IMG/VR virus record: IMGVR_UViG_2563366883_000009 | Length of the DNA stretch: 7,046 bases | Strand: one strand, 5' to 3' | From: a virus | Lineage: Duplodnaviria; Heunggongvirae; Uroviricota; Caudoviricetes | Shown: positions 1 to 7,046 of the stretch, one piece after another | How positions within the stretch are numbered: position 1 is the stretch's first letter | How the letters are laid out: the number at the start of each line of letters is the position of its first letter | Notes under the pieces: model-generated | What the model saw: only the letters and a program-made list of their open reading frames with translations | Told to the model about the DNA's origin: nothing | The model's database searches: none | Position numbers and translations under genes: made by a program

Positions 1-1230
1 ATGAGCAGAGCACTTAACAAACTGAGCGATACACAGCTGAGGAAAATCAACGGCACACCCGCCCAAAAAACAGCCTTTCTTAATGACGGTGGAAACCTGA
101 GCGTCAGGCATTCAACCAGCGGCCTTTTAACCTGGTATTTCACCTACAGGGCCGGAACGGGAAGGGGAGCACGACCGGAACGGATTAAGCTGGGAAATTA
201 TCCTGATCTGAGTCTGAAAGCTGCCAGGGAAAAAGCGGCACAGTGTCGCGCTTGGCTTGCTGAGGGGAAAAATCCACGTCATGAGATGAATTACACCGTA
301 CAGAAAGCGTTAAAGCCCGTAACGGTTGGCGATGCGCTTACCTACTGGCTTGAGTCTTACGTAAAGGAAAACCGCGTGGATTATGCCGCCCTGAAAAAGC
401 GCCTTAATAATCACGTAATACAGCACATTGGTGCTATGCCGCTGGATAAATGCGAGCTACGGCACTGGCTGGCCTGTTTTGACCAGGTGGCAAAGCGAAC
501 GCCTGTTACTGCCGGATTCTTGCTACAGACGTGCAAACAGGCGCTTAAGTTCTGCCGGAGGCGGCGCTATGCAATCAGCAACGTTCTTGATGATATGAGT
601 GTGGCGGACGTTGGGAAAAAACCGGATATAAGCGAGCGTGTCTTAAGCACCAAAGAACTTGGCGAATTATTGCAGGCACTGGACAAAAAAATATTTTCCC
701 CTTACTACGTCGCACTAATCCGCCTCCTGATTGTTTTTGGATGCCGGACGGTAGAACTGAGGTTATCGGAGATCAGCGAGTGGGATTTTACCGAAATGCT
801 CTGGACCGTGCCGAAAGAACACAGCAAAACGAAGGTGGCAATATTCCGGCCCATACCGGAAGCAATACTGCCGTTCGTCACGCAGCTGGTGGAGCAGAAC
901 AGGCACACGGGCTTATTGCTGGGGGAAGTGAAACAGGAAACAAGCGTGTCGCAGTACGGCAGATTAGCGCACAGGAGGCTAAAACACCCTCACTGGTCAC
1001 TGCATGACATCCGGCGCACCTTTACAACGATGCTGAACGATTTAGGCGTGGATCCTCACGTCGTGGAGCAGCTTACAGGTCATCAGATGCCAGGGATGCA
1101 ACGAGTCTATAACCATTCCCGTTATCTGGATGCGAAACGTGACGCGCTGGATATGTGGACGGAGCGGTTAGGGATACTGGCGGGAACACATGAAAACGTA
1201 ACCACATTGCCAATAGCCAGAGAAATATAA
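1..1230 (+). CDS. int: Tyrosine-type site-specific recombinase, P4/CP4-57-like integrase (409 aa)
   Basis: Complete ORF starting at window position 1. N-terminus (KLSDTQLRK...GGNLSVRHSTSGLLTWYFTYR) resembles the arm-binding domain of P4-type integrases. C-terminal catalytic signature is present: GCRTVELRLSEI (Arg I), HWSLHDIRRTF (His-x-x-Arg), LTGHQMPGMQRVYNHSRY (catalytic Tyr region). Upstream RBS cannot be seen because the gene begins at base 1. Confidence 0.95.
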   Translation: MSRALNKLSDTQLRKINGTPAQKTAFLNDGGNLSVRHSTSGLLTWYFTYRAGTGRGARPERIKLGNYPDLSLKAAREKAAQCRAWLAEGKNPRHEMNYTVQKALKPVTVGDALTYWLESYVKENRVDYAALKKRLNNHVIQHIGAMPLDKCELRHWLACFDQVAKRTPVTAGFLLQTCKQALKFCRRRRYAISNVLDDMSVADVGKKPDISERVLSTKELGELLQALDKKIFSPYYVALIRLLIVFGCRTVELRLSEISEWDFTEMLWTVPKEHSKTKVAIFRPIPEAILPFVTQLVEQNRHTGLLLGEVKQETSVSQYGRLAHRRLKHPHWSLHDIRRTFTTMLNDLGVDPHVVEQLTGHQMPGMQRVYNHSRYLDAKRDALDMWTERLGILAGTHENVTTLPIAREI

Positions 1231-1257
1231 TTTTTTTTGCGATTTTTCAGGATGCGG

Positions 1258-1313
1258 ACAACGTGAAACAACGAGACACAACGACGAACAACAAGGAACA
1301 AAATGGAACAACG
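1258..1313. repeat. Six helically phased 10-bp direct repeats of ACAAC(G) type (ACAACG at 1258, 1268, 1278, 1308; ACAACA at 1288; ACAAAA at 1298)
   Basis: Read directly from sequence: ggACAACGtgaaACAACGagacACAACGacgaACAACAaggaACAAAAtggaACAACGgg, exact 10-bp period, ACA-rich, immediately 3' of the int stop codon. Confidence 0.6.
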
Positions 1314-1406
1314 GGTTAAAAATCAGCCATCGTAATAACCATTTGATTTTTATAGGTGTACTGTTTTTTTATACACTGGCGAATCACTCTTAAAAATATG
1401 TAAAAA

Positions 1407-1444
1407 AGGCGTAAAAGTAAAATTTTATGCCTTTGCATCATAAT
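1407..1444 (+). promoter_or_regulatory. Imperfect palindrome AGGCGTAAAA-n6-TTTTATGCCT (9 of 10 matched) followed by TTGCAT and a CATAAT -10-like hexamer; candidate operator/promoter upstream of alpA
   Basis: Inverted repeat arms at 1407-1416 and 1423-1432; CATAAT at 1439-1444. No convincing -35 at canonical spacing was found, so the promoter assignment is tentative. Confidence 0.25.
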
Positions 1445-1512
1445 GAATTAAAAGAGTTTTTATTCTCATTCCCCCTGCTTCTGTAAAACGACCGCCGCCA
1501 GTGTTTGCCATT

Positions 1513-1565
1513 CCACAAACACCCTGACACAATCCGACACAACCCAACCCAATAATCCACCCAAT
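1513..1565. repeat. CA-rich, almost G/T-free tract with tandem 10-bp units (GACACAATCC, GACACAACCC, AACCCAATAA, TCCACCCAAT)
   Basis: Strong strand compositional asymmetry read directly from sequence, about 30 bp upstream of the alpA start; candidate 5' leader or protein-binding array. Confidence 0.5.
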
Positions 1566-1595
1566 GACTCTTTAAGAAACAACAAAGGGGGAATT

Positions 1596-1784
1596 GTGTT
1601 AAGCACAGATCGCTTTATACGTGAAAAAGAATGTCAGCAACTTACAGGCCTGAGCCGCTCATGTCGGTACCGCCTGGAAAAAGCCGGACAATTCCCATCA
1701 CGGCGTAAGCTGGGCGGTCGTTCCGTTGGCTGGTCTTTATCCGAAGTTCTGGCATGGAAGGACAGCTGCGAGGCAGTTCACTAA
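1596..1784 (+). CDS. alpA: AlpA-family phage regulatory protein (small HTH transcriptional regulator/excisionase-like, 62 aa)
   Basis: GTG start at 1596 preceded by GGGGG (1587-1591). Protein carries the AlpA-family signature LTGLSRS..YRL.KAG.FP...KLGGRSVGW...EV.AW. Position directly after int is typical for this family. Confidence 0.88.
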   Translation: MLSTDRFIREKECQQLTGLSRSCRYRLEKAGQFPSRRKLGGRSVGWSLSEVLAWKDSCEAVH

Positions 1785-1790
1785 TCAGGC

Positions 1791-1809
1791 TGGCGGCACA
1801 CAGCCGCCA
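1791..1809 (+). other. Stem-loop (TGGCGGC-acaca-GCCGCCA) just after the alpA stop, without a U-tract
   Basis: Perfect 7-bp GC-rich inverted repeat with 5-nt loop; the following sequence is not T-rich, so it is not a canonical intrinsic terminator. Possible RNA structure or partial attenuator. Confidence 0.3.
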
Positions 1810-1836
1810 CCCATCCACTAATACAGAGATCTAACC

Positions 1837-3114
1837 ATGAATACTGGATATTCTCCCGAACAAGGGCGGGGCTTCGTTCGTCCTGAAAAACAGAATCTGC
1901 AAAATTTTGCCGAAATTATTCCGGTTATTTCCGGCCTTACTGGCGGGAGTGAAACCAATATTGTTAACGCCAGAGCGTTGCAGATGTTTGATGATAAAAA
2001 GGGAGTAAATTTAACTTACACCCCTGACGGCAATCAGAATATGAGCATTATCTCTGAGTCAGGTTTCTACAAACTAATAAAAACAAAAAGCGCCCCGTTG
2101 CCGGAGCGCCTTTGTGAACAATTAACCTACTGCGCAAAAAATGAATCTGAGCAGTGGGATTATATCAACCATGTGGAGAAGCGCCACAATTGCCGAATAA
2201 CGGGCAAAACAAAGGCCACCCGCTACGGTGGCCCCTCGACACAAGCTACACGTTATCCCCAACGCATGAGCATTGCCAACAATGCCACATTTGCGGCTGG
2301 TGGGCAATGCAATCAGTCTGGTTCAGTTCGTTGCCATACCTGCAATGAGCGCTTTTCCCTGTACTCTTTAAGGAATTGCTCAAGGGCAAAAGCACATGGC
2401 GCGAATCTTTCTGATTCATGCTCTATCTTTCTGCGCCGTCTTTTCCGTGCCGGTGATAATGTTTTGGTCAATTCTTTATCGGTCATTGTGTTGTCCTGCA
2501 TAGCAATGCGCCGTAGTTACTCACACCACGGCGCTGGTGATGGTTACTCCTGCTCTTTGGCCTTGCGACGCTGGCGGCGTTTGATCTCACCTTTAACGGC
2601 AGTAACTATAAATTGCGCCTTGCTTTCACCTTCATCTAAATTTTTTTCTAAGTCTGCAACAACATCATGCGGGAATCTGGCATTTAACTGTTGCGACTTA
2701 TTATTTGTTGAACCTGTTGCCATTACTGAATCCTCTCTAAGTTGGTGCGATTCAGTATACACAAAAAAAATTTCAGAGAAAGACTTGAAGTGCGATTCAC
2801 TTACTGATAGGTTAAAAACGAATGGTGCGATGCACCAAACAACAACGCCCCGCAGTGGTGGCACACATGCAGGGCGTCTAACCACCAACGATAGCGAAAG
2901 TATCGAGGTAGCTATGAGAAATCATACCATACACCCGCAAGGGCGGGACTCGCACAACCTGAATAAATACATCTGGCGTTTTATCGCCCTGAGCACGGCA
3001 CAACCGCGCGTGATTACCATTGAGGCCACCAGCGAACAGGAAGCACGCCAGCAATCTCCGGCTGGCTGCGTGATGGTATTTGCTGCCCGTATTCGTCAGG
3101 GGGTAGGCTTATGA
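1837..3114 (+). CDS. Longest open frame (425 aa); probably not one genuine gene. The 5' ~380 nt looks coding-like (weak Bro-N/antirepressor-like stretch NMSIISESGFYKLIKTKSAPL), the middle is antisense to a better-supported minus-strand gene, and the 3' 200 nt is probably the separate small gene 2914-3114
   Basis: No in-frame stop from 1837 to 3114 and no Shine-Dalgarno before the 1837 ATG. First-codon-position composition is purine-rich (coding-like) in 1837-2220 but T-rich (about 44 percent T by hand count) in 2521-2760. The translated middle section is Cys/Ser-rich. Confidence 0.3.
   Translation: MNTGYSPEQGRGFVRPEKQNLQNFAEIIPVISGLTGGSETNIVNARALQMFDDKKGVNLTYTPDGNQNMSIISESGFYKLIKTKSAPLPERLCEQLTYCAKNESEQWDYINHVEKRHNCRITGKTKATRYGGPSTQATRYPQRMSIANNATFAAGGQCNQSGSVRCHTCNERFSLYSLRNCSRAKAHGANLSDSCSIFLRRLFRAGDNVLVNSLSVIVLSCIAMRRSYSHHGAGDGYSCSLALRRWRRLISPLTAVTINCALLSPSSKFFSKSATTSCGNLAFNCCDLLFVEPVAITESSLSWCDSVYTKKISEKDLKCDSLTDRLKTNGAMHQTTTPRSGGTHAGRLTTNDSESIEVAMRNHTIHPQGRDSHNLNKYIWRFIALSTAQPRVITIEATSEQEARQQSPAGCVMVFAARIRQGVGL
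2201..2233 (-). terminator. Candidate rho-independent terminator for the minus-strand module
   Basis: Perfect hairpin GGCCACC-cgctac-GGTGGCC (2214-2233), followed on the minus strand by TTTGTTTTG (complement of plus 2205-2213); lies about 80 nt past the stop of the minus-strand ORF ending at 2313. Confidence 0.45.
2313..2486 (-). CDS. Hypothetical small basic protein (57 aa, MTDKELTKTLSPARKRRRRK...), possible second gene of the minus-strand operon
   Basis: ATG at 2486 preceded by AGGA with 5-nt spacing; the ORF track starts 5 codons earlier at 2501 without an SD. Codon statistics are equivocal and there are several rare Arg codons. Confidence 0.3.
   Translation of the reverse strand: MTDKELTKTLSPARKRRRRKIEHESERFAPCAFALEQFLKEYREKRSLQVWQRTEPD
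2544..2723 (-). CDS. Arc/Mnt-like ribbon-helix-helix DNA-binding protein (59 aa); putative repressor
   Basis: Internal ATG at 2723 of the 2544-2888 minus ORF, preceded by GAGAGGA about 8 nt upstream. Protein LNARFPHDVVADLEKNLDEGESKAQFIVTAVKGEI aligns by eye with the P22 Arc pattern FNLRWPREVLDLVRKVAEENGRSVNSEIYQRV (beta-strand, helix A, G-x-S turn, helix B). First-codon-position composition is G>A>C>T, as in real genes, by hand count. Confidence 0.7.
   Translation of the reverse strand: MATGSTNNKSQQLNARFPHDVVADLEKNLDEGESKAQFIVTAVKGEIKRRQRRKAKEQE
2724..2913. promoter_or_regulatory. Divergent AT-rich control region with three direct repeats GTGCGAT(T/G)CA (2745-2754, 2790-2799, 2825-2834) and a TATACT -10-like element for the minus-strand gene (plus coordinates 2754-2759)
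   Basis: Repeats read directly; copy 1 overlaps the candidate -10/start region of the RHH gene. An inverted pair TGAATC (2727-2732) / GATTCA (2749-2754) flanks the RHH RBS. The -35 assignments are weak. Confidence 0.5.
2914..3114 (+). CDS. Hypothetical small protein (66 aa); likely first gene of the plus-strand operon (alternative model to the 425-aa ORF)
   Basis: ATG at 2914 preceded by GAGGT (2905-2909); coding-like first-position composition (T about 12 percent) and high GC3; stop overlaps the next start in ATGA at 3111-3114. Confidence 0.5.
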   Translation: MRNHTIHPQGRDSHNLNKYIWRFIALSTAQPRVITIEATSEQEARQQSPAGCVMVFAARIRQGVGL

Positions 3115-3341
3115 GCCAGGAAATCACACTACAACAGGCAGCAGAACGCGCCCACCAAATCGAAGTTATTTGCGCACTGGCAGAGGATTACCCTGGCATG
3201 ATGACCGACAGCGAATCAGGGGCAATCATCGGCTTACTTAAACGCCTTAGCGGTGAGGTCTGCGTATTCCTGAGCGATGAACAGGAAAGAAGAACGCTTA
3301 TTTCTAACGAAAAAAAATGCGGAGGGGTACATGTGCAATAA
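3111..3341 (+). CDS. Hypothetical small protein (76 aa)
   Basis: ATG at 3111 overlapping the upstream stop (ATGA); GGGGGTAGG RBS at 3096-3104; protein-like composition. Confidence 0.6.
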   Translation: MSQEITLQQAAERAHQIEVICALAEDYPGMMTDSESGAIIGLLKRLSGEVCVFLSDEQERRTLISNEKKCGGVHVQ

Positions 3342-3555
3342 AACCACACCGGACGCAGCCGCCGCCGCGCTCACTACGCTGATGCACGCGCTTATTGATA
3401 TTTCTGTTATTGCTGACAGGGCGCATAAACACGCAGCCAGAGAATCAGAATGCATCTTCCATTATTTAACATTTGTGCAGCTAAAAGCCGATCAGGCACT
3501 GGATAAGGCCGGAAAAATTATCATGGCTGATGTGCAGGAGGTGCACCATGCATAA
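3331..3555 (+). CDS. Hypothetical small protein (74 aa from the internal start; the ORF track gives 3277)
   Basis: ATG at 3331 has a GGAGGGG RBS (3321-3327) and only an 11-nt overlap with the upstream gene; the 3277 ATG lacks a good SD and would overlap by 65 nt. Confidence 0.5.
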   Translation: MCNKTTPDAAAAALTTLMHALIDISVIADRAHKHAARESECIFHYLTFVQLKADQALDKAGKIIMADVQEVHHA

Positions 3556-3913
3556 CCTGTCAATTTCTGACCTTAACAGCATTCAGTTTGACGAGAAATT
3601 TACCGGGCAGTTGCTGGTCAATGTGGAGAACGGGCGCATAGTGCGTAATTATCACCTGCCGGATGGTGCAATTGCCGGAAGCGTTGAAGCATTGCTGGAA
3701 CTGGCGGAACGTGCGCGACTGATTAAGCCGTCAACGAGCCATCACGATGATGATCTGCATTTTACCGGATGTATGGTGAGTCACTACGAAAACGGCGTCG
3801 AGGTATCCTGCGAACGGCTGCGTGATGATTGCTGTTTCGGCACACTGCCGGAATTTATCGAGTTGCTGACCAGTTGCGGTTATCAGGTCATTCAGGGGGG
3901 TAAACATGCGTGA
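3548..3913 (+). CDS. Hypothetical protein (121 aa from the internal start; the ORF track gives 3530)
   Basis: ATG at 3548 preceded by a perfect AGGAGG (3536-3541) with 6-nt spacing; overlaps the upstream stop by 8 nt. Confidence 0.65.
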   Translation: MHNLSISDLNSIQFDEKFTGQLLVNVENGRIVRNYHLPDGAIAGSVEALLELAERARLIKPSTSHHDDDLHFTGCMVSHYENGVEVSCERLRDDCCFGTLPEFIELLTSCGYQVIQGGKHA

Positions 3914-4127
3914 TGATCGTTTTAATTCCCTGAAACAGGAATTTTCCGGCGTTCCTGATGATGCGGCTGATGCGCTTTCGTCAATGCCAGAGCTTATTAG
4001 AGCGGATTTTTTCTTACTTTCCACGAGAGAATATAAATCAACGGGGCTTGATGTACTGAATATCGTCGCCGATTATGCTGATTTCGTGACAGAGGTTATT
4101 TTAAGAAAAACGACGGACGGGGATTAA
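3906..4127 (+). CDS. Hypothetical small acidic protein (73 aa)
   Basis: ATG at 3906 with GGGGGG RBS (3895-3900); overlaps the upstream stop in ATGCGTGA. Confidence 0.6.
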   Translation: MRDDRFNSLKQEFSGVPDDAADALSSMPELIRADFFLLSTREYKSTGLDVLNIVADYADFVTEVILRKTTDGD

Positions 4128-4128
4128 T

Positions 4129-4362
4129 ATGCGTGATATTTACCTTGAAACAATAGACCGCGCATTTCTTGCACTTTCTCACAGTGAAAGCATGATGGAA
4201 ATATTACGCATATGGCTTGAAACACTTGGCGACAATGAACGCAACAAACAAAAATCAAGAATTGCCACGGCATTAATAACGCTTCTTGAGCCTGTAATAA
4301 TGGAACTGCAAGAAATAGATCTATTGCACGATATATATAAAGAACAGCACACCGGAGAATAA
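4129..4362 (+). CDS. Hypothetical small protein (77 aa)
   Basis: ATG at 4129 one base after the upstream TAA; GGGGA RBS at 4119-4123. Confidence 0.6.
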   Translation: MRDIYLETIDRAFLALSHSESMMEILRIWLETLGDNERNKQKSRIATALITLLEPVIMELQEIDLLHDIYKEQHTGE

Positions 4363-4367
4363 AAATA

Positions 4368-4667
4368 ATGAAACTTAAATATTCTGGCTTAACTGCCAGT
4401 GGCAACACTCACCCTAAATTTACGCGCGGTGATATTTACCGCGACCAGTACGGCGGCACGGTAATGATTAAGGGCGTGGAAGAACGGCGCGTAACCTACC
4501 GCCGTGAAGGTTACGAATATGATTGCGTGATGCCTGTTTATCAGTTCCGGCGTGATTTTTCTCTGGTACAGACCGCGCCGCATAACGTGCCCACCAGCAA
4601 CGCCAGGGCACGGGCAAACATCCAGAAGCTGAAAACCATGATTAACGGATTCAGGGGCAAGAAATGA
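4368..4667 (+). CDS. Hypothetical protein (99 aa)
   Basis: ATG at 4368 with GGAG (4354-4357); stop overlaps the helicase start in ATGA at 4664-4667. Confidence 0.6.
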   Translation: MKLKYSGLTASGNTHPKFTRGDIYRDQYGGTVMIKGVEERRVTYRREGYEYDCVMPVYQFRRDFSLVQTAPHNVPTSNARARANIQKLKTMINGFRGKK

Positions 4668-6064
4668 AAAGCGCACCGAACTTAAAAAAACAGCCTTACG
4701 ACAAGATGACCGAAGTCATTATTTTTGCGGGTAGTGATGCCTGGGCACATGCGAAACAGTGGCAGGAACAGGACGGGCGACTGGCTGGCGATAATGTGCC
4801 TCCCGTTGTGCTGGCTGATGATCAACTGGATGAACTGGCAGACCTGAGAATCATCGACGAGGGGCGCTATTGTGTCCGGCTGTACAAGGCAGGCCACATC
4901 AGGCCATCAAATATTAATGCCATTGCGCACAAGCTGGCGGCGGCGGGTGTAACTGATGCGAATTATTACCCCGAAGGGATGCACAGCCATATGCGGGAGA
5001 ACTGGCGCGAATACCTGGAACGGGTGCGCGGGAAAGAGCCGGCGGAAGAAAAAAACCACCAGCGAAAAACCACGCTACCGATGAGCGTTGGATCTACCGG
5101 ATACGACACGCAACTGGATTACGTGGTTAAGGGGATTATTCCGGCGGTATCGCTATGCAGCATATACGGGGCTAGCGGGTCCTATAAATCATTCCTTGCC
5201 GGATCGTGGGCGTGCCATGTTGCCACTGGTCGCCAGTGGGGAGGCCGCAGGGTTGCACATGGTGCGGTTCTCTATGTGGTTGGTGAAGGCGGTATAGGTG
5301 TTCCGCGTCGTGTAAAAGCCTGGGAGGTTGTGCACGATGAGCAGGTGAAAAATCTGTATCTGGTAAACCGCCCCATCTTTCCGGCTGCCCCGCTTGATGT
5401 TGATGAAATGGTTATCGCTGCCCGTCAGGTGGAGCGGGAAACGGGTAAACCTGTACGCATGATTATTCTGGATACGCTGGCGCGTTGCTTTGGTGGGAAT
5501 GATGAAAATGATTCCCGTGATATGGGGGCGTTTATCCGTGGTTGTGACGAACTGAAACGACGCACAGGGGCCACGGTGCTGGTGGTTCACCATTCCGGCA
5601 AGGATGAGACGAAAGGCGCGCGCGGTTCCAGTGCATTTCGTGCTTCGCTGGATGCTGAATACCGGATACGCAGGGAGGACGCAGGAAGCGAAGCGCTGGT
5701 TATCTCATGCACCAAAATGAAGGACGCGGAGGAACTCAAAGAAGCCGCATATGACTTACGCGTGGTGGAGCTTTTTACCGACGCTGACGGTGAATTAATC
5801 ACGTCGCTGGTGGTGGTGGATGATCCGCGCCCTCCTGTTGAACTGGAGCGCATCGAGGAGGCAGGGAACAAGACGGAAAACCATACCGCGCTATGGGGGT
5901 GCATCCGTTCACGCACACAGAACGGCGACAAGTGCACGATCCCGCTGTTACGTGATGACATGAAAAAGCTGGGGTATGAAATGAAAAACTTCCGGCGCTG
6001 GCTGTACAAGCTGGAAAAAGATGGGGTTATTCGTATCGATGGGGATGATGTAGCGCCGCTATAA
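4664..6064 (+). CDS. Replication protein: RepA/DnaB-like (AAA_25-type) helicase ATPase with an N-terminal toprim-like region (466 aa); satellite/PICI-type primase-helicase module
   Basis: P-loop-like IYGASGSYKSFLAGSWACHVATG, Walker B-like MIILDTLARCFGG and the VLVVHHSGKDETKGARGSSA motif typical of RepA-like helicases. The N-terminal TEVIIFAGSD...VVLADDQLDE stretch is toprim-like by eye only. Translationally coupled to the upstream gene. Confidence 0.9.
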   Translation: MKSAPNLKKQPYDKMTEVIIFAGSDAWAHAKQWQEQDGRLAGDNVPPVVLADDQLDELADLRIIDEGRYCVRLYKAGHIRPSNINAIAHKLAAAGVTDANYYPEGMHSHMRENWREYLERVRGKEPAEEKNHQRKTTLPMSVGSTGYDTQLDYVVKGIIPAVSLCSIYGASGSYKSFLAGSWACHVATGRQWGGRRVAHGAVLYVVGEGGIGVPRRVKAWEVVHDEQVKNLYLVNRPIFPAAPLDVDEMVIAARQVERETGKPVRMIILDTLARCFGGNDENDSRDMGAFIRGCDELKRRTGATVLVVHHSGKDETKGARGSSAFRASLDAEYRIRREDAGSEALVISCTKMKDAEELKEAAYDLRVVELFTDADGELITSLVVVDDPRPPVELERIEEAGNKTENHTALWGCIRSRTQNGDKCTIPLLRDDMKKLGYEMKNFRRWLYKLEKDGVIRIDGDDVAPL

Positions 6065-6255
6065 AAGTGAGGAGCAAAAGCGAGGTGGATAGAAAGAGGG
6101 CCAAAATTAGCCTGCTCTCCCTCACTTTTCTACCTGTATACATCCTCAAAAGTGAGGGGTAAAAAAATACTTATGAAACACACACATAGAAAAACCAAAA
6201 ATCCCAATTGCGACGAAGTGAGACGCTTGAAAAAGTGAGGCGAAAAAGTGAGAGG
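6063..6255. repeat. Iteron-like array of AAAAGTGAGG: perfect copies at 6063-6072, 6148-6157, 6231-6240 and inverted at 6119-6128; degenerate copies at 6077-6086, 6214-6223, 6244-6253; with an A/T-rich spacer at 6160-6205. Candidate replication origin
   Basis: Read directly from sequence, starting at the helicase stop codon. In SaPI-type elements the ori with iterons sits immediately 3' of the rep gene. Confidence 0.55.
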
Positions 6256-6264
6256 TTGCGAGAA

Positions 6265-6516
6265 ATGACCCAAAAACGCAGAGACAGAACAGAGCCGAAA
6301 TATAAGGCGTTAGATATGGCTGAACTGGCTTTAAAGGTGGCAATCAGAACGATAGACCGCCACGCGGGGGAAGGATACGCGAAGGAGCATCCCGAACTGA
6401 TAAGCGCATTCATGACCACAGCGGCGGCAAACTTTGCCACGCTGACAGAAAGGGAGATTTCCGAAGCGGAACAGGTAACAACCATCAACGTTAAAACCGG
6501 AGAGGTGGAAGCATGA
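6265..6516 (+). CDS. Hypothetical small protein (83 aa from the internal ATG; the ORF track starts at TTG 6208 inside the repeat array)
   Basis: ATG at 6265 preceded by GAGAGG (6250-6255); the 6208 start would translate the iteron repeats themselves. Confidence 0.5.
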   Translation: MTQKRRDRTEPKYKALDMAELALKVAIRTIDRHAGEGYAKEHPELISAFMTTAAANFATLTEREISEAEQVTTINVKTGEVEA

Positions 6517-6818
6517 GCGAACCAAAATTTGGTGAAAAATTTTACAAGCACAACGGACGGATCACGATTCTGCAAATAAGCGCAGCTACACCAGGCTGGT
6601 GGGTTGAAACAGACGAAGGATCCTCACCCGTGGCATCATGGGCGCTTTGTGTGCTTAGTTACCCTGACCGCGATGTGTATCAGGATATTCTGCCTGTGAT
6701 ATCCACTGACAAAGGCATGAAACCCGTAGACATCAAAAACATGGGTTTTCAGTGCGTAATGCTCACTGAAAAAATGATGGAAGAGATGAAAAAGAACAAC
6801 GCCGGATCGCTTCACTGA
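6513..6818 (+). CDS. Hypothetical protein (101 aa)
   Basis: ATG at 6513 overlapping the upstream stop (ATGA); GGAGAGG RBS at 6499-6505. Confidence 0.6.
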   Translation: MSEPKFGEKFYKHNGRITILQISAATPGWWVETDEGSSPVASWALCVLSYPDRDVYQDILPVISTDKGMKPVDIKNMGFQCVMLTEKMMEEMKKNNAGSLH

Positions 6819-6827
6819 GGTGGCAAT

Positions 6828-7046
6828 ATGACAGCACAAATTGCAGCTTACGGGCGGCTGGTGGAGACAGACAAGGAACGGCATCACATCACGATGCGAC
6901 GGCTGGAATGTTCCAGGAAGGCACAGAGGCCACCGGAGCCGCCGGATAATTACGGAGACCTGAAAAAGGCGGTCGATCGCACTTATGCCGAAATGGGTAT
7001 GGATGGTGCTGGTGATGAAATATGGCGAAATTACCAGGACAGATAA
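6828..7046 (+). CDS. Hypothetical small protein (72 aa), complete; stop is the last codon of the window
   Basis: ATG at 6828 preceded by GAGGTGG (6817-6823); protein-like composition. Confidence 0.6.
   Translation: MTAQIAAYGRLVETDKERHHITMRRLECSRKAQRPPEPPDNYGDLKKAVDRTYAEMGMDGAGDEIWRNYQDR

What the first reader, a model, noticed from the sequence alone, without database searches (positions are those of the whole stretch)
1..7046. Element architecture: int-alpA-(switch)-small ORFs-rep-ori, consistent with a satellite/PICI-like island; att and payload lie outside the window
Gene order and orientation match the integrase-proximal half of phage satellites. The window starts exactly at the int start codon, so the attachment site (commonly a tRNA or tmRNA 3' end for P4-type integrases) and any packaging or accessory hotspot genes are not visible here. 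The three coupled ORFs after the candidate ori (6265-7046) may begin the late or packaging-redirection operon.
Basis: inference. Interest (0 to 1): 0.4.

Follow-up and report, generated by a model that had tools for sequence, protein, structure and literature searches.

The report
Left half of capsid-forming phage satellite

Summary
Confirmed. The gene order is int (1-1230), alpA (1596-1784), a regulatory "switch" (1837-3114), six small coupled ORFs, a RepA-type helicase (4664-6064), an iteron origin (6064-6253), then three more ORFs.

The window is 100% identical to part of E. coli chromosome CP065619.1. There it forms the left 7 kb of a 14.8-kb island between roxA and phoQ.

The right half encodes an HK97-type capsid, protease, portal, head closure protein, adaptor, HNH, TerS and TerL. 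It has no tail or lysis genes. This makes it a capsid-forming PICI, 97-98% identical to the island of an O157:H7 strain, the serotype of the EcCIEDL933 prototype.

- att is not a tRNA. It is a roughly 10-bp core at the phoQ stop codon.
- The last three ORFs end the early operon, with a terminator just past the window. They do not start a packaging-redirection operon.

The "switch" matches the phage P4 vis-eta/kil layout. A 425-codon ORF starts after alpA and ends in an Icd/Kil-like domain. It runs antisense across a leftward YlcI/YnfO-like gene pair. Its frame is kept open across at least 24 sequence variants, which is the only mildly new observation.

The parts
1..1230 (+). Tyrosine integrase of the P4/CP4-57 type, with an arm-binding N-terminal domain
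   Evidence: PF13356 9.5e-19 and PF00589 5.4e-17. phrog_1 integrase, 3.3e-74.
1258..1311 (-). Array of five 10-bp-phased repeats related to TTGTTYCACGTTGT. Candidate Int-arm or AlpA binding sites (inferred).
   Evidence: TRF period 10, 4.4 copies. The motif gives 9 matches in L012 against 0.41 expected; the others lie in both att arms and upstream of the capsid gene.
1505..1533 (+). Promoter-like site upstream of alpA (candidate PalpA). It overlaps a second 10-bp-phased ACACAA array at 1526-1553.
   Evidence: TTGCCA-17-CACAAT with an extended TG. TRF period 10. Consensus match only.
1596..1784 (+). alpA, the AlpA/Vis-family regulator that acts as master activator of Gram-negative PICIs
   Evidence: PF05930 3e-18. 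PDB 8c3t AlpA family, 2.6e-6. 47% identical to P4 Vis/ORF88, E 2e-17. The role is taken from PMC6092414 and the cf-PICI paper.
1837..3114 (+). Long eta-like ORF of 425 codons (the 'Bro zone' gene). It starts 52 nt after alpA, ends in the Icd/Kil-like domain, and overlaps the next gene's start codon.
   Evidence: It has no stops, while the other five frames have 14-27 each; shuffles reach at most 207 open codons. The frame is kept open in at least 24 of 41 sequence clusters, and all length differences are multiples of 3. It has the same layout as P4 vis-eta/kil (PMC10111431).
1966..2106 (+). Remnant of a Bro-N/anti-repressor domain inside the long ORF
   Evidence: phrog_130 Ant, 6.9e-6, aa 52-81. 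Pfam Bro-N only 0.062. Longer relatives carry an intact PF02498 domain (P0031, P0108).
2086..2113 (-). Strong intrinsic terminator for the leftward operon
   Evidence: 12-pair stem followed by TTTTTGTTTTTATT on the (-) strand.
2313..2486 (-). Leftward 57-aa ORF of unknown function, highly conserved among islands
   Evidence: phrog_21027, 1.2e-15. Present on the (-) strand in 71 of 82 AlpA-anchored loci. Annotated by PGAP in relatives.
2544..2723 (-). Leftward YlcI/YnfO-family 59-aa gene, a candidate repressor (inferred). Its alleles are highly variable.
   Evidence: NF041551 1.5e-17. phrog_949 3.5e-24. 134 homologues across Enterobacterales. Present on the (-) strand in 68 of 82 loci at 32-100% identity. 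The fold was not confirmed.
2823..2837 (.). Perfect palindrome TGGTGC-ATC-GCACCA in the divergent intergenic region 2724-2913. Candidate operator (inferred).
   Evidence: Found as a 6-pair stem by the scan. Sequence seen.
2914..3114 (+). Icd/Kil-like 66-aa ORF with its own Shine-Dalgarno sequence (GAGG), nested at the 3' end of the long ORF
   Evidence: NF033153 2.5e-19. phrog_6196 7.4e-55 and phrog_1743 1.3e-22. The C-terminus of P4 Eta hits the same NF033153 (1.2e-20) and phrog_1743.
3111..4362 (+). Five overlapping, coupled small ORFs of unknown function: 3111-3341, 3331-3555, 3548-3913, 3906-4127 and 4129-4362
   Evidence: phrog_1478, 5146, 340/2512, 24341 and 2196, all 'unknown function'. 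No PADLOC hit.
4368..4667 (+). DUF4222 protein, coupled to rep
   Evidence: PF13973, 1.6e-24.
4664..6064 (+). Replication initiator/helicase (RepA family, AAA_25), the PICI 'pri-rep' gene
   Evidence: PF13481 2.4e-43. phrog_2850 5.7e-267. Weak match to RSF1010 RepA, PDB 1g8y. No primase domain was detected.
6064..6253 (.). Replication origin: iterons AAAGTGAGG at 6064, 6077, 6120(-) and 6149, then an AT-rich stretch at 6157-6216, then iterons at 6232 and 6245
   Evidence: The same layout, two iteron sets flanking an AT-rich region 3' of rep, is described for E. coli PICIs in PMC6092414.
6265..6516 (+). 83-aa ORF of unknown function. The start is the ATG at 6265, not the TTG at 6208.
   Evidence: phrog_1231, full length, 3.2e-51.
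6513..6818 (+). 101-aa ORF of unknown function
   Evidence: phrog_27268, 7.6e-70.
6828..7046 (+). In-frame fusion: SSB residues 1-12 joined to PerC-family residues 31-90
   Evidence: PF06069 1.9e-24, matching profile positions 29-89 only. A 477-bp deletion at the microhomology CTGGTGGA relative to the O157:H7 island.

Best explanation
The window is the Integration, Bro (regulatory) and Replication zones of an EcCIEDL933-type capsid-forming phage-inducible chromosomal island (cf-PICI). The whole element is about 14.8 kb. It sits in the 75-bp roxA-phoQ spacer of E. coli, and its core attachment sequence overlaps the phoQ stop codon.

**Shown here**
- The gene content and order of the window.
- The island boundaries and the full late module in the window's own contig.
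- Near-identity to the island of an O157:H7 strain.
- Homology of the alpA to long-ORF to Icd layout with phage P4 vis-eta/kil.

**Taken from published work on EcCIEDL933, EcCICFT073 and P4, and inferred to apply here**
1. A helper phage (HK106- or HK446-like for the prototype) raises alpA expression.
2. AlpA activates its own promoter and the island's rightward genes.
3. Transcription runs from alpA into the long eta-like ORF. Translating that ORF keeps Rho from terminating the transcript.
4. The transcript therefore crosses the leftward YlcI-like/orf57 operon and reaches the small ORFs and rep.
5. Int excises the island, probably with AlpA acting at the arm repeats.
6. RepA fires the iteron origin just downstream of its own gene.
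7. The late operon outside the window builds small capsids and packages island DNA. Only tails are taken from the helper.
For: **Identity and boundaries**
- The window is 100% identical to L012:3174-10219, L009 and L010.
- L012 carries, between roxA and phoQ: int, alpA, RepA, the PerC fusion, then Phage_capsid, Peptidase_S78, portal, head closure, connector, HNH, Terminase_4 and TerL. Nothing else is present.
- Alignment with the empty K-12 site places the junctions at GGGCATATTT.
- The island is 97-98% identical along its whole length to that of O157:H7 strain F6321, apart from two deletions.

**Published descriptions that match**
- EcCIEDL933.
- The 11 core components of cfPICI, with tail and holin genes forbidden.
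- The four PICI zones: Integration, Bro, Replication and Late.
- The ori layout matches PMC6092414.

**The switch**
- AlpA is 47% identical to P4 Vis.
- The Icd-like ORF and the C-terminus of P4 Eta hit the same NF033153 and phrog_1743 models.
- The long frame is kept open.

**Mobility**
- The same island, 100% identical over more than 13 kb, lies in hosts whose flanks differ by 1-2%. This implies recent mobility.
Against: - Nothing in the window alone distinguishes a cf-PICI from a classical PICI. The identical RepA protein also occurs at the same att site in islands with a lambda-type late zone, carrying Phage_cap_E, HDPD and Nu1 (L002-L007). The cf assignment therefore rests on the three contigs that hold the exact window.
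- This variant has lost the SSB gene, the first 30 residues of PerC and a further 327 bp. Full function is not guaranteed.
- No primase domain was detected in 'pri-rep'.
- Identity with EcCIEDL933 itself was inferred through another O157:H7 strain. The EDL933 record was not fetched.
- Helper dependence, AlpA activation and the anti-termination role of the long ORF are all transferred from relatives.
Confidence: 0.92

Rival explanations
1. It is the left half of a classical PICI that forms no capsid, like EcCICFT073 or EcCIED1a. Such an element redirects helper packaging instead of building its own capsid.
For: The int, alpA and rep modules are shared between classical PICIs and cf-PICIs. The identical 466-aa RepA lies in islands at the same roxA/phoQ site that carry only Phage_cap_E, HDPD and Nu1-type TerS (L002-L007).
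Against: Every contig holding the exact window sequence (L009, L010, L012), and every contig holding its SSB-PerC fusion (L008-L015), continues into the full set of HK97-type capsid, protease, portal, adaptor, connector, HNH, TerS and TerL. Portal, adaptor and connector are forbidden components for the PICI model.
Confidence: 0.04
2. It is a P4-like satellite.
For: It has a P4-type integrase with an arm-binding domain. AlpA is 47% identical to Vis. The vis-eta/kil layout is conserved.
Against: No alpha primase, epsilon, sid, delta or psu is found in the window or in L012. att is not a tRNA gene. The element has its own capsid and terminase genes.
Confidence: 0.01
3. It is a decayed prophage remnant that only looks like a satellite.
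For: The late genes are phage-like. This variant carries two internal deletions and a truncated PerC.
Against: The architecture is conserved across hundreds of genomes. It has intact att repeats, intact int, alpA and rep, and a full late module. A 100%-identical copy occurs in hosts with flanks diverged by 1-2%. int points inward and alpA is present, which is typical of PICIs and not of prophages.
Confidence: 0.03

Closest known systems
EcCIEDL933, the prototype capsid-forming PICI of E. coli O157:H7 (Alqurainy et al., bioRxiv 10.1101/2022.09.08.507074; Cell Host Microbe 2023)
   Same: It has the same gene order: int, alpA, variable gene, small ORFs, rep, ori, PerC, capsid, protease, portal, connectors, HNH, TerS, TerL. 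It has no tail or lysis genes. The window's island has the same roxA/phoQ insertion site as, and is 97-98% identical in DNA to, the island of O157:H7 strain F6321, which stands in for EDL933.
   Different: The island is 14.8 kb rather than 15.4 kb. It has a 477-bp in-frame deletion that removes SSB and fuses its first 12 codons to PerC residue 31. A second, 327-bp deletion removes a 74-aa ORF just outside the window. The EDL933 record itself was not compared.
EcCICFT073 / EcCIED1a, classical Gram-negative PICIs (Fillol-Salom et al. 2018, PMC6092414)
   Same: int, alpA and rep are of the same families. The ori has two iteron sets flanking an AT-rich stretch just 3' of rep. AlpA is the activator induced by the helper, and PerC-like accessory genes are present.
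   Different: Classical PICIs lack a portal, connectors and TerL, and use helper capsid proteins. This island carries them all.
Phage-plasmid P4 left operon, vis-eta/kil (Forti et al. 1999, J Bacteriol 181:5225, as summarised in PMC10111431)
   Same: The Vis/AlpA gene is followed directly by a long ORF whose last 65 or so codons form a separately translatable Kil/Icd-like protein. In P4 the ORF is 199 codons, in the window 425. Both C-termini hit NF033153 and phrog_1743.
   Different: The window gave no C4/isrK (CI RNA) match. Instead, the window's long ORF runs antisense over two leftward protein genes and their terminator. It also carries a Bro-N remnant.
PICI four-zone model and 'Bro zone' (PMC10111431)
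   Same: Integration (Int, AlpA), Bro, Replication (primase, SSB, ori) and Late zones occur in this order. The window covers the first three.
   Different: That paper does not mention antisense-embedded genes in the Bro gene, as far as I read (sections shown only).

Membership tests
cf-PICI (cfPICI, SatelliteFinder model; Alqurainy criteria) | Integrase at one end, transcribed inward | tested here: met
   int at 1-1230 has PF13356 and PF00589. It lies 176 bp from the attL core in L012.
cf-PICI (cfPICI, SatelliteFinder model; Alqurainy criteria) | AlpA-type regulator next to int | tested here: met
   PF05930, 3e-18. PDB 8c3t.
cf-PICI (cfPICI, SatelliteFinder model; Alqurainy criteria) | Primase/replicase gene followed by an iteron origin | tested here: met
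   AAA_25 RepA helicase, 2.4e-43. Iterons lie in 6064-6253, with 5 found against 0.17 expected. Caveat: no primase domain was detected.
cf-PICI (cfPICI, SatelliteFinder model; Alqurainy criteria) | Own major capsid protein, maturation protease and portal | tested here: met
   These lie outside the window, in its own contig, at L012 10507-13490. They hit phrog_10, phrog_80 and phrog_12, and PF05065, PF04586 and PF04860.
cf-PICI (cfPICI, SatelliteFinder model; Alqurainy criteria) | Head-tail adaptor and connector/head-closure genes | tested here: met
   L012 13487-14118: phrog_25 (Hc1) and phrog_40 (Ad1).
cf-PICI (cfPICI, SatelliteFinder model; Alqurainy criteria) | HNH, TerS and TerL | tested here: met
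   L012 14118-16848: phrog_144, phrog_83 and phrog_9.
cf-PICI (cfPICI, SatelliteFinder model; Alqurainy criteria) | No tail and no holin or lysis genes between the att sites | tested here: met
   All called genes between attL and attR are accounted for. Only a 93-aa protein of unknown function follows TerL.
cf-PICI (cfPICI, SatelliteFinder model; Alqurainy criteria) | Size of about 10-15 kb, bounded by att repeats at a site of its own | tested here: met
   14,775 bp from core to core. The GGGCATATTT junctions were defined against the empty K-12 site. All loci seen at this site held PICI-type islands. Whether prophages ever use the site was not surveyed.
cf-PICI (cfPICI, SatelliteFinder model; Alqurainy criteria) | Helper-phage- and alpA-dependent induction, with small island-encoded capsids joined to helper tails | not testable with these tools
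   Shown for EcCIEDL933 with HK106 and HK446. The only indirect support here is an identical island in hosts with diverged flanks.
Classical PICI (Fillol-Salom 2018; SatelliteFinder PICI model) | Absence of phage structural genes; portal, adaptor and connector are forbidden components | tested here: not met
   Portal, adaptor and head-closure genes are present in L012. The rule is quoted.
P4-like satellite | Alpha primase-helicase, epsilon, and sid/delta/psu capsid-size and late-control genes | tested here: not met
   No such family was hit in the window or in L012. P4 itself is shown.
P4-like satellite | Vis followed by the nested eta/kil ORFs at the head of the replication operon | tested here: met
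   This is a shared layout and is not sufficient for membership.

The most novel reading that the evidence does not exclude
The 'switch' of this large group of E. coli PICIs and cf-PICIs is a two-strand overlap under double selection.

A long ORF of 330-480 codons is translated only on the AlpA-driven transcript. It is laid antisense over a leftward operon made of a hypervariable YlcI/YnfO-like gene, a conserved 57-aa gene and a terminator. The synonymous sites of the leftward genes are constrained so that the rightward frame never acquires a stop.

In the model, read-through translation works as for P4 eta: it blocks Rho and collides with the leftward operon. The YlcI/YnfO-like protein would then be the long-sought resident repressor or immunity determinant of Gram-negative PICIs.

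I rate the selection signal itself as likely real. The functional reading is inference.
Probability: 0.35. Interest if true: 0.5.

Novelty: already known. Interest (0 to 1): 0.2.

Why it matters
As an architecture call, it matters little. cf-PICIs of this type are described, experimentally characterised and detected routinely by SatelliteFinder. This copy is a slightly deleted allele of the prototype.

It is useful as a worked example in three ways:
- The int-proximal half cannot by itself tell a PICI from a cf-PICI.
- P4-type integrases do not imply a tRNA att site.
- A deletion variant lacking SSB and full-length PerC still appears to spread.

The one lead worth keeping is the regulatory region. 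No master repressor is known for Gram-negative PICIs (PMC6092414). The hypervariable leftward YlcI/YnfO-like gene is embedded antisense in a frame-maintained eta-like ORF, and it gives a concrete, testable candidate for how these islands stay silent and switch on.

Tried and rejected
- **Rfam search.** Scanning the whole window at E<=1 gave no hit. There was in particular no C4/isrK (P4 CI RNA-type) match, so an RNA-based immunity like P4's is not supported here.
- **Fold of the YlcI/YnfO-like protein.** A PDB sequence search and a profile search found nothing. An AlphaFold model built from 31 homologues reached only pLDDT 70, with two helices. Foldseek gave E=10. The ribbon-helix-helix/repressor label therefore stays an inference.
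- **PADLOC.** The ten small ORFs gave no defence-system hit.
- **Kil/Icd link to P4.** tblastn of the Icd-like ORF against the phage collection found one unrelated 16.5-kb record and not P4. Pairwise BLASTP to P4 Eta was not significant, E 0.14. The link to P4 Kil rests on shared profile hits.
- **Papers not available.** The original P4 eta/kil paper (PMC94026) and the cf-PICI supplementary tables are not held. I could not check whether roxA/phoQ is one of the six published cf-PICI attB sites.
- **The 75-nt repeat.** I first read the 75-nt imperfect direct repeat (D1) as the att core. Alignment with the empty K-12 site showed that it lies inside the island, as arm repeats. The true core is the short D16 repeat.
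- **Explanations rejected for the 425-codon ORF.**
  - Chance: shuffles reach at most 207 open codons.
  - A classical 'shadow ORF': it is in the frame where third codon positions coincide, not the codon-aligned antisense frame (own derivation).
  - A functional 425-aa protein throughout: the middle is Cys/Ser/Arg-rich antisense translation.


Full report

Yes.

- int lies at 1-1230, with Arm-DNA-bind_3 (9.5e-19) and Phage_integrase (5.4e-17).
- alpA lies at 1596-1784, PF05930 3e-18. It matches PDB 8c3t, 'AlpA family phage regulatory protein'.
- A run of overlapping small ORFs spans 3111-4667, ending in DUF4222.
- A RepA-family AAA_25 helicase lies at 4664-6064, 2.4e-43.
- Three further ORFs lie at 6265-6516, 6513-6818 and 6828-7046. 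The last is PerC family, 1.9e-24.

The candidate origin is real as a sequence feature. AAAGTGAG occurs five times against 0.17 expected, all in 6064-6252. With one mismatch allowed on the 9-mer, all six matches in the window lie in 6064-6253. They form two groups around a 67% AT stretch at 6157-6216. This is the layout published for E. coli PICI origins (PMC6092414).

The window begins on the int ATG and ends on the PerC stop codon. It holds no tRNA.

**2. Where does it sit?**

Megablast finds related DNA in 1882 of 5426 complete E. coli genomes. The best full-length match is an O157:H7 strain at 96.9%. There the region lies between roxA and phoQ. It continues into major capsid, HK97 protease, portal, head closure, connector, HNH, TerS and TerL, and then stops.

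Looking up the window's own proteins by exact sequence recovered contigs that contain the window at 100% identity: L009, L010 and L012. L012 is GCA_016026355.1, CP065619.1, a 4.95-Mb chromosome. The flanks of L012 are 100% and 99.96% identical to K-12 MG1655.

In L012 the island carries int, alpA, RepA and the PerC fusion. It then carries Phage_capsid, Peptidase_S78, portal, head closure (Hc1), adaptor (Ad1), HNH, Terminase_4, TerL and a 93-aa protein of unknown function. There are no tail or lysis genes and no tRNA.

**3. Attachment site**

K-12 has roxA and phoQ only 75 bp apart. Aligning that empty site with both island ends shows chromosome sequence running up to GGGCATATTT on each side (repeat D16). 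The core overlaps the phoQ stop codon by two bases. The island is 14,775 bp from core to core.

Inside each end lie arm repeats. A tandem GGTGTAGTTAAT x2 gives 4 matches against 0.05 expected. TTGTTYCACGTTGT gives 9 matches against 0.41 expected.

The second motif recurs in two other places:
- a five-unit array with 10-bp phasing just downstream of int, at window 1258-1311;
- upstream of the capsid gene, in cf-type islands only.

Which protein binds which motif is not known. I infer Int arm sites and AlpA sites.

**4. What it is**

The content meets the published definitions of a capsid-forming PICI. These are the 11 core components with tails and holins forbidden (PMC10085698) and the criteria of the EcCIEDL933 paper. 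It also fits the Integration-Bro-Replication-Late zone order of PMC10111431.

The L012 island aligns end to end with the O157:H7 island at 97-98%, apart from two deletions.

The window alone could not have settled cf-PICI against classical PICI. The identical RepA protein also sits at the same att site in islands whose late zone has only lambda-type E, D and Nu1 homologues (L002-L007). That fits the reported exchange of left halves between the two families.

P4-like membership fails: there is no alpha, sid, delta or psu, and no tRNA att.

**5.

- att is not a tRNA gene (section 3).
- ORFs 6265-7046 are not the start of a late or packaging-redirection operon. Relatives have an SSB gene among them, which puts them in the Replication zone. 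An intrinsic terminator follows the PerC stop at L012 10226-10243. The capsid gene starts 288 bp beyond the window, behind its own copy of the TTGTTCCACGTTGT motif.

**6. What is peculiar to this copy**

Relative to the O157:H7 island, a 477-bp in-frame deletion at the microhomology CTGGTGGA removes SSB. It joins SSB codons 1-12 to PerC residue 31, giving the 72-aa ORF at 6828-7046. A second, 327-bp deletion just outside the window removes a 74-aa ORF.

The fusion protein is on record in 47 index blocks, against 10,148 for RepA. The deleted island occurs at 100% identity over more than 13 kb in hosts whose flanking genes differ by 1-2%. I read this as recent horizontal spread, which would make SSB and intact PerC dispensable. 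This is an inference.

**7. The 'switch' (1785-3114)**

*Leftward genes.* PGAP annotates two leftward genes and a short rightward Icd-like gene here in relatives.

- The leftward YlcI/YnfO-like gene at 2544-2723 has a strong Shine-Dalgarno sequence. It hits NF041551 at 1.5e-17 and has 134 homologues of constant length across Enterobacterales.
- The leftward pair is followed by a textbook terminator at 2113-2086.

*The long rightward frame.* The (+) frame from 1822 to 3114 has no stop, while the other five frames have 14-27 each. Shuffles never exceed 207 open codons.

*The frame in an independent sample.* I anchored a sample of 82 loci on AlpA alone.
- The alpA-to-icd interval falls into 41 sequence clusters.
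- In at least 24 clusters the Icd frame is open all the way.
- Within each of the two start types, the interval lengths are all congruent modulo 3.
- 68 of 82 loci carry a YlcI-like gene and 71 of 82 carry the 57-aa gene, always on the (-) strand inside that frame.

*Codon test.* In this phase, a (+) stop can arise only where a (-) codon starting with CA or TA follows a codon ending in T (or C, before TA).
- Across 37 YlcI alleles, such preceding codons end in T in 0 of 161 cases, against 29% elsewhere in the same genes.
- In the 57-aa gene the figure is 1 of 29. The one exception is the locus whose long ORF is broken.
- The alleles are related, so the naive P value overstates the case. The preceding codons do vary (TCA/TCG, CCA/CCG/CCC, GCG/GCC, GGG/GGA) without ever using T.

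*Precedent.* This layout has one in phage P4. There, vis is followed at once by a 199-codon frame. Its C-terminus hits the same Icd-like models as window 2914-3114. AlpA and Vis are 47% identical.

PMC10111431 summarises Forti et al. 1999 as follows. Eta is translated only from the upstream promoter and is coupled to the alpA homologue. Its translation prevents termination. Kil is its nested C-terminal part.

*What I take from this.* The long ORF is a known kind of feature, a Bro-zone/eta-like gene. What I did not find described is that in these islands it overlies a leftward protein-coding operon. I also found no C4/isrK RNA match.

*The repressor idea.* The high allelic diversity of the YlcI-like gene (32-100% identity), next to an almost invariant 57-aa gene, is what an immunity determinant would show. 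Its DNA-binding fold could not be confirmed.

**8. Verdict**

The element is an already-known kind and nearly an allele of the prototype. Interest is low. The regulatory overlap is a modest lead, recorded under the novel case.

Noticed in passing
window 1822-3114: A 430-codon stop-free (+) frame runs antisense through two real (-) strand genes, their terminator and the divergent intergenic region. The frame is maintained in at least 24 of 41 variant clusters. T-ending codons are avoided in 0 of 161 at-risk positions of the (-) strand YlcI-like gene.
   Followed up: yes
window 6828-7046: The PerC-family ORF is an in-frame fusion of SSB codons 1-12 to PerC residue 31. It was made by a 477-bp deletion at the microhomology CTGGTGGA, and the SSB gene of related islands is gone.
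   Followed up: yes
L012 10219-10507, against L001 19551-19877: A second deletion of 327 bp lies just past the window end. It removes a 74-aa ORF in the variable region before the capsid operon.
   Followed up: partly
window 1258-1311; L012 3085-3108, 10277-10290 and 17620-17633: The motif TTGTTYCACGTTGT occurs in both att arms and as a 10-bp-phased array after int. In cf-type islands only, it also occurs upstream of the capsid gene. The internal copy resembles the attR arm over 35 nt (77%). It could be an AlpA box or a scar of module capture.
   Followed up: partly
L012 3128-3151 and 17653-17676: A tandem GGTGTAGTTAAT x2 lies in both island arms, 4 matches against 0.05 expected. These are probably integrase arm-type sites.
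   Followed up: partly
L002-L007, about 13146-15929: The identical RepA protein and the same roxA/phoQ att site are combined with a different late zone: a lambda E-like capsid, a D-like decoration protein and a Nu1-like TerS. This is module swapping between PICI and cf-PICI.
   Followed up: partly
L008, L009, L014 and L015 against L012: The deleted island variant is 99.7-100% identical across its late zone in hosts whose flanking pepT-roxA and phoQ-phoP DNA differs by 1-2%. This suggests recent horizontal transfer.
   Followed up: partly
L019, L020 (IMG/VR contigs): Copies in the same sequence cluster as the window carry a 1-nt deletion that breaks the long ORF after 305 codons. Either the ORF is not essential in every copy or these copies are decaying.
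   Followed up: no
window 2544-2723 against 2313-2486, across 82 loci: The YlcI/YnfO-like alleles range from 32 to 100% identity, while the adjacent 57-aa gene is mostly 100% conserved. This is the pattern expected of an immunity or repressor determinant next to a conserved partner.
   Followed up: partly
window 2823-2837: A perfect palindrome, TGGTGC-ATC-GCACCA, lies in the divergent promoter region between the YlcI-like gene and the Icd-like gene. It is a possible operator.
   Followed up: no

What the first reader, a model, noticed from the sequence alone, without database searches (positions are those of the whole stretch)
1231..1595. Long int-alpA intergenic hub with two blocks of 10-bp phased, ACA-rich repeats
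The 365-bp spacer contains six exactly phased ACAAC(G) units at 1258-1313 and a second CA-rich, nearly G/T-free tandem block at 1513-1565 just upstream of the alpA start, plus an imperfect palindrome at 1407-1432. A 10-bp phase places all sites on one face of the helix, which suggests cooperative protein binding or intrinsic curvature. If transcribed, the CA-rich block would form a leader dense in ACA triplets, which could act as a translational enhancer or as a target for ACA-specific endoribonucleases such as MazF-type toxins. Because alpA is the likely induction switch of such elements, this is the probable sensing region.
Basis: partly seen in the sequence, partly recalled or inferred. Interest (0 to 1): 0.55.

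Follow-up and report, generated by a model that had tools for sequence, protein, structure and literature searches.

The report
Phased excisionase-type sites upstream of alpA
The six 10-bp-spaced ACAA repeats between int and alpA are real, conserved protein-binding-type sites of the same kind that flank this satellite's attachment site, most likely the landing pad through which the small excisionase-like regulator AlpA controls its own gene; this is an ordinary design for mobile elements, but it had not been pointed out in this well-studied island.

Summary
Six ACAA(C) units sit at exactly 10-bp spacing (1258-1313). Block 1513-1565 is the most G/T-poor stretch of the window. A 12-bp-arm palindrome lies at 1405-1434.

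Window bases 1-2593 are 99.8% identical to EcCICFT073, the model E. coli phage-inducible chromosomal island (PICI). The published AlpA-activated PalpA-lacZ fragment is window 1198-1653.

The key finding is that the same 10-bp-phased ACAA motif also occurs on both arms of the element's attachment site. There it lies next to a doubled 12-mer, GGTGTAGTTAAT, that tracks integrase phylogeny. Across 11 relatives at six integration sites the ACAA cores are 99% conserved and the other unit positions 76%. The layout copies KplE1 attL, where the excisionase TorI binds GTTCG sites at 10-bp spacing. The AlpA model matches solved excisionase structures.

Best reading, about 0.5 confidence: block 1 is a cooperative AlpA (excisionase-type) operator. 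Main rival: a third cluster of integrase arm sites.

The palindrome behaves as a plus-strand RNA hairpin, probably the int terminator. Block 2 overlaps a conserved promoter-like site (TTGCCA-17-CACAAT) and an unstructured leader. The ACA/MazF RNA idea is not supported. New member of a known kind.

The parts
1..1230 (+). int, a P4-type tyrosine integrase with an N-terminal arm-binding domain. The protein is identical to EcCICFT073 Int (WP_000085269.1).
   Evidence: Pfam Arm-DNA-bind_3, Phage_int_M and Phage_integrase. Annotation. 99.8% DNA identity to CFT073.
1256..1315 (+). Block 1: six head-to-tail 10-bp units (GGACAACGTG, AAACAACGAG, ACACAACGAC, GAACAACAAG, GAACAAAATG, GAACAACGGG). Proposed cooperative binding array for the winged-helix excisionase-type protein AlpA. 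Rival reading: integrase arm domain.
   Evidence: A weight matrix trained only on att-arm units scores all six units at 7.0-10.7 bits in exact phase. The ACAA core is 99% conserved against 76% for the other unit positions in 11 relatives. The same motif occurs in both att arms.
1343..1397 (.). Conserved AT-rich block of unknown role (TGATTTT ... ACTGxTTTTTTATACA ... GCGAATCACTCTTAAA). It contains the first copy of the AATSACTCTTWAA box at 1382-1394.
   Evidence: Mean column identity in alignment A1 is 0.76-0.92 for the bins from 1336 to 1395, highest (0.90-0.92) at 1366-1395. Repeat family D2.
1402..1437 (+). Conserved hairpin (AAAGGCGTAAAA / TTTTATGCCTTT), probably a plus-strand RNA stem-loop that ends or attenuates transcription coming from int.
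   Evidence: Inverted repeat I4. The 12-bp stem dominates the fold. Among relatives one pair changes G-C to G.U to A-U, and further A-U pairs change to G.U. All non-Watson-Crick pairs but one (T.T) are G.U only in the plus sense. No canonical U-tract on the plus strand; not called by the terminator scan.
1505..1533 (+). Promoter-like site: -35 TTGCCA (1505-1510), 17-bp spacer, TG-extended -10 CACAAT (1528-1533). Predicted transcription start near 1539-1541.
   Evidence: It is the only sigma-70-like match in 1100-1900. TTTGCCA is invariant in 11 relatives. Relatives with a 10-bp deletion still carry xACAAT 17 bp downstream. The transcription start was not determined.
1513..1565 (+). Block 2: a C/A-rich stretch with weak 10-bp periodicity (CAAY at 1530, 1540, 1550, 1561). 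It overlaps the -10 hexamer, the predicted start site and the first part of the alpA leader.
   Evidence: Exact 10- and 20-bp length differences among relatives. Only one unit passes the arm-derived matrix. The leader is unstructured.
1563..1595 (+). Invariant leader segment: the second AATGACTCTTTAA box (1563-1575), then GAAACAAC, then the Shine-Dalgarno GGGGG (1587-1591) upstream of the GTG start.
   Evidence: Alignment A1. Repeat families D2 and D3.
1596..1784 (+). alpA, 62 aa. A Phage_AlpA-family winged-helix protein, identical to EcCICFT073 AlpA (WP_000953274.1).
   Evidence: Pfam PF05930, E = 3e-18. AlphaFold2 model pLDDT 87. Best structural matches are excisionases: GIsul2 Xis 8C3T (TM 0.83-0.90), RdfS, Pukovnik Xis and TorI.

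Best explanation
Block 1 (1256-1315) is an array of six head-to-tail DNA sites, one per helical turn. It is of the type bound cooperatively by small winged-helix recombination directionality factors (RDFs, i.e. excisionases).

The proposed binder is AlpA, the gene product encoded just downstream. AlpA would coat one face of the helix and bend the DNA. Its proposed targets are this array and the identical phased arrays in both arms of the attachment site, next to the doubled GGTGTAGTTAAT motif that I assign to the integrase arm domain.

In this way one protein would couple two events. Binding at the att arms would direct excision. Binding at the array upstream of alpA would reinforce alpA's own expression, the positive autoregulation already measured for this very fragment.

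The rest of the spacer reads as follows. A plus-strand hairpin (1402-1437) insulates alpA from int read-through. A weak promoter follows (TTGCCA-17-CACAAT, 1505-1533). A C/A-rich unstructured leader (block 2) follows that.

Shown: the anatomy, its conservation, the motif shared with the att arms, the AlpA fold, and (from the literature) the AlpA responsiveness of the fragment. Inferred: that AlpA is the protein on the array, and how binding about 190 bp upstream of the -35 raises transcription. Possible routes are relief of silencing over the 73% A+T stretch 1314-1470, or looping to the weaker ACACAA units at the promoter.
For: 1. Exact phasing and statistics.
2. Core-versus-flank conservation in 11 relatives from six integration sites: the ACAA core is 0.99 conserved (14 of 16 columns invariant), other unit positions 0.76.
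3. The distance from the promoter-proximal end of the array to TTTGCCA is 195-199 bp in 10 of 11 relatives, although the array itself shifts by one unit.
4. The same motif at 10-bp phase lies on the P' arm upstream of int and on the P arm at the right end. This holds in L001, EcCICFT073 and the divergent L023, always beside a doubled 12-mer.
5. The doubled motif changes with integrase clade: GGTGTAGTTAAT, GGTGTAGTCAT, TGTATAAACA, TGTATTGC, TGGTCCAAA. The phased GAACA-type arrays persist (PMC10111431). The doubled motif is therefore the better integrase arm site, which leaves the arrays for the RDF.
6. Experimental precedent with the same layout: in KplE1 attL, TorI binds GTTCG, GTTCG, GATCG at exact 10-bp spacing, followed by the IntS arm sites and then intS (PMC2951348; sequence read).
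7. [quoted passage not shown] RdfS binds attP and its own promoter (PMC11963761).
8. AlpA folds like excisionases, and its presumed recognition-helix residues R21, R24 and E28 are invariant across distant PICIs.
9. A Klebsiella relative (vB_KppS-Ant; Int 49%, AlpA 47% identical) also carries TGTT arrays in attP and very long 10-bp arrays 250-450 bp upstream of its alpA.
10. Window 1198-1653 is the fragment that AlpA activates in reporter assays, and AlpA over-expression drives int-dependent excision (PMC6092414). [quoted passage not shown]
Against: 1. No binding data exist. The assignment of AlpA rather than Int rests on analogy and on motif-clade tracking in a handful of lineages.
2. In the L014-type relatives (one alpA, 57% identical) the att arms keep ACAA-type arrays, but the array just after int reads AATATC x3. 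The arm arrays therefore follow the int module, not the alpA module.
3. AlpA had no effect on a Pint-lacZ fusion that contains the P' arm arrays (PMC6092414).
4. EcCIMP1 autoregulates alpA without any phased array upstream. Helper-embedded PICIs have almost no int-alpA spacer.
5. The array lies about 190 bp upstream of the predicted -35 and upstream of a hairpin. This is an unusual place for an activator site.
6. TorI sites are reported on one arm only, whereas here the arrays are on both arms.
Confidence: 0.5

Rival explanations
1. Block 1 is a third cluster of integrase arm-type sites. The Int N-terminal arm-binding domain recognises the phased ACAA units in both att arms and also just downstream of its own gene. 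There, bound Int could block read-through into alpA, or loop out int together with the inverted P' arm array.
For: The motif flanks the att core on both sides, as arm-type sites do. In L014-type elements the arm arrays stay the same along with a conserved Int N-domain (78% identity over the first 110 residues), while AlpA and the post-int array differ. AlpA does not affect Pint-lacZ, which carries the P' arrays. Block 1 starts only 28 bp after the int stop and is inverted relative to the P' array.
Against: There are far more units (about 16-19) than a tetramer's four arm domains need. The doubled 12-mer at fixed distance from the core tracks Int phylogeny and resembles the experimentally defined IntS arm sites (TAAA) better. 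A short 4-5-bp core at one-turn spacing is the signature of RDFs, not of arm sites. The reporter fragment responds to AlpA in cells without Int.
Confidence: 0.2
2. The array is the landing site of a protein not encoded by the island. That could be the helper phage's own excisionase or another phage early protein, which would make block 1 the actual helper sensor. Or it could be a host winged-helix response regulator that binds tandem 10-11-bp direct repeats.
For: alpA transcription from window 1198-2269 is switched on by lambda and phi80 induction, independently of SOS, and the inducer is unknown. Excisionase cross-talk between a helper phage and a PICI has been shown. Kapi1 Xis is identical to TorI, which binds GTTCG-type phased sites. 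The unit consensus (G/C)(G/A)(A/C)ACA at 10 bp x6 recalls OmpR-family half-site arrays (from memory, not tested).
Against: The lambda Xis sites X1 and X2 match the arm-derived matrix only loosely and at 24-bp spacing. EcCIMP1, which is induced by Kapi1, has no phased array or GTTCG site in its alpA spacer. A foreign protein does not explain why the motif sits in both att arms of every relative.
Confidence: 0.12
3. The true AlpA- or helper-responsive element is elsewhere in the spacer. Candidates are the conserved AATSACTCTTWAA boxes at 1382-1394 and 1563-1575, or the units overlapping the promoter. Block 1 would then be a slippage-generated or curvature-only tract without a specific binder.
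For: TCTTTAA-type boxes recur upstream of alpA in distant PICIs that lack ACAA arrays: EcCIMP1 has three copies, KppS-Ant has one at -88, and L014 has them too. Both copies are conserved in alignment A1. Length changes in units of 10 bp show that slippage operates in this spacer.
Against: The box is short and AT-rich, so chance matches are likely. Slippage or curvature does not explain 99% core conservation with drifting flanking positions. Nor does it explain the recurrence of the same phased motif at the att arms.
Confidence: 0.1
4. One reading: the ACA-rich tracts act in the transcript, as a translational enhancer or as targets of ACA-specific endoribonucleases.
For: ACA density peaks here: 8 in 56 nt against a mean of 1.1. 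The C/A-rich leader from 1540 is unpaired in the predicted fold. A clone starting at 1540 expresses functional AlpA.
Against: The conserved unit is ACAA at a DNA helical repeat, and it occurs on the opposite strand in the att arms. Block 1 lies upstream of the hairpin and of the only promoter-like site. Block 2 tolerates 10- and 20-bp deletions. There is no Rfam match and no fold signal (z = -0.06).
Confidence: 0.03

Closest known systems
TorI (RDF) sites in the attL of prophage KplE1/CPS-53 (Panis et al. 2010, PMC2951348)
   Same: Short 5-bp cores (GTTCG, GTTCG, GATCG) at exact 10-bp spacing in the arm between the att core and the integrase gene. They are followed by doubled integrase arm sites and then the int start codon. 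The integrase has the same Arm-DNA-bind_3 architecture, and the RDF is a small winged-helix protein.
   Different: TorI sites are reported on one arm only and repress Pint. Here the arrays are on both arms, and a further six-unit copy sits downstream of int, upstream of the RDF gene. AlpA and TorI are only 26% identical.
Apl of coliphage 186 and Cox of P2: dual-purpose RDF and transcription regulators
   Same: One small protein binds direct repeats one helix turn apart, both at att and at a promoter region, with strong cooperativity and DNA bending (PMC7498355; PMC3936717, listed).
   Different: Apl and Cox repress early promoters and belong to a different sequence family. AlpA is reported to activate its own promoter, and the array here is about 190 bp from the -35.
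RdfS of ICEMlSymR7A (PMC11963761)
   Same: A winged-helix RDF that binds attP upstream of intS and also its own promoter, coordinating rdfS/intS expression with excision. It is the second-best structural match to the AlpA model.
   Different: RdfS sites show no consensus motif, and oligomerisation depends on an extra N-terminal helix. Here the motif is sharp and AlpA lacks that helix.
Lambda Xis X1-X1.5-X2 micro-filament
   Same: Head-to-tail winged-helix monomers on adjacent sites at about one-turn spacing, next to an integrase arm site (from established knowledge; sequence inspected).
   Different: Three sites on one arm only, no role at the xis promoter, and only loose sequence resemblance.
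Doubled attP motif of helper-embedded PICIs (Williams lab 2023, PMC10111431)
   Same: Two co-oriented copies of a tandemly doubled 8-12-mer about 81 bp upstream and 132 bp downstream of the attP centre. Here GGTGTAGTTAAT x2 lies about 88 bp upstream and 145 bp downstream.
   Different: That paper reported the doubled motif as unique to helper-embedded PICIs and did not describe phased ACAA arrays. Helper-embedded PICIs lack the long int-alpA spacer.

Membership tests
RDF (winged-helix excisionase) operator array | Three or more sites in direct (head-to-tail) orientation, spaced one DNA helical turn apart | tested here: met
   Six units, all on the plus strand, at exact 10-bp spacing.
RDF (winged-helix excisionase) operator array | The same sites are present in the attachment-site arm(s), next to integrase arm-type sites | tested here: met
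   P' arm and P arm arrays beside the doubled GGTGTAGTTAAT in L001, EcCICFT073 and L023. P' arm arrays are present in all 10 relatives.
RDF (winged-helix excisionase) operator array | The element encodes a small winged-helix protein with the excisionase fold | tested here: met
   AlpA: Pfam PF05930. AlphaFold2 model pLDDT 87. The top PDB hits are excisionases.
RDF (winged-helix excisionase) operator array | The site motif co-varies with the RDF | tested here: inconclusive
   The post-int array changes to AATATC where AlpA is 57% identical, but the arm arrays in the same elements stay ACAA-type.
RDF (winged-helix excisionase) operator array | Physical, cooperative binding of the protein to the array, and DNA bending | not testable with these tools
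   Needs gel shift or footprinting. Only indirect evidence exists: AlpA activates a reporter carrying window 1198-1653 (PMC6092414).
Integrase arm-type sites | Sites flank the core on both arms, within a few hundred bp | tested here: not met
   The arm arrays meet this, but block 1 itself lies about 1.4-1.5 kb from the core, beyond the int gene.
Integrase arm-type sites | The motif tracks the integrase arm-binding domain across clades | tested here: inconclusive
   The doubled 12-mer tracks Int phylogeny. The phased arrays persist across Int clades with 24-78% N-domain identity.
Sigma-70 promoter (PalpA) | -35 and -10 hexamers at 16-18-bp spacing, conserved; mapped transcription start | tested here: inconclusive
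   TTGCCA-17-CACAAT matches 9 of 12 positions with an upstream TG. The -35 is invariant, and the spacing is kept despite a 10-bp deletion. The number of such matches in the region is not above the shuffle expectation (1 found, 1.4 expected). The start site is not mapped.
Intrinsic terminator (hairpin 1402-1437) | Stable stem-loop followed by a U-tract on the transcribed strand | tested here: inconclusive
   A stable 12-bp stem, with variation compatible with G.U pairs in the plus sense. However, the stem is AT-rich, the plus-strand tail is UUUGCAUCAU, the better U-tract is on the minus strand, and the scan did not call it.
Known RNA families (Rfam) | A covariance-model match | tested here: not met
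   No match at E <= 1 anywhere in the window.
ACA-targeted or CA-enhancer mRNA leader | The tract lies in the alpA transcript and is conserved in the RNA sense | tested here: not met
   Block 1 is upstream of the hairpin and the promoter-like site, and the motif is on the opposite strand at the att arms. Block 2 tolerates 10- and 20-bp deletions.
Pseudomonas AlpA-type (Q-like) antiterminator system | A roughly 150-aa AlpA with a ring-forming N-terminal segment; binding element between -35 and -10; downstream terminator | tested here: not met
   The PICI AlpA is a 62-aa winged-helix protein. The Pseudomonas protein has eight helices and a different fold (PMC9371919; model).

The most novel reading that the evidence does not exclude
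The phased array is the helper-phage sensor. The helper's own excisionase, made only when the prophage is induced, would bind cooperatively to the ACAA array and perhaps to the att-arm arrays. This would kick-start alpA transcription, after which AlpA takes over on the same sites. That would identify the long-sought inducer of Gram-negative PICIs as cross-talk between excisionases. It would also explain why induction depends on the helper rather than on SOS, and why unrelated helpers can work.
Probability: 0.06. Interest if true: 0.8.

Novelty: new member of a known kind. Interest (0 to 1): 0.4.

Why it matters
EcCICFT073 is the reference Gram-negative phage-inducible chromosomal island. AlpA is known to be its master switch, to activate its own promoter and to be turned on by helper phages. 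No cis element in the int-alpA spacer has been described in the papers I could search.

This analysis pins a concrete 60-bp candidate operator. It shows that the same motif sits in both attachment-site arms next to a probable integrase arm site. It also maps a hairpin, a promoter-like site and two conserved boxes.

Together these turn 'how is alpA switched on, and is AlpA also the excisionase?' into a short list of deletion and gel-shift experiments. The design itself, an excisionase binding one-turn-spaced direct repeats at att and at a promoter, is well established in other elements.

Tried and rejected
- Rfam scan of the whole window: nothing at E <= 1.
- Anti-Shine-Dalgarno pairing of ATTCCCCCT (1468-1476) with AGGGGGAAT (1586-1594): the upstream arm is not conserved in relatives, differs even in CFT073, and lies upstream of the predicted start site. 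Rejected.
- Pseudomonas AlpA-style antitermination across the hairpin: that AlpA is an unrelated, larger protein. Rejected.
- Consensus folding of the hairpin failed because of a 1-nt register shift in the alignment. Pairs were counted by hand instead.
- A search for a promoter immediately downstream of the array (1315-1400), on either strand: no acceptable -10 hexamer found by eye or by the scan.
- The genome-contig scan with Int returned one near-identical Shigella locus only. The AlpA word-based protein search returned 19 close relatives only.
- CP4-57 (intA/alpA of K-12): no phased arrays, different att architecture, not informative.
- Helper-embedded PICIs: no long spacer and no clear arm arrays, not informative.
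- The AATATC-array scan of viral contigs recovered only L014-type elements truncated at int, so their arms could not be read.
- No second alpA paralogue was found that could explain the two motifs in L014-type elements.
- Lambda Xis sites against the arm-derived matrix: only a loose match.
- An unbiased shared 8-mer search among distant alpA upstream regions was dominated by AT-rich noise.
Full report
**What the window is.**
The window carries int (1-1230), a 365-bp spacer, alpA (GTG at 1596, ending 1784), and then small genes, a DUF4222 gene and a RepA-type helicase. An almost identical copy lies between roxA and phoQ in E. coli 2017C-4173W12 as an island of about 11.2 kb. Comparison with the empty K-12 site places the att core at about GGACATATTT.

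Bases 1-2593 are 99.8% identical to EcCICFT073, with two differences in the first 1900 bases. The Int and AlpA proteins carry the same accession numbers as in CFT073. The finding therefore concerns the int-alpA spacer of the reference Gram-negative phage-inducible chromosomal island (PICI). Related spacers occur in 878 of 5426 complete E. coli genomes.

- ACAA starts at 1258, 1268, 1278, 1288, 1298 and 1308. TRF reports period 10, and lag-10 autocorrelation is 0.71 against 0.2-0.48 at the other lags.
- Paired and tripled patterns are far above shuffle expectation: 8 against 0.94, and 10 against 0.04. Arrays of four or more units are expected 0.005 times per 18 kb.
- Block 1513-1565 has 2 G and 5 T in 53 nt, the extreme of the window. 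Its periodicity is weaker.
- The palindrome has 12-nt arms at 1405-1416 and 1423-1434.

**The decisive comparative result.**
The same 10-bp-phased ACAA motif occurs at two further places in the island, both outside the window:
- on the minus strand 55-140 bp upstream of the int start codon (the P' arm);
- on the minus strand near the right end (the P arm).

In both places it lies next to a tandemly doubled GGTGTAGTTAAT. The array and the doubled motif together form a 75-nt module repeated on the two arms.

All ten relatives, taken from six different chromosomal sites, have the upstream four-unit array and a four-to-six-unit array after int (one shows three strict ACAA units). These sequences therefore belong to the element, not to the host flank. 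A weight matrix trained only on arm units scores the six block-1 units at 7.0-10.7 bits in exact phase.

In the four units shared by all 11 aligned sequences, the ACAA core is 0.99 conserved (14 of 16 columns invariant). The other positions of each unit are 0.76 conserved. The array shifts by one unit between subgroups, yet its promoter-proximal end stays 195-199 bp from the invariant TTTGCCA in 10 of 11 sequences.

**Who binds: two motif classes must be assigned.**
The doubled 12-mer changes with integrase clade:
- GGTGTAGTTAAT in the window type and in the 77%-identical L014 type;
- GGTGTAGTCAT at 54% N-terminal identity to the window Int;
- TGTATAAACA in Klebsiella vB_KppS-Ant (49%);
- TGTATTGC in helper-embedded PICIs (40-46% overall);
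- TGGTCCAAA at 24% N-terminal identity.

It does not follow AlpA identity. It sits at a fixed distance from the core, as reported for helper-embedded PICIs (PMC10111431). I therefore read it as the integrase arm-type site.

The phased short-core arrays then match what recombination directionality factors (RDFs) use. In KplE1 attL the RDF TorI binds GTTCG, GTTCG, GATCG at exact 10-bp spacing. These sites are followed by IntS arm sites and then intS, the same order as in the PICI P' arm (PMC2951348; sequence). [quoted passage not shown] RdfS binds attP and its own promoter (PMC11963761).

AlpA has the excisionase fold. Its model has pLDDT 87. The best PDB matches are GIsul2 Xis (TM 0.83-0.90), RdfS, Pukovnik Xis and TorI. 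Residues R21, R24 and E28 of its presumed recognition helix are invariant across distant PICIs. vB_KppS-Ant repeats the design, with TGTT arrays in attP and very long 10-bp arrays 250-450 bp upstream of its alpA homologue.

**Link to experiment.**
The primers in the supplement of Fillol-Salom et al. 2018 place the PalpA-lacZ fusion at window 1198-1653 and the helper-responsive fusion at 1198-2269. AlpA activates the former. Induced lambda and phi80 activate the latter, independently of SOS. AlpA over-expression causes int-dependent excision and replication. The AlpA-responsive element is therefore inside the spacer, and block 1 is its most RDF-like feature. In the papers I could search, none describes cis elements here.

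**Reasons for caution.**
- L014-type islands have a single alpA (57% identical) and keep ACAA-type arrays on both arms. Yet the array just after int reads AATATC x3, with conserved cores and drifting spacers. Two phased motifs with one AlpA fits 'arm arrays = Int' at least as well.
- AlpA did not change expression of a Pint fusion that contains the P' arrays.
- EcCIMP1 autoregulates alpA without any phased array.
- The array is about 190 bp upstream of the predicted -35 and upstream of a hairpin.

I therefore give the AlpA-operator reading about 0.5, the integrase-arm reading 0.2, an external binder (helper excisionase or host response regulator) 0.12, another element of the spacer 0.1, and the RNA reading 0.03.

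**The rest of the spacer.**
- *Hairpin 1402-1437.* It is the only robust fold in the region. Among relatives one pair runs G-C, G.U, A-U, and others change A-U to G.U. These are tolerated only in the plus sense, which suggests a plus-strand RNA hairpin that ends or attenuates int transcription. However, the stem is AT-rich, the better U-run is on the minus strand, and the scan does not call it.
- *Promoter-like site.* TTGCCA (1505)-17-CACAAT (1533) with an upstream TG is the only sigma-70-like match. TTTGCCA is invariant. O157-type relatives with a 10-bp deletion still place AACAAT 17 bp downstream.
- *Block 2.* It overlaps this -10 hexamer, the predicted start near 1540 and the early leader. 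Relatives differ by exact 10- and 20-bp deletions. Only one unit passes the arm matrix. The leader from 1540 has no fold signal (z = -0.06).
- *A+T-rich stretch.* 1314-1470 is 73% A+T, a plausible silencing target, since H-NS represses alpA in Shewanella CP4So (PMC5148205).

**Verdict.**
The finding is real and functional-looking. It belongs to a well-known class: excisionase-type phased direct repeats shared between att arms and a regulatory region. Novelty: a new member of a known kind. Interest is moderate, because it gives a concrete, testable operator in a model satellite whose induction mechanism is still open.

Noticed in passing
window 6063-6255: AAAAGTGAGG iterons directly after the RepA-helicase stop codon. 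Three direct copies lie about 84 bp apart, three closer copies lie at 6216-6255, and there is an inverted copy at 6119-6132. This is probably the island's replication origin.
   Followed up: partly
window 2745-2834: GTGCGATKCA repeated three times (45 and 35 bp apart), in the divergent region between the minus-strand YlcI/YnfO-like gene and the Icd-like operon. Probably an operator set for a second control point.
   Followed up: no
window 1382-1394 and 1563-1575; also L014 2583-2593, L024 near 5876, L149 (EcCIMP1 spacer): An AATSACTCTTWAA / TCTTTAA-type box occurs twice in the spacer, and both copies are conserved. Similar boxes recur upstream of alpA in distant PICIs that lack ACAA arrays; EcCIMP1 has three copies. 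This could be a shared regulatory box, or chance in AT-rich DNA.
   Followed up: partly
L001 12806-12880 and 23786-23860 (outside the window; att arms of the same island): A 75-nt module (phased ACAA array plus GGTGTAGTTAAT x2) is repeated in direct orientation on both att arms. The doubled motif lies about 88 bp upstream and 145 bp downstream of the core. This extends to non-embedded PICIs the 'doubled motif' that was reported as unique to helper-embedded PICIs.
   Followed up: yes
L014 2618-2644; L153, L163, L179, L227 at 1292-1317: L014-type islands carry AATATC x3 at 10-bp phase just after int, in place of the ACAA array, while their att arms keep ACAA-type arrays. Two phased motifs, one alpA.
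   Followed up: partly
L024 (vB_KppS-Ant, LR881103) 5508-5607 and 5657-5715: Two very long 10-bp-phased arrays on opposite strands, 250-450 bp upstream of the AlpA-like gene of a Klebsiella capsid-encoding satellite: about ten units of CATTCAACAG / CACGTAACGA, then six units of TGTTCATC.
   Followed up: partly
window 1396-1407 (minus strand): On the minus strand the hairpin is followed by a six-U run. It therefore also looks like a terminator for a leftward transcript antisense to the alpA promoter and leader. No minus-strand promoter was found.
   Followed up: partly
window 1837-3114: The 425-aa ORF is not a gene. RefSeq annotates this stretch in relatives as fragments or pseudogenes plus minus-strand small genes. 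The N-terminal part has a weak Bro-N hit. The region is mosaic between relatives, with identity breaks near 2575-2595 and 2845-2870.
   Followed up: no
window 1231-1250: A T8 run and a T5 run immediately follow the int stop codon and are conserved in relatives. No preceding stem-loop was found, so the role is unclear.
   Followed up: no

What the first reader, a model, noticed from the sequence alone, without database searches (positions are those of the whole stretch)
1837..3114. Two mutually exclusive gene models: a 425-aa ORF versus antisense-embedded small genes
Frame 1 stays open for 1278 nt, including about 190 nt of AT-rich intergenic DNA where the other two plus frames are full of stops. 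Yet its middle translation is Cys/Ser-rich with a T-rich first codon position (non-coding-like), there is no SD at 1837, and the complementary strand encodes a well-formed Arc-like protein. Automated callers will probably annotate the long ORF and miss the repressor. Alternatively this could be a true antisense overlap of the kind seen in compact phage and satellite genomes.
Basis: seen in the sequence. Interest (0 to 1): 0.55.

Follow-up and report, generated by a model that had tools for sequence, protein, structure and literature searches.

The report
Translated bridge ORF over hidden repressor
The 425-codon reading frame is not a chance artefact: it is kept open across many genera in a phage satellite island, runs backwards through a small repressor-like gene, and probably works like the nested eta/kil genes of phage P4, where the act of translation matters rather than the protein made.

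Summary
Frame 1 is open from 1837 to 3114, while the other two plus frames carry 26 and 27 stops. The "either/or" interpretation is not supported: both gene models are real.

The window is an EcCICFT073-type phage-inducible island. Its order is int, alpA, long ORF, small ORFs, helicase.

**Minus-strand genes.** A YlcI/YnfO ribbon-helix-helix-like gene (2544-2723) and a 57-aa gene (2313-2486) both show coding-type conservation. The YlcI/YnfO gene has operator-like repeats that change with its allele.

**Plus-strand long ORF.** It stays open in about 50 of 54 dereplicated relatives, including seven other genera.
- Non-overlapped segments evolve at pN/pS of about 0.9.
- Synonymous codons of the repressor avoid antisense stops in 17 of 17 alleles.
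- Nine of ten spacer lengths keep the phase.
- Frameshifted lineages still keep a long ORF that ends just before the Icd-like start.

**Relation to P4.** The C-terminus (2914-3114, with its own Shine-Dalgarno sequence) belongs to the same NCBIfam family as P4 Kil.

**Best reading.** This is an eta/kil-type nested pair in which translation of the long frame carries AlpA-driven transcription through the immunity cassette. Here the cassette is an antisense protein repressor, not P4's CI RNA. Translation itself has not been tested.

The parts
1596..1784 (+). alpA, the Vis/AlpA-family regulator. It lies immediately upstream of the long ORF. Its protein is identical to that of EcCICFT073.
   Evidence: Pfam Phage_AlpA, E = 3e-18. 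PGAP calls it WP_000953274.1 in both RM8385 and CFT073.
1791..1809 (+). GC-rich hairpin (TGGCGGC-acaca-GCCGCCA) between the alpA stop and the long-ORF start. No T-run follows it.
   Evidence: Read directly from the sequence. Its function is untested.
1837..3114 (+). Eta-like long ORF of 425 codons, kept open but mostly unconstrained in amino-acid sequence. It runs from just after alpA to the stop of the Icd/Kil-like gene.
   Evidence: The CFT073 equivalent is the 428-aa c1487.
1837..2085 (+). Degenerate remnant of a Bro-N domain. It is fused in frame to the downstream region after loss of the C-terminal half of the BRO gene.
   Evidence: Pfam Bro-N scores 14.4 bits against a 25.6-bit cut-off. 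The alignment to intact Bro-N proteins shows 8-aa and 9-aa deletions and a break after GFYKLI. PHROG anti-repressor hits fall at aa 49-88.
2086..2113 (-). Terminator-like hairpin with a T-run, oriented for the minus strand.
2205..2233 (-). Intrinsic-terminator-like hairpin GGCCACC-n6-GGTGGCC followed by TTTGTTTTG on the minus strand, about 80 nt downstream of the 57-aa gene. It translates as 'KTKAT..GG' in the long ORF. A K[TE]KA.. motif that appears to be its counterpart recurs at the equivalent place in most relatives.
   Evidence: Read from the sequence. The conserved motif is visible in the translations.
2313..2486 (-). 57-aa gene of unknown function, second in the leftward operon. It has an AGGA Shine-Dalgarno sequence 7 nt upstream.
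   Evidence: PGAP calls it WP_000130015.1. It matches phrog_21027 at E = 1e-15. pN/pS is 0.38 in its own frame against 0.63 in the ORF frame.
2544..2723 (-). YlcI/YnfO-family small DNA-binding protein of 59 aa, predicted ribbon-helix-helix. It is the candidate immunity repressor.
   Evidence: NCBIfam NF041551, E = 7e-17. phrog_949, E = 3.5e-24. 134 homologues occur across Enterobacterales. The AlphaFold model shows an extended N-terminus plus two helices, closest to ParD ribbon-helix-helix antitoxins at TM 0.6, which is not significant. Operator-like repeats co-vary with the allele.
2745..2834 (.). Three operator-like direct repeats in the divergent control region: GTGCGATTCA at 2745 and 2790, and GTGCGATGCA at 2825.
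   Evidence: In relatives the repeat sequence changes with the YlcI allele while its position is kept (22 and 67 nt, or 67 and 92 nt, from the YlcI ATG).
2914..3114 (+). Icd/Kil-like short form of 66 aa. It has its own GAGG Shine-Dalgarno sequence at 2905-2908, shares frame and stop with the long ORF, and is under purifying selection. Its stop overlaps the next gene's start (ATGA at 3111-3114).
   Evidence: NCBIfam phage_ICD_like, E = 1.4e-19. The P4 Kil region hits the same model at E = 1.4e-20. pN/pS is 0.17. M360 is nearly invariant.

Best explanation
The window is the regulatory region of an EcCICFT073-type phage-inducible chromosomal island (a phage satellite). Two layers of genes occupy the same DNA.

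**Minus strand.** A small leftward operon encodes a YlcI/YnfO ribbon-helix-helix-type DNA-binding protein and a 57-aa partner. The ribbon-helix-helix protein probably binds the allele-specific direct repeats in the divergent control region. This would keep the rightward Icd-like/replication operon silent. That role is inferred.

**Plus strand.** A long frame starts just after alpA and runs antisense through that operon, its terminators and its operators. It ends at the stop of the Icd/Kil-like gene. That gene also has its own ribosome-binding site and is the only well-conserved, clearly protein-like part of the frame.

This is the phage P4 eta/kil arrangement: a long frame translated only from the upstream, activator-driven promoter, nested in frame with a short killer or cell-division-inhibitor gene. 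In P4, translation of eta stops Rho-dependent termination and lets late transcripts read through the immunity region.

**Proposed mechanism.** When a helper phage switches on alpA, ribosomes translating the long frame keep RNA polymerase going. Transcription then passes head-on through the repressor cassette into the replication operon, bypassing and perhaps silencing the repressor.

**Shown here.** The frame is kept open by selection without amino-acid constraint. The minus-strand genes are real. The C-terminus is homologous to P4 Kil at family level.

**Inferred.** The frame is actually translated. Translation prevents termination. The ribbon-helix-helix protein is the island's repressor.
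For: **1. Openness is selected.**
- In 54 dereplicated loci, the 900 nt upstream of the Icd core carry 176 stops in the Icd frame against 964 and 965 in the other two plus frames.
- The longest plus open frame has a median of 286 of a possible 300 codons, and 50 of 54 loci reach 180 or more. Dinucleotide shuffles give a median of 88.
- The frame is open for 248-361 codons (whole open frame) in Cedecea, Rahnella, Enterobacter, Superficieibacter, Rosenbergiella, Intestinirhabdus and Tenebrionibacter, with unrelated upstream peptide sequence.

**2. There is no amino-acid constraint where nothing overlaps.** pN/pS is 0.87 for 2086-2312 and 0.91 for 2724-2913, against 0.17 for the Icd-like part.

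**3. Stop avoidance shapes the antisense gene.** All 17 YlcI alleles below 85% identity keep the antisense frame open. Per-allele expectations are 0.15-0.84. Their product is about 3e-9 under E. coli codon usage and about 1e-5 when each gene's own codons are permuted.

**4. Phase is kept.** Nine of ten distinct distances from the YlcI ATG to the Icd core are 2 mod 3.

**5. Fusion to Icd is dispensable but translation through the region is not.** Out-of-phase lineages keep a 219-401-codon ORF. In the commonest of them (L004 and L060 types) it stops about 20 nt before the Icd-like ATG; in others it ends further upstream or inside the Icd-like gene.

**6. Many relatives start the long ORF 8-11 nt after the alpA stop, behind a strong AGGGGAG-type Shine-Dalgarno sequence**. 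P4 eta is likewise coupled to vis (PMC10111431).

**7. Homology to P4.** The P4 eta ORF (L101 8812..8168) matches phage_ICD_like at its Kil end, E = 1.4e-20.

**8. The P4-type RNA cassette occupies the same slot elsewhere.** C4 and isrK hits lie inside P4 eta and inside the E. albertii relative L013, but not in the window or in CFT073.

**9. Family-matched control.** ylcI genes in lambdoid prophages have antisense openings of only 39-90 codons.

**10. The repressor is real.** Other cassette variants also carry a small gene embedded antisense at this position, ribbon-helix-helix-like by eye; two match DUF3950 above Pfam's cut-off, L015's has no family hit and L092's has only a sub-threshold HicB match.

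**11. Experimental context.** The element shares identical Int, AlpA and 57-aa proteins with EcCICFT073. In that island, a reporter in 'ORF3' depended on AlpA (PMC6092414). ORF3 is probably c1487, the 428-aa equivalent of this ORF.
Against: - No direct evidence of translation is available here (no ribosome profiling or proteomics).
- In this window the start at 1837 lacks a good Shine-Dalgarno sequence and sits 52 nt after the alpA stop. Coupling is therefore less obvious than in class-2 relatives.
- Rho dependence is entirely inferred from P4. The plus-strand RNA is only moderately C-over-G and pyrimidine-rich.
- Direct BLASTP of the window ORF against P4 Eta is not significant (E = 0.45). 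Homology rests on a shared profile.
- No Phage_ASH domain and no CI/seqA RNA are present.
- A minority of loci break the frame close to Icd (L084, L013, L014).
- Sequences share ancestry, so the multiplied probabilities overstate independence.
Confidence: 0.6

Rival explanations
1. The long ORF encodes a functional fusion protein: a Bro-N-type N-terminal domain, a long unconstrained linker and an Icd/Kil C-terminal domain. Selection for openness would then simply preserve that protein.
For: Full-length homologues are common and some carry an intact Bro-N domain (P0091, E = 2e-14). P4 Eta is treated as a Bro-network protein in PMC10111431. In-phase fusion to Icd is the majority state.
Against: Bro-N is degenerate here, at 14.4 bits against a 25.6-bit cut-off with two internal deletions. 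Class-2 relatives have no N-terminal domain at all and start inside the terminator hairpin. About a fifth of loci are not fused to Icd yet keep the long ORF. Linker pN/pS is about 0.9. AlphaFold pLDDT is 27 throughout.
Confidence: 0.17
2. The long ORF is a non-functional shadow frame. It would arise by chance and composition opposite two real small genes and be propagated by annotation pipelines.
For: The middle is Ser/Leu/Cys-rich with T-rich first codon positions. It has no domain and no confident fold. Current PGAP does not call it. Wobble positions of the two strands coincide, so conservation of the minus genes partly mimics plus-strand constraint.
Against: Openness extends through about 400 nt that no minus-strand gene covers. 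It is reproduced in unrelated sequence in seven other genera. Synonymous-site stop avoidance holds in 17 of 17 alleles. Phase conservation holds in 9 of 10 spacer lengths. Lambdoid ylcI genes lack the long antisense frame.
Confidence: 0.05
3. The long frame is real and the minus-strand small ORFs are the shadows.
For: The strands share wobble positions, so the antisense-YlcI segment has similar pN/pS in both frames: 0.40 for plus and 0.34 for minus.
Against: The YlcI family has a curated model and homologues in contexts without any long antisense ORF, such as K-12 DLP12 ylcI. It has a good Shine-Dalgarno sequence and minus-strand terminators. Its operator-like repeats co-vary with the allele. 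The 57-aa gene has lower pN/pS in its own frame (0.38 against 0.63).
Confidence: 0.03

Closest known systems
Phage P4 nested genes eta and kil. Source: Forti et al. 1999, J Bacteriol 181:5225, as cited and summarised in PMC10111431.
   Same: - The long frame lies directly downstream of the Vis/AlpA homologue on the same strand.
- The long and short forms share frame and stop.
- The short form belongs to the same NCBIfam family, phage_ICD_like: window E = 1e-19, P4 E = 1.4e-20.
- It is followed by the replication operon.
- The immunity determinant is embedded inside the long frame.
- In many relatives the start is close-coupled to the alpA stop.
   Different: - P4's embedded immunity determinant is the same-strand CI RNA with its seqA target (Rfam C4 and isrK). 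Here it is an opposite-strand protein gene cassette, and no C4 or isrK is found.
- There is no Phage_ASH domain.
- The frame is 425 codons rather than 197.
- Direct pairwise similarity is not significant.
- Anti-termination has not been shown for this element.
EcCICFT073, the reference Gram-negative phage-inducible chromosomal island (PICI) (Fillol-Salom et al. 2018, PMC6092414), and the 'Bro zone' of Gram-negative PICIs (PMC10111431).
   Same: - The integration site next to roxA is the same.
- The Int, AlpA and 57-aa proteins are identical.
- Gene order is the same.
- CFT073 carries the equivalent 428-aa ORF, c1487.
   Different: - The YlcI allele and its operator repeats differ.
- The replication protein is a RepA-type helicase here, not a primase.
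- Published descriptions treat these islands as unidirectional, with no known repressor and only three P4-related proteins. The data here add an antisense repressor-like cassette and a fourth P4-related gene.
Phage P1 immI operon (c4 antisense RNA, icd, ant).
   Same: NCBI names the short form 'Icd-like'. From general knowledge, in immI translation of a small leader gene controls downstream transcription by polarity.
   Different: P1 Icd itself was not compared here. No c4-type RNA is present. No ant gene follows.
Ribbon-helix-helix repressors and antitoxins (Arc/Mnt, CopG, ParD).
   Same: The protein is small. It has the predicted order of extended strand, helix, helix. It has direct-repeat operators in its own promoter region. 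The best structural neighbours are ParD antitoxins at TM 0.57-0.65.
   Different: It has no significant sequence or Foldseek match to any solved ribbon-helix-helix protein. It matches no Pfam Arc or RHH family. The dimeric beta-ribbon could not be modelled.

Membership tests
P4 eta/kil-type nested leader genes | [quoted passage not shown] | tested here: met
   alpA is at 1596-1784 and the ORF starts at 1837. The same order holds in all relatives that have alpA.
P4 eta/kil-type nested leader genes | A short form is nested in the same frame and shares the stop, with its own ribosome-binding site. | tested here: met
   ATG at 2914 with a GAGG Shine-Dalgarno sequence. M360 is nearly invariant. PGAP-68-aa forms in relatives.
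P4 eta/kil-type nested leader genes | The short form is homologous to P4 Kil. | tested here: met
   Both hit NF033153 above its cut-off: window 69.9 bits, P4 73.1 bits, cut-off 25. Direct BLASTP is not significant.
P4 eta/kil-type nested leader genes | Phage_ASH domain in the long form. | tested here: not met
   P4 Eta hits PF10554 at E = 4.5e-23. The window ORF does not, although some relatives such as P0126 do.
P4 eta/kil-type nested leader genes | CI (C4) RNA and its seqA (isrK) target lie inside the long frame. | tested here: not met
   No Rfam hit in the window at E <= 1. P4 and L013 serve as positive controls.
P4 eta/kil-type nested leader genes | Translation of the long frame prevents Rho-dependent termination. 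| not testable with these tools
   The evidence is only indirect: selection for openness without amino-acid constraint.
YlcI/YnfO family (NF041551) | Profile match above the curated cut-off. | tested here: met
   61.2 bits against a 30-bit cut-off. PGAP gives the same name.
Ribbon-helix-helix (Arc/MetJ-like) fold | N-terminal beta-strand followed by two helices, forming a dimer. | tested here: inconclusive
   The monomer model has pLDDT 70, an extended segment at 1-18 and helices at 19-30 and 35-58. The top geometric matches are ParD, but with E > 1. There is no PDB or Pfam RHH sequence match.
Bro-N domain proteins | Pfam PF02498 match above the gathering score. | tested here: not met
   14.4 bits against 25.6, covering only profile positions 37-85. 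The alignment shows a truncated, deleted remnant.
Antisense overlapping protein-coding gene pair | Both frames are under purifying selection on the encoded amino acids. | tested here: not met
   The minus frames show it (0.34 and 0.38). For the plus frame only stop avoidance is shown, and pN/pS is about 0.9 where it can be measured free of overlap.
Gram-negative PICI (EcCICFT073 type) | int, alpA and a replication module in order, at a site not used by prophages. | tested here: met
   The roxA-adjacent site and the Int and AlpA proteins are the same as in EcCICFT073. The late or packaging genes lie outside the window.

The most novel reading that the evidence does not exclude
The long frame is a sequence-agnostic 'translational bridge'. 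Selection keeps it free of stops only so that ribosomes can escort AlpA-driven RNA polymerase head-on through a hidden, antisense-encoded ribbon-helix-helix repressor gene and its operators.

That repressor would be the so-far-unidentified master repressor of Gram-negative phage-inducible islands. Induction would then work by translation-coupled read-through that bypasses and silences immunity, not by inactivating the repressor.

This would be a protein-repressor counterpart of P4's RNA immunity. It would also be one of the clearest natural cases of an antisense overlapping ORF maintained for the act of translation alone.
Probability: 0.35. Interest if true: 0.8.

Novelty: new variant of a known kind. 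Interest (0 to 1): 0.66.

Why it matters
**1. It settles a recurring annotation conflict.** The same DNA is annotated either as one 425-428-aa 'Icd-like' protein or as three small genes. The evidence indicates that both layers are meaningful.

**2. It points to a candidate repressor.** The candidate has allele-specific operators and sits in the best-studied family of Gram-negative phage-inducible islands. The literature describes these islands as unidirectional and without a known repressor (PMC6092414).

**3. It links these islands to P4 more closely than stated.** There is a fourth shared gene and a shared nested-gene logic. RNA-based and protein-based immunity cassettes appear to be interchangeable inserts inside the same read-through frame.

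**4. It offers an unusually clean comparative signature.** The signature is strict stop avoidance, phase conservation and neutral amino-acid change, which is what an ORF selected only for being translated should show. The contested question of functional antisense ORFs in bacteria becomes directly testable in a tractable system, namely CFT073 with pBAD-alpA.

Tried and rejected
- **Rfam on the window at E <= 1.** No hit, so a P4/P1-type C4 or CI RNA was rejected for this element. The model works on P4 and L013.
- **PDB sequence search with YlcI.** No hit even at E <= 10.
- **Foldseek of the YlcI model.** Only non-significant ParD matches.
- **Direct BLASTP of the ORF against P4 Eta.** Not significant. 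Family-level homology was used instead.
- **AlphaFold of the 425-aa ORF with 36 homologues.** pLDDT was 27 everywhere, including the conserved Icd-like part. It therefore says little either way.
- **Gap-run analysis of blastn alignments to test frame-preserving indels.** Too noisy at module boundaries. It was replaced by the distance-modulo-3 test.
- **Forti et al. 1999 (PMC94026).** Not held. The mechanism is cited through PMC10111431.
- **Literature searches.** Searches for YlcI/YnfO/DUF3950, for Icd-like with PICI, and for AlpA with antitermination found no description of the antisense cassette or of the open-frame conservation.
- **Toxin-antitoxin reading of YlcI plus the 57-aa gene.** Considered because of the ParD resemblance. 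Not favoured, because many relatives have the ribbon-helix-helix gene without the 57-aa gene.
- **C-over-G composition as a Rho-loading signal.** Only moderate, so not used as evidence.
Full report
**Observation.**
- Within it, frame 1 has no stop. The other two plus frames have 26 and 27.
- The 190-nt stretch with no called gene on either strand is 2724-2913. Frame 1 has 0 stops there against 5 and 4.
- Residues 160-296 are 16% Ser, 12% Leu and 7% Cys. First codon positions are 39% T.
- No canonical Shine-Dalgarno sequence precedes 1837.
- The composition profile shows strong T-over-A skew on the plus strand between 2300 and 2700. This is typical of DNA whose coding strand is the other one.

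**What the DNA is.** Over the query stretch (1837-3114) the window matches E. coli O103 RM8385 at 100%. It lies next to roxA and pepT.
- The gene order is tyrosine integrase, AlpA-family regulator, the region in question, a chain of small overlapping ORFs, DUF4222 and a RepA-type helicase.
- This is the layout of Gram-negative phage-inducible chromosomal islands (PICIs).
- The reference island EcCICFT073 sits at the same site in CFT073. It encodes identical Int, AlpA and 57-aa proteins.
- The int-alpA spacer differs from CFT073 by one substitution.

**How the same DNA has been annotated.** On DNA identical over the 1837-3114 stretch, current RefSeq PGAP calls three genes and no long ORF:
- a 57-aa hypothetical protein (window 2313..2486, minus strand);
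- a 59-aa YlcI/YnfO family protein (2544..2723, minus strand);
- a 94-aa Icd-like protein (2830..3114, plus strand).

Nothing is called at 1837-2312. Yet the exact 425-aa translation is on record on at least 1000 contigs as 'host cell division inhibitor Icd-like protein'. The 428-aa CFT073 equivalent was deposited as hypothetical protein c1487, AAN79956.1. Both models therefore circulate.

**The minus-strand genes are real.**
- The 59-aa protein matches NCBIfam YlcI_YnfO_N (61 bits, cut-off 30) and phrog_949. It has 134 detectable homologues across Enterobacterales.
- It has a GAGG Shine-Dalgarno sequence 8 nt from its ATG.
- Two terminator-like hairpins oriented for the minus strand follow the operon (and by eye at 2205-2233).
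- An AlphaFold model built on 41 sequences gives an extended N-terminus and two helices at moderate confidence (pLDDT 70).
- Its closest solved structures are ParD ribbon-helix-helix antitoxins (TM 0.57-0.65). The matches are not significant, and there is no PDB or Pfam sequence match. 'Arc-like' is therefore a reasonable description of the fold type, not a demonstrated membership.

The strongest functional clue is comparative.
- The control region carries three copies of GTGCGAT(T/G)CA.
- In relatives, each YlcI allele comes with its own 10-13-nt repeat, for example GTGTGTTTCA, GTGTAAGACA, GTGTTCAACAC, GTGGCTGACACCT and TGTGCGCACA.
- These sit at conserved distances from the YlcI ATG. The repeat is the same wherever the allele is the same.
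- That is the pattern of an immunity-specificity module: a repressor and its operators.

The 57-aa gene has an AGGA Shine-Dalgarno sequence, a PHROG family and lower pN/pS in its own frame than in the ORF frame (0.38 against 0.63). Its function is unknown, and many relatives lack it.

**The long plus-strand frame is not a chance frame.** This was the unexpected result.
- A protein search with the 425-aa translation returned 2192 hits. The best 120 are nearly all 300-540 aa, with identity down to 59% at full coverage.
- This sample is biased toward called ORFs. I therefore collected loci through the conserved Icd-like core only: 9 E. coli genomes, 11 species genomes and 80 viral or satellite contigs. 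I then asked how far the Icd frame stays open upstream.
- It is open for 250-480 codons in most loci. This includes Cedecea (352), Rahnella (361), Enterobacter (315), Superficieibacter (347), Rosenbergiella (284), Intestinirhabdus (357) and Tenebrionibacter (248).
- The upstream peptide sequences are unrelated between these genera, apart from the stretch opposite the ribbon-helix-helix gene and the terminator hairpin.
- After dereplication to 54 representatives, the 900 nt upstream of the core hold 176 stops in the Icd frame against 964 and 965 in the other two plus frames.
- The longest plus open frame has a median of 286 of a possible 300 codons. Dinucleotide shuffles give a median of 88, and minus-strand frames of the same DNA give 105.

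**Openness, not sequence, is what is conserved.** I split the window ORF into segments and compared distinct homologous sequences. pN/pS in the ORF frame is as follows:

| Segment | Coordinates | pN/pS in ORF frame |
|---|---|---|
| Icd-like part | 2914-3111 | 0.17 |
| Terminator segment | 2086-2312 | 0.87 |
| Control region | 2724-2913 | 0.91 |

- In the last two segments, polymorphic columns are spread evenly over the three codon positions.
- Opposite the two minus genes the two strands share wobble positions: plus position 3 faces minus position 3. Both frames therefore look constrained. The minus frame is lower in each case (0.34 against 0.40, and 0.38 against 0.63).
- AlphaFold finds no confident structure anywhere in the 425 aa (pLDDT 27).

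**Three further signatures of selection for an uninterrupted frame.**
1. In this strand relation, a plus-strand stop can arise only where the minus gene has Tyr, His or Gln after a codon ending in T or C. I randomised the synonymous codons of 17 YlcI alleles that share less than 85% identity. The expected probability of an open antisense frame is 0.15-0.84 per allele, yet all 17 are open. The product of expectations is about 3e-9 with E. coli codon usage. It is about 1e-5 when only each gene's own codons are permuted. Independence is approximate.
2. The distance from the YlcI ATG to the Icd core takes ten distinct values: 227, 230, 242, 245, 248, 251, 252, 254, 260 and 404. Nine are 2 mod 3, which is the value needed to stay in phase. 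The binomial probability is about 4e-4.
3. The out-of-phase lineages (252 nt, L004 type) and a few others have not decayed. They still carry a 219-401-codon ORF through the antisense cassette, in another frame. In the L004 and L060 types it stops about 20 nt before the Icd-like ATG; in the others it ends elsewhere. Fusion to the Icd-like domain is therefore dispensable, but an open frame through the region is not.

A family-matched control supports this. ylcI genes in lambdoid prophages, including K-12 DLP12, have antisense openings of only 39-90 codons.

**Starts.** Two start contexts occur.
- The window belongs to class 1. The ATG lies 52-57 nt after the alpA stop, behind acagag(a/c)t.taacc. 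This is the start of the Bro-N-type protein, which is intact and separately terminated in some relatives (L003).
- In the window, the N-terminal 83 codons are a degraded Bro-N remnant. It scores below the Pfam cut-off, has two in-frame deletions and has lost its C-terminal half.
- In class 2 the long frame starts 8-11 nt after the alpA stop, behind an AGGGGAG-type Shine-Dalgarno sequence. It has no N-terminal domain at all. That looks like genuine translational coupling to alpA.

**Relation to P4.**
- PMC10111431 summarises Forti et al. 1999. In P4, kil (65 aa) is nested in frame in the longer eta, which is coupled to the alpA homologue vis. eta can be translated only from the upstream late promoter. 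Its translation prevents termination, so late transcripts read through the immunity region. The CI RNA and its seqA target lie inside eta.
- I located the eta ORF in P4 (L101 8812..8168, minus strand).
- Its Kil end hits NCBIfam phage_ICD_like at E = 1.4e-20. This is the same model that the window's C-terminus hits at E = 1.4e-19.
- Its middle is Pfam Phage_ASH.
- Rfam C4 and isrK fall inside it.
- The E. albertii relative L013 has the same two RNAs in the same slot. The window, CFT073 and the other relatives tested do not.
- In every non-RNA variant I opened, a small ribbon-helix-helix-like gene lies antisense inside the long frame. This holds for the YlcI-A, YlcI-B and DUF3950-type variants and for L015 and L092.
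- RNA and protein immunity cassettes therefore look like alternative inserts in one conserved read-through frame.

**Mechanism proposed.**
- In EcCICFT073, helper phages switch on alpA. [quoted passage not shown]
- ORF3 is very probably c1487, the long ORF. This is an inference from gene order.
- I propose that the AlpA-driven transcript is translated continuously. Translation would run from alpA through the long frame into the chain of overlapping ORFs (ATGA at 3111-3114) and on to the helicase gene.
- This would protect the transcript from polarity while it runs head-on through the leftward repressor operon and its operators.
- In the uninduced state, the ribbon-helix-helix protein would hold the local rightward promoter off.
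- Translation, Rho dependence and repressor function are all inferences from sequence and from the P4 precedent.

**Novelty.**
- The element, the ORF and the P4 eta/kil paradigm are all known. The analogy between PICI 'Bro zone' genes and eta has been drawn in PMC10111431.
- I could not find three things in the held literature: the antisense-embedded ribbon-helix-helix cassette inside the eta-like frame; the comparative proof that the frame is kept open without amino-acid constraint; and the candidate repressor for islands described as unidirectional with no clear repressor and only three P4-related proteins.
- I classify this as a new variant of a known kind.

**Verdict.** The 'mutually exclusive' interpretation is not supported.

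Noticed in passing
window 1258-1322 and 1519-1543: Five phased copies, at 10-nt spacing, of an ACAAC-containing unit lie just downstream of int. A sixth copy lies about 50 nt upstream of the alpA start. These may be AlpA or integrase arm-type binding sites in the alpA promoter region. The region differs from EcCICFT073 by a single substitution.
   Followed up: partly
window 6063-6255: AAAAGTGAGG iterons lie downstream of the RepA-type helicase gene. There are three 17-nt copies spaced about 84 nt apart, plus a tight cluster of AAGTGAG(A/G)(C/G)G. This is probably the island's replication origin.
   Followed up: partly
window 1231-1238: The window has a T8 homopolymer where RM8385 has T7 (CFT073 also has T8). 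This is the only difference found from the RM8385 record in the parts compared.
   Followed up: yes
L006 1469-1748: PGAP annotates an 'Icd-like protein' pseudogene on the plus strand opposite the 57-aa gene. This is an annotation echo of the long-ORF entries in the protein databases.
   Followed up: no
L013 2235-2423 (Escherichia albertii): This relative carries Rfam isrK (seqA-like) and C4 (CI-like) RNAs just upstream of its Icd-like core, as P4 does. RNA-type and protein-type immunity cassettes therefore occupy the same slot in related elements.
   Followed up: partly
window 2326-2350: A plus-strand terminator-like hairpin with a short T-run lies inside the long ORF, opposite the 57-aa gene. 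If it is real, only translation through it would suppress it.
   Followed up: no
window 3111-6064: The Icd-like stop overlaps the next start (ATGA). PGAP on the RM8385 copy (identical over 1837-3114) shows an unbroken chain of overlapping or abutting small ORFs up to the helicase gene. This is consistent with one translationally coupled operon.
   Followed up: partly
protein cluster look-up: The 57-aa protein is filed in the same 90% cluster as 101-aa 'YlcI/YnfO' proteins that look unrelated to it by eye. This is probably a clustering artefact and remains unexplained.
   Followed up: no
window 2830-2913: A block about 70-85 nt long upstream of the Icd-like ATG stays 90-96% identical in loci whose neighbouring DNA has diverged. 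It folds somewhat better than shuffles (z = -2.3). It may be the 5' leader or promoter of the rightward operon.
   Followed up: partly

Follow-up and report, generated by a model that had tools for sequence, protein, structure and literature searches.

Kil of P4 and Icd of P1 arrest host cell division, and in the immI region of P22 the ribbon-helix-helix (RHH) repressors encoded by mnt and arc control Pant. The left operon of P4 (vis, eta/kil, epsilon, orf151, orf106, alpha) has at its 5' end vis, the homologue of alpA, followed by a long frame, eta, which runs without interruption from where vis stops to where kil ends and whose final ~65 codons encode a Kil/Icd-family protein, then by small ORFs with overlapping junctions and, in last position, by the replicase gene; the nesting of kil in eta, the coupling to the alpA homologue and a promoter inside the long frame have been described (PMC10111431). 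The immI region of P1 comprises c4 RNA, icd and ant1/ant2, and in P1 as in P4 the translation of icd or kil matters as such for downstream expression (P1 annotation; PMC10111431). PICIs, for their part, require AlpA for induction (PMC6092414; 10.1101/2022.09.08.507074), and those of E. coli have iteron origins located after rep (PMC6092414). One of the genes found in these islands, rgdR, encodes a regulator of LEE type III secretion and of motility that has been the subject of experiments, the phenotypes published for RgdR/DUF4222 proteins being LEE, motility and Congo-red only (PMC3378721).

The window, namely the whole stretch of 7,046 nucleotides analysed here (IMG/VR record IMGVR_UViG_2563366883_000009; table 1), is part of a capsid-forming PICI of the EcCIEDL933/CP-933C/O-island 51 family of E. 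coli, on which a literature exists (10.1101/2022.09.08.507074; PMC6092414; PMC3378721). Islands lying between roxA and phoQ match it over its whole length at 96-97% identity and encode capsid, protease, portal, HNH, TerS and TerL, and its integrase shares 100% identity with one that PGAP annotates adjoining roxA in one locus. The preliminary description had called the element an int-alpA-rep satellite, correctly; AlpA matches P4 ORF88 at E 7e-15 (phmmer). The gene order is that of EcCIEDL933 (identical to CP-933C and O-island 51) and EcCICFT073, with int, alpA, an Icd-like gene and small ORFs, next rgdR overlapping the replicase gene, an iteron origin, ssb and perC, and then the capsid module.

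Table 1. Features of the window and their coordinates.
Feature	Position	Strand	Remarks
Tyrosine integrase	1..1230	+	409-aa ORF; left island end
alpA (PICI activator, P4 Vis/ORF88 homologue)	1596..1784	+	Pfam Phage_AlpA, E 3e-18
eta-like long open frame	1837..3114	+	425 codons; starts 52 nt past alpA, ends with O1
Intrinsic terminator of leftward RHH-m62 unit	2086..2113	-	12-bp stem, then T-run
m62 (phrog_21027)	2313..2501	-	62-aa basic protein; second gene of leftward unit
YlcI/YnfO-family Arc-like RHH protein	2544..2723	-	NF041551, E 1.5e-17
opL (GGTGCGATTCAGT), putative operator	2744..2756		Overlaps leftward promoter, -10 TATACT at 2759..2754
Predicted sigma-70-type promoter of the seven-ORF operon	2785..2813	+	Read from sequence
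opR1 (AGTGCGATTCACT), putative operator	2789..2801		Within promoter spacer
opR2 (TGGTGCGATGCACCA), putative operator	2823..2837		Perfect palindrome directly 3' of -10
G+C-rich hairpin, 5' leader	2846..2876		Conserved; followed by TCTAACCACCAACG
O1, Kil/Icd-family protein	2914..3114	+	66 aa, pI 10.7; nested at 3' end of long frame
O2 (phrog_1478)	3111..3341	+	76 aa, acidic; optional cassette
O3 (phrog_5146)	3331..3555	+	74 aa, near-neutral; N-half of 154-aa fusion in relatives
O4 (phrog_340)	3548..3913	+	121 aa, acidic; optional cassette inserted between O3 and O5
O5 (phrog_24341)	3906..4127	+	73 aa, acidic; C-half of 154-aa fusion in relatives
O6 (phrog_2196)	4129..4362	+	77 aa, acidic, helical; almost always directly 5' of O7
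O7, RgdR homologue	4368..4667	+	99 aa, pI 10.2; Pfam DUF4222, E 1.6e-24
rep, RepA-type helicase replicase (AAA_25)	4664..6064	+	
Replication origin	6065..6252		Six AAGTGAG/CTCACTT iterons

Upstream of rep, seven small ORFs of the + strand (ORF1 to ORF7, here O1-O7) tile positions 2914-4667 and run into the RepA-type replicase, each of them where the preliminary description had placed it. The junctions that it listed are there as well (ATGA at 3111 and 4664, ATGCGTGA at 3906, TAA-n-ATG at 4129), and to these can be added overlaps of 11 nt between O2 and O3 and of 8 nt between O3 and O4, and a gap of 5 nt between O6 and O7; most of the ORFs had been credited with good Shine-Dalgarno sequences, and a G-rich one lies 4-9 nt upstream of every start. 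The ORFs stand beyond chance because PGAP (NCBI) calls the identical seven-gene set in E. coli islands sharing 96-99.7% identity with the window, because they are unbroken in 79 related loci, because each incoming cassette keeps the geometry of its junctions (-4 into O2, -11 into O3, -8 into O4, -8 or +1 into O5, +5 from O6 to O7 and -4 from O7 to rep), with stop/start overlaps retained in all architectures seen, and because median dN/dS, with the window as reference, stays under 1 for every ORF that allows the measurement: 0.23 for O1 and O7, 0.35 for O3, 0.42 for O6, 0.58 for O5 and 0.69 for O2 (only 3-4 informative pairs for O2 and O3), compared with 0.15 for rep and 0.14 for int. O4 has too few alleles for such an estimate; O2, O3 and O4 are supported by diverged homologues with intact ORFs. 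O1-O7 are genuine genes, conserved as ORFs in related elements, and form the operon feeding the replicase that had been proposed, a tightly packed single unit which is probably translationally coupled.

No domain had previously been recognised in any of the seven, which holds for O2-O6, none of which matches Pfam or NCBIfam, but not for O1 and O7; nor can all seven be assigned to structural or replication families. Against NCBIfam NF033153 (cut-off 25) O1 scores 69.9 bits, P4 Kil scoring 76.1, the Sakai homologue 64.7 and P1 Icd 52.6 bits, and BLASTP aligns O1 with P1 Icd at E 2e-6; by profile and alignment, O1 is a member of the curated family common to P4 Kil and P1 Icd. The long frame at the end of which it is nested runs antisense over two minus-strand genes, m62 and ylcI, the latter being the Arc-like RHH gene; related loci keep this frame open, and it is so in 29/29 ylcI and 25/25 m62 DNA alleles; among 39 distinct alpA-O1 spans, the O1 frame has at most one stop in 20, the other + frames having 11-28 stops.

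With an alpA/Vis homologue at the 5' end, a long frame closed by a Kil/Icd-family protein and carrying a predicted internal promoter, then small ORFs with overlapping junctions and the replicase last, this operon is by its layout the PICI counterpart of the P4 left operon. The analogy is architectural except for alpA/Vis and O1/Kil, since O2-O7 do not resemble epsilon, orf151 or orf106 of P4 and no CI/C4-type immunity RNA is detectable in the window: where P4 has CI RNA, the window has the antisense, divergent gene of an Arc-like RHH protein with predicted protein operators. The replicases differ too, a RepA-type helicase in the window as against the alpha primase-helicase of P4. With P1 immI the window shares a gene, O1 being homologous to Icd; in each case it opens an operon under immunity control and is translationally coupled to what follows by an overlap of ATGA type. 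P1, however, is controlled by antisense C4 RNA, undetectable in the window, and downstream it has an antirepressor gene rather than small ORFs and a replicase.

The predicted promoter of the operon has a -35 TTGAAG (2785-2790) and a -10 TAGGTT (2808-2813) separated by a 17-nt spacer, and this layout of -35, operator and -10 is shared by the distinct spacer versions inspected (out of 34). The putative operators are three, of GTG-N5-CAC type, and their cores, more than 11 in number, co-vary with the RHH allele while tracking neither the O1 nor the alpA allele, a signal to which the physical linkage of RHH gene and operator sites contributes. This covariation, which is the basis of the proposal, suggests that the Arc-like RHH protein is a previously undescribed repressor of the operon; the Sakai island has its own RHH gene and operators. 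As in P22 immI, a small Arc-like RHH protein is encoded divergently from an early operon with genes of anti-host or anti-repressor type, and its putative operators lie within the promoter of that operon. The similarity to P22 Arc, which is the best match of the RHH allele profile in PDB, is marginal (E 0.019), and DNA binding by the window protein is predicted; unlike P22, the window has three putative operators, of a type with more than 11 specificities, and an RHH gene lying antisense within a long open frame. The companion protein m62 is 100% identical in amino acids in most related loci, its minus frame giving the best BLOSUM score in 253/300 allele pairs, and the leader hairpin recurs at an unchanged position in 15 distinct leaders, whose stem sequences differ.

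At the other end of the operon, O7 is the positional homologue of RgdR (ECs1581) of O157 Sakai, with which it shares 81% identity, a length of 99 aa, R20-G21-D22, K35, an invariant core (residues 21-68) and the slot, which is identical between the window and E. coli PICIs/cf-PICIs; the published RgdR phenotypes are those of ECs1581. A low-confidence model of O7 finds its best fold matches among SH3-like barrels. The stop of O7 overlaps the rep start and the position is identical before three replicase types, residues 1-122 of rep being common to DUF927-type and primase-type PICI replicases; iterons vary with replicase type, and the six copies of the window are confined to the origin. Uninduced cells deleted for rgdR show a phenotype (PMC3378721), so at least O7 must be expressed without induction and a simple model of a fully repressed operon is insufficient. 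The sequence at 4273-4301 is a candidate internal promoter, without conservation in Sakai.

This leaves the middle ORFs, O2-O6, small proteins that are exchanged as cassettes between islands, the full set occurring in 8 of the 79 loci. O4 carries an internal partial duplication and has single-unit forms of 73-91 aa. Could all or some of them be defence or anti-defence cargo in a variable slot, directed against host immunity or competing phages and acting outside the satellite's own life cycle? Their cassette-like presence or absence, the rapid swapping between islands, the small acidic nature typical of protein inhibitors, a relaxed dN/dS of 0.4-0.7 and the restriction of O3-O6 to satellites (none of the four has a match in 50,697 phage genomes) would agree with such a role. 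Yet PADLOC returns no hit, in keeping with the earlier statement that no known defence or anti-defence signature could be recognised, and O4, the one middle ORF searched against PDB, resembles no solved structure (its AlphaFold model is poor, pLDDT 55, and the fold search found no match). The genes lie, moreover, inside a coupled early operon with conserved overlaps, not in an accessory slot with its own promoter, and O3, O5 and O6 are each found in almost all members of the family, unlike typical defence cargo, so that we consider this role unlikely. That some of the small ORFs, O2 and O5 above all, are non-functional, either translated spacers serving only to hand ribosomes down the operon or decaying genes, appears very unlikely. 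Their dN/dS values are the highest (0.69 and 0.58) and mark weak constraint, O2 and O4 are frequently missing, frameshifted or fused versions exist, and the effect of icd/kil translation per se in P1 and P4 offers a parallel; but O5 and O6 have dN/dS below 1 across many alleles, homologues at 30-60% identity retain length and frame, there is a separate PHROG family match for every ORF (E 1e-28 to 1e-45), and O2 has homologues, at 38-41% identity, in unrelated temperate phages, namely in the early-left operons of Fels-1 and Klebsiella phages.

Unlikely, in our judgement, is that O2-O7 are replication accessory factors (helicase loader, origin-remodelling protein, primase partner) serving the downstream replicase. 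In favour are their probable co-transcription and coupling with rep, the invariable overlap of O7 with the start of the replicase gene, the conserved block that O7 forms with rep residues 1-122 across the three replicase types, and a DUF4222 ORF located directly 5' of the replication genes of a temperate phage of Klebsiella. The same O2-O6 combinations, however, accompany RepA-helicase, DUF927 and primase-type replicases with differing iterons, showing no link to replicase type, and therefore lack specificity for a single replicase or origin; many islands do without O2 and O4, the phage homologues of O2 lie in recombination or early-left regions rather than beside replication genes, and the transcriptional phenotypes of RgdR are unrelated to replication (PMC3378721).

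The best explanation overall, which we regard as likely, is that O1-O7 are the promoter-proximal genes of the early (replication) operon in the PICI, with a P4-like layout. Its transcription would be driven from the sigma-70 promoter at 2785-2813 and silenced by the divergent Arc-like RHH protein through the three allele-specific operators; a helper phage would induce AlpA, on which related islands depend according to published work, and so turn the operon on; most likely, as in P4, read-through from alpA would override the repression while ribosomes translate the eta-like frame. Ribosomes would then move from gene to gene along the operon, with O1 arresting host division in the manner of Kil/Icd. 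Small acidic early proteins usually bind host or phage proteins, and O2-O6 may bind those of the host or of the helper phage, O3 and O5 perhaps acting as one unit. O7, as a putative basic small beta-barrel with weak non-specific DNA binding, might act with the replicase or on transcription, in which case the effects on LEE and motility would be a by-product of leaky expression.

Parts of this module are present in 1820 of 5426 complete E. coli genomes, as well as in the published PICIs EcCIEDL933 and EcCICFT073 (PMC6092414). The mosaic differs from island to island: Sakai has before rgdR only an Icd-like gene (53% identity), a 61-aa ORF, an O2-like (51%) and an O6-like gene (29%), with a DUF927 replicase, whereas the window combines the full O2-O6 set with a RepA-type helicase. 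The locus is consequently not unusual, its seven-ORF operon being a mosaic member of a known module.

The plus strand between 2914 and 4667 is tiled by seven small ORFs, O1 to O7, followed directly by the replicase gene rep (table). The preliminary description had recognised this packing correctly: all the junctions it named are found in the sequence, a Shine-Dalgarno element, which it reported for most of the ORFs, is present in G-rich form at every start, and PGAP calls exactly the same seven genes in E. coli islands that are 96-99.7% identical to the window. These ORFs are real genes. Their median dN/dS with respect to the window is 0.23 for O1 and O7, 0.35 for O3, 0.42 for O6, 0.58 for O5 and 0.69 for O2, with few pairs behind the values of O2 and O3 and too few alleles of O4 for a measurement; the comparison genes rep and int give 0.15 and 0.14. 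Judged by these ratios, the middle ORFs are under weaker constraint than those at the ends.

Features of the window, in order of position
Feature	Position	Strand	Remarks
int	1-1230	+	left end, same direction as replication genes
alpA	1596-1784	+	left end, same direction as replication genes
long frame	1837-3114	+	425 codons; opens 52 nt past alpA, ends as O1
strong terminator	2113..2086	-	
m62	2313-2501	-	62-aa basic protein, ARKRRRRK motif, phrog_21027
RHH gene (YlcI/YnfO family)	2723..2544	-	NF041551, E 1.5e-17
three related operator-like sites	2744-2756; 2789-2801; 2823-2837		second site within promoter spacer
leftward -10, TATACT	2759..2754	-	in spacer between RHH gene and O1
putative O1 promoter, sigma-70-type	2785-2790 (-35, TTGAAG); 2808-2813 (-10, TAGGTT)	+	17-nt spacer
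G+C-rich hairpin	2846-2876		O1 leader
O1	2914-3114	+	
O2	3111-3341	+	
O3	3331-3555	+	
O4	3548-3913	+	
O5	3906-4127	+	
O6	4129-4362	+	
O7	4368-4667	+	stop overlaps rep start
rep	4664-6064	+	466 aa, AAA_25 RepA-type helicase
replication origin	6065-6252		all six AAGTGAG/CTCACTT copies of the window, flanking an A+T-rich stretch

The gene order is that of a phage satellite of the PICI class, with int and alpA at the left end, co-directional with the replication genes, and a replicase of its own preceding an iteron origin. In EHEC and EPEC strains, islands located between roxA and phoQ are 96-97% identical across the whole window, and in such loci (L001 and H1-H15) the rep part is followed by ssb, perC and the genes for major capsid, prohead protease, portal, head-closure, HNH, TerS and TerL; the window stops at 7046 within ssb, and this capsid and terminase module is read from the near-identical islands, not from the window. 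Capsid-forming PICIs are islands of about 15 kb that have their own capsid, protease, portal, head-tail, HNH and terminase genes, without tail or lysis genes. By this comparison, the island is a member of the capsid-forming PICI family, the prototype of which is EcCIEDL933 (CP-933C or O-island 51; 10.1101/2022.09.08.507074; PMC6092414; PMC3378721). The prototype, which represents another allele than the window's, is induced by a helper phage via AlpA and transferred with helper tails (10.1101/2022.09.08.507074). The spacer between int and alpA (1231-1595) is rich in short A/C repeats, including gaaacaacg, gacacaacg, gaacaacaagg and ggaacaacgg at about 1262-1316 and acacaa/cccaa runs at about 1515-1565, all possible arm sites of the integrase or sites of AlpA; the sole promoter-like site ahead of alpA lies at 1505-1533.

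The operon itself is ordinary, the standard early module of a satellite family that roughly one in three complete E. coli genomes carries. The block 2890-4670 is present in part in 1820 of 5426 such genomes, only 129 of which cover at least 80% of it; hence the block is mosaic. We compared 80 viral-contig loci, gathered with an alignment of RgdR (the family of O7, see below), plus annotated E. coli loci; a scan of genome contigs with the same alignment gave only E. albertii, owing to over-specific peptide patterns. In general, the genes are arranged as O1, (O2), (short O4), O3, (O4), O5, O6, O7 and replicase, where brackets denote optional genes, and 8 of 79 loci have the complete set of seven. 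Junction offsets go with the incoming cassette, regardless of the preceding gene (-4 into O2, -11 into O3, -8 into O4, -8 or +1 into O5, +5 from O6 to O7 and -4 from O7 to rep), and therefore tight packing and coupling survive recombination.

The two ends of the operon belong to named families, at variance with the earlier view that none of the ORFs contains a recognisable domain. O7 matches the Pfam family PF13973 (DUF4222) with 85.7 bits (cut-off 27, E 1.6e-24) and is 81% identical to rgdR of E. coli O157 Sakai, which in EcCIEDL933 likewise overlaps the start of the replicase gene and thus has the identical slot. It has the features of RgdR, namely a length of 99 aa, the triplet R20-G21-D22, K35 and a position directly upstream of the island replicase; the core (residues 21-68) and the basic C-terminal helix are invariant in 30 homologues. 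An AlphaFold2 model of O7, built upon a shallow alignment, reached a pLDDT of 56, and sequence searches of solved structures with O1 and O7 gave nothing meaningful. RgdR is an activator of LEE1 and a repressor of motility, with weak, non-specific binding to DNA; it has been reported in all analysed E. coli PICIs (PMC3378721; PMC6092414). The effects on LEE1 and motility were obtained with ECs1581 and C1493, in a study in which R20 and K35 mattered (PMC3378721); O7 keeps both residues, and such regulation is for O7 a prediction by analogy with these two proteins.

What O7 accompanies is, however constant its own position, not a single type of replicase: its family precedes three unrelated types, RepA helicase, DUF927 and D5-type primase, which have only their first ~122 residues in common and differ also in their iterons, islands with the other types having TAACCCGCA or CTGTCTACC iterons at the same place. 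Over residues 1-122 (4664-5029), rep shares 56-67% identity with PICI replicases of the DUF927 and D5-primase types at their N-termini; this domain has no Pfam match. As judged from these alignments, rgdR and the N-terminal ~122 residues of rep are a conserved block. A DUF4222 ORF also lies just ahead of the replication genes in a Klebsiella temperate phage, and a link of O7 to replication is plausible. RgdR, known only as a virulence regulator, is a fixed partner of the satellite replicase. The joint between O6 and O7 (4345-4370, CACACCGGAGAATAAAAATAATG) is invariant or nearly so even after an unrelated upstream gene, as in Sakai and two further island loci (L062 and L083), which suggests either a fixed recombination joint or a ribosome-binding cassette for rgdR. 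An internal O7 promoter candidate at 4273-4301 was discarded, since it is not conserved in Sakai, where rgdR is expressed.

At the other end, O1 scores 69.9 bits on the NCBIfam model NF033153, 'host cell division inhibitor Icd-like' (curated cut-off 25), on which P4 Kil, extracted as a 65-codon frame from P4, scores 76.1 bits and P1 Icd, taken from the P1 record, 52.6 bits. Because of this common score, and of a BLASTP match with P1 Icd (E 2e-6), we place O1 in the Kil/Icd family. Its position also fits, as it is the first gene of a coupled operon, overlapping O2 by an ATGA at 3111, with candidate immunity operators and a promoter directly upstream. Both P1 Icd (P1 record annotation) and P4 Kil (PMC10111431) inhibit host division or kill when expressed; this family property is predicted for O1 by analogy.

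The kil gene of P4 lies nested in the 3' end of eta, a frame that begins at the stop codon of vis (the homologue of alpA) and whose translation prevents premature termination (PMC10111431). This arrangement recurs in the window, where a long open frame starts near alpA and ends as the Kil-family O1. Among 39 distinct spans between alpA and O1, the O1 frame has at most one stop in 20, while the other plus frames there have 11-28; in most of the remaining spans another plus frame is nearly free of stops and ends just before O1, for example in Sakai. Two minus-strand genes lie opposite this frame, the RHH gene and m62, forming a leftward unit that ends at the strong terminator. The minus frame has the highest BLOSUM score in 370 of 406 pairs of RHH alleles and in 253 of 300 pairs of m62 alleles, so it is the minus-strand proteins that are better conserved. 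Yet the plus frame has no stops in any of the 29 RHH and 25 m62 DNA alleles; since its chance of staying open under random synonymous codons, with the proteins fixed, is ~0.43 for an RHH allele and ~0.67 for an m62 allele, its openness looks selected. On these patterns, the long frame may be an eta-like read-through frame over two real antisense genes. Most related islands have an m62 protein of 100% identity, although identity of the neighbouring RHH protein ranges from 37 to 100%; a role of m62 as regulator or toxin partner is conceivable. PGAP annotates the long frame inconsistently, as a 305-aa 'Icd-like' protein, as pseudogene fragments or, in Sakai, as a 247-aa hypothetical protein. Its start (1837 to about 1990) seems to be all that the window keeps of an AntA/AntB-type antirepressor: the first ~40 codons correspond to the N-terminus of the antirepressor that follows alpA elsewhere, and there is a weak Bro-N signal (E 0.048). 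One such protein from other islands (P0173, 196 aa) joins a Pfam AntA domain to a C-terminus like that of O4. Together, O1 and the long frame link E. coli PICIs to the well-studied eta/kil switch of P4.

The cassettes between these ends, O2 to O6, have no match in Pfam, NCBIfam or PADLOC, and each of them matches a PHROG of unknown function. O2, O4, O5 and O6 are acidic (pI 4.3-5.1) and O1 and O7 basic. Fels-1 and Klebsiella temperate phages have homologues of O2, 38-41% identical, in their early-left operons; O3, O4, O5 and O6 have no match among 50,697 phage records. O3 and O5 are fused in a single 154-aa protein in about 17 loci and therefore probably act together; in the window they are separated by an inserted O4. 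The O4 protein consists of a unit of ~83 aa with an internal partial duplication, in which residues ~62-96 repeat the beta-hairpin segment of residues ~18-45 (FTGxxV..ENG..V); single-unit forms of 73-91 aa are present in databases and, having their breakpoints between the two repeats, look like products of unequal crossover. The AlphaFold2 model of O4 (pLDDT 55, shallow alignment) has no fold match, and its sequence, the only one of O2-O6 searched against those of solved structures, gave nothing meaningful. Paralogy of O3 and O4, raised by shared matches to phrog_2512, was rejected: their BLASTP E value is 0.18 and phrog_2512 is the family of the O3-O5 fusion. The cassettes are unlinked to replicase type, which argues against replicase-specific accessory roles. 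A literature search returned no studies of these small ORFs; O3 to O6 constitute a compact, satellite-specific candidate set for interaction with helper phage or host.

Searches against P4 with phmmer and tblastn match only int, alpA/Vis and, weakly, Kil. None of epsilon, orf151, orf106 and the alpha primase-helicase has a homologue here, and the first three show no similarity that would make them counterparts of O2-O7, the GEIYR/GDIYR resemblance between orf151 and RgdR being only apparent. The P4 genes sid, delta and psu are absent from the window, and near-identical islands have an HK97-type capsid module in their place. Unlike P4-like satellites with their CI/C4-type leader RNA, the whole window has no Rfam match at E<=1 to this or any other known RNA. 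O1-O7, rep, m62 and the RHH protein have no match in PADLOC-DB 2.0 (E<=1), in line with the earlier failure to see any defence or anti-defence signature, and no defence function is indicated for the locus. The preliminary interpretation hence stands in this respect and gives way at both ends of the operon: we see here one mosaic version of a known and very common module, the end genes of which belong to two named families.

In regulatory terms, the gene that could control this module is the RHH gene. A profile of its alleles finds the Arc repressor of P22 as top match in the PDB, aligned over its full length with a marginal E value of 0.019; the protein has no Pfam RHH match, its sequence retrieved nothing meaningful from solved structures, and we found no literature report of a function for the YlcI/YnfO family. 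The 190-nt spacer between this gene and O1 contains divergent promoter elements and three related operator-like sites. Their layout is constant over 34 versions of the spacer, while the site cores vary with the RHH allele, 22 RHH proteins going with at least 11 cores, most of which fit GTG-N5-CAC; the cores do not track the alleles of O1 or alpA. In EcCIEDL933 of Sakai (L002), the minus strand carries a separate RHH gene, for a 63-aa protein that PGAP leaves unannotated, with its own GTGGTCAC sites following TTGACA, and the gene of the conserved 62-aa protein (5077..4886 and 4843..4655 of L002); opposite them RefSeq annotates a 247-aa plus-strand hypothetical protein (4443-5186). A repressor and its operators would be expected to covary in this way, and the pattern is a sign that E. 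coli PICIs encode an allele-specific repressor so far undescribed. In 15 distinct O1 leaders the hairpin occupies the same place, always with TCTAACC after it; its stems differ by what look like compensatory changes. Having its T-rich tract on the minus-strand side, it may terminate leftward transcripts or stabilise rightward mRNA. No antisense partner of the leader is found elsewhere in the window at the 9-mer level.

The master repressor of Gram-negative PICIs has been reported as unclear (PMC6092414). Taking these sequence patterns together, we tentatively propose, as possible rather than probable, that an Arc-like RHH protein of 57-65 aa with at least 11 'immunity' specificities is this repressor, acting via the operators at the operon promoter. 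It would be encoded, with the 62-aa protein as its partner, antisense to a selected eta-like frame, so that AlpA-driven transcription and translation across the RHH gene and m62 would flip the switch, with O3 to O6 as undescribed effectors directed at helper or host. If this is true, the RHH-operator module would be the repressor missing from the induction model of Gram-negative PICIs, and would explain specificity groups among co-resident islands.

What the first reader, a model, noticed from the sequence alone, without database searches (positions are those of the whole stretch)
6063..6264. Iteron array AAAAGTGAGG immediately 3' of the helicase gene: candidate origin of replication
At least four perfect copies (one inverted) and three degenerate copies of a 10-bp motif lie within about 190 bp, beginning at the helicase stop codon and flanking an A/T-rich stretch at 6160-6205. 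That is the expected anatomy of an iteron-type origin recognised by the adjacent Rep protein. The ORF-track start at 6208 would translate the repeats, so the downstream gene more likely starts at 6265.
Basis: partly seen in the sequence, partly recalled or inferred. Interest (0 to 1): 0.6.

Follow-up and report, generated by a model that had tools for sequence, protein, structure and literature searches.

The report
Replication origin of a phage satellite
The repeat cluster just after the helicase gene is very probably the replication origin of an E. coli phage satellite (a capsid-forming PICI), an arrangement already known for this class of elements; the new detail is that the repeats appear to be read by the helicase's C-terminal winged-helix domain, not its N-terminus.

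Summary
Seven copies of AAAAGTGAGG lie at 6063-6253: four perfect (one inverted) and three degenerate. They start inside the helicase stop codon and flank an A/T-rich trough at about 6158-6205. Chance expectation for the perfect 10-mer is 0.01.

The window is the left half of an EcCIEDL933-like capsid-forming PICI. PICI and SaPI origins are known to lie immediately 3' of rep, as two iteron sets around an AT-rich stretch.

In about 145 of 151 distinct relatives across Enterobacterales the same layout follows the Rep stop codon, whatever gene comes next.

The iteron sequence changes with lineage. In 130 of 130 loci one variable iteron base tracks one Rep residue, window N442: N with A, H or K with G, S or G with C. 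N442 caps the recognition helix of a confidently modelled C-terminal winged helix.

The N-terminal domain is shared with the unrelated EcCICFT073 Rep, which uses different iterons. The 6265 start for the next gene is supported.

Verdict: a new member of a known kind, with modest interest. Rep-dependent replication was not tested here.

The parts
4664..6064 (+). rep: a 466-aa RepA/DnaB-like (RecA-fold, AAA_25) helicase and putative initiator of the island
   Evidence: Pfam AAA_25 at residues 148-315, E=2e-43. Profile hit to RSF1010 RepA 1g8y, E=6e-5. PGAP name 'helicase RepA family protein'. Fold hits to T7 gp4 and Rad51/RadA cores.
4664..5038 (+). Rep N-terminal module (about residues 1-125) of unknown function; probably not the iteron reader
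   Evidence: 62% identical to the N-terminus of the otherwise unrelated D5-type Rep of EcCICFT073, which has different iterons. No Pfam hit. AF2 gives an alpha/beta domain with pLDDT 60-90.
5861..6061 (+). Rep C-terminal winged-helix domain (about residues 400-466): helices 405-419 and 426-435, recognition helix 443-452, beta-hairpin wing 456-465; proposed iteron-binding domain
   Evidence: AF2 model of residues 392-466 has mean pLDDT 87.7. Nearly all the top Foldseek hits are winged-helix DNA-binding domains: IclR/PcaR, MotA, IdeR/DtxR, LexA, MexR, MCM4/MCM8 WH and DnaD-N, with TM 0.55-0.70 and prob 0.9-0.99 but weak E-values.
5987..5989 (+). Codon for N442, the N-cap of the recognition helix and the candidate specificity residue
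   Evidence: It is the only alignment column of the last 330 residues that predicts iteron base 6 perfectly: N-A 34/34, H-G 41/41, K-G 29/29, S-C 20/20, G-C 6/6.
6063..6072 (+). Iteron 1 (perfect AAAAGTGAGG), overlapping the Rep stop codon
   Evidence: In 91 of 130 relatives the first copy starts 0-5 nt from the first base of the stop codon.
6076..6085 (+). Iteron 2 (AAAAGCGAGG, 1 mismatch), 13 bp after iteron 1
   Evidence: A copy at about +15 is conserved in relatives.
6120..6129 (-). Iteron 3, perfect and inverted
   Evidence: Exactly one inverted copy occurs in 104 of 130 relatives; most inverted copies start at +40 to +69.
6148..6157 (+). Iteron 4, perfect; with iteron 3 it forms an 11-bp inverted repeat with an 18-nt spacer
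   Evidence: I3. As single-stranded DNA the hairpin has dG -9.1 kcal/mol, z = -3.7.
6158..6205 (.). A/T-rich stretch, the proposed DNA-unwinding element
   Evidence: GC 0.30-0.32 in 60-nt windows. The minimum 40-nt GC is 0.225-0.25 at +98 in the relatives whose rep-ori segment is 100% identical to the window. A trough at +90 to +109 occurs in 100 of 130 relatives, median GC 0.25.
6214..6223 (+). Iteron 5, degenerate (CGAAGTGAGA; core AAGTGAG intact)
   Evidence: (D2). It corresponds to the +144/+155 copies of relatives.
6231..6240 (+). Iteron 6, perfect
6244..6253 (+). Iteron 7 (AAAAGTGAGA, 1 mismatch); its GAGAGG also serves as the Shine-Dalgarno-like sequence for the next gene
   Evidence: and the sequence read (GAGG ends 9 nt before the ATG at 6265).
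6265..6516 (+). First gene downstream of the origin (83 aa, PHROG 1231, function unknown); the true start is 6265, not 6208
   Evidence: PGAP start in the 100%-identical relative. The PHROG profile aligns 1-83 of 83.

Best explanation
The 6063-6253 array is the vegetative replication origin (ori) of a capsid-forming phage-inducible chromosomal island (cf-PICI, EcCIEDL933 type). After helper-phage induction and excision, the island's Rep protein is made. Rep is a RepA/DnaB-like RecA-fold hexameric helicase with a C-terminal winged helix. The winged helix binds the AAAAGTGAGG iterons on both sides of the A/T-rich stretch. Residue N442, at the start of the recognition helix, reads the variable A of the iteron. 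Binding of several Rep subunits, or of two hexamers, melts the 6158-6205 A/T-rich region, and the helicase loads itself there. This mirrors what is described for SaPI Rep proteins. This Rep has no primase domain, so priming would need host DnaG or a partner protein.

Shown here:
- The array exists and is far beyond chance.
- It is attached to the rep stop codon throughout the family.
- It co-varies with the Rep C-terminal winged helix.

Inferred:
- Actual binding, melting and self-loading.
- Helicase polarity.
- The source of priming.
For: 1. Context. The rep-ori segment is 100% identical to E. coli SW070917. There it sits in a 13.4-kb island carrying int, an HTH regulator, DUF4222, rep, PerC, then capsid, protease, portal, head closure, connector, HNH, TerS and TerL. 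The same architecture is present in O157:H7 at the EcCIEDL933 site.

2. Precedent. PICI origins lie immediately 3' of rep, as two iteron sets flanking an AT-rich region. The EcCICFT073 rep-ori fragment drives plasmid maintenance, and deleting rep or ori reduces it (PMC6092414). SaPI Reps are self-loading helicases whose C-terminal winged helix recognises iterons immediately downstream of rep (PMC9371898).

3. Conservation. Of 151 distinct downstream regions from relatives in more than 25 genera, about 145 carry an array (one search lists the exceptions). The layout was measured on the 130 that could be parsed:
- 5-9 copies in 129 of 130.
- The first copy starts 0-5 nt from the stop codon in 91 of 130.
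- Exactly one inverted copy in 104 of 130, mostly at +40 to +69.
- An AT trough at +90 to +109 in 100 of 130.

4. The array follows rep, not the downstream gene. The first ORF downstream fell into 34 BLAST families by a crude ORF call, several of which are short GTG-start ORFs that may be spurious. At least about 10 look like real, unrelated genes.

5. Co-variation.
- The window Rep and the L088 Rep differ at only 10 residues, all within 420-464, and every iteron copy changes from AAAAGTGAGG to AAAAGTGGGC.
- Across 130 loci, residue 442 predicts iteron base 6 without exception.
- It is the only alignment column of the last 330 residues that does so. The next best column has conditional entropy 0.36 bit.
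- Iteron base 8 is best predicted by Y448, R457, R444 and F443.

6. Structure. Residues 400-466 model confidently as a winged helix, with N442 at the N-cap of helix 3.

7. A single cis site. The full element has no other copies.

8. Episomal form. A K. pneumoniae 17-kb closed-circular 'plasmid' is a cf-PICI with this Rep type and the same array layout. No other replication gene is listed in its (incomplete) annotation.
Against: - No experiment on this Rep family or this origin was found in the searchable literature. The validated E. coli case, EcCICFT073, uses a different helicase superfamily (D5/SF3).
- The N442 codon lies only about 75 bp from the first iteron. Part of the co-variation could therefore be co-inheritance of a recombination cassette. 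The parsimony count of at least 8 joint switches is inflated by recombination.
- Foldseek E-values for the small winged-helix domain are weak (0.08-0.3), although nearly all the top hits are winged helices.
- The helicase core was modelled poorly in places (full-length pLDDT 63.6).
- No primase is encoded in this Rep, so the priming step is unexplained.
Confidence: 0.85

Rival explanations
1. The repeats are operator or regulatory sites. A transcription factor (or Rep acting only as a repressor or roadblock) would control expression of the downstream late or packaging genes, or autoregulate rep, without any origin function.
For: The array lies between rep and the next co-oriented genes, and the last copy overlaps their ribosome-binding site. 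Iteron-binding initiators of plasmids commonly autoregulate (general knowledge). Regulatory use by Rep is not excluded as a second function.
Against: - No sigma-70-like promoter lies in 5900-6400.
- The array stays fixed to the rep stop codon while the downstream gene belongs to at least about 10 unrelated families.
- A conserved central AT-rich trough and two flanking repeat sets are origin anatomy, not operator anatomy.
- The array co-varies with the helicase's own winged helix.
Confidence: 0.07
2. The functional unit is the inverted-repeat pair 6119-6158, acting as a single-strand hairpin or cruciform (a single-strand initiation or priming signal as in IncQ ssiA/ssiB, or a recombination site). 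The other copies would be incidental.
For: The 11-bp stem with an 18-nt loop folds at -9.1 kcal/mol, z = -3.7 and -3.2 on the two strands. The inverted-plus-direct pair is conserved in most relatives. The helicase core is related to IncQ RepA.
Against: - Complementarity follows automatically from two copies of one protein-binding motif in opposite orientation.
- Five further direct copies are conserved in position and sequence, and a hairpin does not explain them.
- Sequence changes track a protein residue, not stem pairing.
- No intrinsic-terminator-like or ssi-like features were found around the 6119-6158 pair. The single terminator-like site the scan returned lies at 6099-6112 on the minus strand and is no more than shuffles give (1 found, 0.8 expected).
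Confidence: 0.04
3. The array is a packaging recognition site (pac or cos) for the island's own small terminase.
For: cf-PICIs package their own DNA with their own TerS, TerL and HNH (bioRxiv 10.1101/2022.09.08.507074). Repeat arrays can be TerS binding sites (general knowledge).
Against: - The array is linked to rep, several kb from terS.
- It co-varies with the Rep winged helix.
- A repeat array at the equivalent position 3' of rep, with different iterons, is present in EcCICFT073, which lacks terminase genes.
Confidence: 0.02

Closest known systems
PICI/SaPI replicon (Rep initiator-helicase plus an ori immediately 3' of rep); validated for SaPIbov1, SaPI1, EfCIV583 and E. coli EcCICFT073
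   Same: The ori starts right after rep. Two iteron sets, including oppositely oriented copies, flank an AT-rich centre. The helicase carries a C-terminal winged helix that matches the iterons. The element is a phage satellite with int, a regulator, rep and packaging genes.
   Different: The helicase motor belongs to a different superfamily. Here it is a RecA-fold AAA_25 / RSF1010-RepA / T7-gp4-like core. SaPI Reps are AAA+ proteins placed in or near the superfamily III clade, and EcCICFT073 Rep is D5_N/DUF5906/Pox_D5. The iterons are about 10 nt rather than penta- or hexanucleotides. No primase is encoded in or beside this rep.
Satellite phage P4 alpha protein with ori and crr
   Same: A satellite-encoded multifunctional replication protein whose C-terminal winged helix binds short repeated sites (own knowledge; the PICI paper compares the two).
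   Different: P4 alpha is a primase plus an SF3 helicase, and it needs two separate cis regions (ori and crr). Here there is a single array, with no other copies in the element, and an SF4-like helicase without a primase.
IncQ plasmid RSF1010 RepA helicase with oriV
   Same: The helicase core is homologous (1g8y, E=6e-5 over residues 154-325). The origin has iterons plus an AT-rich region (own knowledge).
   Different: In IncQ the iterons are bound by a separate initiator, RepC. RepA has no DNA-binding winged helix, and priming uses RepB' at the ssi sites (own knowledge). Here the winged helix is fused to the helicase and no RepC or RepB is present.
T7 gp4-type primase-helicases
   Same: About 700-aa relatives of this Rep carry Zn_Ribbon_Prim plus Toprim plus AAA_25, the gp4 architecture. 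T7 gp4 is the top fold hit for the full model.
   Different: gp4 has no origin-binding domain, and T7 initiation depends on transcription (own knowledge). The window Rep lacks the primase half and adds a C-terminal winged helix.
Iteron plasmids (pPS10, F, R6K, RK2: Rep_3/RepA with tandem winged-helix domains) and lambda O/ori
   Same: Direct repeats next to an AT-rich unwinding element, read by a winged-helix recognition helix.
   Different: Those initiators are not helicases and recruit host DnaB. The lambda ori lies inside the O gene. Here the initiator is itself the helicase and the ori begins at its stop codon.

Membership tests
PICI-type replication origin | Lies immediately 3' of the replication initiator (rep) gene | tested here: met
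   The first iteron starts at 6063, inside the rep stop codon at 6062-6064. The same holds in 91 of 130 relatives.
PICI-type replication origin | [quoted passage not shown] | tested here: met
   Four copies on the left (one inverted) and three on the right of the 6158-6205 trough, GC about 0.30.
PICI-type replication origin | The host element is a PICI (int at the left end, unidirectional transcription, rep module, packaging or interference module, about 10-18 kb, no lysis or tail module) | tested here: met
   The window covers only int to PerC. Relatives whose rep-ori segment is 100% identical, or that match the whole window at 96.9% identity, show the complete 13-15 kb island.
PICI-type replication origin | The fragment supports Rep-dependent autonomous replication, and deleting the ori abolishes it | not testable with these tools
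   This needs a plasmid-maintenance or Southern assay. It has been done only for EcCICFT073 and the Gram-positive PICIs.
PICI-type replication origin | The cognate Rep binds the iterons specifically through its C-terminal winged helix | tested here: inconclusive
   Binding was not measured. Support is indirect: a winged-helix model and perfect residue-442 to base co-variation in 130 loci.
Capsid-forming PICI (cf-PICI) | Own capsid, protease, portal, head-closure, connector, HNH, TerS and TerL genes, and no tail genes | tested here: met
   These genes lie outside the window. They are present downstream in E. coli SW070917, which has an identical rep-ori, and in O157:H7 F6321.
RepA (RSF1010/IncQ)-family hexameric helicase | RecA-fold AAA_25 core homologous to RSF1010 RepA | tested here: met
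   Pfam AAA_25 E=2e-43; 1g8y E=6e-5.
IncQ-type replicon | A separate iteron-binding initiator (RepC) and a dedicated primase (RepB') with ssi sites | tested here: not met
   No such genes appear in the window or in the full islands. The DNA-binding winged helix is fused to the helicase.
P4 alpha-type replicon | Primase plus SF3 (D5-like) helicase, and two cis sites (ori and crr) | tested here: not met
   Only AAA_25 was found, with no D5_N, Pox_D5 or primase domains. There is a single array in the element.
Classical iteron-plasmid initiators (Rep_3/RepA_N) | A non-helicase initiator made of tandem winged-helix domains | tested here: not met
   Rep is a helicase with one C-terminal winged helix.

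The most novel reading that the evidence does not exclude
This Rep family may be a distinct class of self-loading initiator-helicase. It would be a RecA-fold, DnaB/RepA/gp4-like (SF4-type) motor fused to a C-terminal winged helix, in contrast to the AAA+/SF3-type motors of SaPI Rep and P4 alpha. In this reading a single residue at the N-cap of the recognition helix (N, H/K or S/G) sets which base (A, G or C) is accepted at one iteron position. That would create at least three to five mutually exclusive origin-specificity groups among satellites of Enterobacterales. It would also give a one-residue switch that could be used to re-programme origin recognition.
Probability: 0.4. Interest if true: 0.5.

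Novelty: new member of a known kind. Interest (0 to 1): 0.3.

Why it matters
The finding places the replication origin of a very common E. coli satellite. Related rep-ori DNA is present in 1653 of 5426 complete E. coli genomes. The origin can be predicted for the whole family from the rep stop codon alone.

The residue-to-base correspondence suggests several origin-specificity groups. These would govern whether co-resident satellites compete or coexist. It also offers a simple, directly testable mutation (N442H) for probing how a helicase-fused winged helix reads its origin.

The general principle, an iteron origin 3' of rep in PICIs, was already published, so the advance is incremental.

Tried and rejected
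- Promoter and terminator scan of 5900-6400: no promoter-like site, and one weak minus-strand terminator-like hit no better than shuffles. The promoter and terminator readings were dropped.
- Rfam scan of 5900-6450 at E<=1: nothing.
- Literature search for the iteron strings: only unrelated primer hits. Searches for the cf-PICI origin: no characterisation found.
- Foldseek with the full-length Rep model: only RecA-core hits, uninformative for the terminal domains. The C-terminal domain was therefore modelled separately.
- A first version of the co-variation table showed 10 apparent N-to-C cases. These were a registration error in my regular expression, which matched noisy flanks, and were corrected.
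- A DnaA-box-like GGTGGATAG at 6084-6092 was considered. It is not conserved in relatives, where that position holds a third iteron. Rejected.
- Phage collection search: essentially no hits. The element is not represented among deposited phage genomes.
- Plasmid collection search: 10 hits, most of them large replicons or misassigned chromosomal pieces. One is a genuine circular 17-kb cf-PICI.
Full report
**Observation.**
The 10-mer AAAAGTGAGG occurs exactly four times in the 7046-bp window, at 6063(+), 6120(-), 6148(+) and 6231(+). Dinucleotide-preserving shuffles expect 0.01. One-mismatch copies lie at 6076 and 6244. A more degenerate copy at 6214-6223 keeps the 7-nt core.

All six exact AAGTGAG cores of the window lie within 6065-6252, against 0.6 expected, and none lies elsewhere. 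The first copy begins at the second base of the helicase stop codon (TAA 6062-6064). Between copy 4 and copy 5 the GC content falls to 0.30.

**Context.**
The window begins with a tyrosine integrase (1-1230; Arm-DNA-binding and Phage_integrase domains). It continues with small co-oriented genes, a DUF4222 gene (4368-4667) and a 466-aa protein with an AAA_25 domain (4664-6064).

The rep-to-6600 segment is 100% identical to E. coli SW070917. There it sits in a 13.4-kb island inserted in tqsA. The island continues with PerC, major capsid, HK97 protease, portal, head-closure, connector, HNH, TerS and TerL, and has no tail or lysis genes.

The whole window matches O157:H7 islands next to roxA at 96.9% identity, with the same architecture. 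This is the capsid-forming PICI (cf-PICI) family typified by EcCIEDL933 (bioRxiv 10.1101/2022.09.08.507074). Related rep-ori DNA is found in 1653 of 5426 complete E. coli genomes.

**What is already known.**
Fillol-Salom et al. 2018 (PMC6092414) state that in PICIs of Gram-positive and Gram-negative bacteria the region immediately 3' of the initiator gene is the origin. It is built as two iteron sets flanking an AT-rich region. They showed that the EcCICFT073 rep-ori fragment supports plasmid maintenance, and that maintenance drops when rep or ori is deleted.

Their supplementary table lists the EDL933 island as a candidate. I found no text describing its origin, and nothing on cf-PICI origins in the later papers.

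For SaPIs, Rep is a self-loading hexameric helicase. Its C-terminal winged helix recognises iterons lying immediately downstream of rep (PMC9371898).

**Comparative test.**
I fetched 160 loci encoding relatives of the helicase, at 50-100% identity. Eighty came from one-genome-per-species bacterial assemblies and 80 from IMG/VR. Together they span more than 25 genera, including Escherichia, Salmonella, Citrobacter, Klebsiella, Enterobacter, Kosakonia, Pantoea, Erwinia, Pectobacterium, Serratia, Yersinia, Morganella, Photorhabdus and Xenorhabdus.

For each locus I extended the gene to its stop codon and searched the next 330 bp for the most repeated 9-mer. Of 151 distinct downstream regions, about 145 have an array. 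The layout was measured on the 130 that could be parsed:
- There are 5-9 copies in 129 of 130 loci.
- The first copy starts 0-5 nt from the first base of the stop codon in 91 of 130.
- Direct copies cluster at about +0 to +29, +70 to +99 and +130 to +199.
- Exactly one inverted copy is present in 104 of 130, mostly at +40 to +69.
- A GC trough (median 0.25) lies at +90 to +109 in 100 of 130.

The exceptions are mostly truncated or frameshifted rep genes. One is a collapsed array (see "Things noticed").

A crude ORF call put the first ORF downstream into 34 BLAST families. Several of these are short GTG-start ORFs that may be spurious, but at least about 10 look like real, unrelated genes. The array therefore belongs to rep, not to whatever follows it.

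**Who reads the repeats.**
The iteron sequence differs between lineages. Variants include AAAAGTGAGG (the window), AAAAGTGGGGAGT, AAAAGTGGGCA, AAGTGGGGGAA, TAAGTGCGGCATTT, AAGTGCGCG and AAGTGGGTA. Within any one element all copies agree.

The window Rep and the L088 Rep differ at only ten residues, all between 420 and 464. Every iteron copy differs in concert, A to G at core base 6 and G to C at base 8.

Across 130 distinct loci, the residue aligned with window N442 predicts base 6 of AAGTGNGG without exception:

| Residue at 442 | Iteron base 6 | Loci |
|---|---|---|
| N | A | 34/34 |
| H | G | 41/41 |
| K | G | 29/29 |
| S | C | 20/20 |
| G | C | 6/6 |

The N-A pairing occurs in four local sequence contexts. 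The MKNF/MKHF contexts are near-identical sister alleles, and the VKNM/TKHL contexts are closely related ones. N442 is the only column in the alignment of the last 330 residues with zero conditional entropy. The next best column has 0.36 bit, and residues physically closer to the origin (K452, R457, A464) predict worse. Iteron base 8 is best predicted by Y448, R457, R444 and F443.

AlphaFold2 models residues 392-466 with mean pLDDT 87.7. The fold has helices at 405-419, 426-435 and 443-452, followed by a beta hairpin at 456-465. Nearly all the top Foldseek matches in the PDB are winged-helix DNA-binding domains: IclR/PcaR, MotA, IdeR/DtxR, LexA, MexR, Fur, the MCM4 and MCM8 WH domains, and DnaD-N. 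TM-scores are 0.55-0.70 and probabilities 0.9-0.99, with the weak E-values that are typical of 70-residue domains. N442 sits at the N-cap of the third helix, the recognition helix. The pairings Asn with A and His or Lys with G are chemically conventional (own knowledge).

Two caveats apply. The codon lies only about 75 bp from the first iteron, so recombination co-transfers them. The parsimony estimate of at least 8 joint switches is also inflated by cassette exchange.

**The N-terminal domain.**
EcCICFT073, the experimentally validated E. coli PICI, was located in the CFT073 genome. Its Rep is a D5_N/DUF5906/Pox_D5 protein with no similarity to the window helicase, apart from the first ~125 residues, which are 62% identical.

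Its origin carries quite different repeats, CTGTCTACC and GGTAGAYAG, arranged around a T-rich centre. One N-terminal module therefore serves two unrelated iteron sequences.

In about 700-aa relatives (Xenorhabdus, Serratia, Pectobacterium and others) this module is replaced by a Zn-ribbon plus Toprim primase. That gives a T7-gp4-like primase-helicase with the same C-terminal winged helix and the same kind of array.

**Mechanism proposed.**
After induction, Rep hexamers or protomers bind the iterons on both sides of 6158-6205 through the C-terminal winged helix. They melt the AT-rich stretch and load themselves there. The helicase core is related to RSF1010 RepA (1g8y, E=6e-5) and to the T7 gp4 and RecA-like folds. 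A 5'-to-3' polarity is inferred from that family only.

The array is the only one in the element, unlike the ori-plus-crr arrangement of P4.

A K. pneumoniae 16,971-bp closed-circular 'plasmid' turned out to be a cf-PICI whose only annotated replication protein is this type of Rep. Its Rep is followed by TAAGTGCGGCA iterons in the same layout, and it carries S at the 442 position. This is consistent with episomal existence but does not prove autonomous replication.

**Rivals.**
- Operator-only role. This is unlikely. No promoter-like site was found, the array is independent of the downstream gene, and the anatomy is that of an origin.
- Hairpin or ssi reading of the inverted pair. The hairpin folds at -9.1 kcal/mol with z = -3.7. 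This reading explains neither the five conserved direct copies nor the protein co-variation.
- pac or cos role. The array is linked to rep, far from terS. A repeat array at the equivalent position, with different iterons, occurs in EcCICFT073, which lacks a terminase.
- Known RNA family. None matches.

**Minor claim.**
The next gene starts at the ATG at 6265, not at the TTG at 6208. PGAP uses 6265 in the identical relative. The PHROG 1231 profile aligns from its first to its last position with the 83-aa product. A GAGG ends 9 nt upstream of the ATG.

**Things noticed.**
L099, an IMG/VR relative with an MKHF-type Rep, has an origin collapsed to two or three iterons that directly abut the downstream gene. 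This looks like iteron-iteron recombination that deleted the inverted copy and the AT-rich stretch, in effect a natural origin deletion.

**Novelty and score.**
The kind of feature is already described: an iteron origin 3' of rep in a phage-inducible island. This specific origin, for the RepA-type helicase of cf-PICIs, was not found described, so I class it as a new member of a known kind.

The added value is threefold: family-wide conservation, assignment of recognition to the C-terminal winged helix rather than the N-terminus, and a clean one-residue to one-base correspondence. All three are computational and need binding and replication assays. Interest is 0.3.

Noticed in passing
L099:3914-4000 (IMG/VR UViG_2541047774_000008): A relative with an 87%-identical Rep has an origin collapsed to 2-3 iterons that directly abut the ATG of the downstream gene. 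The inverted copy, the AT-rich stretch and the right-hand set are missing. This looks like iteron-iteron recombination producing a natural origin deletion, possibly a replication-dead island.
   Followed up: partly
window 4664-5038 (Rep residues 1-125) and 4368-4667 (DUF4222 gene overlapping the rep start): The Rep N-terminal module is portable. It is 62% identical to the N-terminus of the unrelated D5-type Rep of EcCICFT073, and in about 700-aa relatives it is replaced by a Zn-ribbon plus Toprim primase. In the window, in EcCICFT073 and in the two E. coli cf-PICIs examined, an overlapping DUF4222 gene precedes rep. The module has no Pfam match; AF2 gives an alpha/beta domain. Its function is unknown; recruiting a primase or the DUF4222 protein is a guess.
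   Followed up: partly
L164 (K. pneumoniae 'plasmid' CP018459.1, 16,971 bp, circular): A record deposited as a plasmid is a complete cf-PICI (integrase, DNA-binding protein, RepA-type helicase, capsid, adaptor, terminases). It also carries a 1135-aa gene annotated as a tail tape measure protein. It is evidence that such islands can be recovered as closed circles, and the tape-measure-like gene is an odd cargo for a satellite that steals tails.
   Followed up: partly
window 1837-3114: A 425-aa ORF with no Pfam match. Its C-terminal 86 residues match PHROG 6196/1743 ('transcriptional repressor'; Icd-like in PGAP relatives), and its N-terminus weakly matches anti-repressor (Ant) families. In the closest annotated relatives this region is instead split into several small genes (Icd-like, YlcI/YnfO). 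The long ORF may be a fusion, a mosaic replacement or an over-call.
   Followed up: no
window 1-7046 compared with E. coli complete genomes: The window is mosaic. The rep-ori-downstream part is 100% identical to strain SW070917 (island in tqsA). The whole window best matches O157:H7-type islands next to roxA at only 96.9%, in two pieces. The C-terminal end of Rep and the origin seem to move together as a cassette between helicase backbones.
   Followed up: partly
L163:8997-9284 (EcCICFT073 origin): The published EcCICFT073 origin region shows about 10 copies of CTGTCTACC / GGTAGAYAG. Left-hand copies are in one orientation and right-hand copies in the other, around a T-rich centre. This is more symmetrical than the window's array, where six of seven copies point the same way.
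   Followed up: no

What the first reader, a model, noticed from the sequence alone, without database searches (positions are those of the whole stretch)
5160..5200. Non-canonical P-loop in the replicative helicase (GASGSYKS rather than GxxxxGK[ST])
The Walker A region reads IYGASGSYKSF, with Tyr where the second conserved Gly normally sits; the Lys-Ser and a Walker B-like hhhhD (MIILD) are intact. This may be a family-specific variant or a weakened ATPase; I cannot tell from sequence alone.
Basis: seen in the sequence. Interest (0 to 1): 0.35.

Follow-up and report, generated by a model that had tools for sequence, protein, structure and literature searches.

The report
Tyrosine-bearing ATP loop in satellite helicase
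The replication helicase of this E. coli phage-satellite island has a tyrosine where ATP-binding loops almost always have a glycine, but this is the normal state of a large branch of phage and satellite helicases, one of which has been shown to unwind DNA with ATP, so it is a family trait and not a defect.

Summary
ORF 4664-6064 (466 aa, Pfam AAA_25, RepA-like RecA fold) reads G169-A-S-G-S-Y174-K-S (nt 5168-5191). Tyr174 (TAT, 5183-5185) aligns to the Gly before the Walker A lysine of RSF1010 RepA. No other Walker A candidate exists in the protein.

It is not a lesion of this copy. All 192 close homologues have G[APT]SGSYKSF. Among 140 rows at 31-78% identity the site is Y 47, F 32, G 48, L 7, C 3, A 2, R 1. 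Every other catalytic residue (K175, S/T176, E208, D270, H309-H310, R320) is invariant in both the aromatic and the Gly groups.

Aromatic-type motors are fused to real primase domains, and one sits in the virulent Salmonella phage Ent1.

Decisive evidence: Lactococcus phage F13 GP46 is an AAA_25 member shown biochemically to be an ATP-dependent 5'-3' helicase. It reads A-P-F-K-S-F48-K49-S, and F48 aligns to Y174. T4 UvsX, an active RecA-fold ATPase with a solved structure, reads GPSKSFKS.

Verdict: this is an ordinary, probably active family variant in the Rep helicase of an EcCIEDL933-like capsid-forming PICI. The variant itself went unremarked in the literature I could search and merits a biochemist's look.

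The parts
4664..6064 (+). rep gene: 466-aa RepA-like (AAA_25) initiator-helicase of a cf-PICI; its ATG overlaps the stop of the upstream DUF4222 gene
   Evidence: ORF list. Pfam AAA_25 2.4e-43. phrog_2850 matches full length at 5.7e-267. The orthologue in E. coli O157:H7 is annotated 'helicase RepA family protein' and is 94% identical.
4664..5038 (+). N-terminal module (aa 1-125), shared with Rep proteins that carry unrelated motors
   Evidence: 62% identical to aa 1-125 of EcCICFT073 Pri-Rep, whose remainder is D5_N/DUF5906/Pox_D5. Also found in front of DUF927 proteins. AF2 pLDDT mostly 70-90.
5105..5608 (+). AAA_25 / RecA-fold ATPase core (aa 148-315 matched by Pfam)
   Evidence: AF2 model of aa 130-466: pLDDT 81.5, pTM 0.72. 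Best Foldseek PDB matches are Rad51 and KaiC.
5168..5191 (+). Walker A / P-loop G169-A-S-G-S-Y-K-S176
   Evidence: Aligned to RepA SPGGAGKS.
5183..5185 (+). Tyr174 codon (TAT) at Walker A position 6, where canonical loops have Gly
   Evidence: Column counts Y47/F32/G48/L7/C3/A2/R1.
5285..5287 (+). Glu208, motif H1a catalytic glutamate
   Evidence: Invariant in 79/79 aromatic and 48/48 Gly rows. Aligns to the Glu of RepA 'PAED' and to Glu82 of GP46.
5459..5473 (+). Walker B M-I-I-L-D270
   Evidence: D270 and T271 are invariant. Aligns to RepA MVLD and to GP46 Asp136.
5588..5593 (+). His309-His310, motif H3 sensor
   Evidence: Invariant. Aligns to RepA LHH and to GP46 His177.
5621..5623 (+). Arg320, probable arginine finger (ARGSS)
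   Evidence: 79/79 and 47/48. Aligns to RepA 'ASRGSSVL'.
5861..6061 (+). C-terminal helical/winged-helix-like domain (aa ~400-466), probable origin reader
   Evidence: AF2 pLDDT 82-93, with H-H-H then two short strands. The function is inferred.
6060..6255 (.). Iteron cluster: seven copies of AAAAGTGAGG-like repeats in both orientations around an A/T-rich spacer; probable ori
   Evidence: The layout matches the PICI ori described in PMC6092414.

Best explanation
The gene encodes the Rep initiator-helicase of an EcCIEDL933-like capsid-forming PICI. It has three parts: a portable N-terminal module, a RepA/AAA_25 RecA-fold motor, and a C-terminal DNA-binding domain that probably reads the iterons just 3' of the gene. 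Its P-loop belongs to a natural variant class, G-x-S-G-x-[Y/F]-K-[S/T]-F. In this class a bulky hydrophobic, usually aromatic, residue replaces the Gly at Walker A position 6. The motor most likely still binds and hydrolyses ATP at subunit interfaces and works as a ring helicase. The Lys and Ser/Thr of the loop, the catalytic Glu, the Walker B Asp, the sensor His and the Arg finger are all retained. Tyr and Phe are interchangeable and Leu, Met and Cys also occur. The side chain therefore acts through bulk or hydrophobic packing next to the nucleotide pocket or subunit interface, not through its hydroxyl. Shown here: the motif, its conservation, the intact catalytic set, and the existence of biochemically active enzymes with the same substitution. 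Inferred: that this particular protein is active, that it forms hexamers, and where the ring packs.
For: (1) Tyr174 sits on the Gly of RepA's GK. (2) 192/192 close homologues keep Y. In 50%-identity cluster representatives the site is Y47/F32 against G48, with L7/C3/A2/R1. (3) K175, S/T176, E208, D270, T271, E281-N282, H309-H310, R320-G321, D330, K351 and K353 are invariant or nearly so in both the aromatic (n=79) and the Gly (n=48) groups. (4) The tree has a 99%-supported split into an 84-row clade (72 aromatic, 4 G) and a 55-row clade (43 G, 7 aromatic). It needs at least 14 G/non-G changes, of which at least 9 are forced by well-supported branches. The two states therefore interconvert on one scaffold. 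(5) Aromatic-type motors are fused to Zn-ribbon+Toprim primases, to Prim-Pol+PriCT_2 and to the DnaB N-terminal domain. (6) Salmonella phage Ent1 gp43, annotated 'replicative helicase-primase', reads GESGTYKSF, and Vibrio phage 1246 reads GATGTFKTF. (7) F13 GP46 is Pfam AAA_25 at 5.1e-22. Its Walker A is APFKSF48K49S. hhalign at 96.8% probability aligns F48/K49/E82/D136/H177 to Y174/K175/E208/D270/H310. The purified protein unwinds DNA 5'-3' only with ATP/Mg (PMC8965321). (8) T4 UvsX reads GPSKSF65K66S. It is an ssDNA-dependent ATPase (PMC3016280), its Walker A mutant loses recombination (PMC2896510), and its structure is solved (3IO5). (9) EcCIEDL933, of which the L001 island looks like a copy (same host serotype, site and architecture; identity with EcCIEDL933 inferred), replicates on helper induction (bioRxiv 10.1101/2022.09.08.507074). 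The L001 Rep carries the same GASGSYKS and is 94% identical.
Against: No ATPase or helicase assay exists for this protein or any close (>50% identity) relative. GP46 and UvsX carry Phe in a KSFKS context, not SGSYKS, and are distant relatives. GP46 needed 5 mM ATP for full unwinding, which would fit a lowered nucleotide affinity. Position 6 is reported as alpha-L and 'exclusively Gly' in a PDB-wide survey (PMC11959459), so some cost or re-shaping of the loop is expected. AF2 models beta1 and the P-loop with low confidence (pLDDT 52-73) while the rest of the core exceeds 90. The published rep-ori replication test for E. coli PICIs used EcCICFT073, whose motor is a D5/SF3 type, so it does not cover this motor.
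Confidence: 0.85

Rival explanations
1. The aromatic residue changes how the nucleotide is handled: lower affinity, different NTP preference, tighter coupling to the neighbouring subunit, or further hydrolysis of ADP as in UvsX. On this reading the Y/F-type motors are a functionally distinct subclass rather than a neutral variant.
For: An aromatic is strongly preferred (79 Y/F against 13 other non-Gly), which suggests selection for the ring and not mere tolerance. UvsX, with F65, uniquely yields both ADP and AMP (PMC3016280). Phe65 lies in a surface patch with Tyr99 at the ATP site (PMC10144138). GP46 has a 5 mM ATP optimum. Ser173, Arg337 and Thr304 weakly track the aromatic state.
Against: G and Y/F interconvert at least 9-14 times within one family, with no significant compensating site: at most about 4.5 of 7 independent pairs go the same way. 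This argues for near-equivalence. No kinetic comparison exists. The link between F65 and AMP production in UvsX is untested.
Confidence: 0.15
2. The ATPase is crippled and the protein acts only as an origin-binding initiator that recruits the host DnaB helicase.
For: A non-Gly residue at the alpha-L position 6 is expected to strain the phosphate nest (PMC11959459). The protein has an origin-reader-like C-terminal domain and adjacent iterons.
Against: All catalytic residues, including the trans-acting Arg, are as invariant in the aromatic group as in the Gly group. Dead ATPases usually lose these. There are fusions to primases. The variant occurs in a virulent phage protein annotated as a replicative helicase-primase. 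An aromatic-type relative is an active ATP-dependent helicase.
Confidence: 0.07
3. Tyr174 is a regulatory or catalytic hydroxyl, for example a phosphorylation or nucleotidylation site that gates ATP binding.
For: Tyr is strictly kept in all 192 enterobacterial relatives.
Against: Phe is nearly as common as Tyr across the clade (32 against 47). Leu, Met and Cys also occur, so the hydroxyl cannot be essential.
Confidence: 0.03
4. The Tyr is a mutation or sequencing error peculiar to this copy.
For: None.
Against: The motif is identical in every homologue examined. The island is found in 1,882 of 5,426 complete E. coli genomes.
Confidence: 0

Closest known systems
GP46 of Lactococcus phage vB_Llc_bIBBF13 (F13), an ATP-dependent 5'-3' DNA helicase (PMC8965321; ATW69819.1)
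   Same: It is a Pfam AAA_25, RepA-cluster RecA-fold motor. It has an aromatic residue (Phe48) directly before the Walker A Lys49. The Glu, Asp and His motifs align to E208, D270 and H310. It is phage-encoded and replication-associated.
   Different: It is only about 19% identical over 195 aligned columns. Its loop reads APFKSFKS, with Lys rather than Gly at position 4. It is a stand-alone 298-aa protein with no N-terminal module and no C-terminal origin-binding domain. According to the paper its Arg finger is placed differently (Arg233).
RepA of plasmid RSF1010 (PDB 1g8y, 1nlf, 1olo), a hexameric 5'-3' replicative helicase
   Same: It is the only solved structure detectable by sequence (E 6e-10 with a profile). 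It shares the same order of motifs: Walker A, H1a Glu, Walker B, H3 His, and Arg in 'RGSS'.
   Different: RepA has the canonical GK (SPGGAGKS). It lacks both extra domains and is loaded by a separate initiator, RepC. This protein probably reads its own origin.
T4 UvsX recombinase (PDB 3IO5)
   Same: It is a RecA-fold ATPase whose Walker A, GPSKSFKS, has Phe65 at position 6. It is active, and its Walker A is needed in vivo.
   Different: It is a filament-forming recombinase of the RecA family (Pfam RecA plus T4_UVSX_C), not a ring helicase. The similarity to AAA_25 is only at superfamily level (hhalign probability 1.8%), so the shared aromatic is probably convergent.
Pri-Rep plus ori replicon of E. 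coli PICIs (EcCICFT073; Fillol-Salom 2018, PMC6092414) and the cf-PICI EcCIEDL933
   Same: The position in the island is the same: after the DUF4222 gene and before the ori iterons, ssb and perC. The N-terminal 125 aa are shared at 62% identity. The insertion site is the same, roxA-phoQ.
   Different: The EcCICFT073 motor is D5_N/DUF5906/Pox_D5 (SF3, P4-alpha-like), not AAA_25. The experimentally validated rep-ori function therefore concerns another motor type.

Membership tests
Pfam AAA_25 / RepA-like RecA-fold (SF4-type) helicases | Profile match above the curated threshold | tested here: met
   PF13481 at 148.5 bits against a cut-off of 27, aa 148-315.
Pfam AAA_25 / RepA-like RecA-fold (SF4-type) helicases | Walker A Lys plus Ser/Thr, motif H1a Glu, Walker B Asp, motif H3 His, Arg finger | tested here: met
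   K175, S176, E208, D270, H309/H310 and R320 align to the RepA and GP46 catalytic residues and are invariant in the family.
Pfam AAA_25 / RepA-like RecA-fold (SF4-type) helicases | RecA-like alpha/beta fold | tested here: met
   AF2 model pLDDT 81.5, pTM 0.72. Foldseek top hits are Rad51 and KaiC at probability 1.00 and TM about 0.42. The P-loop region itself has low confidence.
Pfam AAA_25 / RepA-like RecA-fold (SF4-type) helicases | Hexamer formation and NTP-driven 5'-3' unwinding | not testable with these tools
   Needs purified protein. Shown only for the distant relatives RepA and GP46.
Canonical Walker A (PROSITE-type [AG]-x4-G-K-[ST]) | Gly at position 6, immediately before the Lys | tested here: not met
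   The loop is GASGSYKS and the protein has no match to the pattern anywhere. The position is described as exclusively Gly in PDB P-loops (PMC11959459).
Capsid-forming PICI (EcCIEDL933 type) replication module | int-alpA-early operon-rep-ori followed by ssb/perC and an HK97-type capsid/portal/terminase module, inserted at roxA-phoQ | tested here: met
   The window is 96.9% identical over its full length to the island in E. coli O157:H7 F6321, which has this architecture. The packaging half lies outside the window.
Capsid-forming PICI (EcCIEDL933 type) replication module | [quoted passage not shown] | tested here: met
   Seven AAAAGTGAGG-like repeats at 6060-6255 around an A/T-rich stretch. Layout as in PMC6092414 Fig. 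2 legend.
Capsid-forming PICI (EcCIEDL933 type) replication module | Rep-dependent autonomous replication | not testable with these tools
   Published only for EcCICFT073, which has a different motor. EcCIEDL933 replication on induction is reported, but the dependence on rep was not read.
P4 alpha / D5-type (SF3) primase-helicase | D5_N, DUF5906 or Pox_D5 domains | tested here: not met
   No such Pfam hit for this protein. They are present in EcCICFT073 Pri-Rep.

The most novel reading that the evidence does not exclude
Walker A loops with a bulky hydrophobic, usually aromatic, residue at position 6 ([YF]K[ST]) define an unrecognised natural subclass of active RecA-fold motors. The subclass would include a large clade of phage, satellite and primase-fused AAA_25 helicases, Lactococcus phage GP46 and T4 UvsX. 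In these proteins the phosphate nest is re-shaped or strained, and the ring lines the nucleotide pocket or subunit interface. That would alter nucleotide affinity, product spectrum (compare UvsX's ADP+AMP) or inter-subunit coupling. It would overturn the view that this glycine is indispensable.
Probability: 0.18. Interest if true: 0.65.

Novelty: new member of a known kind. Interest (0 to 1): 0.38.

Why it matters
For annotation, motif scanners and human readers that demand GxxxxGK[ST] will wrongly flag thousands of phage and satellite replication helicases as degenerate, and this case shows they should not. For enzymology, position 6 of the Walker A loop is treated as an obligatory alpha-L glycine. 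A large natural family toggles between Gly and Tyr/Phe with all other catalytic residues fixed, and it includes at least one biochemically active member. That offers a ready-made system to ask what this glycine is for. For satellite biology, E. coli PICIs place unrelated motors (AAA_25 here, D5/SF3 in EcCICFT073) behind the same N-terminal module. Published replication tests on one motor therefore do not automatically transfer to the other.

Tried and rejected
- **Alternative P-loop elsewhere in the protein:** none found.
- **Copy-specific mutation:** rejected.
- **Solved structure of a Y/F-type AAA_25 protein:** none detectable. Only RepA, which has Gly, was found by phmmer or by profile.
- **Compensating substitutions:** a tree-aware scan of all core columns gave only 7 independent pairs. 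Nothing went beyond about 4.5 of 7 in the same direction (S173, R337, T304), which is not significant.
- **AF2 with a shallow alignment (37 sequences, 59-94% identity):** the ATPase core came out unusable, with pLDDT below 50.
- **Second AF2 run (59 sequences, aa 130-466):** a good core, but beta1 and the P-loop stayed at pLDDT 52-73. No coordinates are returned, so the phi/psi and packing of Tyr174 could not be read.
- **EcCICFT073 rep-ori experiments as functional evidence:** rejected, because that Pri-Rep shares only the N-terminal 125 aa and has a D5-type motor.
- **Mycobacteriophage primase/helicases (best phage hits, 34% identity):** Pops has a canonical GIGKS loop, so it is uninformative.
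- **Literature string searches for SGSYKS, GSYKSF, GPSKSFKS and SGSFKS:** no paper found.
- **The window's own genome:** not held.
- **hhalign of the family profile against T4 UvsX:** aligns F65 to Y174, but at 1.8% probability. I use it only as a motif-level parallel.

Full report
**Observation**

The window's ORF 4664-6064 (+) encodes a 466-aa protein containing ...SLCSIYGASGSYKSFLAG.... GASGSYKS is aa 169-176, nt 5168-5191. Tyr174 is codon TAT at 5183-5185, inside the reported 5160-5200.

Pfam places aa 148-315 in AAA_25 (2.4e-43). The only solved relative detectable by sequence is the RSF1010 RepA helicase, at E 0.005 with the single sequence and 6e-10 with a 46-sequence profile. Both alignments put GASGSYKS on RepA's SPGGAGKS. 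Tyr174 therefore occupies the Gly that precedes the Walker A lysine, which is position 6 of GxxGxGK[ST].

MIILD (aa 266-270) aligns to RepA's Walker B. VGEG aligns to the motif-H1a Glu. VHHSGK aligns to the H3 His. ARGSS aligns to RepA's RGSS arginine. No other [AG]x4GK[ST] or plausible P-loop exists in the protein.

**Context**

The window is 96.9% identical over its whole length to an island in E. coli O157:H7 strain F6321. That island lies between roxA and phoQ. Its gene order is:
- int, alpA, a small antisense RHH-type gene, and an Icd-like gene;
- five small genes, a DUF4222 gene, then this 'helicase RepA family protein';
- two small genes, ssb and perC;
- an HK97-type capsid, protease, portal, connectors, HNH, TerS and TerL.

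This is the architecture published for the capsid-forming PICI EcCIEDL933, which replicates after helper-phage induction (bioRxiv 10.1101/2022.09.08.507074). That the F6321 island is a copy of EcCIEDL933 is my inference from host serotype, site and architecture. Related DNA occurs in 1,882 of 5,426 complete E. coli genomes.

Directly 3' of the gene (6060-6255) lie seven AAAAGTGAGG-like repeats in both orientations around an A/T-rich stretch. This is the iteron/AT-rich layout described for PICI origins (PMC6092414). The protein is therefore the island's Rep, in three parts:
- an N-terminal module (aa 1-125);
- the RecA-fold motor;
- a confidently modelled C-terminal helical/winged-helix-like domain (aa ~400-466).

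**Is the Tyr a defect of this copy?**

It is not. All 120 nearest homologues (58-95% identity) and all 192 homologues from two searches carry G[APT]SGSYKSF.

I aligned 140 rows: the query, a RepA fragment and 138 representatives of 50%-identity clusters at 31-78% identity. In these rows the position is Y 47, F 32, G 48, L 7, C 3, A 2 and R 1.

A maximum-likelihood tree, built with the P-loop columns removed, has a 99%-supported split. One side is an 84-row clade (72 aromatic, 8 L/C/R, 4 G). The other is a 55-row clade (43 G, 7 aromatic, 5 A/C/L). At least 14 G/non-G changes are needed, and at least 9 of these are forced by well-supported branches. This was a quick search with SH-aLRT support only, and the tree is unrooted, so direction of change is unknown.

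Gly (GGN) to Tyr or Phe needs two base changes. Cys and Arg, which are observed rarely, are single-step intermediates. That last point is inference from the genetic code.

Phage relatives extend the range:
- Ent1 gp43: GESGTYKSF
- Vibrio phage 1246: GATGTFKTF
- Klebsiella phage IME279: GESGAKKTF
- ThreeRngTarjay: GRWGTSKSF
- Pops: GPPGIGKS

**Is the ATP site otherwise intact?**

It is. I compared the 79 aromatic rows with the 48 Gly rows. K175, E208, D270, T271, E281, H309, H310 and G321 are invariant in both groups. R320, N282, K351 and D330 fail in at most one or two rows. S/T176 is always Ser or Thr. K353 is Lys in all filled aromatic rows and Lys or Arg in the Gly rows.

A dead ATPase would not be expected to hold its trans-acting arginine and catalytic glutamate this tightly.

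Aromatic-type motors are also fused to bona fide primase domains: Zn-ribbon+Toprim, Prim-Pol+PriCT_2, and the DnaB N-terminal domain. One sits in the Ent1 protein annotated 'replicative helicase-primase'; Ent1 is a virulent Salmonella phage.

**Characterised enzymes with the same substitution**

(a) Lactococcus phage F13 GP46.
- I read it from MG253653. It is 298 aa with ...ILVA43-P-F-K-S-F48-K49-S50...
- It scores as AAA_25 (5.1e-22).
- A profile-profile alignment (96.8% probability, E 2.7e-10) puts F48, K49, E82, D136 and H177 on Y174, K175, E208, D270 and H310.
- These are the residues that Chmielewska-Jeznach et al. name as catalytic.
- The same authors show with purified protein that unwinding is 5'-3' and requires ATP and Mg (PMC8965321).
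- The paper never mentions Phe48 or the missing glycine.
- The homologue in phage p2 reads GSEKSMKS, with Met at position 6.

(b) T4 UvsX.
- I read it from NC_000866. It has GPSKSF65K66S.
- It is a vigorous ssDNA-dependent ATPase that produces both ADP and AMP (PMC3016280).
- Its Walker A is needed for recombination in vivo (PMC2896510).
- Its structure is solved (3IO5).
- Phe65 is described as part of a surface patch with Tyr99 at the ATP site (PMC10144138).

An aromatic residue at position 6 is therefore compatible with ATP-driven work in RecA-fold motors, including one member of this Pfam family.

**How unusual is it?**

A recent survey of PDB P-loops states that positions 4-7 alternate between alpha-L and alpha-R. 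It also states that the alpha-L position 6 is 'exclusively' Gly (PMC11959459). The variant is therefore a real departure from the textbook motif.

I found no paper containing these loop strings. AlphaFold2 reflects the oddity. With 59 sequences the core is modelled at pLDDT above 90, but beta1 and the P-loop reach only 52-73. The fold search returns Rad51 and KaiC, that is, the RecA fold.

Tyr and Phe (and Leu, Met, Cys) interchange, so the hydroxyl cannot be essential. The residue most likely contributes bulk or hydrophobic packing beside the nucleotide pocket or subunit interface. This is inference.

A tree-aware covariation scan found no significant compensating site. Ser173, Arg337 and Thr304 track the aromatic state only weakly.

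**What does not transfer**

The published proof that an E. coli PICI rep-ori drives replication used EcCICFT073 (PMC6092414). I fetched that island. Its 584-aa Pri-Rep shares only the first 125 aa with this protein, at 62% identity. Its motor is D5_N/DUF5906/Pox_D5. That experiment therefore says nothing about the AAA_25 motor. It does show that the N-terminal module is portable.

**Verdict**

The motif is real and correctly read. It is the normal state of a large clade, and the catalytic machinery is intact. Biochemically active enzymes share the substitution.

For this window the feature is ordinary. As a class-level deviation from an 'invariant' glycine it deserves a modest experimental follow-up.

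Several earlier notes of this scan reached the same reading in other genomes. I treated them as leads only. I tested the UvsX lead from one of them directly. None of the notes shown to me cites the GP46 evidence.

Noticed in passing
window 6828-7046: The last ORF is an in-frame chimera. The first 12 codons of the island's ssb gene (MTAQIAAYGRLV) are joined to the last 60 codons of perC (ETDKERHH...). Relative to the O157:H7 island (L001) about 462 bp are missing, and the two alignment pieces overlap by 15 bp, which suggests a deletion between short repeats. This copy therefore lacks ssb and has a truncated PerC.
   Followed up: partly
L008:12241-13992 (E. coli CFT073, EcCICFT073): The experimentally studied EcCICFT073 Pri-Rep shares only its N-terminal 125 aa (62% identity) with this Rep. 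It carries a D5_N/DUF5906/Pox_D5 motor instead of AAA_25. E. coli PICIs at the same roxA-phoQ site swap whole helicase motors behind a common N-terminal module.
   Followed up: partly
L009:23083-24032 (Lactococcus phage sk1, NC_001835): The old sk1 record splits the GP46-type helicase into ORF44 and ORF43 by a 1-nt frameshift exactly inside the Walker A (...ITGSERV* / MKSS...). The re-sequenced SK1 (PP906167.1) matches 951 bases of record against 950 of the query, and phage p2 has one 316-aa gene. This is probably a sequencing error in the 1997 record.
   Followed up: partly
L006 (Klebsiella phage IME279 gp01) and L007 (Mycobacterium phage ThreeRngTarjay gp143): Other AAA_25 phage proteins carry Lys (GESGAKKTF) or Ser (GRWGTSKSF) at Walker A position 6. 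The site is broadly relaxed in this family, not only toward aromatics.
   Followed up: no
window 1837-3114: A 425-codon open frame on the + strand runs antisense across the small minus-strand genes (62 aa at 2313-2501; YlcI/YnfO-like at 2544-2888) and into the Icd-like gene. The RefSeq annotation of the O157:H7 island calls only the small genes.
   Followed up: no
window 6060-6255: Seven AAAAGTGAGG-like iterons (6063, 6075, 6120 reversed, 6148, 6216, 6231, 6244) flank an A/T-rich stretch at about 6160-6200. The last three lie inside the start of the next ORF (6208-6516).
   Followed up: partly
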